Assembly: GCF_000007225.1 (NCBI RefSeq)
Contig: NC_003364.1
Span: 1,440,001-1,472,000, forward strand
DNA length: 32,000 nt
Direction of reading: 5' to 3'
Origin: Pyrobaculum aerophilum str. IM2
GTDB lineage: Archaea > Thermoproteota > Thermoprotei > Thermoproteales > Thermoproteaceae
In this document: positions 1 to 32,000 of the stretch, one piece after another
Numbering within the stretch: position 1 is the first letter of the stretch
Layout of the letters: each line of letters opens with the position of its first letter
Program-made: the position numbers and the translations under genes
The notes under the pieces: generated by a model
Databases searched by the model: none
What the model saw: the letters and a program-made list of their open reading frames with translations, nothing else
What the model was told of the DNA's origin: nothing

Positions 1-908
1 AAGGAGACAACCGCGCCGAATTTGTCGCCAAATAGCCTCTTAGCAGTGGCGTGGTGGGGGTGGCTAGATAGGCCGGGGTATATAACCTCAGCCACTTTGC
101 CGTGTCCCTCTAGGAACTGGGCCACGGCCATTGCCGTCTTACACTGTTTTTCAAAACGTACAAATAACGTCTTCAGTCCTCTAAGCGTTAAAAACGCCTC
201 AAAAGGTTGCATTATGCTGCCTAGCATCGCCCGCCAAATCCAAAGCTCCTCTAATAAATCGCCTCTGGCCACAACAGCTATTCCCCCTACTACGTCGTTA
301 TGTCCCGCCAGATATTTAGTGGCCGAGTGCACTACTACATCAGCTCCGTAGGAAATAGGCGTTGTCAGTACGGGAGTGGCAAAGGTGTTGTCCACCACTA
401 CCACAGCTCCTAAATCCTTAGCCGCCTTAATAATCTCAGGTCCGTCTAAAACTCTCAACATGGGATTTGTAATAGTTTCAAAAAACGCCAAATTAGGCTT
501 AACCGCCTTTAAGGCCTCTATATACGTTTCAGTGTCAGGATATGCCTTTCGCATTCTGACGCCGTATTTCTCCAAGGCGTTTAGAAGTCTGAGAGTAGCC
601 CCGTACGCCTCCATTGGCGTCAACACGGAGGCGTCGGCGGAGAGAAGTGAGAAAAACACCGTGGAGAGAGCGGCCATGCCGCTATTAAAAGCAAGAGAGT
701 CTACGCCGCCCTCTAAATTGGCCACTACCTCTTCCAGGGGGCGCAGAGTGGGGTTTTCCTCCCGGCTGTATTTAAGGTCAAACCCCCTGTCTGACTTCAA
801 AGCCTCTCCCTCCATCCTGAAAAGAGCAGTTAGGTAAATAGGAGGTTGTAAAGCGCCGTAGGGGTCGCTGTGTTTATACCCCCTCACGGCGACTGTACCT
901 TTGCGCAT
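1..908 (-). CDS. PLP-dependent Cys/Met-metabolism enzyme (cystathionine gamma-synthase / O-acetylhomoserine sulfhydrylase family); C-terminus lies beyond the window edge
   Basis: Absent from the ORF track because it has no stop inside the window. Manual reverse translation from ATG at 908-906 gives MRKGTVAVRGYKHSDPYGALQPPIYLTALFRMEGEALKSDRGF. Positions 291-344 give ADVVVHSATKYLAGHNDV, the S-x-T-K PLP-lysine signature of this family. The + strand ORFs 22..351 and 376..837 are antisense shadows of it. Confidence 0.8.
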   Translation of the reverse strand, partial: MRKGTVAVRGYKHSDPYGALQPPIYLTALFRMEGEALKSDRGFDLKYSREENPTLRPLEEVVANLEGGVDSLAFNSGMAALSTVFFSLLSADASVLTPMEAYGATLRLLNALEKYGVRMRKAYPDTETYIEALKAVKPNLAFFETITNPMLRVLDGPEIIKAAKDLGAVVVVDNTFATPVLTTPISYGADVVVHSATKYLAGHNDVVGGIAVVARGDLLEELWIWRAMLGSIMQPFEAFLTLRGLKTLFVRFEKQCKTAMAVAQFLEGHGKVAEVIYPGLSSHPHHATAKRLFGDKFGAVVS

Positions 909-926
909 TTGAATTTACAAGAACTA

Positions 927-936
927 TCTATAAAAA
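927..936 (-). promoter_or_regulatory. TATA-like box (minus strand TTTTTATAGA), 18 nt upstream of the ATG at 908
   Basis: AT-rich element at the spacing that recurs for many genes in this window. Consistent with archaeal TATA/BRE and leaderless transcription. Confidence 0.4.
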
Positions 937-1068
937 TCTTCTCCCATCTATAAAGACTACGACGGATAATATATATTAATGTAATTTTTTAGTATTTGAA
1001 ACAAATATAGTACTAATGCGAAAAACATCAAAAAGCTAAAACTATTTAGGGTAAAACGCAAGAGATGA

Positions 1069-1078
1069 CTTTATAAAC
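1069..1078 (+). promoter_or_regulatory. TATA-like box CTTTATAAAC, 18 nt upstream of the GTG at 1097
   Basis: Same spacing pattern as the other genes in the window. Confidence 0.4.
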
Positions 1079-1096
1079 AGGTACACTAAGGAAAGC

Positions 1097-1726
1097 GTGG
1101 CTAGAGAAGCGCTGATATTAGACAGCAACGACGAGCTCGCCCAACAGCTTGCCGCCGTGCTTACGGAAAACGGGTATGTGGTGAGGATATTAGCTACTAA
1201 AGACCGTGCAAAAGTATTTGAAAAAATACCTGTATATATTCACACATTACTTGAAAACTATGAAAAAACTATTAAAGAAATAGATTTTTCACATGTTGAA
1301 ATTGCTGTATTCTCCTCCCCAAATGACGTTTTAAATCTAACGCTGGCAAAAATAGCGAGATCAAACGGAGTGCCTATAGTGATAATAACCGCCAGGACTA
1401 GCTCAGTGATAAAACAGGCAGAGGAAATGGGCATTACAGCCATAATACCCTACCACTGTGTTATATCGAGGCTACTCAGAATTCTAAATTTAAAATTCAC
1501 CAAGATTATGCCAATTAGGGACAATATCTCAATATTGGAAATGTTAATCACCTCTGACTCTAAAATACTGGGAAAAACAATAGCTGAATTAGAGGAGGAA
1601 ATAGGCGGGAAGGTATCAGTAATTAGAGGAGGGGAATTACTCACCGCGGGAGAAGCTGAGCTACAGGAGGGAGATTACTTAATAGCGGTGGGATACCACA
1701 CTGAATTACAAAAAATTACCGAGTAG
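1097..1726 (+). CDS. TrkA/RCK-family regulatory protein (RCK_N-like domain plus TrkA-C domain)
   Basis: The C-terminal 70 aa (SDSKILGKTIAELEEEIGGKVSVIRGGELLTAGEAELQEGDYLIAVG) match the TrkA-C pattern. The N-terminal half has the RCK_N alternation, but the GxGxxG dinucleotide loop is degenerate (ALILDSNDELAQ). GTG start. Confidence 0.65.
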   Translation: MAREALILDSNDELAQQLAAVLTENGYVVRILATKDRAKVFEKIPVYIHTLLENYEKTIKEIDFSHVEIAVFSSPNDVLNLTLAKIARSNGVPIVIITARTSSVIKQAEEMGITAIIPYHCVISRLLRILNLKFTKIMPIRDNISILEMLITSDSKILGKTIAELEEEIGGKVSVIRGGELLTAGEAELQEGDYLIAVGYHTELQKITE

Positions 1727-2435
1727 AAAACGCTTTGTCGGCGATCTCGGCATATACTCTATCTAAAATGGCGTACTTCACCTCATCCTCCTGTCTCGGA
1801 TCTTTTAGAACTCCCCTTACTACTAATAAAACGCCTCTTAGCCCAATTCTCTCCACGTCTACGTTTAATTTCTCCAAGCCGTACTCCCTCGCCACTGTGG
1901 CCACAATATCCCTCACTTTTTTCAAGTCATGTCCCCGCGGGATGTAAAGCCTAATCCTAACCTCGTGGCCTTCAGGCGTCTTAACTCTTCTAAAGGGAAA
2001 CTGTAGCAGAGAAGTATAGGGGATATATACGTACTCCCGCCTGGGATCTCTAAGTACAATAAAAGCGTCTTCTAAAGCGGTTATATAGCCGCGCATGTGG
2101 TCAAATTCTAAATAGTCCCCAACGTGGAGATCCAAGACGCGGGTGATAAAAAGGCCTGTTAAATACTCTTGTAATATTCTCCATGTGCCCAGGAGGATTA
2201 TGCCAGTAGAGACGATAAAGATCGCGAATATGAGATAAAACAAGTGGTGTAGCTGGGCCTGGGGAGAGACTATGGCGAAAAAAAGCGATAGCGAGAAAAG
2301 CAACGCTATAATTTCCATAAGATATACCTGTTCCCTATTGACTACTTTTGAGAAAATCCGCCTTATGAAATAAAAAATGAGGAAAAAGGTTATTATCGCG
2401 GCGACTACTCCGGCTACTACGGTTATTAAATCCAT
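1716..2435 (-). CDS. Small MscS-like mechanosensitive channel
   Basis: Three N-terminal TM helices followed by a beta-domain pattern: VGDYLEFDHMRGYITALEDAFIVLRDPRREYVYIPYTSLL. Its 3-prime end overlaps the RCK gene by 11 nt (convergent). Confidence 0.55.
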   Translation of the reverse strand: MDLITVVAGVVAAIITFFLIFYFIRRIFSKVVNREQVYLMEIIALLFSLSLFFAIVSPQAQLHHLFYLIFAIFIVSTGIILLGTWRILQEYLTGLFITRVLDLHVGDYLEFDHMRGYITALEDAFIVLRDPRREYVYIPYTSLLQFPFRRVKTPEGHEVRIRLYIPRGHDLKKVRDIVATVAREYGLEKLNVDVERIGLRGVLLVVRGVLKDPRQEDEVKYAILDRVYAEIADKAFSTR

Positions 2436-2455
2436 GACATAAAAAAGGTATTATA

Positions 2456-4891
2456 TTAATACCTCACTTGTCCAAATACTTTTTTCAAAATGTCGTAAAA
2501 CTCAGAGCTCTCGTCGGGTTTATACAAGGCGTTGTATATAGCGTCTAATCTCTCCCGCAGTACTTTCAACTCCACCGAAGCGACTAAAACTCTTGTCTGC
2601 AACACGGCGTCGGGGTTTACGGATATGCTGTCTATACCCCCTCTTACTAGGAATTCCACCAGTTGCGGATACACAGAGGGCCCCTGGCCACATATTGAGA
2701 CGGTTCTACCCATTTTATGCGCCCTCTTTATGAGTTCATAAATTGCCCTCAGAACTGGCGCTTCTCTCTCGTCGAAATACTTGGGGTTAATTCTCACTAA
2801 GAAGTCGTTATCTCTATCTACCCCTAGCACTAACTGCGTCAAGTCGTTTGAGCCTATTGAGAAGCCGTCGAAATACTCGGAAAATTCCTGAACCATAAAG
2901 GCAATAGACGGCACTTGCGCCATGGCCCACACCTTAAAGTCGCGGTCGCGGTATAGTCCCTCCTCTTCTAACAGCTTGGCAAATTTCTCGGACTCCCACA
3001 CAGTCCTTACAAACGGAGCCATTACCCATATGTTATTAAGTCCCATTTCCTGCCTGGCCTTTTTAATTGCCTTTAGCTCTAATCTGAAAGCCCGCTCGTA
3101 CTGCGGCGAAATATAGCGAGATACGCCGCGCCACCCGAGCATTGGGTTGCGCTCCTCGGGCTCGAACTTCTCCCCGCCCTCTAAGCCCCTATACTCGTTA
3201 GTTTTAAAGTCGCTAAACCGTACTACCACAGGCCTGGGATAGATGGCCGAGGCCACTTTGGCTATGCCCTCAGCCATTTTATTCACGAATTTATGCTCCT
3301 GCCCTATCGATAGGAGATATAGCGGGTGTTGACCCACCCAACTGGATATAACAAACTCAATTCTCATCAGCCCAATGCCGTCAAAAGGCAAGTCTTTATA
3401 CTCATCTATTTTATCAGGCTCTCCCAAGTTCATATACACCTTTGTTGCCGTGGGCACGGCGCGGTATATGTGTAGGATTATCTCTTTTGGAGGCGCCGCC
3501 ACCCCTACCTCAACTGCCTTGGCCTCTTCCTTTTTCACTACTGCGCCGACCATGACAATGCCCTTACTGCCATCGACAGTATACGTCTCGCCGTCTTTTA
3601 ATACAGAGGTGGCGTTTCCCGCGCCAACAACAGCGGGTATGCCCAGCTCTCTGCTCACAATAGCCGCGTGAGAGGTCCTGCCCCCCTCGTCTGTCACAAT
3701 GGCTGAAGCCAAGCGCATATAAGGCACCCAGTCGGGGTCGGTCATTTTAGTCACTAAAATGTCGCCCTTCTTTAACTTCCTCTTGGCGTCTTCAAGAGTT
3801 AGGCAGATTTTAGCCTGTCCCACGGCGATGCCAGGGCTTGCCGGTATCCCCTTCACCACAACTGTGCCCACTGGCGCCTCTTCCGCGGCCTTGGCTGGCC
3901 GCTCCGCCTTACGGCTCCACACAGTCTCCGGCCTGACTTGTAATATGAAGAGGTTGCGGGGGTATTCCATGTCTGCATCAACGGCGAATTCAATATCAAC
4001 GGGATGGCCGTAATACTCCTCTAATTTAATCGCCATTTTCGCCAGCTCCACTACTTCTTCATCTGAAAGAGCTGGCGCATTTACTTTTTCAGGCGGCAGT
4101 TGTACTTCTTTTACCAAACCCGCCTCGTCTCTCACCACAGCAACCTTTTTGGGAGAAATTCTCCTCTCCACAATCTTCAGAGAAGACTTATCTACTACGA
4201 ACTCGTCCGGGGTCACAATGCCCTTAACCACCCCCTCTCCCAGCCCCCAGCTGGCCTCAATCACTACTTTAGATCTATCGCCGGTGGTGGGATCAAGAGT
4301 GAAAATAACGCCAGCAGATCTGGCGTTTACTAACTTCTGCACAACAACGGCCATTAGGCTTTTCTCATGGGGTATGCCCATTTTATCGCGATAGTACAAC
4401 GCGCGGGGAGTGTAGAGAGAGCTCCAGACCTTTTTAGCGTAGTAAATTACATTTTCGGCGCCTTTTACGTTGAGATAAGTGTCTTGTTGCCCTGCAAATG
4501 AGGCCTCCGGTATGTCCTCTGCAGTAGCCGAGCTCCTCACAGCCACGGGGACGTTGGCCATTCCTACAATTTCGCCGAGTTTTTTATACGCCTCTAAAAG
4601 CTCTTTTTCCAAGTCTGAGGGCAGCGGCGAGCTCTCAATTAATCCTCTTATAACCGTGCTGGCTTTCTCGTACTCATCGGGCTCTCCTTTCGAGATAAAT
4701 TCTTTTAATACTTCGTTAATCCTATCCTTCAAACCCGTAACATTAAGAAAGTGTAAATAGGCCTCTGTGGTTATTACAAAGCCAGGGGGGACTTGCACCA
4801 TCTTGGCCACTTCGCCGAGATTGGCCCCCTTACCGCCAGCGAGGAGAATGTCCTTTTTCCCAATTTCATCAAGCCACTTAATAAACCGCAT
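2456..4891 (-). CDS. ppsA: Phosphoenolpyruvate synthase (pyruvate, water dikinase)
   Basis: 811 aa. N-terminal GGKGANLGE ATP-grasp start, phosphohistidine swivel motif TDEGGRTSHAAIVSRELGIPAVVG, and C-terminal PEP-utilizer motif GFSIGSNDLTQL. Confidence 0.95.
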   Translation of the reverse strand: MRFIKWLDEIGKKDILLAGGKGANLGEVAKMVQVPPGFVITTEAYLHFLNVTGLKDRINEVLKEFISKGEPDEYEKASTVIRGLIESSPLPSDLEKELLEAYKKLGEIVGMANVPVAVRSSATAEDIPEASFAGQQDTYLNVKGAENVIYYAKKVWSSLYTPRALYYRDKMGIPHEKSLMAVVVQKLVNARSAGVIFTLDPTTGDRSKVVIEASWGLGEGVVKGIVTPDEFVVDKSSLKIVERRISPKKVAVVRDEAGLVKEVQLPPEKVNAPALSDEEVVELAKMAIKLEEYYGHPVDIEFAVDADMEYPRNLFILQVRPETVWSRKAERPAKAAEEAPVGTVVVKGIPASPGIAVGQAKICLTLEDAKRKLKKGDILVTKMTDPDWVPYMRLASAIVTDEGGRTSHAAIVSRELGIPAVVGAGNATSVLKDGETYTVDGSKGIVMVGAVVKKEEAKAVEVGVAAPPKEIILHIYRAVPTATKVYMNLGEPDKIDEYKDLPFDGIGLMRIEFVISSWVGQHPLYLLSIGQEHKFVNKMAEGIAKVASAIYPRPVVVRFSDFKTNEYRGLEGGEKFEPEERNPMLGWRGVSRYISPQYERAFRLELKAIKKARQEMGLNNIWVMAPFVRTVWESEKFAKLLEEEGLYRDRDFKVWAMAQVPSIAFMVQEFSEYFDGFSIGSNDLTQLVLGVDRDNDFLVRINPKYFDEREAPVLRAIYELIKRAHKMGRTVSICGQGPSVYPQLVEFLVRGGIDSISVNPDAVLQTRVLVASVELKVLRERLDAIYNALYKPDESSEFYDILKKVFGQVRY

Positions 4892-4910
4892 GCTATGGAG
4901 TATACCAAGG

Positions 4911-4919
4911 TTTTATAAG
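4911..4919 (-). promoter_or_regulatory. TATA-like box for ppsA (minus strand CTTATAAAA), 19 nt upstream of the ATG at 4891
   Basis: Position and sequence fit the archaeal TATA consensus. Confidence 0.45.
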
Positions 4920-4932
4920 TATAACTCACTAT

Positions 4933-4970
4933 ATATACCTATATACCTTAATGATATATAATGATATATA
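4933..4970. repeat. Two adjacent perfect tandem duplications: 2x ATATACCT (4933-4948) and 2x ATGATATATA (4951-4970)
   Basis: Read directly from the sequence. They lie about 40-80 nt upstream of the ppsA start, distal to its TATA box. Confidence 0.8.
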
Positions 4971-5016
4971 AAGTTTTATTTCATATAAAGGTAAAATTAT
5001 ACTAAAGTTAATATCG

Positions 5017-5709
5017 TTATACTACTTTAAAACGGAGTCTATTTACATTAACATATTGCTTGAAAACTGAGCGAAATACGGCTTTAGACCGCGGAGGCCT
5101 AGTTGATGTTATTACTTTAATCAGCCTCCTACCGCAGTAAACACACCTCTTCAAACTGTTGCCATACATTAAAAAATCCATGCCGCAGTGGACACACCTC
5201 CCGACCTCTGGGAGGTGGTCTATACGCGTCAGCTCCACCCCTACCCACCCCCCGGTCAATACAACTCCGTCGACATACGGCGCAAAGACCTTCGCGTTTT
5301 CAAAACTCGTAGCCACCAGCACGTCAAACGGCTTTTTGTGGCGCTGGGCAATTTCCCTGACTCTATTTACTAATTCAACAGGATCGGCTGGCTGAAAAAG
5401 GACGAACTGCACGCCATCTCTGTACTCGTCCCTGGAGAAGCTGAGCTCTTCTAAAACGCCGTCTGCCCCGCCTGCATATGCCGCGTCTACTTCATCTTCG
5501 CCAAGCTCCCTGCTTATAAATACCTTTACGCCCATTTGCTTAATTATCCTAACAGTGGTGGCTATGGATATGAGCCTATCTATGTCTGGCTCGCAGTCGC
5601 CGAAAGGCTCTCCCAGGGCAATTGGCGTCCCGTCAATTGGCGAGACTGTACACTTCCAAGATCCGGCGAATACGGCAATGGGAGGGCCCCTGGCATACGC
5701 CAGCTTCAT
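5017..5709 (-). CDS. Hypothetical protein with a C-terminal CxxC-x13-CxxC zinc ribbon
   Basis: 230-aa ORF with coding-like composition. It carries CVHCGMDFLMYGNSLKRCVYCG near the C-terminus. I recognise no family. Confidence 0.5.
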   Translation of the reverse strand: MKLAYARGPPIAVFAGSWKCTVSPIDGTPIALGEPFGDCEPDIDRLISIATTVRIIKQMGVKVFISRELGEDEVDAAYAGGADGVLEELSFSRDEYRDGVQFVLFQPADPVELVNRVREIAQRHKKPFDVLVATSFENAKVFAPYVDGVVLTGGWVGVELTRIDHLPEVGRCVHCGMDFLMYGNSLKRCVYCGRRLIKVITSTRPPRSKAVFRSVFKQYVNVNRLRFKVV

Positions 5710-5775
5710 AAAAGTGAAAAAGCACGTGTTTAAAGTCTGTGTGGTAAAGATAAATAAAGAAAGTGCGGTAGCAAC

Positions 5776-7011
5776 GTGATACTGCTGGCCAGGGTTTTCG
5801 AAGGGCCTAATAACGGCCTGGCGTATGCAGTGGCGCCAGTGGAGGATAAGTACAAGATCATTCCTACTAAAGATCCCTTATTAGACGCCGCTAATTTATA
5901 CGCCAAGGGGGAGAAAGTGCTTATACTGTACAGTCTCTCCACCCCTCTTTTCGTGGAGATTTGGCGCGAGCTAATAGCCGTTGCCGGCAGATTCCCCGTT
6001 GTAGCTGGCGGCCCACACGCCGCGGGAGATCCTATTACTTTGTTAAAACTCGGCGTGAAATACGTCGTAGTGGGAGACGGCGAAGTGGCCCTGCCCGCTA
6101 TTATAGAAAAAGAAGAGGGTTTAAGCGATGAAACGCCTCCCAATGTGTTAATAATGGAAGACGGAAAGGTGAAGGCGGGGAGGAGAGTATATACGGAGTT
6201 AGTTTATAAAACCTACAGCGAGGCGCTTGGCGCGTACCCCCCTATAGAGATTATGAGGTCGTGTGGATATAGATGCGCCTTCTGCCAAACTTGGGCCCAA
6301 GGCCCTGTGAGATACCGGCCGTTGGAGAAAGTAGAGGAAATGGTTAAGGTCTATGTCAAAAAAGGCCGCAGGGAAATTAGGTTCATCGCTCCTGTCGGCT
6401 TCTTATATCAGTCTAAAGACGGCAAAACGCCGAATATAGACGCCTTGATTTCCCTGTTAAAAACAGTCCGCGAGGCGGGCGGCCTGCCCTTCCTCGGCAC
6501 TTTCCCCTCGGAGACTAGGCCGGAGACTGTTACGAGAGATGTGCTGTCCGCGTTAAAAAACTTGCTAGCCAACAAGAGGCTCTCCTTCGGCTTGCAGACA
6601 GCTTCAGAGAGGCTTTTGAAACTGGCCAAGAGGGGACACGACGTTGCAACTGTGGAGGAGGCCGTCGTCACGGCGCGCGCCTTTGGCTTCACGCCAGTAG
6701 TAGATATTATAGCTGGATTGCCCGGCGAGGATGAGGAAGACGTTGTGGCCACTGTGAAGACTATGGAGAGGCTTGCGGCTATGGGCGCCAGAATTAGGAT
6801 GCATTACTTCATCCCCCTCCCCGGGACTCCGCTGTGGGGGCGGGAGCCCTCTCCGCCGCATAAATTGTATACAGAGTTCGCGAAGAGGTATAGGAAAAAA
6901 GTGGAGGGCTATTGGGAGGAGCAAATTCAACTAAGCCGCAGAATTATAGAGACTTACCGCCAAATAAGCGGCTACCTCTCCCGCACAACTCCCATCTCTA
7001 AAGCCAGTTGA
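5776..7011 (+). CDS. Radical SAM enzyme with an N-terminal B12-binding-like (Rossmann) domain
   Basis: CxxxCxxC cluster motif SCGYRCAFCQTW at about aa 160, preceded by a flavodoxin/B12-like alternating domain. GTG start with a TATA-like AAGATAAATAAAG about 20 nt upstream. Confidence 0.8.
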   Translation: MILLARVFEGPNNGLAYAVAPVEDKYKIIPTKDPLLDAANLYAKGEKVLILYSLSTPLFVEIWRELIAVAGRFPVVAGGPHAAGDPITLLKLGVKYVVVGDGEVALPAIIEKEEGLSDETPPNVLIMEDGKVKAGRRVYTELVYKTYSEALGAYPPIEIMRSCGYRCAFCQTWAQGPVRYRPLEKVEEMVKVYVKKGRREIRFIAPVGFLYQSKDGKTPNIDALISLLKTVREAGGLPFLGTFPSETRPETVTRDVLSALKNLLANKRLSFGLQTASERLLKLAKRGHDVATVEEAVVTARAFGFTPVVDIIAGLPGEDEEDVVATVKTMERLAAMGARIRMHYFIPLPGTPLWGREPSPPHKLYTEFAKRYRKKVEGYWEEQIQLSRRIIETYRQISGYLSRTTPISKAS

Positions 7012-7289
7012 AGATACCACATCGCTATACGCCTCGCCATTAGCCAGACGGCGGCTTCGGGGGATGCGCCCAGCACCTCGGCGGCTACTTCAGGGTGTAT
7101 TTTATCCCTAAGCTTCTCGGCGAAGTGCTCCACAACGGCCTCTCCAGACTCGCCGGAGAGGGACTCAATCTCCCGAAAAGTACTCTATGTGGGAAACACC
7201 TTATCTAACCAGTCCCCCAGGCCCAGCTCTTCAAGCTTGCGGAAATAAGCGGCGACGACCTCGTCAATATTGTTGATACTGGTATCCAT
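6972..7289 (-). pseudogene. 105-codon ORF interrupted by one in-frame TAG (7185-7187): a 34-aa 5-prime part and a 70-codon 3-prime part
   Basis: MDTSINNIDEVVAAYFRKLEELGLGDWLDKVFPT, then TAG, then STFREIESLSGESGEAVVEHFAEKLRDKIHPEVAAEVLGASPEAAVWLMARRIAMWYLQLALEMGVVRER, then TAG. The frame was checked by coordinate arithmetic: 6975-7184 is 210 nt. Both halves look protein-like (helical, acidic), and nothing else explains 7012-7184. Confidence 0.4.
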
Positions 7290-7605
7290 ACTCTTCGTAA
7301 TACCTCCTCCACGCCTCCTCCTTTCTCCTCTCTCTATATTCGGCCAAGCCGGTGTCGATAAGCTTCCCCCCAATTAGGCCTATGGCCAGTAATAAAATTC
7401 CACGTACTGCGTTGACGCCCAACGTATAGGGATCCGGCACACCAGAAATTTTCGCAGTTACTTGCTGGCCGAGCACTGGCAGAGTTACGTCAAGTGTCGT
7501 TTTCGGCACGCCTGCTGTGTAGAGCAATAAGGCATTTACTACGGCGAAAATAACCAAGGCAATTCCAGCGGCGAGAAAGGCCATGGCCGCGAGATGGGAT
7601 CTCAT
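7264..7605 (-). CDS. Small membrane protein (2 TM) with an R/E/Y/Q-rich C-terminal tail
   Basis: The ATG overlaps the kae1 stop (ATGA at 7602-7605). Hydrophobic segments are AAMAFLAAGIALVIFAVVNALLLY and GILLLAIGLIGGKLI. Confidence 0.6.
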   Translation of the reverse strand: MRSHLAAMAFLAAGIALVIFAVVNALLLYTAGVPKTTLDVTLPVLGQQVTAKISGVPDPYTLGVNAVRGILLLAIGLIGGKLIDTGLAEYRERRKEEAWRRYYEEYGYQYQQY

Positions 7606-8633
7606 GGCCTACGCTTTGTTGAGGTATTTAACACTACCTCCTCGCACAAGTCGTAGAACCAGGGGATGTCCACAGAGTCCAGCCGCCACCTCTGTTTAAC
7701 AAAGCTTTCTTCAGGCGTTGTGCGTATCCCACGCCTGTATGCGTAGTAGCCCGTCAACGCGATCATTGCGCCGTTGTCACCGGCGTATTCATCAGGCACA
7801 ATTTTAACAGCAACGCCGTACTCCCTCCCCACATGTTCCAATATCCCCCTCAGCCTCTTACTCCTAGCCACGCCGCCTGCCACTACGAGCTCCCGTTTTT
7901 TAGTAAAGGCGAGCGCCCTCTCGGTCACTTCAGCTAACATATAATAGGCGGCCTCTACGAGAGACTTACACACTACAGGTAGCGGCGTGCCGCTTTTCCA
8001 CAGTTTCAAGGCGTATGTGGTCAAGCCCGCATAGGATAAGTCCTGGCCAATTATAGTCATGGGGAACGGGACTAGCCTATCCGCAGATTCCGCGCACTTC
8101 TCCACGGCGGGTACCCCCGGAAATCCAAGGCCCACCTCTCTTGCAAACATATCTATAGCGTTTCCAATGGCCACATCTAAAGTCTCGCCGAAAATTCTAT
8201 ACCGACCTTCTGAAAAACCCGCAATAAGCGTGTGGCCGCCGGAGATTAGGAGGACTAGGGGATCGCACGACGCCGTTGTGTATCTCGCCACTTCTATATG
8301 CGCTATGCCGTGGTGGACAGGGACGAGGGGAACCCCCAGTTTTATAGCCAAAGCCCTGGCGAACACCGCGCCTATTCTCAACGCCGGTCCCAGCCCGGGC
8401 CCTGCCGCATATGCAATTACGTCGATATCTGATGCCGTGATGCCATGCGCGTTTAGCAACTGCCGGAAGATAACCGGAGCGACCTTGGAGTGGTGATCGG
8501 CGGCTTCCCGGGGGTGAATGCCCTCGCCGCTTGGGGGGAGGTATGTCTTCCCCAACTGTCCCAAGATTTTCCCGTCTAATACAAGTCCGAGGCTAAAGGT
8601 GTGGGCAGTGGACTCTACGCCTAGGACTAACAC
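7602..8633 (-). CDS. kae1: Kae1, tRNA N6-adenosine threonylcarbamoyltransferase (KEOPS catalytic subunit), stand-alone form
   Basis: N-terminus MLVLGVESTAHTFSLGLV, HHxxAH-type metal motif (PVHHGIAHIE), ASKHA-fold length of 343 aa, and the conserved position after rps27ae. Confidence 0.9.
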   Translation of the reverse strand: MLVLGVESTAHTFSLGLVLDGKILGQLGKTYLPPSGEGIHPREAADHHSKVAPVIFRQLLNAHGITASDIDVIAYAAGPGLGPALRIGAVFARALAIKLGVPLVPVHHGIAHIEVARYTTASCDPLVLLISGGHTLIAGFSEGRYRIFGETLDVAIGNAIDMFAREVGLGFPGVPAVEKCAESADRLVPFPMTIIGQDLSYAGLTTYALKLWKSGTPLPVVCKSLVEAAYYMLAEVTERALAFTKKRELVVAGGVARSKRLRGILEHVGREYGVAVKIVPDEYAGDNGAMIALTGYYAYRRGIRTTPEESFVKQRWRLDSVDIPWFYDLCEEVVLNTSTKRRP

Positions 8634-8831
8634 CTACCTCTGGAATTGCGTATATCCGCACTTGCCGCAGTGCCACCTCGGCACGGGCTCTTTATGAAAG
8701 GCCATAACCGAGCCGCACTTGGGGCAGAGCTTGTTCTTAAACCTGAATACCCCCTTTTCTAAATCAAGCTCATACCAAGTGGCGGCGCGCGGCAATTTCT
8801 TCTCTTTTTGAGCAGGGGCTTTTTTAGACAT
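8634..8831 (-). CDS. rps27ae: 30S ribosomal protein S27ae (eS31)
   Basis: 65 aa with zinc ribbon [26 protein letters not shown]. Directly follows rps24e. Confidence 0.9.
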
Positions 8832-8833
8832 GG

Positions 8834-9199
8834 CTACTTCTTCTTCCTCTTCTTCTTCTCTCTGCGTTCATTTCTCCTCTTCTTCGCCTCCTCTAACAGT
8901 TTTTTGCCCTCCTCGCCTAAATTTCTCGCCAAGATATATAGAGGCTCAATTACCCTTGCAATTTTTGAATCGTTGTATACATGGACTTCTGCGAGGGATC
9001 TCCCTCTGCCGAACTCCGTCTTTATCCTTCTGACAAATACATTAGATATATCAATGCCGAGCTGTTTAGCGACCCACTCCCTTACGCTCTGCCGTGTGGG
9101 AGTAGAGGCGTTTTGATGCACTGCTTCTACTAAAAGCTCCCTCCTCGCCAACAGTTTGTTCTCACGGATGTGGACAATATTAAAGCTCTCGGCGGACAC
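8834..9199 (-). CDS. rps24e: 30S ribosomal protein S24e (eS24) with a poly-basic C-terminal tail
   Basis: [36 protein letters not shown]...[15 protein letters not shown] matches the S24e pattern. GTG start. The tail [16 protein letters not shown] is encoded by a CTT/CTC-rich run on the + strand. Confidence 0.9.
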
Positions 9200-9218
9200 A
9201 GATGCTGGTAACGGGCAT

Positions 9219-9234
9219 CTTAAAAATTTTATTC
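9219..9234 (-). promoter_or_regulatory. TATA-like box (minus strand GAATAAAATTTTTAAG), 19 nt upstream of the rps24e GTG
   Basis: AT-rich box at the recurrent spacing. Likely promoter of the rps24e-rps27ae-kae1 operon. Confidence 0.45.
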
Positions 9235-9244
9235 TACCCTCCGG

Positions 9245-9679
9245 CTAACGCCTGCGCCTCTCTGTGGGGATAATCCTCCTTTGAAGATATTCTATAACGC
9301 CTATTACCAGCGTGGCGATTATTATGGCAAGGGCCTTTTCAAAGGAAAACTCCTTATTGACGGGGGCGAGGTATATAAACAGCTCTCTGGCCAGGGCGAC
9401 AAGCGCCACATCAATAATCTTATAGACAACTATACGCTTTTGTTCAATATATGTAATAAATGTATCAATAAGCTCTACAAATACTATTACTAAAAATACA
9501 TCGGACAACGCGTTATAAATAGCGGTGGCTAATATCTCAGGCTGTTGCAATGCCAAAATCAAATCGTATATGCGGTAAAAGGCCAGATACATTGAAAACA
9601 TTAAGAGAAGCGACGTGATGAACAAAACCACTAAATACACTAAAAACTCGCCGCGCCTAAGGCTGTCAACTATATTCAT
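9245..9679 (-). CDS. PsiE-like four-TM membrane protein
   Basis: 144 aa. The pattern FLVIVFVELIDTFITYIEQKRIVVYKIIDVALVALARELFIY resembles the phosphate-starvation-inducible PsiE family. A TATA-like TTTTTAAAA lies 20 nt upstream. Confidence 0.4.
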   Translation of the reverse strand: MNIVDSLRRGEFLVYLVVLFITSLLLMFSMYLAFYRIYDLILALQQPEILATAIYNALSDVFLVIVFVELIDTFITYIEQKRIVVYKIIDVALVALARELFIYLAPVNKEFSFEKALAIIIATLVIGVIEYLQRRIIPTERRRR

Positions 9680-9929
9680 CGATTAACGACGTTACACAGT
9701 TTTAAAAACTCCACTCCGAGTTGGGCTCGCAGCGTTTTGCTTGAGTTAAAGCGCCCACGCTGTAATTTAAACACTACACTGCGCCCATCATGCCGCCTTG
9801 ACTAAAACTAGAGAAGAGCCCCATTCGCGTGGGCTTAAAGCAAATCGTCTGGCGGATTATCAGCGGTATTTCAAGCATGCCCCCGCCCGAAAACGCAGAA
9901 CAGTTTTTACTTAAACTCGATTTACTTAC

Positions 9930-11372
9930 GTGAGGAGGACGTCATATAGGAAAAACGCTATTAAAATAGCCCTGTTGTACCCCTCTACGTACTCTGTGGC
10001 TATGTCCTCAGCGGTTTTTCATATTTTATATTTTAAACTTCAAGATGCCGGCTTTTATGTTGAGAGATTTACCGCTGATAGAGGGCCTAGGGGGATTGAA
10101 GACGGCACACCGTTGAGCCACTTTGACTATATTGTAGCCGCCGTCCACTATGAGCTCGATTACATAAATTTAGTAAAACTATTGTTAGAGGCCGGAGTCC
10201 CCCCCAGGGCAGCCCGTCGAGAGGCCCCGAGGCTAATTATAGGTGGACCTCCCGTGACGGCTAACCCGGAGCCCGTGGCGGAATTCGCAGATGTAATCGC
10301 CGTTGGGGAGTTAGAGCCGCTGTGGGATTCGTTAATCGAGTATATGACTACAGGCGAGGAGGTGGAGGGCCTCTATTACCCACAACGCGGGCCCCACCCT
10401 GTTAAAATTAGACATGCGGAGAACTGGTCCGCCGCTGACTATCGCAGAATCCCAGAGGCGGAGGCGGCCTTCAGCTTATCTGTAGAGCTGGCAAGAGGCT
10501 GTCCCTATTCCTGCCTCTTCTGTATGGAGAGCTATATTTCAAAGCCCTATAGGCCCAGGGACTGGGGAGCAGTTCTACAAGAGGCCGCTTGGCTCTACCG
10601 GAAATATGGCATTAGGCCGTCGTTAGTGGCGCTTACGGCCAGCGCCCACAGGCACTTTAAGGAATTGCTATCGGAGGCGGTCAGGCAAAAGTTACAGCTA
10701 TCTATCCCCTCTTTAAGGGCTGAGCTATTAGACGACGAAACTCTAGAACTCATAGCACAGCTGGGCCAAAGGACAATTACTATTGCCCCCGAGAGTAGCG
10801 AGAGGCTCCGGAAGGCCTTAGGCAAGGATATATCTGACGGGGAAATTATTAGAATTGTCAGGAAGGCCGCCGAGCTCGGCATGAGAGTCAAGCTTTATTT
10901 ACTAGTGGGAGTCCCCTGCGAGAGAGACGGGGATGTCCAGGATTTAAAGAGGTTGCTGGCTGAAGCGAAGAAAACAGGGGCGTATTTATACGTCAGCGTT
11001 AATCCCCTCGTGCCGAAGCCCCAGACGCCATTACAATACCACCCCATGGCGCCTATTCCCTATTTAAAAAAGGCAATAAGGGCGGTGGAAGAATCGCCGC
11101 ACGACGCCTTCTCTCACTACGACCCCGTACTCGCGGCAATACAAGCCGCCATATCTCTGGGAGGCAGAGAGGTATCTGTTCACATTGAAAATTCAGCCGC
11201 GTCTAACGCACCGTTGGGGTACTGGAAACGCTTGTTGAAAAACGGCGCTTTAGACTACGTCTTCAAGCCCAGGGACGATCCCCTGCCCTGGGGCCACGTA
11301 GAGGGCTTTTTCTCCAGCCAACAGCTAAAGTCGATGTATGAGGCCTTTTTAAAAACCGCCTGCGGCCATTAG
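9930..11372 (+). CDS. Radical SAM enzyme with an N-terminal B12-binding-like domain (uncharacterised housekeeping class)
   Basis: The motif ARGCPYSCLFCMESY carries CxxxCxxC. The C-terminal LPWGHVEGFFSSQQL resembles the conserved PW..I/V..G motif of a widespread uncharacterised rSAM family. GTG start. Confidence 0.75.
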   Translation: MRRTSYRKNAIKIALLYPSTYSVAMSSAVFHILYFKLQDAGFYVERFTADRGPRGIEDGTPLSHFDYIVAAVHYELDYINLVKLLLEAGVPPRAARREAPRLIIGGPPVTANPEPVAEFADVIAVGELEPLWDSLIEYMTTGEEVEGLYYPQRGPHPVKIRHAENWSAADYRRIPEAEAAFSLSVELARGCPYSCLFCMESYISKPYRPRDWGAVLQEAAWLYRKYGIRPSLVALTASAHRHFKELLSEAVRQKLQLSIPSLRAELLDDETLELIAQLGQRTITIAPESSERLRKALGKDISDGEIIRIVRKAAELGMRVKLYLLVGVPCERDGDVQDLKRLLAEAKKTGAYLYVSVNPLVPKPQTPLQYHPMAPIPYLKKAIRAVEESPHDAFSHYDPVLAAIQAAISLGGREVSVHIENSAASNAPLGYWKRLLKNGALDYVFKPRDDPLPWGHVEGFFSSQQLKSMYEAFLKTACGH

Positions 11373-11747
11373 CCACCAAATACAGTTATTAAAAGCGTGT
11401 AGAGCCACTGAAGCTGGGTACCCGCCGCCTTTATACATAAGACTTAACGCCACGCCGTAAAGGGAGGCTAGAAGGGGGTTGTCCTTGTGCAACACGCCGA
11501 AGATAACAACGGCGAAAACCCACGAAAGAGGGCTCGGCAGGGCGGAAAACGGCAAGACTCTAAAAACATATTCCTCAGCGAGTGGTGCCAGTATTACGGC
11601 CTCCCACCAGGGAGGGACGACAGCCGGCGGGCCCACGGCTATAAAGTCTATTGCAAACGCAATTGCGTAGATTAAAATTGCATATATTGTCCACATTGGA
11701 GCAGTGCCTCTCCACATTGCTCTTTTACGGTAGAAATATGCCAGCAC
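11349..11747 (-). CDS. Minimal CPBP-family (CAAX/Abi) intramembrane glutamic protease
   Basis: All three family motifs are present in 132 aa: EEYVFR (EExxxR), FGVLH (FxxxH) and HAFNN (HxxxN). The 3-prime end overlaps the convergent rSAM gene by 24 nt. Confidence 0.65.
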   Translation of the reverse strand: MLAYFYRKRAMWRGTAPMWTIYAILIYAIAFAIDFIAVGPPAVVPPWWEAVILAPLAEEYVFRVLPFSALPSPLSWVFAVVIFGVLHKDNPLLASLYGVALSLMYKGGGYPASVALHAFNNCIWWLMAAGGF

Positions 11748-11850
11748 TAAAACAGCTACGTAGCCCCAGGGCCTTGGAGTTTACACCATGTAAGGCCAGT
11801 ATAGACGTAATCGCGGCCGCCCTTAGAAATAGATTTTGCTCTCCGCTACT

Positions 11851-11860
11851 CTTATAATCC
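11851..11860 (+). promoter_or_regulatory. TATA-like box CTTATAATCC, 18 nt upstream of the ATG at 11879
   Basis: Same spacing as the other genes. Confidence 0.4.
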
Positions 11861-11878
11861 ACGCCCCAATTTAGATAC

Positions 11879-12520
11879 ATGGCGTATATATTTGATGAGG
11901 GCGACCACATTGTAGTCCAAATCCCGCTGGTTTATACAAAAGAGGGAGAAGTCGTTGAAGAACTGGCGGAGCTTGTAGTGGAGAAAAACGGCAAAGTATT
12001 AAAAGGCCAGTTCGCCTCTGTACAAGAGGCGTATTTTAAAGCGTTAGAGCAATTATCAAAGGCGTTAAGCCAGACGGAGAATTTTCTCGACGGGCTTGAG
12101 TATAAGCTGGAGATGGAGGAAAATGTAAAGCCCAGCGAAATATATACAGCCTCGTATATGGCCCACGCCTTATACTACCACGCAGTTCATTTATACCAAC
12201 TCGGCGTAGAGCTATACAGGAGGGGTCTAGTCACGCACAGGCAGCTTAACTTCTCCCGAACTCTGCGCAGAAATGCCCTCATGCTCCGTAGATATGCAAG
12301 AGACGTCAGGCTGCTCCACGCCACAGTAGTTCAGCTCTTGCTGAACGCGTCAATGAAAAAACTGACATGGCTCGGAACAGTGGTCCTGCCCGCCCTCCTC
12401 ATAACCAGTTTTTACGGAATGAATTTAACTTGGCTACCCCTTGCCGACCGCCCAGAGGCCGTGTTTTTAATTCTCGCGCTTGTTACAATAGCCTTTGCAT
12501 ATTTAATAAACAAAATTTAA
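11879..12520 (+). CDS. corA: Short CorA-family divalent cation transporter
   Basis: C-terminal two TM helices with the SFYGMN (GMN) signature. At 213 aa it is much shorter than canonical CorA (about 320 aa), so the cytosolic domain is reduced. Confidence 0.7.
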   Translation: MAYIFDEGDHIVVQIPLVYTKEGEVVEELAELVVEKNGKVLKGQFASVQEAYFKALEQLSKALSQTENFLDGLEYKLEMEENVKPSEIYTASYMAHALYYHAVHLYQLGVELYRRGLVTHRQLNFSRTLRRNALMLRRYARDVRLLHATVVQLLLNASMKKLTWLGTVVLPALLITSFYGMNLTWLPLADRPEAVFLILALVTIAFAYLINKI

Positions 12521-12542
12521 ATAGGAGCTCATCGCCGTAATT

Positions 12543-13412
12543 GTGTTGTTGTTGCCGAATATAGACTTTATTGTTGAACCCGCGGAGGCCGTGGAGACAA
12601 TAAAAGCCGCATATTTCGCCGAGGCTAAATTCCTCCCCCGCCAAGCGCTAACCGTGGGGGACACTTGGTTTGCCCCTATGGTCGGATATCTCCCCGGCGC
12701 GGGGATTGCGGTGAAGCTAGTGGGAATATACCCCAAGGCCACTCCCAGAGTTAAGGCAGTAGTCATAGTATTTGATAAGGATATGGGGACGCCGCTTGCC
12801 TTGATAAACGGAACTCAGCTCACAGCGTGGAGAACTGCCGCCGCCAGCGGCGTCGTCGCCAAAACCCTCGGCGTAAATCCAGGCGAAGTGGGCATAATAG
12901 GAGCTGGAGTGCAGGGGGAGTACCACCTCAGAGTTTTCAAAGCCCTTTACCCCGGGGCAAAATACAAAATTTACAATAGGGATTCTAAAAAGGCGGAGGA
13001 CCTCGGCAAGAGGTATGGGGCAATTCCCTCTTCGCTGGGGGATGTTTTAAAAAGCGATTTAATAATTGCGGCAACGGCTTCAACATCGCCAGTAGTACGA
13101 GGCGCCGAGCTTAAAAACGGGGCCGTGGTGATATCTATTGGAGCTCCGCGTCCTGTGAGAGAGCTAGACGACGACGTCAAGAAGAGGGCTGGTTGCATGC
13201 TAGTGGACAACCCCCACGCCGTTGATGAGACTGACGACATAGGCCAAAACTGGGTGTATGTGGGGGACTTCTTAAAAGGCGCTTCGTGCAATTTCGGCGA
13301 AATAGCCGTGTATAAGTCCGTCGGAAATCCGCTTTTTGATGCGGCGTTTGCTAACTACGTGTTGGAAAAAGCTAAAAAATTAGGGGTCGCCGTTGAGATA
13401 AAGTGGGACTGA
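12543..13412 (+). CDS. Ornithine cyclodeaminase / mu-crystallin family NAD(P) enzyme (archaeal alanine dehydrogenase-like)
   Basis: LTAWRTAAASGVVAKTL followed by IIGAGVQGEYHL (Rossmann) is the family hallmark. GTG start, so the start position is uncertain. Confidence 0.8.
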   Translation: MLLLPNIDFIVEPAEAVETIKAAYFAEAKFLPRQALTVGDTWFAPMVGYLPGAGIAVKLVGIYPKATPRVKAVVIVFDKDMGTPLALINGTQLTAWRTAAASGVVAKTLGVNPGEVGIIGAGVQGEYHLRVFKALYPGAKYKIYNRDSKKAEDLGKRYGAIPSSLGDVLKSDLIIAATASTSPVVRGAELKNGAVVISIGAPRPVRELDDDVKKRAGCMLVDNPHAVDETDDIGQNWVYVGDFLKGASCNFGEIAVYKSVGNPLFDAAFANYVLEKAKKLGVAVEIKWD

Positions 13413-14758
13413 TTATCACGTGGGATAGGGGCACTGTCTTGCTAGATGGTCACATCCCAGAGGAGATTAGAGAGCTCTCCTTTCTCAAATATGATCACAG
13501 GGTGGGGAAATACAGAGCGTTGGCGATATATTACCCGCGCATTTCCGCCATAGCAAAAGCGCTGGGAGTTGAGATAGAGGATAGGGTGTGGAACCCGCAT
13601 TGCGCAGAGGTTAAAGCGGCGTCTGAGGTGAGGCTCAGGAGCTATCAAGCTGAGGCCTTAAAGGCGTGGTTGAAGACTAAGAGAGGCGTTGTAGTAATGC
13701 CCACAGGCGCCGGCAAAACCCACGTGGCTATAGGGGCCATTGCCGAGATTAAAGAGCCCGCCCTAGTAGTAGTGCCGACAGTGGAGTTAGTACAACAATG
13801 GCGCAGTAAGCTACGACACTATTTCCCCGGCCGCGTCGGCGTGTGGTACGGCGATGAGAAAAGGGAAAGCTGTATTACGGTGATTACTTACGACTCGGCC
13901 TACTCGGCGATTGAGGCCTTGGGTAATAAGTACAAGCTTTTAGTATTTGACGAAGTCCACCACTTGCCGTCTCCCTCCTATAGACAAATCGCAGAGCTGA
14001 GCCCGGCGCCTTACCGCCTGGGACTGACGGCCACGCCGGAGAGGGCAGATTATCTACACGTGGATTTAGACTGGCTAGTTGGCCCCGTTGTTTACCGCAT
14101 TTCAGCCGCCGACATAAAGGGGGTTTGGACAGCTGATTACGAAATTGAAGTAATTAGAGTTCAGTTAAAGGAATTTGAGAAGAAGCTTTACAAAGAGCTT
14201 GAGGCGATTTACAGGGGGTATATTAGGAAAAAGGGGCTGAGGTTTAGATCCCCCGCGGACTTCGAAAAACTAGTGGCCTTGGCGGGGCGGGATCCGGAGG
14301 CAAAGAGGGCGTTGGAGGCTTGGCATAAAATGAGGCGCTTGTTATTCGAAACCGAGGCGAAGGTGGACGCAGTGGGGGAGCTGTTGGCCAAACACCGCAA
14401 TTCAAAAATTCTCATTTTCACAGAGTATACATCGCTGGCCAGGGCGGTGTCAGAACGCTATTTAATCCCCCTGGTGACTCACGACATCTACCCACAAGAG
14501 CGGGAGCAAATAATGGCGATGTTCCGCAGGGGGGAGCTCAAGGCCTTAGTCACTGGCAAAGTTCTCGATGAAGGAGTCGACGTGCCCGACGTAGACGTCG
14601 TAATTATCCTAGGCGGCACTTCTAGCACTAGGCAGTTCGTCCAGAGGATGGGGAGGGCATTGAGGCTGAAGCCCCACAAGGCGAAGATCTACGAGGTAAT
14701 CACCGCCGGAACCCGCGAGGTTGACGCAGCCCGCAGGCGGAAAAAGGGAGTTGTATGA
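13403..14758 (+). CDS. xpb: XPB/Rad25-type SF2 DNA helicase/translocase
   Basis: N-terminal damage-recognition-like domain, Walker A MPTGAGKT, Walker B DEVHH, motif III LTAT, and a C-terminal RecA2 domain (VLDEGVDVPD, QRMGRALR). Followed by bax1 with a 4-nt overlap. Confidence 0.9.
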   Translation: MGLIITWDRGTVLLDGHIPEEIRELSFLKYDHRVGKYRALAIYYPRISAIAKALGVEIEDRVWNPHCAEVKAASEVRLRSYQAEALKAWLKTKRGVVVMPTGAGKTHVAIGAIAEIKEPALVVVPTVELVQQWRSKLRHYFPGRVGVWYGDEKRESCITVITYDSAYSAIEALGNKYKLLVFDEVHHLPSPSYRQIAELSPAPYRLGLTATPERADYLHVDLDWLVGPVVYRISAADIKGVWTADYEIEVIRVQLKEFEKKLYKELEAIYRGYIRKKGLRFRSPADFEKLVALAGRDPEAKRALEAWHKMRRLLFETEAKVDAVGELLAKHRNSKILIFTEYTSLARAVSERYLIPLVTHDIYPQEREQIMAMFRRGELKALVTGKVLDEGVDVPDVDVVIILGGTSSTRQFVQRMGRALRLKPHKAKIYEVITAGTREVDAARRRKKGVV

Positions 14759-15891
14759 TACCTATCGACTACCTCAGGGCGTCGAGGAAGGGGAGGGAGG
14801 TTAGGCCTAGGTATTTAAACGACGACAAAATTGCGTCGGAGGTTATTAATATGGCGAAATCGGCCAAAACTCTGGGGGAGTTTAGAAACGCCGTTGAGTT
14901 AATTAGCAGCGATAAAAAACTCGTCAGAGGCTTGGCACATGTATTGGAACAGCTCATAGAAATTGAGAAAATAGACTCAAAACTAGTTACCAGGACGAGG
15001 CTTGAAGTGTTCAAAGCGGCGTCCGCACTGGGATACCCATTGACGGAGGAAGAGAGGGAGAGGGTTTTCCAAACTGTCGCCGCGAGGCTCAAAATGGGAG
15101 TTAATGAGGTCAAGGCGCTGTTTTTAAAGGCCTACGAGGAAAATAGGCTAATAGTAAAAGCGCCGGATATACAACCGAAACAACTAGTGGAGATGTACAA
15201 CCTAGCCCTCATCCAAGCCTTGTTGTTTAAATCGCTTTATGTCAAGGCGCTTCTGCCCAACGCCCCGGCGTTACTAAAAGGCCTTATTAGAGCCGTCAAG
15301 GGGCTCGGGCTGATGTATATAGTAGAGATAAACGGCGGACAGTTAGAATTCCGCTTTGACGGCCCCGTATCCGCTCTGAGACAGACAGAGAGGTACGGGA
15401 CAAGGCTTGCGAAATTAGTGCCGTATATAACATCGGCGGAGAAATGGGAGATAGAAGCCCAGGTAAAACTCGGCGAGAGGATATACGTCTTTAAGGAGAG
15501 CGGGCGCACGGCGCCTCCTCTGCCCAAAACGCCGCCTCACGCAGAGCAATTTGACAGCTTAGTGGAACAAGAGTTTTACAAACAAGTTAGTAAAATCTGC
15601 CACGTTGAGCGAGAGCCCGAGGCGCTGGTAGTAGACGGCCGAGTTTACATACCCGACTTTAAAATCGGCGATCTCTACGTGGAAATAGTCGGCTTCTGGA
15701 CGCCAGACTATCTCAAACGGAAATATGAGAAAATAACAAAAGTGGGGAAGCCCCTCCTAGTCCTCGTCTCCGAGGAATTGGCCATGGCCACGTGGAAGCA
15801 GTTAATGCCAAACGTGGTGGTTTTTAAAGACAGGCCCAGACTCAGCGACGTGTTTAAATACATAAAGCCTTATTGTGTTAACCATCGTTAA
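14755..15891 (+). CDS. bax1: Bax1 (DUF790) nuclease, partner of archaeal XPB
   Basis: 378 aa. The start overlaps the xpb stop. The C-terminal PD-(D/E)xK-like module is YIPDFKIGDLYVEIVGFWTPDYLKRK. This is the conserved xpb-bax1 arrangement. Confidence 0.85.
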   Translation: MIPIDYLRASRKGREVRPRYLNDDKIASEVINMAKSAKTLGEFRNAVELISSDKKLVRGLAHVLEQLIEIEKIDSKLVTRTRLEVFKAASALGYPLTEEERERVFQTVAARLKMGVNEVKALFLKAYEENRLIVKAPDIQPKQLVEMYNLALIQALLFKSLYVKALLPNAPALLKGLIRAVKGLGLMYIVEINGGQLEFRFDGPVSALRQTERYGTRLAKLVPYITSAEKWEIEAQVKLGERIYVFKESGRTAPPLPKTPPHAEQFDSLVEQEFYKQVSKICHVEREPEALVVDGRVYIPDFKIGDLYVEIVGFWTPDYLKRKYEKITKVGKPLLVLVSEELAMATWKQLMPNVVVFKDRPRLSDVFKYIKPYCVNHR

Positions 15892-16026
15892 GGGGCTGCG
15901 CACATTGAGAGGCGCGAGGCGAAGGCATGGGGGCGGGCCGGACTGCGTATACACAGTCAGATCACAATACCAAGTGCAACAGAGGAAAGGGCAGCTATCC
16001 AGGGGAGCCCGGGGAGGAAAGATGAC

Positions 16027-16560
16027 TTAATACTCGCCCTTTCCGTACCGCCCCAAGTAGTACTCTACTACTTTTTTCAACGCCCTCCTGAGCTTTCTAT
16101 CTGCGGCGGAGGGGGATATGCCCATCATAGAGGCCAGCTCTCGAAGCGAAACCTTCCTACTCTCGTCGAAAAACCCAAATTTATAAGCTAATTCCAGCAG
16201 TCTAAGTTGCTCTTCTGTCAAGTCGGGATCTTTGATAAATTTCGCCCTGCCCAACACCCTCGGCTGAAGCCCGCGCTCGTGAAGTTCTCTTAGAATTTTA
16301 GCCAGCTGGTAAGTATTGGCCACTAAAACCACTAACGCCTTGCCTCCACATATCTTCCCGCCCACCAGTACCGCGCCGTTCCTCAGAGCCGTCTCGCACG
16401 GCTCACATTCTATTTTTGAAAGCTGTCTATCTGCGAGGACAACGTGTGTCATATTCATCCCGACAATCTCGCCGCACACGTCGCTGTCGGGGTATTTAAA
16501 AGAGACTGTGACTCTTAAAGCCATGGCATAGAGAAGGGAGTAGAATAAATACGTTAACAT
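16027..16560 (-). CDS. HTH_10 (bacterio-opsin activator type) transcriptional regulator with a Cys-containing N-terminal domain
   Basis: C-terminus LTEEQLRLLELAYKFGFFDESRKVSLRELASMMGISPSAADRKLRRALKKV is a typical HTH_10 pattern. Divergent from the ferredoxin/rSAM pair. Confidence 0.75.
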   Translation of the reverse strand: MLTYLFYSLLYAMALRVTVSFKYPDSDVCGEIVGMNMTHVVLADRQLSKIECEPCETALRNGAVLVGGKICGGKALVVLVANTYQLAKILRELHERGLQPRVLGRAKFIKDPDLTEEQLRLLELAYKFGFFDESRKVSLRELASMMGISPSAADRKLRRALKKVVEYYLGRYGKGEY

Positions 16561-16626
16561 GTTTCACCGATCCCAGCTTCAATATTTTACGTAGGCGGAT
16601 AAATATGAGGTTTTACTTTCTCAGCC

Positions 16627-16953
16627 ATGGCGGCGGAGCTAGCTAAATACCAAAGGGTGTTAATAGACCAAGACACTTGTATAAGTTGTGGCGCTTGTGT
16701 GGCGGCATGTCCTTACCAAGCGCTTGAGCTAGATGAAAACGGCAAGGCGAGGCTAATTTGGGAAATGTGTAAAGACGACTTTTCTTGCGTCGCCGTATGT
16801 CCTGTGAAATGTATATACAAGGTAAGTGAGGCGCCGGCAGAATTAAAGGGAAAGAAGGGCTGGTACAGGTTTGGGAAGGCGCTTTCGCCAGAGGAGCAGA
16901 AAGCCTACGAGGAGTGGAAGGCCAAATTCGGAGTCACGGCGCCTCCCGTGTAA
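16627..16953 (+). CDS. 2x[4Fe-4S] ferredoxin with a C-terminal basic extension
   Basis: CISCGACVAACP and CKDDFSCVAVCP cluster motifs. A TATA-like ATAAATAT lies 20 nt upstream. Confidence 0.85.
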   Translation: MAAELAKYQRVLIDQDTCISCGACVAACPYQALELDENGKARLIWEMCKDDFSCVAVCPVKCIYKVSEAPAELKGKKGWYRFGKALSPEEQKAYEEWKAKFGVTAPPV

Positions 16954-16984
16954 CAAATTTATATCCCCAACCCCTCTTTTTTCC

Positions 16985-18079
16985 GTGGGTTTTTGTAAAT
17001 TATGTGGCAAGAGCAGTATAACAATTTCAAATTTTCTCGGCGTTTGCGTAGACTGCCTCAGGGGAAGGCCCCGGCAGGCACTAGAGATAGCAAAGAGAGC
17101 CCACATAATTAGCAGGGGCAAGTTTAATTTGCCCATAGAGGCGCCTACTAAAGGCGTGCCGTGTGGAATTTGTGGGAGGGGCTGCCTAATCCCCGAGGGC
17201 GGCGTCGGCTACTGCGGACTGGTGAGAAATATCGGCGGGCGGCTGGTGAGGCCAGGCGGGGAGATATCCAAGGGCGTGCTCTCCTACTACTACGACCCCA
17301 TTCCCACGAACTGCGTGGCCGATTGGGTGTGCCCGGCCACTACGGGGAGGGGGTATCCAAAATTCTCTAAATCCCCTTGGGGCGAGGCGGGCTATTATAA
17401 CCTCGCTGTTTTCTACGGGGCATGCGGCCTAGACTGCCTTTACTGTCAAAACTGGCAGTACAGAGAGTACCCGGCGCGGCCTAGGCTTGTCGCCGTCGAG
17501 GAGCTTGAAAAGGCAATGAACAGGCGCGTCACGTGCGTCTGCTTTTTCGGCGGCGACCCAGGCCCCCAGACTGTCCACGCGCTTATGGTGGCAAAGAAAG
17601 CGGCGGAAAAAGGGGTAAGAGTGTGTTGGGAGACCAGCGGCCAGCTGGCCCCCCACTTGTTAGACAGGATTGTAGATTTCTCGTTGAGAACGGGGGGCAT
17701 TGTCAAATTTGATTTAAAGGCCTTTACCCCCAGCGTTTATAAAGCTCTTACAGACGGGGAGGTAGACGTGGCGTTGAGAAATTTCAAAGTCGCGGCTAGG
17801 AGGTTTAGGGAGAGGCCGGAGGTTCCCCTCGTCGTTGCGTCTATTCTCCTCGTCCCAGGATATGTAGATGCTGTTGAAGTGGATTTATTAACTAAGTTTA
17901 TCGCGCGTATTGATCCCGAGATACCCACTAGATTTCTCGCCTTTCACCCCGACTATCTGCTTAGGGATCTTCCGCCTACTTCTATTAAACACGCAGAAGA
18001 AGCTGTTAGAATAGCTAAAGAAAACGGTCTTATGGAGGTAAGTATTAGAAACCAGTGGCTACTCGGCGATTATTACTAA
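16985..18079 (+). CDS. Radical SAM activase-type enzyme (PflA / AmmeMemoRadiSam-like) with an N-terminal Cys-rich region
   Basis: FYGACGLDCLYCQNWQY carries CxxxCxxC plus NW. The upstream CGICGRGCLIPEGGVGYCGLVRNIGGRLV is typical of this class. The ORF-track start at 16871 overlaps the ferredoxin, so I prefer the in-frame GTG at 16985 (VGFCKLCGK...), 31 nt after the ferredoxin stop. Confidence 0.8.
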   Translation: MGFCKLCGKSSITISNFLGVCVDCLRGRPRQALEIAKRAHIISRGKFNLPIEAPTKGVPCGICGRGCLIPEGGVGYCGLVRNIGGRLVRPGGEISKGVLSYYYDPIPTNCVADWVCPATTGRGYPKFSKSPWGEAGYYNLAVFYGACGLDCLYCQNWQYREYPARPRLVAVEELEKAMNRRVTCVCFFGGDPGPQTVHALMVAKKAAEKGVRVCWETSGQLAPHLLDRIVDFSLRTGGIVKFDLKAFTPSVYKALTDGEVDVALRNFKVAARRFRERPEVPLVVASILLVPGYVDAVEVDLLTKFIARIDPEIPTRFLAFHPDYLLRDLPPTSIKHAEEAVRIAKENGLMEVSIRNQWLLGDYY

Positions 18080-18415
18080 CCCCTTCCTCAACCACACTGC
18101 AATTCCAACATTGAGCAGTACGTCCCCTATCCCTTCGGGCGCCCCGGGGGACACGGGGCCCCAGGGCGCCGTTCGGCCCCCTGGGGCGGGCCGCGCCCGG
18201 GGCGTCGGCGACCCCCTCGGCGGGTTCTCCCCGCCTTCGGCCCGTTTGTAGGGGCTGCCCCGCCCTGCCCGGGGCGGGGTGGGGGGCGATAACTCCTTCA
18301 TGACTCTCTTTTGCACATCCCCCAATTTTGAACTTTTCTCTTTCAACTGTCTAAATACCGTGGCGTGGCAATGCACATTTTCCGGCGTTTTGGCGCCACT
18401 TTGTTTTGAGCCCAT
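18059..18415 (-). CDS. Hypothetical 118-aa ORF with a P/G/R-rich low-complexity core; coding status doubtful
   Basis: The internal ATG at 18415-18413 overlaps the tdk stop (TAATG). The middle 60 aa (SPPTPPRAGRGSPYKRAEGGENPPRGSPTPRARPAPGGRTAPWGPVSPGAPEG) are simply a translation of the GC island, where stop codons are rare by composition. Confidence 0.3.
   Translation of the reverse strand: MGSKQSGAKTPENVHCHATVFRQLKEKSSKLGDVQKRVMKELSPPTPPRAGRGSPYKRAEGGENPPRGSPTPRARPAPGGRTAPWGPVSPGAPEGIGDVLLNVGIAVWLRKGLVIIAE
18121..18288 (+). ncRNA. Candidate structured RNA or RNA element of unassigned family, in an extremely GC-rich island
   Basis: By hand count 28 of 168 nt are A/T, giving about 83% GC against 50-60% around it. 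18121-18133 can pair with 18276-18288 over 13 consecutive pairs, including 3 G-U pairs that work only on the + strand. Several GC hairpins are present (for example 18158-18170/18175-18187). No motifs of tRNA, RNase P, SRP RNA or C/D sRNA were recognised. Confidence 0.35.
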
Positions 18416-18972
18416 TATGGAGGAATTACATAATGACGTCTGCAACGGGCTTCGTACGACTCGTTCCCGCCGATTAAAATACGGGGGCTGTGTCTCGGCG
18501 CCGGGACTCCGTTTATTAGCCTCTGAGTTCTAGTTGCCGGCTTTCCGCATAGTTTGCAAACAGCGCTTAGCGAAATTACCCTATCTGCAAAGGCCATTGC
18601 CCTCGCAGTGGTCTCAAAGGGCTCTCCCCTGAAATCTAAGTTGAGCCCTGCCGCTATTACAATTCTGCCGTTGGCCAACTGGTTGAGCGCATCGGCTAAA
18701 TCCACGGGGAAGAATTGTATTTCGTCAACTGCCACAACGTCGTACTCAGCTCCCATTTTACGTATAATTTCAACGCCGTCTTTATCCGGCGGTATGACAA
18801 ACGCGTCGAATTTTAAGCCGTTGTGAGCCGCCACTTTAGAGGCATCGTACCTGACGTCTAATGACGGCTTGAAGACAATGGCCCTCCGCCCGGCGATTAC
18901 ATACCTCTCCACTCTCCTAATGAGCTCCGTGGTTTTCCCTGCGAACATGGGCCCCACAATAACAACAAGCAC
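18415..18972 (-). CDS. tdk: Thymidine kinase (TK1 type)
   Basis: P-loop VIVGPMFAGKTTELIRR, VAVDEIQFF, and C-terminal zinc motif CKLCGKPATRTQR...ARCRRHY. Confidence 0.9.
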   Translation of the reverse strand: MLVVIVGPMFAGKTTELIRRVERYVIAGRRAIVFKPSLDVRYDASKVAAHNGLKFDAFVIPPDKDGVEIIRKMGAEYDVVAVDEIQFFPVDLADALNQLANGRIVIAAGLNLDFRGEPFETTARAMAFADRVISLSAVCKLCGKPATRTQRLINGVPAPRHSPRILIGGNESYEARCRRHYVIPP

Positions 18973-18988
18973 GAATAAAGCGGAGTTT

Positions 18989-20128
18989 TTAATATAAAAT
19001 CAACAGATAGAATAGGAAAGACAGCGCTGTGAATATCACAGCCGCTCTCGCCAAAAGCCGGTATACCGACACTATATCGGACTTGTAGTACTCCCTAGTT
19101 AATACTAGACATGAATGGGCGGGGCTGAGCATTACTCCGAGAAAGCCGCCTGCAAATGCCAAGGCGAGGGAGGGGCCTTGAATAAGGGGGGCTATTGGAG
19201 GAAAGGCGAGGCTGGCGAAGGTAAACTCAACGCCCGTGGCCAGGCCGATGGCGAATGGAATTGTAAAAATAGCCACAGCGGAGAAGGCCCCCAGGCTTTC
19301 GGCAAACTCTCTGCTCAACCCGCTCTCCTTAATATATTCCGCGAACACCAGGGAGAAGATAATAATAGCCAGTATGCGGGGATTAAGGGCGTATTTTAAC
19401 GACTTGAGGATAAAATCCCCCGGCGTCTTCTTAATAATAACATAAGCCAAGTACGCCGAGGCCACCGCCAGAGGTAGCGGCAGCGCGAAAGACAGCAAAG
19501 CCACTGCCGCCAGAGGCCACAGAGTTATTAAATCCCGAGGCCTCCCGCTCGCCTCCACTCTCTTCACAAGGGGGAGGCCCACAGCAAGGCCTGAGGTAAG
19601 CGCGATTAAAGCCGCTGGCCACGACCACTCCACTACTTGCCAGACTGAGACTGAAAGGACGGCTGCTGTAATCAAGACCCCTTGGAAGAGGGGCCACACC
19701 GGTATCCAAATGTGGCGCATAAAATAGTTGATAAACGTCTTTTCGTGGCTTTTGAGCCCCATTTTCCCATAAAGGGGATCGGACACCACGGCGCTAATAT
19801 AAGCCCCGCCCGGCATGGGGAGTAGCCCTATGGCCGCTGGGATGGCGAAGGCGGCGGCCCTGGGACCTAGGGAGAGAAGGCCGCTTGCAACTTTCTCTCC
19901 CTCTTCTTTTATTAAATAGCCCAGCGCCATGGCGAAAATCAGCGACGTAATTACATACGCCATGGACTGGTTAAATGCCGATAGAGTAGCCGTTAAGAAT
20001 TTGGCGGGGCCCAACGCCGTGAGGCCGTATGCCAAGGCCCCCAGCGCTAGGGAAATAGAGACGTCAATTTTACGGGACAGGGTGGCTCCTATAATAAAAA
20101 GTACTACTATTAAAAAAGCCGGTAGCAT
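18989..20128 (-). CDS. DUF401-like polytopic membrane permease (ion-transporter superfamily)
   Basis: 379 aa with 10 or more TM segments. GLLPMPGGAYISA and the overall layout resemble the DUF401 / AF0261 family as I remember it. Confidence 0.5.
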   Translation of the reverse strand: MLPAFLIVVLFIIGATLSRKIDVSISLALGALAYGLTALGPAKFLTATLSAFNQSMAYVITSLIFAMALGYLIKEEGEKVASGLLSLGPRAAAFAIPAAIGLLPMPGGAYISAVVSDPLYGKMGLKSHEKTFINYFMRHIWIPVWPLFQGVLITAAVLSVSVWQVVEWSWPAALIALTSGLAVGLPLVKRVEASGRPRDLITLWPLAAVALLSFALPLPLAVASAYLAYVIIKKTPGDFILKSLKYALNPRILAIIIFSLVFAEYIKESGLSREFAESLGAFSAVAIFTIPFAIGLATGVEFTFASLAFPPIAPLIQGPSLALAFAGGFLGVMLSPAHSCLVLTREYYKSDIVSVYRLLARAAVIFTALSFLFYLLILY

Positions 20129-20134
20129 TAAAGG

Positions 20135-20302
20135 CTAGGCCTCGGCGGGTGAGGCGGTTTGAGAAGAGGCGTATAGCACCCTCCTCTTGTAGTTCCTAAT
20201 ATTCCTCCTACGAGGCGTCAAGTTTTTCCTCGGCTTTGCTGGTATCTTCGGCGTCTGGTTCCTGACTTTCCCGGCCTTTGTTAAGGATCCGTGTGATGGC
20301 AT
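20135..20302 (-). CDS. rps30e: 30S ribosomal protein S30e (eS30), 55 aa; below the ORF-track size cutoff
   Basis: Manual translation gives MPSHGSLTKAGKVRNQTPKIPAKPRKNLTPRRRNIRNYKRRVLYASSQTASPAEA followed by a stop. The GSLTKAGKVR.QTPK core is the eS30 signature. ATG is at 20302-20300 and TAG at 20137-20135, for 168 nt in total. Confidence 0.85.
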   Translation of the reverse strand: MPSHGSLTKAGKVRNQTPKIPAKPRKNLTPRRRNIRNYKRRVLYASSQTASPAEA

Positions 20303-20322
20303 AAAGTAGAAAAACGGGGGGA

Positions 20323-20335
20323 CTTATAAATTTTT
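20323..20335 (-). promoter_or_regulatory. TATA-like box (minus strand AAAAATTTATAAG), about 21 nt upstream of the rps30e ATG
   Basis: Strong TTTATAA core at the recurrent spacing. It overlaps the trmO stop. Confidence 0.5.
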
Positions 20336-20750
20336 AATCTGCCCACCAAGGCGTAGCCACAGAGGCAGGGCACCTTTTAGGCGAAAACCCCTTGATGTCT
20401 AATACAGGGGTCTCGTTGAACAAGTCAACTCCCTCGACGTATAAAATCCTGCCCTCCCTTTTCAGCAACCGGGCGATGGTAATGCCGATGGGATTGGGCC
20501 TGTCGGGGCTGTCGGTTGAGAAAACCCCCACCTCAGGAGCTCCCTCAATGCGTTTTGGCCTAACCACAAGGGGCCTCCCTCTGTGTTTGTGAAGGTGGGC
20601 TATAATAATGACGTGGCTGAATTCCTCAATGCCCCTTAAGCCCTCTTCATACTGCGGCAAAACCTCTATGACGGCGTCCACGGCCCTCCTCCTCACCTCG
20701 TCGTCGGGGTATTGATGTCTCACATAGCCAATGGGCTCAAAACACGGCAT
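20334..20750 (-). CDS. trmO: TrmO/YaeB (TsaA-like, UPF0066) SAM-dependent tRNA methyltransferase
   Basis: FEPIGYVRHQY, LRGIEEFSHVIIIAHLH, GVFSTDSPDRPNPIGITIARLL and TPVLDIKGF follow the YaeB/TrmO family pattern. Confidence 0.85.
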   Translation of the reverse strand: MPCFEPIGYVRHQYPDDEVRRRAVDAVIEVLPQYEEGLRGIEEFSHVIIIAHLHKHRGRPLVVRPKRIEGAPEVGVFSTDSPDRPNPIGITIARLLKREGRILYVEGVDLFNETPVLDIKGFSPKRCPASVATPWWAD

Positions 20751-20786
20751 ATAAGGATATTTAGGGGCAGTTATTAAGCGTTCCCC

Positions 20787-22052
20787 ATGACTGCAGACGC
20801 CGCGGTGGCCCTCTTACTAGCCGCATTGGTGGTAGGAGGGATGGTAGCCCGGCCGATATACCCAAAGCTACCCACTTGGTCGCTGATGTCCCTCGCCGCG
20901 TTTATCGCCGTGTTCCTCGGCCCCCTGACCGTAGACGACGTGCCCCGGGTTATAAACGTAGAGGTCGTGTTGTTTCTCGTCGGCATGTTCTCTATAGTAG
21001 CCTTGGCGGAGCTCAGCGGACTCCTAGACGCCTTTGCCTATTGGTTCGTCTCGTTATTTAAATCGAGGCTGTCCGTATACACAGCCTCTTCGTTATTATT
21101 CGGCTTGCTGTCCGCCTTTGCCGTAAACGACACAGTGGCTCTAATGGGCCCCCCAGTTGCCGCGGCAATTGCCAGAGCCTCTGGAATAGAGTATAGGCAC
21201 ATGTTTTTACTCCTAGCCTTCTCGCTCACAATAGGCTCTGTTATGACGCCAATTGGCAACCCTCAAAATATGTTAATAGCTGTGGAGTCTGGAATAAAGG
21301 CGCCGTTTATCACCTTCCTCTCCCGCCTCGCCATACCTACGTTGATAAACTTAATTATTACCCCCGTAGTCCTCTTTAAGATACTCGGCATTAAAAACGA
21401 AAGAGTCAGCTTTGTGGCGTTGCCCAAGGAGTTAATTAAAAACGGCAGAGACGCGGCGGTAGCGGCTGTGGTATTAATCGGCACTGTGGCGGCGATGGCG
21501 GCCAACGACCTGGCCGCCCTCTCCGGCCACCCCCATATTCACAACATAGGCTTTATCCCCTTTGTCGCCGCGTCGCTACTTTATTTCTTCGCCTCATCGC
21601 CCAGAGAGGTGTTAGCCAGAGTGGAGTGGGGCACTGTAATTTTCTTCCTCGCCATGTTTATAACCATGGAGGCCATATGGCGCGGAGGCATTTTACAGCC
21701 GATAATCTCCGCAGTACTGCCAACGTATACAGGTAGCGCCTACGATATATTAGCCATTACGGCCATATCCCTATTTTTGAGCCAAGTGTTGAGCAACGTG
21801 CCCTTTGTAAGCCTCTTTTCTACTTATTTACACAGCCTTGGAGTAACCGACCCTAAGGCGTGGCTTACATTAGCAATGGCGTCAACAATAGCGGGAAATT
21901 TGACGCTGTTGGGAGCCGCCTCAAACATAATAATATTAGAAGTGCTGGAGACTAGGTTCCACTCCACTATAACCTTCGCTCAATTTATAAAATACGGGTC
22001 GCTTATTACGGCGATAAACACTGCTATTTACCTCCCCTTTCTCCTCATTTAA
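20787..22052 (+). CDS. ArsB/NhaD-superfamily anion permease
   Basis: 421 aa, polytopic. TPIGNPQNMLIA and a second half repeating the motif context (GNLTLLGAASNIIIL) are typical of this superfamily. Confidence 0.65.
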   Translation: MTADAAVALLLAALVVGGMVARPIYPKLPTWSLMSLAAFIAVFLGPLTVDDVPRVINVEVVLFLVGMFSIVALAELSGLLDAFAYWFVSLFKSRLSVYTASSLLFGLLSAFAVNDTVALMGPPVAAAIARASGIEYRHMFLLLAFSLTIGSVMTPIGNPQNMLIAVESGIKAPFITFLSRLAIPTLINLIITPVVLFKILGIKNERVSFVALPKELIKNGRDAAVAAVVLIGTVAAMAANDLAALSGHPHIHNIGFIPFVAASLLYFFASSPREVLARVEWGTVIFFLAMFITMEAIWRGGILQPIISAVLPTYTGSAYDILAITAISLFLSQVLSNVPFVSLFSTYLHSLGVTDPKAWLTLAMASTIAGNLTLLGAASNIIILEVLETRFHSTITFAQFIKYGSLITAINTAIYLPFLLI

Positions 22053-22746
22053 GCGCCTCTTTTATGCTCTTTAGAAAAGAGAGAGCGCTATCAACGCTGT
22101 TTTGCAAGCGGCGCATAAACGCCGTTCCGACCACCACGCCGTCGGCGCCAGCCTCTATAAGCCTCGCGGCTTTTGAAGGGGAGTCAATGGCAAAACCTGC
22201 CACTATATACACATCTCCCGCGAGCTGTCTGATAATTTTCACGTTCCTCTCCACGTATACAGGCAGCTCCACACCAGTTGCCGCGTAGAGGCCGAGGTAT
22301 ATAAAATCCGGCTCTGCGGAGGTCAGCCGCTTTACTAGCCAGTGGGGGAACTTCCCCGGGACGAAAAACGCCGGCGCTAGGGCGTATTCCCTGGCGTATT
22401 TGAGGTACAGCTCAAGCTCCTCCGGGAAGTCTATTAATAAGTCCGGCGCCAAAACCCCCCTTGCTCTGATCTCGGCCGCCAGCGTGAAAAGACCATCTAG
22501 ATTTCCCCTATGCTCTTCCCAATACGTCATGATATAGGTCGGGGCCTGGGGCCGGAGCCACAGAGGCTCCCCCGCCTCTCTATGGGCCTTTCTTATAAAA
22601 GGACCGTCGTATTTTGGGTTTTTACTCGGCAATCCCAGCTCGAAGAAATCCGCTATCCCCTCCAGACCTCTAATGGCCTTCTCGTACGTGTCTTTACTCG
22701 GCCAGCTGGCCACGAGGTATACCCCGAGCCCAGGCTTGCTGAGCAT
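22045..22746 (-). CDS. trpA: Tryptophan synthase alpha chain (divergent)
   Basis: ELGLPSKNPKYDGPFIRKAHREA corresponds to E.G.PFSDP.ADGP.IQ. AGFAIDSP and GADGVVVGTAF are also present. Last gene of the trp string. Confidence 0.8.
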   Translation of the reverse strand: MLSKPGLGVYLVASWPSKDTYEKAIRGLEGIADFFELGLPSKNPKYDGPFIRKAHREAGEPLWLRPQAPTYIMTYWEEHRGNLDGLFTLAAEIRARGVLAPDLLIDFPEELELYLKYAREYALAPAFFVPGKFPHWLVKRLTSAEPDFIYLGLYAATGVELPVYVERNVKIIRQLAGDVYIVAGFAIDSPSKAARLIEAGADGVVVGTAFMRRLQNSVDSALSFLKSIKEALK

Positions 22747-22747
22747 A

Positions 22748-23326
22748 TTACGCCAAGTCTATGAAGTTTTTTATTATCCTCAGTCCGTATGGCGTTCCCA
22801 CAGACTCCGGGTGGAATTGCACGCCGAATGTGGAGTGTTCCACGTGCCTCACTCCCATAATCTCGCCGTCGTCGAGAGACACCGCCTCTACTTTTAAAAC
22901 CTCGGGCAAGTCGTCAATAACAAGGCTGTGATACCTCATGGCTCTAAAAACCTCGGGCACTCCCGCGTACAACACGCCGCCCATGTGGCGCACCTCGCTG
23001 GTTTTCCCGTGTTTAATCGTCCGGGCTTTGCGCACTCTTGCGCCGAATACCACGCCGATTATTTGGTGGCCCAGGCAGACTCCCAGTATTGGCACCCTTC
23101 CGGTGAACTCCCTAATTATATCGGGCGAGGCGCCTACGTCCCTCGGGTTTTCTGGGTGCCCCGGTCCCGGCGATATAATAATGCGATCTGGCCTAATCCT
23201 CTCCACGAGCTTCACCGACACCTCGTCGTTCCTCAAAACAATAGGCCTGCTGCCGGCCTCTGCCACGTAGTGGGCTATGTTATAGACAAAACTGTCGTAG
23301 TTGTCCACAATAAGCGTCAAGTCCAT
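22748..23326 (-). CDS. trpG: Anthranilate synthase component II (glutamine amidotransferase)
   Basis: GVCLGHQ catalytic Cys motif and VQFHPES. Confidence 0.9.
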   Translation of the reverse strand: MDLTLIVDNYDSFVYNIAHYVAEAGSRPIVLRNDEVSVKLVERIRPDRIIISPGPGHPENPRDVGASPDIIREFTGRVPILGVCLGHQIIGVVFGARVRKARTIKHGKTSEVRHMGGVLYAGVPEVFRAMRYHSLVIDDLPEVLKVEAVSLDDGEIMGVRHVEHSTFGVQFHPESVGTPYGLRIIKNFIDLA

Positions 23327-24585
23327 AGCCCCAGCGCCTCTTTTAACGCTTTAAGTTTTGCCTCAGTTTCCCGGAACTCCCTCTCGGGCGTTGAGTCATA
23401 CACCACCCCAGCCCCGGCTTGAAGTCTGAGTAGCCCGTCTTTAACAATGGCGGTTCTAATCACAATGGCGAATTCGGACATATTCGGCGAGAGGAAGCCA
23501 ACTGAGCCGGCATAATAACCCCTGGGCTCGTCTTCAAGCTCGGCGATTATCTCCATGGCCCTCACCTTGGGAGCCCCCGATACAGTGCCGGCGGGGTGTG
23601 TGGCAAATAACGCGTCTACTGGAGTGGCCTTTTTCTCGAGGACGCACAAAACCCGCGACACTATGTGTTGAACTCTGCTGTATTTCTCTACGGCGAATAA
23701 CTCGTCGACTTTTACAGTGCCGGGCCTGCAGACTCTGCCCAAGTCGTTGCGGGCGAGGTCCACTAACATATAGTGCTCTGCCAGCTCTTTCTCGTCTTGC
23801 AACATATCCTCCTCAAGGGCTAAGTCCTCTTCCTCAGTGGCCCCCCTCGGCCTTGTCCCAGCAATGGGGTGCGTCTCCGCCCTATCTCCCTGGACTTTTA
23901 CTAATAACTCAGGGGAAGTGCCCAAGAGGTACAGCCCCCTCCACTTTATAAAGTACATATAGGGAGAGGGGTTTATAGATGCCATGGAGGTGTAGAGGGA
24001 GAAGAGATCCCCATCCACCGCGAAATCCACATGCCGCGAGAGCACCACTTGGAATATCTCACCCTCTTCAATCCTCCTCTTCGCCTCCGCAACCCACCTC
24101 TTAAACGAACTGTCGTCAGTCCCAGCCACAGGCCCCCTCACGCGGGGCGAGTCGACTCCCCCGCTTTTTAGGGCCGGGAGCTCTCCGTAAATATAGGCGC
24201 GGCCTAGGAGTTTGTCGTACAAAACCCAGCCCTCTGGCTTTATGAAAAACGCCGCGGGGAGCGTCTTGTCGACCTTCCCGTAACGTAACAGCAATGGCTC
24301 TATATACGCAGAGGCGTCGTAAGAAACAGCCCCTATGACTACGTCGCCTCCAAACGGCGAGTTGAACTGTCTTATCTTCTTATACGCAGTATACGCCATT
24401 TTATATACGTCGGGCCCCCACGAGACGTATTTCTCAGCTACTCCCCACGCCACGAGAGTATATCTACTGCGTTCAGCGTAACCCATACCCGATTCTAACA
24501 ACGCCACGAACTCCTCCCCATCTGCGTAAAGCCCCCGCGCGAGGGCCCTGGGCTCAGGCAGTTTTGATAGGGGGACTTTTCTCAT
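23317..24585 (-). CDS. trpE: Anthranilate synthase component I
   Basis: LARNDLGRV, PIAGTRPRG and HPAGTVSGAPKVRAMEII chorismate-binding motifs. Overlaps trpG by 10 nt and trpD by 4 nt. Confidence 0.9.
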   Translation of the reverse strand: MRKVPLSKLPEPRALARGLYADGEEFVALLESGMGYAERSRYTLVAWGVAEKYVSWGPDVYKMAYTAYKKIRQFNSPFGGDVVIGAVSYDASAYIEPLLLRYGKVDKTLPAAFFIKPEGWVLYDKLLGRAYIYGELPALKSGGVDSPRVRGPVAGTDDSSFKRWVAEAKRRIEEGEIFQVVLSRHVDFAVDGDLFSLYTSMASINPSPYMYFIKWRGLYLLGTSPELLVKVQGDRAETHPIAGTRPRGATEEEDLALEEDMLQDEKELAEHYMLVDLARNDLGRVCRPGTVKVDELFAVEKYSRVQHIVSRVLCVLEKKATPVDALFATHPAGTVSGAPKVRAMEIIAELEDEPRGYYAGSVGFLSPNMSEFAIVIRTAIVKDGLLRLQAGAGVVYDSTPEREFRETEAKLKALKEALGLWT

Positions 24586-25583
24586 GTCTTAGAGGACTCA
24601 ACTGCCTCCATTAGTTTCCTATACGCCGCGCCTTCCCGTATGGTATTTATGGCGAGCTCGTAGCCGTCTTTCACGTCTTTCACAACCCCAGCGACGTATA
24701 GGGCAAAGGCGGCATTTACGGCGATGGCAATAGAAGCCTCTAATAGCTCGCCCCGAAGCCCCGCCAGGGCCTTAGCAACGGCCTCTTCTTTAGAAGACGC
24801 CCTGGGCAGTGGAACGCGGGGGGCGCCTAAGTCGCCGGGAGATATTGTATAACGCTCAGCCGCGCCCTTCCTTACTTCATAAACTACGGTCTCTCCCTCG
24901 GTGGTCACCTCGTCGACGCCAGAGCCGTGTACCACCACGGCGTGTTCAAAACCCAGCCGCGCCGCCGCCTCGGAGATCACATCTAGAAGGCGTGTTTCAG
25001 CAACGCCGATTAATTGCCTTTTCACCAGGCCGGGGTTGGCGAGGGGGCCAACGATGTTAAACACAGTGCGGAAGGGCAACTGCCTCCTCACGGGGGCCAC
25101 TCTGGCGAAGGCGGGGTGGTACTTAGGCGCGAAGACAAAGGCGAAGCCCACCTCTTCCACTAGACGCGCAGCTCTCTCAGGTCCGATCTCTAAATTGTAC
25201 CCCACCGCTTCCATAAAGTCCGCGCTTCCAAACATGCCAGAGGCGGACCTATTCCCGTGTTTTAACACCTTAGCGCCAGCGGCGGCGGCCACTATAGCTG
25301 CGGCGGTGGATAAGTTTATAGTCCCGGCGCCGTCGCCGCCTGTTCCCGCAGTATCTATGGCCTCTACAGTAAGGGGTACTCTCACTGCGAACTCTCTGGC
25401 CATTTTAACAAACCCGGCGACTTCCTCCGCGGTCTCCCCCCTTACTTTCATCGCTGTGAGAGAAGCCGCAATTTCCACCTCGCTTAGCGTCCCGGTGAGA
25501 ATCCCCTTGCCGAGGATATAAGCCTCATCGGCGTTTAAGCTCTGGCCGTGGCCGAGCTTTCTCAATAGGGCCCTTAAATCCAC
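24582..25583 (-). CDS. trpD: Anthranilate phosphoribosyltransferase
   Basis: DTAGTGGDGAGTINLSTAAA and KHGNRSASG motifs. GTG start. Confidence 0.9.
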   Translation of the reverse strand: MDLRALLRKLGHGQSLNADEAYILGKGILTGTLSEVEIAASLTAMKVRGETAEEVAGFVKMAREFAVRVPLTVEAIDTAGTGGDGAGTINLSTAAAIVAAAAGAKVLKHGNRSASGMFGSADFMEAVGYNLEIGPERAARLVEEVGFAFVFAPKYHPAFARVAPVRRQLPFRTVFNIVGPLANPGLVKRQLIGVAETRLLDVISEAAARLGFEHAVVVHGSGVDEVTTEGETVVYEVRKGAAERYTISPGDLGAPRVPLPRASSKEEAVAKALAGLRGELLEASIAIAVNAAFALYVAGVVKDVKDGYELAINTIREGAAYRKLMEAVESSKT

Positions 25584-25613
25584 CCCGAATGCATATACTC
25601 AAAAACGGACCTC

Positions 25614-25622
25614 TATATAAAA
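25614..25622 (-). promoter_or_regulatory. Possible internal TATA-like box (minus strand TTTTATATA) between trpB and trpD
   Basis: Lies 30 nt upstream of the trpD GTG and abuts the trpB stop. The spacing is longer than for other genes, so the call is weak. Confidence 0.3.
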
Positions 25623-25623
25623 T

Positions 25624-26856
25624 TTACCCGAGGAATTTCTCGTAGGCGTCTGAGTCCAACAGCCCGTGGCCTGAGAGGTTAAAGGCAATAACAGATCCCC
25701 TCGGCAATTTCTTTGCGAGGTCAACCGCGGCTTTAATGGCGTGGGCGGACTCTGGAGCTGGCACAATGCCCTCAGTTCTCGCGAAGAGAAGCGCCGCCCT
25801 CATAACTTCCTCTTGCGGATACGCCACGGCTTCTACAATTCCCAATTTCCTCAGGAGCGAGAGGCTGGGCGCCGCGCCGTGGTAACGCAAGCCTGCGGCG
25901 TGTATGGCGGGCGGGACGTAGTCGTGTCCCAGGGTGTACATTTTCAACATGGGGAGGACTCCCACGGCGTCTGGGAAGTCGTATTTGTACTCGCCCCGGG
26001 TCAACTTTGGAGCCGCCTCAGACTCCACGGCCACAAACCGCGTCCTCCCAAACCCCTCCCCCCTTAGCTTCATCCCAATCATGGGGTAGGTGAAGCCGGC
26101 GAAGTTAGACCCGCCTCCTACGCAAGCCACAGCGACGTCGGGCTCCTCCGGCAGTTGCCGCACGGCCTCAAGCCCTATAACAGTCTGGTGGAGGAGCACG
26201 AACTCCATGACGCTACCGGGGAGGTACTTCCTCCTCTCCCCAGAGAGGACGTACTCAACGGCTTCAGAAATGGCAATCCCCAGAGACCCCGGGTGGTCAG
26301 GCCTGTAGTGGCGCCTGCCGGCCTCAGTCACGTCGCTTGGGCTTGGGTAAACCACGGCGCCATAAGCCCTCATAAAAGTGAGCCTCTGCCTCTTGGAGTT
26401 ATACGAAGAGCGCGTCATAAACACCACAGCCCTTAAGCCGAAGAGGGCCGCCGCCAGGGAAACCGCCATTCCCCACTGCCCAGCCCCCGTCTCAGTAGCC
26501 ACCTCCACAGCGCCGTCAGCCTTTGCGTAATACGCCTGGGCAAGGGCTGTGTTCAACTTATGGCTACCGACGGGCAGGACGCCCTCATATTTGTAATAAA
26601 TCCTCACGCCGGTCCCCAGCGCCTTTTCAAGACCCTCGGCGCGAAAAAGAGGCGTGGGCCTTCCAACCCGCCTATACGCCTCCCTCACCTCCTCGGGTAT
26701 GGAGACCCACCTCTCCGCGGTAAACTCTTGGTCTATAAGCGCAGAGGGCAGAATTTTCGACAACAGCCCAATCCTGCTCTCCCCCTCGTCGGGATCCCTC
26801 GGAGGGGCCAGGACCGAGGGCAAATCGGCGGCGATGTTATACCACCTGTCTACCAC
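25624..26856 (-). CDS. trpB: Tryptophan synthase beta chain, TrpB2 (TrpEb_2) type
   Basis: The N-terminus RWYNIAADLP, the extended 410-aa length and the PLP-lysine context PVGSHKLNTA are TrpB2 hallmarks. GTG start. Confidence 0.9.
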   Translation of the reverse strand: MVDRWYNIAADLPSVLAPPRDPDEGESRIGLLSKILPSALIDQEFTAERWVSIPEEVREAYRRVGRPTPLFRAEGLEKALGTGVRIYYKYEGVLPVGSHKLNTALAQAYYAKADGAVEVATETGAGQWGMAVSLAAALFGLRAVVFMTRSSYNSKRQRLTFMRAYGAVVYPSPSDVTEAGRRHYRPDHPGSLGIAISEAVEYVLSGERRKYLPGSVMEFVLLHQTVIGLEAVRQLPEEPDVAVACVGGGSNFAGFTYPMIGMKLRGEGFGRTRFVAVESEAAPKLTRGEYKYDFPDAVGVLPMLKMYTLGHDYVPPAIHAAGLRYHGAAPSLSLLRKLGIVEAVAYPQEEVMRAALLFARTEGIVPAPESAHAIKAAVDLAKKLPRGSVIAFNLSGHGLLDSDAYEKFLG

Positions 26857-27114
26857 CCCGAAGACATAGCCGAGAGATATAACTCCCTTAAATATATTAA
26901 ACTAATGGACTTCGCCTATCGCAGAAACGGCGCGGAAGCTTAAAGATCCAATTTACCAGGGCGCAGAACTAAGAGACATTAAAAGAGATTCCCAAAGTAA
27001 CGATATATGGAAGTCCCATTTATTTGACCGGAATGGGAAAACAAAGGACGCACGAGGGCACTACTAGGGAAAGGAAACAAGAGCGGTGTACCAAAGAAGT
27101 GAAAAATATATAAC

Positions 27115-29160
27115 TTATAGATATCTTTTTTTCCTTTTCCAATACTTTACATCTTTGTATGAAAATCTCTCTCCTTTAAGTCCTAAATAAAATTCTTTTA
27201 TATCTGGATTGTTCAATAACTGTTCTGATGGTCCGTCAAGCACCACTCTCCCATTTTCTAAAATATAGCCATAATTGGAAATTCTCAAAGACATATAGAC
27301 ATTCTGCTCTGCGAGCAGAATTGTGATTTTCTCGTGCTCGTTCATGGATTTCAAAATTTGGAACAACTCTTCTGTTACTTTTGGCGAGAGGCCTAGTGAC
27401 GGCTCGTCAAGGAGCATTACTTTTGGTCTCATAATTAATGCCATGCCGATTACTAACATCTGTTGCTCGCCGCCAGAGAGATAACCAGCTCGAATATCAG
27501 TTCTCTCTTTTAACCTAGGGAAGTATTGAAAAACAATATCTACATCGGGCTTTGCCCCAAGTTTTCTTGCCTGTCGTTGGGCGAGTATTAAATGTTCTTT
27601 TACAGTTAGCTCTTCAAAAACTCTTCTCCCCTCAAGGACGTGTATAATCCCCAATCTGGCAATATCTTCCGGCTTCCTATTAGTCAGGTCCTCTCCGTTG
27701 TATAAAATCCTCCCCTTTGTAATCTCCCCTCTTTCAGTTTTCACAATGCCGCTTATAGCCTTAAGCGTAGTTGACTTCCCCGCCCCGTTAGGCCCCACGA
27801 GAGATACGATTTCTTTCAATGCCTCTGCTGTGGCCTCAGGCCTTTTGTAATAACCGGCCATCACGGCGGGGGTTCTCACTAGTATTTCCCCATCTTCTGC
27901 AATCTTTATCTCGGTATTTGCTATAGGCTTACCCACAGTGTCAAGCCTTACCTCATTATCTGGGTGAACTGTCGCTATGCCTGATACTTCCGTCATTCCC
28001 CATATACGCTTTAAATTAACTCCTAGAGCTCTATAGAACTTGAGATAGTCGGGGCCTAGGAATGAGCCGCCGACATATGCATATTTTATTCTCTTAAGAC
28101 CTGTCTTGTCAAGAATTGAGCGGTATATCAACATTCTTGATATATGCCATAATAGTGTTAACCAAAATGGTATCCTTTTTCCTGTTAACTCTGCCTCTAC
28201 TTTCCTATATCCTATATTTAGAGCAATTTCGAAAATCTTCTTGTCAAAATCCCAGGTATCTTCTAGATGTTCCATTATTTTACTGTAAATCATTTCATAA
28301 ACTCTGGCCGGCCCGAACATGAAATGCGGCGCTATTTCTCTAAAATCTCTCCAAAAAGTCTCTGGCTCCTCTACAAAATTTATCTTAAAGCCAACAAGCA
28401 TATGCATAGCCAGCGACATCATTTGTTCTCCTATCCAACCAAAGGGAAGATAAGACACATATTCGAAATTCTCTTGTATAGGATCTACCTCCCACAAGTT
28501 TTTAGCCATAGACATCATCGAAGAGTATGTAAGCATAACTCCCTTAGGCCTTCCCGTGGTCCCCGACGTGGAGAGGATGAGACAAACGTCATCTGGGTGT
28601 GTCTTTGCAATAAGTTCCTCTAGTAGTTTAGAATCGCTTTTTCTAACCTCTTCACCAAGTTTTTCCACCTCTTTCCAACTTAAAAGACCAGGCTCCTTTA
28701 TATCTTTGTACTGCCACATCATTCTCTCATCCCAGTAAATGATGTATTCCAATTTCGGTAGATCTTTTTTAACTACTAGTATTTTATCAACCTGTTCTTG
28801 ATCTTCAGCTACAACAACTTTAACATCTGTATAGTCGAGCCAGTAGGCTCTCTCTTCAGGCAAAGTATCTGGATATACCCCCACTGAAATACCTCCAAGA
28901 GCCATTGCAGACTGTTCTGCAATTAAAATCTCTGGCCTGTTGTATCCCACTACAGCTAAGTGATCCCCTCGTCTAAATCCAAGAGCCAACAGACCATAGG
29001 CAAACTTACTTACTCGCTCATAATACTCATGCCACGTAGTCGGTCTCCATATGCCCCAAGTTTTTTCTCTAAACGCTACGCCCCTTGGGTTGAGCAAAGC
29101 TCTCTCTTGTAGAAGTTTGGGAAACGTGTCGCCTTTTAGAAACTCCCAAGGCCGCCTCAT
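27115..29160 (-). CDS. Chimeric ORF: FAA1-type acyl-CoA synthetase N-terminal domain (aa 1-449, truncated before A7) fused in frame to a LivF-type ABC ATPase that lacks its first ~30 aa (aa 450-681); possible deletion-derived pseudogene
   Basis: The AMP-binding part has STSGTTGRPKG (A3), WGMTE (A5) and GEILVRTPAVMAGYYKRPEATAEALK. It then runs directly into EIVSLVGPNGAGKSTTL (Walker A), LSGGEQQ and VMLLDEPS. The TGD, hinge and A10 lysine motifs are all missing. The junction is at about nt 27813/27814. The start overlaps the livG stop (ATGA). Confidence 0.75.
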   Translation of the reverse strand: MRRPWEFLKGDTFPKLLQERALLNPRGVAFREKTWGIWRPTTWHEYYERVSKFAYGLLALGFRRGDHLAVVGYNRPEILIAEQSAMALGGISVGVYPDTLPEERAYWLDYTDVKVVVAEDQEQVDKILVVKKDLPKLEYIIYWDERMMWQYKDIKEPGLLSWKEVEKLGEEVRKSDSKLLEELIAKTHPDDVCLILSTSGTTGRPKGVMLTYSSMMSMAKNLWEVDPIQENFEYVSYLPFGWIGEQMMSLAMHMLVGFKINFVEEPETFWRDFREIAPHFMFGPARVYEMIYSKIMEHLEDTWDFDKKIFEIALNIGYRKVEAELTGKRIPFWLTLLWHISRMLIYRSILDKTGLKRIKYAYVGGSFLGPDYLKFYRALGVNLKRIWGMTEVSGIATVHPDNEVRLDTVGKPIANTEIKIAEDGEILVRTPAVMAGYYKRPEATAEALKEIVSLVGPNGAGKSTTLKAISGIVKTERGEITKGRILYNGEDLTNRKPEDIARLGIIHVLEGRRVFEELTVKEHLILAQRQARKLGAKPDVDIVFQYFPRLKERTDIRAGYLSGGEQQMLVIGMALIMRPKVMLLDEPSLGLSPKVTEELFQILKSMNEHEKITILLAEQNVYMSLRISNYGYILENGRVVLDGPSEQLLNNPDIKEFYLGLKGERFSYKDVKYWKRKKRYL

Positions 29161-29936
29161 ATTGTCGCCTTTCCCATATAGGCGCTTGCCACATATTCGC
29201 TTTTCAAAATCTCAGCAGGCGGGCCTTCTGCTATTTTTGATCCGAAGGAGAACACCGAAACAACGTCTGCTAAATCGTACACTAGTGATAGATCGTGTTC
29301 AACTAAAACTACTGTTATTCCCAGAACTTTATTTATTTCGATTATGTACCTTGCCATATCTTCTCGCTCCTCTCGTGTTAGTCCAGACATAGGCTCGTCT
29401 AGCAACAAAATCTTAGGCTTACCAGCCAATGCTCTGGCTACGTCTACTTTTTTCTGTAAGCCATAAGGTAGCGAGCCCACTATTCTATGCCTATATTCAT
29501 ACAATTCCATAAATTCAATTACTTCTTCGGCTATTTCACGTATTTCTTCTTCTTTTCTGAAATAGGGGCCATGCCATAAAGCCGACGTAAATATATCAAT
29601 TACACTATCTTTTATAGATGCCAAGGCCCCTGTCATTACTACTTCTAGTACTGTCATATGTTTAAAAACCTCAGAGGTTTTTTGAAAAGTTCTCCCTATT
29701 CCAATTTTTGCTCTGACGTGCGGCTTAATTCTTGTTATATCCCTACCTTGGTATAATACTTTTCCCTTTCTCGGCTTGATAAAGCCTGAGAAGACATTTA
29801 ATAATGTTGTTTTACCTGCGCCGTTCGGGCCTACAATTGCGTGGATTTTCCCAGGTAACACTTCTAAAGTCACATCTCTTAACGCCGTCACACCACCAAA
29901 TTTCACCTCAATATCGTAGCCCCCTAATAAAACCAT
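29157..29936 (-). CDS. livG: LivG-type branched-chain/hydrophobic amino-acid ABC transporter ATPase
   Basis: Walker A GPNGAGKTT, signature LPYGLQKKV, Walker B ILLLDEPMSG, and the LivG-specific insertion after the Q-loop. Confidence 0.85.
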   Translation of the reverse strand: MVLLGGYDIEVKFGGVTALRDVTLEVLPGKIHAIVGPNGAGKTTLLNVFSGFIKPRKGKVLYQGRDITRIKPHVRAKIGIGRTFQKTSEVFKHMTVLEVVMTGALASIKDSVIDIFTSALWHGPYFRKEEEIREIAEEVIEFMELYEYRHRIVGSLPYGLQKKVDVARALAGKPKILLLDEPMSGLTREEREDMARYIIEINKVLGITVVLVEHDLSLVYDLADVVSVFSFGSKIAEGPPAEILKSEYVASAYMGKATI

Positions 29937-30066
29937 GTACCGTTTACTTAAATTCCCTTTTATGTCTTTCTCTAATTATAAATAATGAAAAATAATGATT
30001 TTAATACTAACATCCACAATATAACGTAAAATTATACTTCTAAATTTAAATATTGAAAGTTAAAAA

Positions 30067-30080
30067 ATATATATATATAT
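30067..30080. repeat. (AT)7 microsatellite inside a 160-nt AT-rich spacer
   Basis: Read directly from the sequence. It lies 17 nt from the stop of the 30097..31365 gene. Confidence 0.9.
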
Positions 30081-30096
30081 TTTTTATTTTGTTTAA

Positions 30097-31365
30097 TTAT
30101 ATTCTTTCTATATATATTTTCTTCAGTCTTTTATAGAAAGCAACTTGCGAATTTATAAAATTCAAAAGATTTTCCTCAGAGACCTCCCCTTTTACTTTTA
30201 TATATGCCACGGGCACTTCGCCGTATTCTGGATGCAGCTCGCCCACGACCTTAGCCTCCAAGACTGCGGGATGTCTCTTGAGGATTTCTTCTAAGTCGCG
30301 CGGGAAAATGGGATAGCCTTTATACTTTATCATGCGCTTCTTCACCCCTTTGAAATATAAAAGGCCTTCTCTCTCCTCCAATATGTCGCCAGTCCTCAGC
30401 CACCCATCTATAAACGCCCTCTTAGTCTCCTCCGGATCTTTATAACCGCGCATAACCCAAGGGGCCTTCACCGCCAGTTCTCCATCCTCTAAGAGCCTAA
30501 TTTCCACAAGCGGCAGCGGGGCCCCCACGGAACCCTTGCCGTACGCGCTGGGAGGCTCAAAGGTGAGCACCAAGCCCTCCGTAAGGCCGTACACTTGCAA
30601 AATCCTCACGCCAGTAACTTCCTCAAACCTCGCCCTTAAGTCGGGGGCTAAGTAGGCTCCGCCTGATACGGCGAATTTAGCCCCCAACTTCCCCACTCCT
30701 ATTTTTAACACCTCGGCGTAAAAAGCCGGAGCCCCAACGATAACTGTTGCTTTGGAAAGCTCTTCGACGACATTAGGCGACAATTTCTTCATTAAACGCA
30801 CCATGCCTCCCGCCGCCAGGGCGGCCATAGACGTGACCAGCCCCAGCACGTGGGTAATGGGCGCCGTGACGTACACCACGTCGGCTTTCTCAAGCCCCAT
30901 GGCAAGAGCCAATGAATGGGCGTTGATCCAAAGAGACGAGGTTTTGTTTAAAACCTGCATGGTTCTTCCCGCGATCCCTGCGTAATACATTACAAACGTC
31001 GTGTCGTATGTCCAACCGCCACCATTTGGCGGGCTGTTTACAGAAAGCGTTTTATAATTTTTTAAAACCTCTGCGTTCTGTTGTAGAAATTCCTCATCTC
31101 CAACAATTAAATCCGGCGAAAAGTCCTCTATTATCATTTTCAAGTCTTCGGAGACGGTTAGGGGATCCACCAAGGCAACCTCCCCGCCGCCGTGTAATAG
31201 CCCCATAAGCGCGGCGTAAGACCACAGTGAATTCCTAGCGGCGAAAACAACTCTGCTGTTCAAAGCCCACTTAGTGGCCTTTTCGAACAACTCCCTATAG
31301 GTTAAACAGCTTTCCCCTTCACATATTGCTAATTTTCCGGAAAGCGTTACTGACCAAAACTTCAT
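30097..31365 (-). CDS. Short, divergent AMP-binding (acyl-CoA ligase-like) protein with a degenerate P-loop and no A10 motif
   Basis: VYGLTEG (A5), WLRTGD (A7) and KRMIKYKGYPIFPRDLEE (A8) are present. The A3 position reads YYAGIAGRTMQV instead of YTSGTTGxPKGV. The ORF stops at ...FYKRLKKIYIERI, before the PKTxSGK (A10) region. Confidence 0.7.
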   Translation of the reverse strand: MKFWSVTLSGKLAICEGESCLTYRELFEKATKWALNSRVVFAARNSLWSYAALMGLLHGGGEVALVDPLTVSEDLKMIIEDFSPDLIVGDEEFLQQNAEVLKNYKTLSVNSPPNGGGWTYDTTFVMYYAGIAGRTMQVLNKTSSLWINAHSLALAMGLEKADVVYVTAPITHVLGLVTSMAALAAGGMVRLMKKLSPNVVEELSKATVIVGAPAFYAEVLKIGVGKLGAKFAVSGGAYLAPDLRARFEEVTGVRILQVYGLTEGLVLTFEPPSAYGKGSVGAPLPLVEIRLLEDGELAVKAPWVMRGYKDPEETKRAFIDGWLRTGDILEEREGLLYFKGVKKRMIKYKGYPIFPRDLEEILKRHPAVLEAKVVGELHPEYGEVPVAYIKVKGEVSEENLLNFINSQVAFYKRLKKIYIERI

Positions 31366-31461
31366 AATAAAAGTATAGTGAGCATGAGTAATTAAAAAAC
31401 GTTATTCTAACTAGATAAGAAATTTAAAAGGGCAGTTTCGCGCGGGCTGAGAAGATATCCA

Positions 31462-32000
31462 CTAGCTATCCCGATCCCTCAGCCCCTTGACTCCCCCTAG
31501 GAGGATATCGATAGCTGGTAACACAGCACCGGCCTCGGATATGTCGCGCACCGGAGTAAGAGGAACGTCGTATTTCTCTGCCAGAGCGATTAAGTCGTCA
31601 CAACGCCGTTTTATCACTTCTTTTTTCACCTCATTAACTGCCGAGACGTCATACATACGGTTTATGAGATCCTCACGGCCAAGCATTTCGCAAAAACGCC
31701 TCCAGAATTTTTCCTCCACTGCGCCCAATGCAACGCGGCCTCCGGCGCACTCATAGGTGGTATAAAAGGGGTATTTGCCCGAGAGGGGGAGATCGCCTGT
31801 GTCTTTTAATAAGGCGAAATTCAGCAGATTTAACAAGTAGGCAACGCCCTCCATACTGACTTCCACATATCCCCGGCGTCCAGCGGCGACCGCCGCCGCT
31901 ATTATAAACGCGGCTAATAATCCCGTGGCTACGTCTACGCTCTGCGGAATAGGCGGCGCGTCGCGTATCAGTCCGGCCAGGCCTGCGAAATTAATGTCGT
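31462..32000 (-). CDS. Family III CoA-transferase (CaiB/BaiF / alpha-methylacyl-CoA racemase family); N-terminus beyond window edge
   Basis: The ORF-track start at 31866 is an internal GTG. The frame stays open to 32000 (DINFAGLAGLIRDAPPIPQSVDVATGLLAAFIIAAAVAAGRRGYVEVSMEG...), which matches the interlocked-dimer core pattern of this family. Confidence 0.7.
   Translation of the reverse strand, partial: DINFAGLAGLIRDAPPIPQSVDVATGLLAAFIIAAAVAAGRRGYVEVSMEGVAYLLNLLNFALLKDTGDLPLSGKYPFYTTYECAGGRVALGAVEEKFWRRFCEMLGREDLINRMYDVSAVNEVKKEVIKRRCDDLIALAEKYDVPLTPVRDISEAGAVLPAIDILLGGVKGLRDRDS

Follow-up and report, generated by a model that had tools for sequence, protein, structure and literature searches.

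What is the short, extremely GC-rich stretch that separates the convergent thymidine kinase and radical SAM genes in the genome of Pyrobaculum aerophilum IM2? The original prediction, made from a 32,000-nt stretch of this genome (the window), described a 168-nt island at 18121-18288 with 28 A/T positions and about 83% GC, and proposed that it was a structured RNA. A GC content of 83% in a hyperthermophile with a 50%-GC genome is typical of stable RNAs. Our recount returned the same values (C70 G70 T22 A6 over 168 nt; 28 A/T, 83.3% GC). The window has a mean of 50.1% GC (sd 8.6%, 100-nt sliding) and reaches its GC maximum of 88% at 18136. Besides the island only one 100-nt stretch (3819-3918) attains 70%, and 18121-18288 is the sole island of such GC in the window.

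Searches against known RNA families did not identify it. Rfam 15 at gathering threshold gave no match across the whole window, with models for type T RNase P RNA (RNaseP-T), archaeal SRP RNA, H/ACA and C/D sRNAs and IS605-associated motifs included, and in E-value mode (E <= 10) the matches stayed at chance level (best 17.5 bits, E 1.2). A full-length copy of the element together with its neighbouring tnpB-like gene (L102, discussed below) also returned nothing from Rfam. ARAGORN found no tRNA or tmRNA genes in the window, and these empty results agree with the earlier statement that the island matches no tRNA, RNase P RNA, SRP RNA or C/D sRNA. Type T RNase P RNA had been considered for its size and GC content; Pyrobaculum RNase P RNAs have 74-78% GC, type T models score 117-169 bits on Thermoproteaceae and true members exceed 117 bits (PMC3579882). 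This candidate was rejected, as no model matched the island. A foreign origin was likewise rejected, with blastn against phage and plasmid collections empty save for one chance Streptomyces match. Scans of IMG/VR with a 20-mer and with the TnpB-like protein found nothing, and the locus is not mentioned in the Pyrobaculum small-RNA paper.

A species-restricted repeat at an inversion junction

The translated minus-strand ORF of the island matches three called ORFs, P0122, P0123 and P0124 (best E 3e-9), all of which carry P. aerophilum source names and the label PaREP13. A further ORF, P0125, from a MAG contig, matches weakly (E 1.4), and a profile search at the protein level returned paREP13 members at E 1e-26, 4e-16 and 1e-10. 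The name denotes a 'P. aerophilum repetitive element' ORF family and comes from the IM2 genome annotation. This relationship extends to the DNA, where the window unit aligns over ~232 nt with L096 4996-5232, L102 8347-8583 and L103 156-392. These four copies, the ones compared as DNA, are recovered by nhmmer at E 1e-58 to 8e-74, with no match elsewhere in the sequences searched. Repeat membership is established by these alignments: the island is the body of a copy of paREP13, a short repeat confined to P. aerophilum, with at least four further copies in P. aerophilum assemblies and at least five seen in all. An exhaustive HMMER search of 1.84 billion representatives yielded three clusters only, a 20-mer from the leader recovered nothing from metagenomes beyond this locus and four chance matches, and a literature search on paREP13 found no mention. 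The L096, L102 and L103 copies and the IM2 copy P0124 lie at unrelated loci, with neighbours that are all different. Our preferred reading, which we regard as probable, is that a truncated solo copy of paREP13, a non-coding module derived from a mobile element, has the island as its GC-rich body.

The extent first given to the feature, 168 nt, is too short, as homology to the other copies spans 18120-18351 (232 nt). Based on nhmmer and alignment to L096, L102 and L103, this interval is taken as the whole repeat unit, a truncated solo paREP13 copy with its sense assigned to the minus strand, and the four-copy nhmmer profile matches the window from 18351 to 18117 (E 1e-58). The GC-rich body (18121-18288, minus strand, 83% GC) contains several hairpins. 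Because Logan k=31 contigs end exactly 31 nt inside the repeat, its upstream edge can be set at 18351. The flank from the radical SAM stop codon to the 3' end of the element (GGGGAC) measures 40 nt (18080-18119) and has no counterpart in other copies or relatives, while the 63 nt from the thymidine kinase stop codon to the 5' end (18352-18414) lie outside the repeat. Full-length copies possess an extra upstream array of 32-nt GTTCAAC...TGAAAG units that is missing from the window copy.

The window copy sits at one junction of a 2-kb, P. aerophilum-specific inversion of an HTH_10-ferredoxin-radical SAM block. The element is present with few SNPs in six P. aerophilum assemblies; in P. oguniense, P. 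islandicum and two MAGs it is absent and the block is uninverted. An alignment of the orthologous intergenic region had been suggested as a check, but relatives have no intergenic spacer here, their convergent genes abutting or overlapping, and 80 thymidine kinase loci (one genome per species) have no similarity to the island. We found one 31-nt match to the element at 77% identity (E 0.004 in a tiny database) at the second inversion junction (15892-16026). This region gives a Smith-Waterman p of ~0.02, does not appear in the nhmmer results, and its weak matches are not collinear. Rearrangements associated with paREP elements have already been described in Pyrobaculum (PMC3558965), and a repeat at a species-specific inversion junction provides a small added example of them.

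Comparison of the copies also indicates that the repeat is non-coding. Their DNA identity is 75-91%, and the indels between them (1, 14-16, 1, 8 and 1 nt) disrupt the reading frame. Past the common DNA the called proteins lose all resemblance, their C-termini and stop positions all differ, and none of the called paREP13 ORFs has a Pfam match. The view that the island is non-coding, despite the minus-strand ORF overlapping it, is upheld by this absence of coding constraint. It is very improbable that paREP13 is a genuine small protein, made from a leaderless mRNA that begins at a conserved ATG (18299-18301). The spacing between that ATG and a TATA-like box is indeed as expected, every copy has a called ORF of 59-170 aa, and the first ~20 residues of these ORFs (MKELxPPTPPRAGRGGPY) are alike. 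However, the N-terminal likeness is accounted for by invariant DNA, in which the few changes are mostly non-synonymous, and the low-complexity P/G/R/A sequence is what translation of GC-rich DNA would give. The most likely origin of the paREP13 'protein family' in the reference annotation, and of the ORFs called over it in several assemblies, is mis-annotation of a GC-rich repeat that does not code for protein.

Leader, strand and hairpins

Upstream of the body, on the minus strand, the unit carries a conserved A-rich, promoter-like leader of ~50 nt (18302-18351), which begins GACAGTTGAAAGAGAAAAGTTCAAAATTGGGGG. The leader is the best-conserved part of the repeat, and the block 18319-18351 is identical between the window and L096. 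In L102 the sequence ahead of the tnpB-like gene is homologous to this leader, with a local score of 17-18 compared to 7.5 +/- 1.3 for shuffled sequences, none of which (0/1000) reached it. A TATA-like box, TTCAAAATT (18324-18332, minus strand), which may act as a promoter, occupies -31 to -23 relative to the conserved ATG. By homology, this ATG (minus strand, within ATGA[A/G]GG) is shared with the tnpB-like start, ATGAAGGTA. TATA-like boxes are found at about -29 to -21 for seven genes in the window and at -29 to -22 for the L102 tnpB-like gene (GTTCAAAAC); the box of the window element (TTCAAAAT) is weaker than those of neighbouring genes. Reading frames downstream of the conserved ATG differ among the copies, and the ATG is likely the start of a leaderless transcript.

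The original prediction favoured a plus-strand transcript. The leader homology to a tnpB-like promoter and start, together with a TATA-like box at the usual distance, points instead to the minus strand; transcription, its strand and any RNA function are inferred. According to the preferred reading of a solo paREP13 copy, the unit has two parts: a ~50-nt leader that originated as a copy of a TnpB-like gene's promoter with its start codon, followed by a ~170-nt multi-hairpin body of ~80% GC. Transcription of the minus strand from the element's own promoter, starting near 18301, would then produce a very stable, hairpin-rich RNA. Any local effect would likely be incidental only, with the hairpins and plus-strand T-tracts ending or buffering read-through from both genes.

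A plus-strand product ending at the T-tracts in 18309-18345, whether an independent sRNA or part of the radical SAM mRNA (a 3'-UTR or stability element), appears unlikely to us. The terminal helix on which this proposal was founded (18121-18133/18276-18288) is present, with 13 of 13 standard pairs, three of them U-G, and the window copy has two cUUCGg motifs on its plus strand. One-sided changes that keep a wobble pair favour the plus strand by seven to none, and the three stem SNPs among strains are all G-U-compatible on that strand. However, plus-strand C/T differences exceed G/A differences in unpaired columns too, by 3:1. The wobble pattern mildly favours the plus strand, although it is confounded by a general C/T excess, and we rejected the G-U pairs as decisive for strand. 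The T-tracts, found as described together with the G-runs, are the complement of the conserved A-rich leader, and T4 tracts consequently occur in every copy. The interval from the radical SAM stop codon to the island is free of T-tracts, so read-through from this gene is likely. Against a dedicated plus-strand RNA, other copies do not retain the cUUCGg loop at 18133 and lie at loci without a radical SAM gene, and radical SAM orthologues elsewhere in Pyrobaculum lack the element. Furthermore, because the copies share no plus-strand upstream sequence, no promoter travels with the element in this orientation. Rather than an independent sRNA or a radical SAM 3'-UTR element, the island is one copy of a multi-copy, species-restricted repeat that occupies unrelated loci and is absent from other Pyrobaculum.

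Most of the pairings reported inside the island could be recovered. The hairpin at 18158-18170/18175-18187 has 12 of 13 pairs with a single C-C mismatch and a GUUC loop, and a 10-nt direct repeat, GCCCGGGGCG, is present at 18195 and 18267. Of the remaining pairings, 18188-18193/18238-18243 and 18219-18224/18230-18235 each form six of six pairs, but 18199-18204/18209-18215 forms four pairs only. Hairpins Ha, Hb, Hc and He are distinguished in the unit. The first, Ha (18258-18279; CCCCGCCC / GGGCGGGG, 8 bp), has arms that are unchanged in all four copies and are paired in three, being out of register in L096. Hairpin Hb (18238-18257; CGGCCC / GGGCUG, 6 bp) is kept across copies; in the window copy it includes a plus-strand G-U, equivalent to an A-C mismatch on the minus strand, which the strain variant T18256C turns back to G-C. 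The loop of Hc (18219-18235; GGCGGG / CCCGCC) is extended in L096, L102 and L103 by 14-16 inserted nt, which make up a perfect hairpin of their own (GCCCC-UUC-GGGGC). He (18158-18187) is of window type, with 13-nt arms and one mismatch; in the other subfamily its place is taken by a distinct 7-bp hairpin (CUCCGCG/CGCGGAG).

On both strands the island folds only marginally better than shuffled sequence, and folding energy by itself is uninformative. Relative to dinucleotide shuffles, the window island has z-scores of -1.96 (plus strand) and -2.50 (minus strand), and the four family copies range from -0.6 to -2.5 over both strands. The proposed comparison with shuffled controls thus gave a slight excess of stability only, with no preference for the plus strand, where a value of -1.96 adds little to the case for a plus-strand RNA. 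Paired cells make up 93-96% of the four-copy alignments. Pairs changed on both sides number three on the minus strand (reached by 7/500 shuffles) and four on the plus strand (3/500), counts that come from four sequences only and from structures derived from the same alignments. The hairpins are retained across related copies with a few compensatory changes, and a structured RNA would be a reasonable product.

These compensatory changes work equally on both strands in the four copies, and both strands fold equally well. Such symmetry could also reflect a selfish repeat acting at the DNA level, in which palindromic DNA serves transposition or recombination (for example as IS200/IS605-type end hairpins) and no functional transcript is made. 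The position of the window copy at an inversion junction, the recombination between repeats visible in the arrays and cassette, and the small size of a family limited to one species are all consistent with this. We nevertheless consider it a minority reading of low probability, as the leader, conserved better than any other part and with homology to the promoter and start codon of a gene, would be superfluous in a DNA-only end. The GC content typical of stable RNAs speaks against it as well, as does the failure to find a TnpA-type transposase, terminal inverted repeats or target duplications.

Association with a TnpB-like gene

A link between paREP13 and a mobile element is seen in L102, where a TnpB-like gene immediately precedes the element and points the same way. 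TnpB belongs to an IS200/IS605-type family of RNA-guided nucleases. The encoded protein, of 381 aa, scores 27.9 bits against Pfam PF07282 (Cas12f1-like TNB; cut-off 26.3) and 37 bits (E 2e-9) against NCBIfam guided_TnpB, below the cut-off of 100, and its best PDB match is an RNA-guided nuclease (E 0.002). A TnpB-like gene adjoins one of the four copies read, with none beside the window, L096 or L103 copies. L103 bears, in inverted orientation, sequence from upstream of tnpB, the gene itself being absent from what L103 shows. L096 corresponds to L102 with 6798-8242 removed; this segment is the tnpB cassette, and a 22-nt direct repeat bounds it. In L102 the gene is also flanked by inverted 78-nt arrays, which the window copy does not have. 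For the window copy, neither terminal inverted repeats nor target duplications could be identified, no TnpA-type transposase was found, and a literature search for a TnpB system in Pyrobaculum found nothing. The repeat unit is short, non-coding, multi-copy and derivable from a larger element by internal deletion; in the preferred reading, full-length copies would sit at the right-hand end of a cassette carrying the TnpB-like gene. Separately, a different TnpB, from P. islandicum, has a GC-rich, well-folding island at and just past its 3' end (L092 1521-1960, up to 84% GC, z -3.05).

This arrangement raises the possibility, which we rate as rather unlikely, that the GC-rich body is an omega-RNA-like guide scaffold for a divergent TnpB-like nuclease, expressed from its own copy of the tnpB promoter. 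The guide would be the sequence 3' of ...GGGGAC, and solo copies would be orphan guides used by TnpB in trans. The L102 element forms the right-hand edge of a repeated unit, in the orientation of the gene, and homology between copies ends sharply after GGGGAC(R)T. Its leader is homologous to the tnpB promoter, the 3' end of the L102 tnpB-like gene has no other GC-rich structured stretch, and the 3' island of the P. islandicum TnpB fits the expectation for a heat-stable omega-RNA. On the other hand, known omega-RNAs overlap the 3' end of tnpB, but the L102 body does not start until 224 nt past the tnpB stop codon, with a repeat array and another promoter-like leader in between. Neither Rfam nor sequence comparison connects the body to any known omega-RNA, the protein is weakly TnpB-like (under the NCBIfam cut-off, and with a PDB E-value of 0.002), and a single direct adjacency has been seen.

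A more far-reaching version of this idea, to which we give somewhat less credence still, would make paREP13 a family of free-standing guide-RNA genes for a highly divergent TnpB-like nuclease. Each copy would join a second version of the tnpB promoter to a GC-rich, heat-stable scaffold and would take its guide from the DNA at its 3' flank, with solo copies supplying orphan guides in trans. If true, such a family would represent a step between transposon-borne omega-RNAs and independently encoded guide RNAs. More generally, if the TnpB link is functional, it would offer a testable case in which the RNA partner of a TnpB-type nuclease has a promoter to itself and spreads in the form of solo copies.

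Comparison with known systems

The truncated solo paREP13 copy can be set beside several known systems. Like the stable RNAs of hyperthermophilic archaea (type T RNase P RNA, SRP RNA and H/ACA-like sRNAs), the island forms a sharp GC peak in a ~50%-GC genome, and its size is similar to that of type T RNase P RNA. It differs from them in having no Rfam match, in being multi-copy and in not being conserved in other Pyrobaculum. GC islands in hyperthermophiles are used as beacons for stable RNAs, and genome scans should allow for the fact that they can be mobile-element modules. With the annotated paREP13 ORF family the island has direct homology at both the protein and DNA levels; the label says protein, but the DNA copies keep no reading frame.

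As with a TnpB omega-RNA, the right-hand edge of the repeated unit is occupied by a module of ~170-230 nt, the size of a structured RNA, which follows a TnpB-like gene and shares its orientation; the edge is sharp, with unrelated flank beyond it. The paREP13 leader is common to the module and tnpB. Unlike an omega-RNA, the paREP13 body lies clear of the 3' end of tnpB, a repeat array intervenes, the body is preceded by a promoter-like leader of its own, and its solo copies are far from any tnpB. It also lacks sequence or covariance-model similarity to known families.

MITEs and other non-autonomous IS derivatives provide the remaining comparison. paREP13 differs from these in its low copy number (at least five seen), in its promoter-like leader and in that no terminal inverted repeats or target-site duplications were identified, and all six P. 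aerophilum assemblies examined carry the copy at the window site. Like them, it is short, non-coding, hairpin-rich, multi-copy and intergenic, it is tied to a larger element by deletion (L096 versus L102), and it is associated with genome rearrangement.

The paREP13 repeat family

The island (window 18121-18288) is a non-coding repeat, specific to one lineage and located at an inversion junction, which we rate as derived from a mobile element. Its composition is as originally predicted: 168 nt made up of C70, G70, T22 and A6, hence 28 A/T positions and 83.3% GC, with a maximum of 88% in a 100-nt frame against a window mean of 50.1%. Outside the island, 3819-3918 alone in the whole window reaches at least 70% GC per 100 nt. 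That stretch lies inside an 811-aa ORF on the minus strand (2456-4891).

A 118-128-aa minus-strand ORF (18059-18445) crosses the island, reaches into the ends of the genes on either side and is called as a gene in four assemblies. A search with its 118-aa translation returned an 81-aa P. aerophilum ORF with the UniRef name PaREP13, and a profile search added three further ORFs, among them an IM2 entry named paREP13, a name already used in the 2002 genome annotation. DNA alignment to the window places other copies at unrelated P. aerophilum loci (L096 4996-5232, L102 8347-8583 and L103 156-392). All three align with the window minus strand from 18351 to 18120, covering a leader (18302-18351) and the GC-rich body, and the island belongs to this family. 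With an nhmmer profile, the four copies reach E 1e-58 to 8e-74, and no further match appears in the window or the other Pyrobaculum loci. Four short-read contigs from Logan/ENA (L087-L090, equivalent to window 18245-18321) end inside the element or at its edge. Three Logan contigs (k = 31) end within the leader, which implies that the repeat is multi-copy in those genomes; two of these run 31-32 nt past the repeat boundary before stopping (in the shorter, exactly k = 31), which sets the upstream edge of the repeat at 18351. Since HMMER, run exhaustively against 1.84 billion cluster representatives, yielded three clusters only, the family looks confined to P. aerophilum. A literature search found no paper on paREP13 or on a TnpB system in Pyrobaculum.

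Indels of 1, 14-16, 1, 8 and 1 nt separate the GC bodies of the copies, in agreement with the original reading of the island as a candidate RNA. Over some 20 N-terminal residues, encoded by invariant DNA, the called proteins are alike; beyond that point they share nothing, and their lengths and stop codons differ. Pfam contains no family matched by the paREP13 ORFs. We therefore rejected membership of a protein family on the basis of the frame-shifting indels, C-terminal divergence and lack of a Pfam match. The ORFs stay open because DNA of 80% GC has few stop codons, and the one over the island is most sensibly regarded as an artefact of annotating GC-rich DNA. The failure to match a tRNA or known RNA family was also upheld: Rfam gave no hit at E <= 10 or with its gathering thresholds. 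Among short GC-rich RNAs of Pyrobaculum, the obvious suspect was type T RNase P RNA. Its model, which gives 117-169 bits on true members (PMC3579882), finds nothing at the island, and this candidate was ruled out.

An inversion junction between convergent genes

The island sits between the convergent genes for a radical SAM protein (PF04055; plus strand, most likely 16985-18079) and thymidine kinase (TK; PF00265; minus strand, 18415-18972). The former product is identical to one named by NCBI from Pyrobaculum aerophilum. Its longest ORF (window 16871-18079, 402 aa) has a TTG start and overlaps the ferredoxin gene; a 364-aa product, with a GTG start at 16985 behind a TTTATAT box, is backed by gene callers and homologues. 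The corresponding genes of P. oguniense, P. islandicum and two Pyrobaculum MAGs run S30, DUF401, (TK), (HTH_10), ferredoxin, radical SAM, with DUF790 convergent. The orthologous region of these four, a comparison that the original prediction had proposed, contains no island, and the convergent genes abut or overlap.

Relative to comparison loci from other Pyrobaculum (L001, L003, L091 and L092), the HTH_10-ferredoxin-radical SAM block of about 2 kb (window 16027-18079) is inverted in P. aerophilum. One junction carries 335 nt of new DNA between TK and radical SAM, island included; the other carries 135 nt (15892-16026) between DUF790 and HTH_10, which relatives lack. The inverted arrangement is common to six P. 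aerophilum assemblies, whose islands differ at only five SNP positions. The last 31 nt of 15892-16026 (CCAGGGGAGCCCGGGGAGGAAAGATGAC...) show a marginal likeness to the 3' end of the paREP13 body (E 0.004 against a very small database; p ~0.02 by Smith-Waterman), in the orientation expected from recombination between two inverted copies; nhmmer detected no paREP13 copy there. It is possible that this is a degenerate second copy, which would explain the inversion by recombination between inverted repeats. Radical SAM and thymidine kinase are newly juxtaposed as a convergent pair.

Leader, strand and hairpins

Conservation within the unit is highest over the 50 nt that precede a conserved ATGA(A/G)GG. 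This leader has a TATA-like box, TTCAAAATT, at -31..-23, and the corresponding boxes of seven window genes lie at about -29..-21, in the leaderless arrangement common in Pyrobaculum. The leader is homologous to the promoter region of a TnpB-like gene in L102, start ATGAAGGTA included, with a local score of 17-18 that none of 1000 shuffles reached (7.5 +/- 1.3). Together, the homology and the box point to a promoter that the element carries along with it, directed along the minus strand. Read on the plus strand, the copies are preceded by unrelated sequences.

The original prediction had favoured a plus-strand transcript on the strength of G-U pairs. Consistent with this, seven substitutions on one side of a stem preserve a wobble pair on the plus strand, and none does so on the minus; the three stem SNPs among strains are likewise G-U-compatible on the plus strand only. 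However, C/T outnumber G/A differences on that strand in unpaired columns (21:7) as well as paired ones (6:1), and the wobble-fitting excess may be compositional or mutational. Weighing the promoter homology more heavily, we lean somewhat towards the minus strand.

Most of the predicted pairing can be read in the sequence. The terminal helix forms all 13 pairs, three of them U-G, and the hairpin with 13-nt arms forms 12 of 13 with one C-C mismatch; two further helices stand at 6/6 pairs, and one listed hairpin has only 4. The sequence also shows the direct repeat, the G-runs and the T-tracts. By folding energy, neither the island (z -1.96 plus, -2.50 minus) nor any other copy (-0.6 to -2.5 throughout) stands apart from shuffled controls. 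Hairpins recur in all four copies. Three of them, Ha (18258-18279), Hb (18238-18257) and Hc (18219-18235), hardly vary; in three copies an insertion of 14-16 nt in the loop of Hc forms a perfect hairpin of its own. The hairpin at 18158-18187 differs between window-type and L102-type copies. Compensatory changes turn G-C into A-U in one helix and into C-G in another. On the minus strand 93.4% of cells are paired, with 3 double changes (reached by 7/500 shuffles), and on the plus strand 96.2%, with 4 (3/500); these counts come from four sequences, with structures predicted from the same alignments, and support for maintenance of the hairpins between copies is therefore modest. This evidence is all strand-symmetric.

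We propose that the element is transcribed on the minus strand from its own promoter, from about 18301, and that its product would be a stable hairpin-rich RNA. The hairpin cluster, with plus-strand T4 tracts from the leader, would probably end or buffer read-through from both convergent genes.

A probable composite element with a TnpB-like gene

In L102 (P. aerophilum GCA_003400145.1, NMUF01000006.1) a divergent TnpB-like gene of 381 aa (6978-8123) is followed closely by the unit, in the same orientation. The protein has a Pfam Cas12f1-like TNB match above cut-off, an NCBIfam guided_TnpB match (E 2e-9) below the family cut-off, and an RNA-guided nuclease as top PDB match (E 0.002). Two 78-nt arrays in inverted orientation, built of 32-nt GTTCAAC-N9-YTGAAAG units, flank the gene (6709-8264 overall) and could be element ends or operator sites. 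A hairpin with 49-nt arms (6837-6937) separates the left array from the gene's promoter. L096 equals L102 minus the gene cassette (6798-8242), which has a 22-nt direct repeat at its borders. The start of L103 is the reverse complement of what precedes the TnpB-like gene in L102, as if the cassette were inverted there, and the window copy is shorter still, comprising leader and body without an array. From these structures, the members of the family seem to descend from a single composite element through deletions and rearrangements, the GC body forming the right-hand end of that element. L096 also holds a second, diverged leader copy (4755-4822), inverted across the GTTCAAC array and ending ATGAGAG, which puts that array between two divergent promoter-like leaders.

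Could the putative paREP13 RNA be a guide-RNA scaffold for the TnpB-like protein? The body's position relative to the gene, its orientation and its sharp 3' edge would fit, but the 224-nt gap, the separate promoter and the lack of similarity to any known omega-RNA (TnpB guide RNA) do not, and we consider this role unlikely. P. islandicum DSM 4184 (L092, CP000504.1) has a different TnpB gene (433 aa, 476-1777), adjoining the S30-DUF401 genes of the window's neighbourhood. Its 3' end and the 180 nt downstream (1521-1960) form a GC island of up to 84% (z -3.05 against shuffles), with no Rfam match, that is likely a heat-stable omega-RNA. This island illustrates what a heat-stable RNA partner of TnpB may look like in Pyrobaculum; nhmmer finds no sequence likeness between it and paREP13. 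As a mobile-element-derived non-coding repeat, the paREP13 unit fits the definition of a MITE-like element in part.

Follow-up and report, generated by a model that had tools for sequence, protein, structure and literature searches.

The 681-aa ORF of Pyrobaculum aerophilum IM2 described here most probably (at about 0.92) arose by a single deletion in an intact operon, which made a non-functional chimera that is perhaps still expressed. We analyzed it within a window of 32,000 nucleotides (NC_003364.1, positions 1,440,001 to 1,472,000); the coordinates of all features are compiled in Table 1. The ancestor of IM2 had a six-gene operon, livG-ligase-livH-livM-livK-livF, encoding an ABC importer of the HAAT/Liv type together with an embedded acyl-CoA synthetase of the FAA1 type. 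A single illegitimate 4,004-bp deletion with 1 nt of microhomology then took livH, livM, and livK completely, along with the last 190 codons of the ligase gene and the first 29 of livF. The two stumps met in frame by chance (1 in 3), yielding a 681-aa ORF still translationally coupled to livG. Since the deletion happened too recently for decay to have gone further, transcription and translation of this ORF may persist. The most fitting reading of the ORF is that of a recent chimeric pseudogene, possibly still expressed, and the chimera is a case of ordinary strain-specific gene loss.

Table 1. Features of the chimeric locus and its neighborhood (window coordinates).
Feature	Position	Strand	Remarks
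Chimeric 681-aa ORF	27115..29160	(-)	ATG start; GenBank AAL64213.1 'ABC transporter ATP-binding component'; deletion product
Ligase remnant	27814..29160	(-)	codons 1-449 of 639-aa FAA1/FadD11-type acyl-CoA synthetase
A3 of ligase remnant	28540-28572	(-)	
A5 of ligase remnant	27988-28002	(-)	
Junction codon GAA (E450)	27811..27813	(-)	
LivF remnant	27115..27810	(-)	residues 30-260 and stop codon
Walker A of LivF remnant	27769-27795	(-)	
LSGGEQQ of LivF remnant	27460-27480	(-)	
Walker B of LivF remnant	27397-27420	(-)	
Probable base error of 2002 reference	28476		G in window, C in 12/12 other assemblies; Q229 instead of E229
Probable base error of 2002 reference	28689		C in window, G in 12/12 other assemblies; G158 instead of R158
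livG, intact, 259 aa	29157..29936	(-)	protein 100% identical to livG of intact strains
TrpB-like PALP gene	25624..26856	(-)	first gene past deletion; colinear with intact strains
Second, short ANL ligase, 422 aa	30097..31365	(-)	upstream of livG; untouched by deletion

Composition of the chimeric ORF

The first-pass annotation, made from the letters of the DNA alone, had described the ORF as a fusion of two incomplete proteins and proposed a profile search for the domain boundaries. This search, run with Pfam and NCBIfam models, bears out the description and maps a truncated ligase followed by an N-terminally truncated LivF. The Pfam AMP-binding model matches residues 19-438 (E 2e-66; model positions 3-384 of 384) and ABC_tran residues 449-588 (E 1e-23; profile positions 11-136 of 137). 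The NCBIfam FadD11 profile is covered from position 2 to 420 of 585, and the LivF profile matches residues 450-660 with positions 32-236 of 237 (E 7e-52), the LivF score of the chimera being 176 bits versus a cutoff of 441. Residues 1-449 had rightly been assigned to an FAA1-type ligase with A3 and A5, as is evident from the FadD11 and AMP-binding matches and from the motifs STSGTTGRPKG (A3, residues 197-207) and WGMTE (A5, residues 387-391). This part ends with GYYKRPEATAEALK (residues 436-449) and is 99.6% identical to the intact 639-aa ligase of P. aerophilum (FAA1/COG1022, FadD11/FadD15-like), and 45-50% identical to homologues from Thermus, Archaeoglobus, and Ammonifex. It is followed by E450 and, at residues 451-681, by residues 30-260 of the intact-strain LivF, a member of the HAAT branched-chain amino acid ABC family; the LivF part thus starts near Walker A and lacks about 30 N-terminal residues, as had been claimed. 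EIVSLVG occupies residues 450-456, GPNGAGKST 456-464, LSGGEQQ 561-567, and VMLLDEPS 581-588, and the EQN switch region is kept as well. The closest solved structure to the LivF remnant is PDB 1JI0 (Thermotoga maritima TM1139). The tryptic peptide EIVSLVGPNGAGK spans the junction and is specific for the chimera, because intact LivF would yield VPDGQIVSLVGPNGAGK instead.

Compared with intact FAA1 ligases, the ligase remnant lacks A7/A8 and the C-terminal domain (AMP-binding_C_3, A10 Lys) and is fused to foreign sequence. The intact ligase runs on with ...ALK and then DGWLYTGDVGMLTEDGHLVYLGRKEDM, all past the break, and in a ligase family alignment the near-invariant motifs DGWL.TGD, GR.ED, and TRTRK, the last with an invariant lysine, all lie downstream of it. 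In the 681-aa ORF itself, a motif search detected neither TGD nor the A10 motif TRTRK, and Pfam gave no match to AMP-binding_C or AMP-binding_C_3; homologues carry PF23562. Alignment with the intact ligase confirms that the enzyme is cut before TGD (A7), the hinge (A8), and the A10 lysine. The further statement that the break lies off a domain boundary is correct structurally, as the break falls inside the ANL N-terminal domain, just ahead of A7 (DGWLYTGD) and A8 (GRKEDM), but not by Pfam boundaries: the match extends over the full AMP-binding model, which puts the break at the end of the model. The LivF remnant differs from intact LivF by the loss of the first 29 residues, MLLLDNVQVIYDKFILGVRSVSMKVPDGQ, and with them of β1, Tyr11, and β2, and its partners LivH, LivM, and LivK are deleted. 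Tyr11 aligns beside the 'V-YYG' segment of 1JI0, and we take it to be the A-loop residue from general knowledge of ABC ATPases. The chimera reading hinged on two stretches being missing, the C-terminal part of the ligase and the N-terminus of LivF, and both are truly absent.

With regard to function, the ligase part retains A3 and A5 of an ANL acyl-CoA synthetase and is devoid of A7/A8 and the A10 C-terminal domain, while the LivF part retains Walker A, signature, and Walker B and is devoid of the N-terminal β1-β2/A-loop region and of the cognate permeases and binding protein. The A10 Lys of acyl-CoA synthetases is needed for adenylation. Judged by sequence, the 681-aa product is probably non-functional, because its ligase has neither the A7 Asp nor the A8 hinge nor the A10 Lys domain, its LivF has neither β1 nor the A-loop, and neither permeases nor a binding protein remain. 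Pointing away from non-function are the uninterrupted frame of the ORF, the three core motifs kept in the LivF remnant, and the intact livG.

The intact operon and the deletion breakpoints

An intact livG-ligase-livH-livM-livK-livF operon, with a ligase of 639 aa and a LivF of 260 aa, is present at this chromosomal site in four further P. aerophilum assemblies (L001-L004; flanks 99.1-99.9% identical to the window). A comparison with related Thermoproteales had been recommended, and it recovered the intact cluster not only in these relatives but also in P. ferrireducens, where all six genes lie at the same site, adjoining the trp operon. The statement that FAA1-type ligases reside in liv operons proved accurate: Thermus oshimai has the identical gene order, and among 80 sampled genome loci with a LivK homologue, the ligase is present at 62 and the exact six-gene order at 35. 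Since the same order is found in Thermus and in 35/80 sampled genomes, IM2 represents the derived state. The occurrence of acsL genes beside liv transporters has also been remarked on in passing (PMC12979851).

By blastn, window positions 21245-27812 align to 21920-15353 of L001 (99.86% identity) and positions 27812-32000 to 11349-7161 (99.93% identity), so that two colinear blocks meet at one base and a 4,004-bp gap separates the window from the intact strains. The breakpoints are seamless, as the 40 nt on either side match the parental sequences exactly, and neither inserted bases nor flanking repeats are present. In the junction codon GAA, ligase codon D450 (GAT) contributes the G and LivF codon Q29 (CAA) the final A, while the middle A (27812) is a 1-nt microhomology common to both parents. 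The first-pass annotation had placed an in-frame junction at about 27813/27814; the frame stands, whereas the position is corrected to codon 450 (27811-27813), in which 27812 is the A common to both parents. Separate intact genes at the orthologous site of relatives, colinear flanks, and a single breakpoint are all found, as expected for a chimera generated by deletion. The intact operon in four P. aerophilum assemblies and the one clean gap support the proposal of one deletion, internal to the operon, that runs from the middle of the ligase gene into the early part of livF, and no observation speaks against the deletion itself. In the intact sequence, a repeat search revealed imperfect direct repeats of 22 nt at L001 11390 and 15346, as well as a GATGG that occurs near both breakpoints. 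A repeat-mediated deletion was rejected, as recombination at either repeat gives another junction (a 3,956-bp loss or retained GATGGGCA). The deletion event is non-homologous, with a 1-nt microhomology.

Origin of the junction and alternative readings

Eight independent assemblies (L007-L014, from NCBI, JGI, ENA, and Logan) carry the junction string GCATTGAAAGAAATCGTATCTC and match the window colinearly at 99.93-99.98%, which excludes the misassembly that had been a concern. They include L007 (GCA_013329805.1), L008 (JGI 3300030446), an assembly of the Illumina data of the Shakya mock community (SRR606249), which contains P. aerophilum IM2 DNA, and one of the same community sequenced in Liverpool (PRJEB12287). 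Provenance could be traced for two of the eight, both IM2 DNA. As a variant of the deletion explanation, the deletion might have arisen during laboratory propagation of IM2 and not in a natural population, which we consider possible though rather unlikely. Every traceable deletion-bearing contig derives from IM2 DNA, the deletion-bearing contigs are nearly identical to each other, and the four other P. aerophilum assemblies are all intact, one of them being ~99.9% close. However, the 2002 reference and the mock-community DNA of about a decade later share the deletion, which therefore predates distribution of the stock; moreover, the derivation from IM2 applies to the traced contigs only, as L007, L008, and four Logan runs are of unchecked origin.

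A functional role of the chimera is far less probable. Three short Logan contigs start ≤20 nt from the ATG of livG and extend to just beyond the chimera stop, which hints at transcription of the livG-chimera pair. In a very improbable scenario, IM2 stably produces both the chimera and LivG, and the chimera has some activity, either within a soluble LivG/LivF* ATPase pair to which an acyl-binding ligase fragment is tethered or by acting on paralogous Liv systems as a dominant-negative partner. Slightly more improbable still is a functional new fusion kept by selection, i.e., the soluble LivG plus ligase-ATPase module that had been offered as an alternative. The open frame with its translational coupling to intact livG, the retained ABC core motifs, and the possible transcript signal are compatible with such a module, but a single strain has this architecture among 1.84e9 cluster representatives and 5.8e9 clusters, and the alternative is not supported. 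The closest relatives are intact at ~0.1% divergence, leaving no time for selection to act. Furthermore, the breaks lie within folded domains and remove A7, A8, and A10 of the ligase and the A-loop and β1 of LivF, and an in-frame outcome is expected by chance in 1 of 3 cases.

A word-indexed protein search detected no protein with an AMP-binding domain followed by LivF, and an exhaustive phmmer scan of the 1.84e9 cluster representatives no other protein of ligase-LivF architecture. The 449+232 architecture, whose occurrence in unrelated genomes would speak against a deletion scar, was thus not encountered in protein searches; architecture and junction are confined to IM2-derived sequences. The top match of the phmmer scan (382 bits) covered one stretch only, and multi-stretch matches were LivM-LivG-LivF or LivG-LivF fusions. 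Two-stretch matches of 830-876 aa were accordingly rejected as ligase-ABC fusions, being LivM-LivG-LivF, and so was P0168 as a ligase-LivF fusion, consisting of a LivG tail and then a ligase fragment. Natural HAAT fusions (LivM-LivG-LivF of ~830-876 aa, LivG-LivF of ~500-570 aa) resemble the chimera as multi-domain proteins with a LivF-like ATPase. However, they join complete domains and several form separate cluster representatives, whereas the chimera is a singleton of two broken domains, and none of them couples an AMP-binding domain to LivF. A parallel in terms of origin is provided by the classical lacI-lacZ deletion chimeras, in which one deletion between co-oriented genes also gives a hybrid ORF under the expression signals of the upstream gene; these retain functional domains, whereas both IM2 parts are devoid of essential elements. 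Literature searches yielded nothing on AAL64213, Q8ZV43, or WP_011008681, nor on the accessions of the intact-strain assemblies.

The possibility that assembly or cloning of the 2002 Sanger reference created the junction artificially, and that the true IM2 operon is intact, can be regarded as effectively refuted. The exact deposited protein is found on one contig only, the 2,222,430-bp IM2 chromosome, and the reference has two apparent base errors in the same ORF (Table 1), but eight independently assembled contigs, including mock-community Illumina data, have the identical junction with colinear flanks, and no repeat at the breakpoint is able to collapse an assembly. Relaxed selection on the remnant as the cause of R158G and E229Q was rejected. 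Both are probable reference errors and not decay, because the eight other IM2-type assemblies keep the ancestral bases and positions 158 and 229 are variable in the family alignment. An ancestral IM2 state, split by a 4-kb insertion in the other strains, has nothing but the formal symmetry of the alignment in its favor and is already refuted, as bacteria and archaea alike conserve full-length ligase (~640 aa, with AMP-binding_C_3) and LivF in this operon order, and an insertion is unable to supply two proteins with the conserved halves that they lack.

Consequences for IM2 and neighboring genes

A tblastn search of the 32-kb window with the intact-strain proteins found no LivH, LivM, or LivK, in line with the earlier observation that it contains neither permease nor binding protein. 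Two scans of genome contigs gave no P. aerophilum match for LivK, as would be expected after a loss, in a collection whose inclusion of IM2 is unconfirmed, and a relocated copy of the lost segment elsewhere in IM2 is unlikely. The strain is without a carboxylate or amino-acid importer that its sister strains keep, so that metabolic inferences from IM2 are not valid species-wide. IM2 and its ~99.9%-identical intact sisters form a natural knockout pair for a conserved, uncharacterized module of ABC importer and embedded acyl-CoA synthetase; if IM2 is a natural null for this module, a comparison of the strains would reveal its substrate. The main value of the finding, however, lies in curation, as the reference genome of the type strain encodes a chimeric relic. 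We recommend that the gene be annotated as a deletion-derived pseudogene and that the reference bases at window positions 28476 and 28689 be corrected. In databases, the relic is named 'ABC transporter ATP-binding component' or 'AMP-binding protein', and its name appears to have spread to the intact ligase of P. ferrireducens (UniRef G7VCG4).

Regarding the neighboring genes, the livG stop overlaps the chimera start (ATGA: ...ACAATATGAGGCGG) just as had been noted, and the ligase gene follows livG with the same overlap in intact liv operons. In IM2, livG is now an orphan ATPase subunit. The spacer between livF and the TrpB-like PALP gene measures 258 nt in the window and in the intact strains alike. 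The 422-aa ANL ligase upstream of livG is part of the same acyl-CoA metabolism neighborhood.

Content of the chimeric ORF and the intact operon in relatives

In Pfam searches, the AMP-binding model was complete at residues 19–438 of the 681-aa ORF (E 2e-66), and ABC_tran, beginning at profile position 11, was assigned to residues 449–588. The chimera furthermore matched positions 2–420 of 585 of the FadD11 profile (NCBIfam), and its residues 450–660 corresponded to positions 32–236 of 237 of the LivF profile (NCBIfam). Motifs A3 (residues 197–207) and A5 (387–391), the end of the ligase part at residue 449 (...GYYKRPEATAEALK), the beginning of the LivF part at residue 450 (EIVSLVGPNGAGKST), and the ATGA overlap between the chimera start and the livG stop were all located where the first-pass annotation had placed them. 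Its claim that the window holds no permease or binding protein was borne out by tblastn with LivH, LivM, and LivK, which gave zero matches in the whole window. The protein has the same sequence (100% identity) as AAL64213.1 of P. aerophilum IM2 (2,222,430-bp chromosome), and the next-best matches are 639-aa proteins from other P. aerophilum assemblies, named "AMP-dependent synthetase/ligase" (99% identity, 66% query coverage).

Features of the livG–chimera locus (window coordinates)
Feature	Coordinates	Strand	Description
chimera	27115..29160	-	681 aa
livG	29157..29936	-	complete LivG, 259 aa (Pfam, NCBIfam)
short ANL ligase	30097-31365	-	422 aa, own AMP-binding_C domain; directly upstream of livG

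Contigs of four other P. aerophilum assemblies (L001–L004) share the neighbourhood of the window, which extends from the CoA-transferase and the short ANL ligase as far as the trp genes, and their interval between livG and the TrpB-like gene comprises the ligase (639 aa), livH (298), livM (347), livK (443), and livF (260). In P. ferrireducens (L005 5019–11864), the complete set of six genes likewise adjoins the trp operon at this chromosomal site, in a slightly different order with livK-livF upstream of livG (livK-livF-livG-ligase-livH-livM). A LivK profile search of genome contigs from many phyla, including Armatimonadota, Chloroflexota, Bacillota, Gemmatimonadota, and Deinococcota, yielded 80 loci (L015–L094), 62 of them with the ligase. 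The exact order livG-ligase-livH-livM-livK-livF, given in the first-pass annotation, was seen in 35 of the 80 loci and in Thermus oshimai. ABC importers with an embedded FAA1-type acyl-CoA synthetase are widespread, and their substrate seems to be uncharacterised. The six-gene arrangement is the ancestral state.

The G+C content of the liv-ligase cluster (window 27115–29936; L001 9225–16050; L005 5019–11864) is far below that of its neighbours, i.e., 0.40–0.45 compared to 0.55–0.60 for the trp genes in P. aerophilum, and 0.51–0.56 compared to 0.62–0.64 for the neighbours in P. ferrireducens. The nearest homologues outside Pyrobaculum are mixed bacterial and archaeal, and an old horizontal acquisition of the cluster is possible. 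Judging from the genes of L001, the short ANL ligase adjoins a family III CoA-transferase, a 4HBT thioesterase, a thiolase with a DUF35-type partner, and an acyl-CoA dehydrogenase; together they form an acyl-CoA metabolism island surrounding the transporter. Regarding the trp genes, trpA is split into calls of 78 aa and 161 aa in L003 (20419–21118; GCA_003400145.1, P. aerophilum), likely by a frameshift or sequencing error, whereas IM2 and L001 have an intact trpA of 233 aa.

Deletion between the ligase and livF genes

By blastn, window 21245–27812 aligned with L001 21920–15353 (99.86%) and window 27812–32000 with L001 11349–7161 (99.93%), and L002–L004 gave the same two blocks. The blocks share one base, and therefore exactly 4,004 bp of intact sequence are absent from a window that is otherwise colinear, supporting the single internal deletion from mid-ligase to early livF favoured by the first-pass annotation. 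The intact sequence reads ...GCATTGAAAGA/TGGCTGG... at the left and ...GATGGGCA/AATCGTATC... at the right breakpoint, and the window reads ...GCATTGAAAGAAATCGTATC... across the junction, which contains no filler bases and is flanked by 40 nt of parental sequence on each side. The junction itself was rightly recognized, but it lies in codon 450 (window 27811–27813), the sole correction required. The protein consists of ligase residues 1–449, the hybrid codon E450, and LivF residues 30–260. A 4,004-bp deletion within the six-gene operon would fuse the two gene stumps in frame, for which the prior is 1 in 3, and we consider it very probable (about 0.92) that the chimera is such a deletion scar. 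The event is very recent; the closest intact lineage differs from the window by ~0.1%.

A conserved fusion would be expected to recur elsewhere. No match outside the query's own cluster covered more than 72% of the query in a word-indexed search, and when 1.84 billion cluster representatives were scanned exhaustively with phmmer, the best match was a single stretch of 382 bits, a score that a genuine ligase–LivF fusion should exceed. The multi-stretch matches examined were ligases or fusions of the types LivM-LivG-LivF and LivG-LivF; in one, a ligase fragment follows the tail of LivG. The architecture, whose occurrence in unrelated genomes would have spoken against a scar, was thus found nowhere else.

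Misassembly was rejected. A second 681-aa sequence in the chimera's 90% cluster (P0271) is present on 11 contigs, and all eight retrieved, independently assembled ones (L007–L014) carry the junction string and align colinearly with the window (99.93–99.98% identity). One is a Logan assembly of SRR606249, in which the Shakya mock community was sequenced on the Illumina platform, and another stems from PRJEB12287, a project that sequenced this community elsewhere. As IM2 DNA is a component of the community, the deletion is a real property of IM2 DNA; all deletion-bearing data sets of traceable origin are IM2 DNA. Repeat-mediated deletion was likewise rejected: the breakpoints are close to an imperfect 22-nt repeat and to a GATGG pentamer, but recombination at either would yield different junctions.

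P0271 differs from the chimera at residues 158 and 229 only. G158 and Q229 of the deposited protein arise from window bases 28689 (C) and 28476 (G), where all twelve other assemblies, deleted and intact, have G and C, respectively; both are probably base errors of the 2002 reference. Window 21293 is A, compared to G in L007–L009.

Predicted activity, expression, and annotation

In the family alignment, DGWL.TGD (A7), GR.ED (A8), and a C-terminal TRTRK with the invariant A10 lysine are common to the full-length ligases. All of these lie beyond the IM2 break, leaving the ligase part without A7, A8, and the C-terminal domain. LivF is likewise missing residues 1–29, which according to the alignment to PDB 1JI0 include the first β-strands and the tyrosine of the A-loop; both losses had been correctly proposed beforehand. 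To adenylate, ANL enzymes require the A10 lysine and must alternate their domains about the A8 hinge, and in ABC ATPases both nucleotide binding and folding of the ABC β-subdomain depend on β1 and the A-loop. Because these elements are missing, neither half should work, and with the two permeases and the binding protein gone from the locus, there should be nothing left to energise. The ligase part belongs to the FAA1/COG1022 acyl-CoA synthetases and the LivF part to LivF of HAAT ABC importers; as a whole, however, the chimera qualifies neither as a functional ligase or LivF subunit nor as a conserved fusion. It shows every testable hallmark of a deletion-generated chimeric pseudogene, and is best called a chimeric pseudogene.

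The chimera may still be expressed, as the livG–chimera translational coupling of the operon is retained and an AT-rich TATA-like element lies ~25 nt upstream of the livG ATG. Furthermore, three short Logan contigs (L012–L014; SRR4028136, SRR4136274, and SRR4136276; window 26053–29923, 26921–29916, and 27045–29933) begin 3–20 nt into livG, terminate shortly beyond the chimera stop, and resemble assembled transcripts of a leaderless livG–chimera mRNA.

Our literature search found no paper describing the chimera or its deletion, which is a fresh instance of a familiar event type and as such an ordinary finding. Its practical value lies in re-annotation of the IM2 reference genome, and IM2 is naturally null for a transporter–ligase module that is conserved and uncharacterised. 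The intact 641-aa acyl-CoA ligase of P. ferrireducens (G7VCG4, P0009; L005 8001–9926) is named "ABC transporter ATP-binding component" in UniRef, a name apparently propagated from the IM2 chimera.
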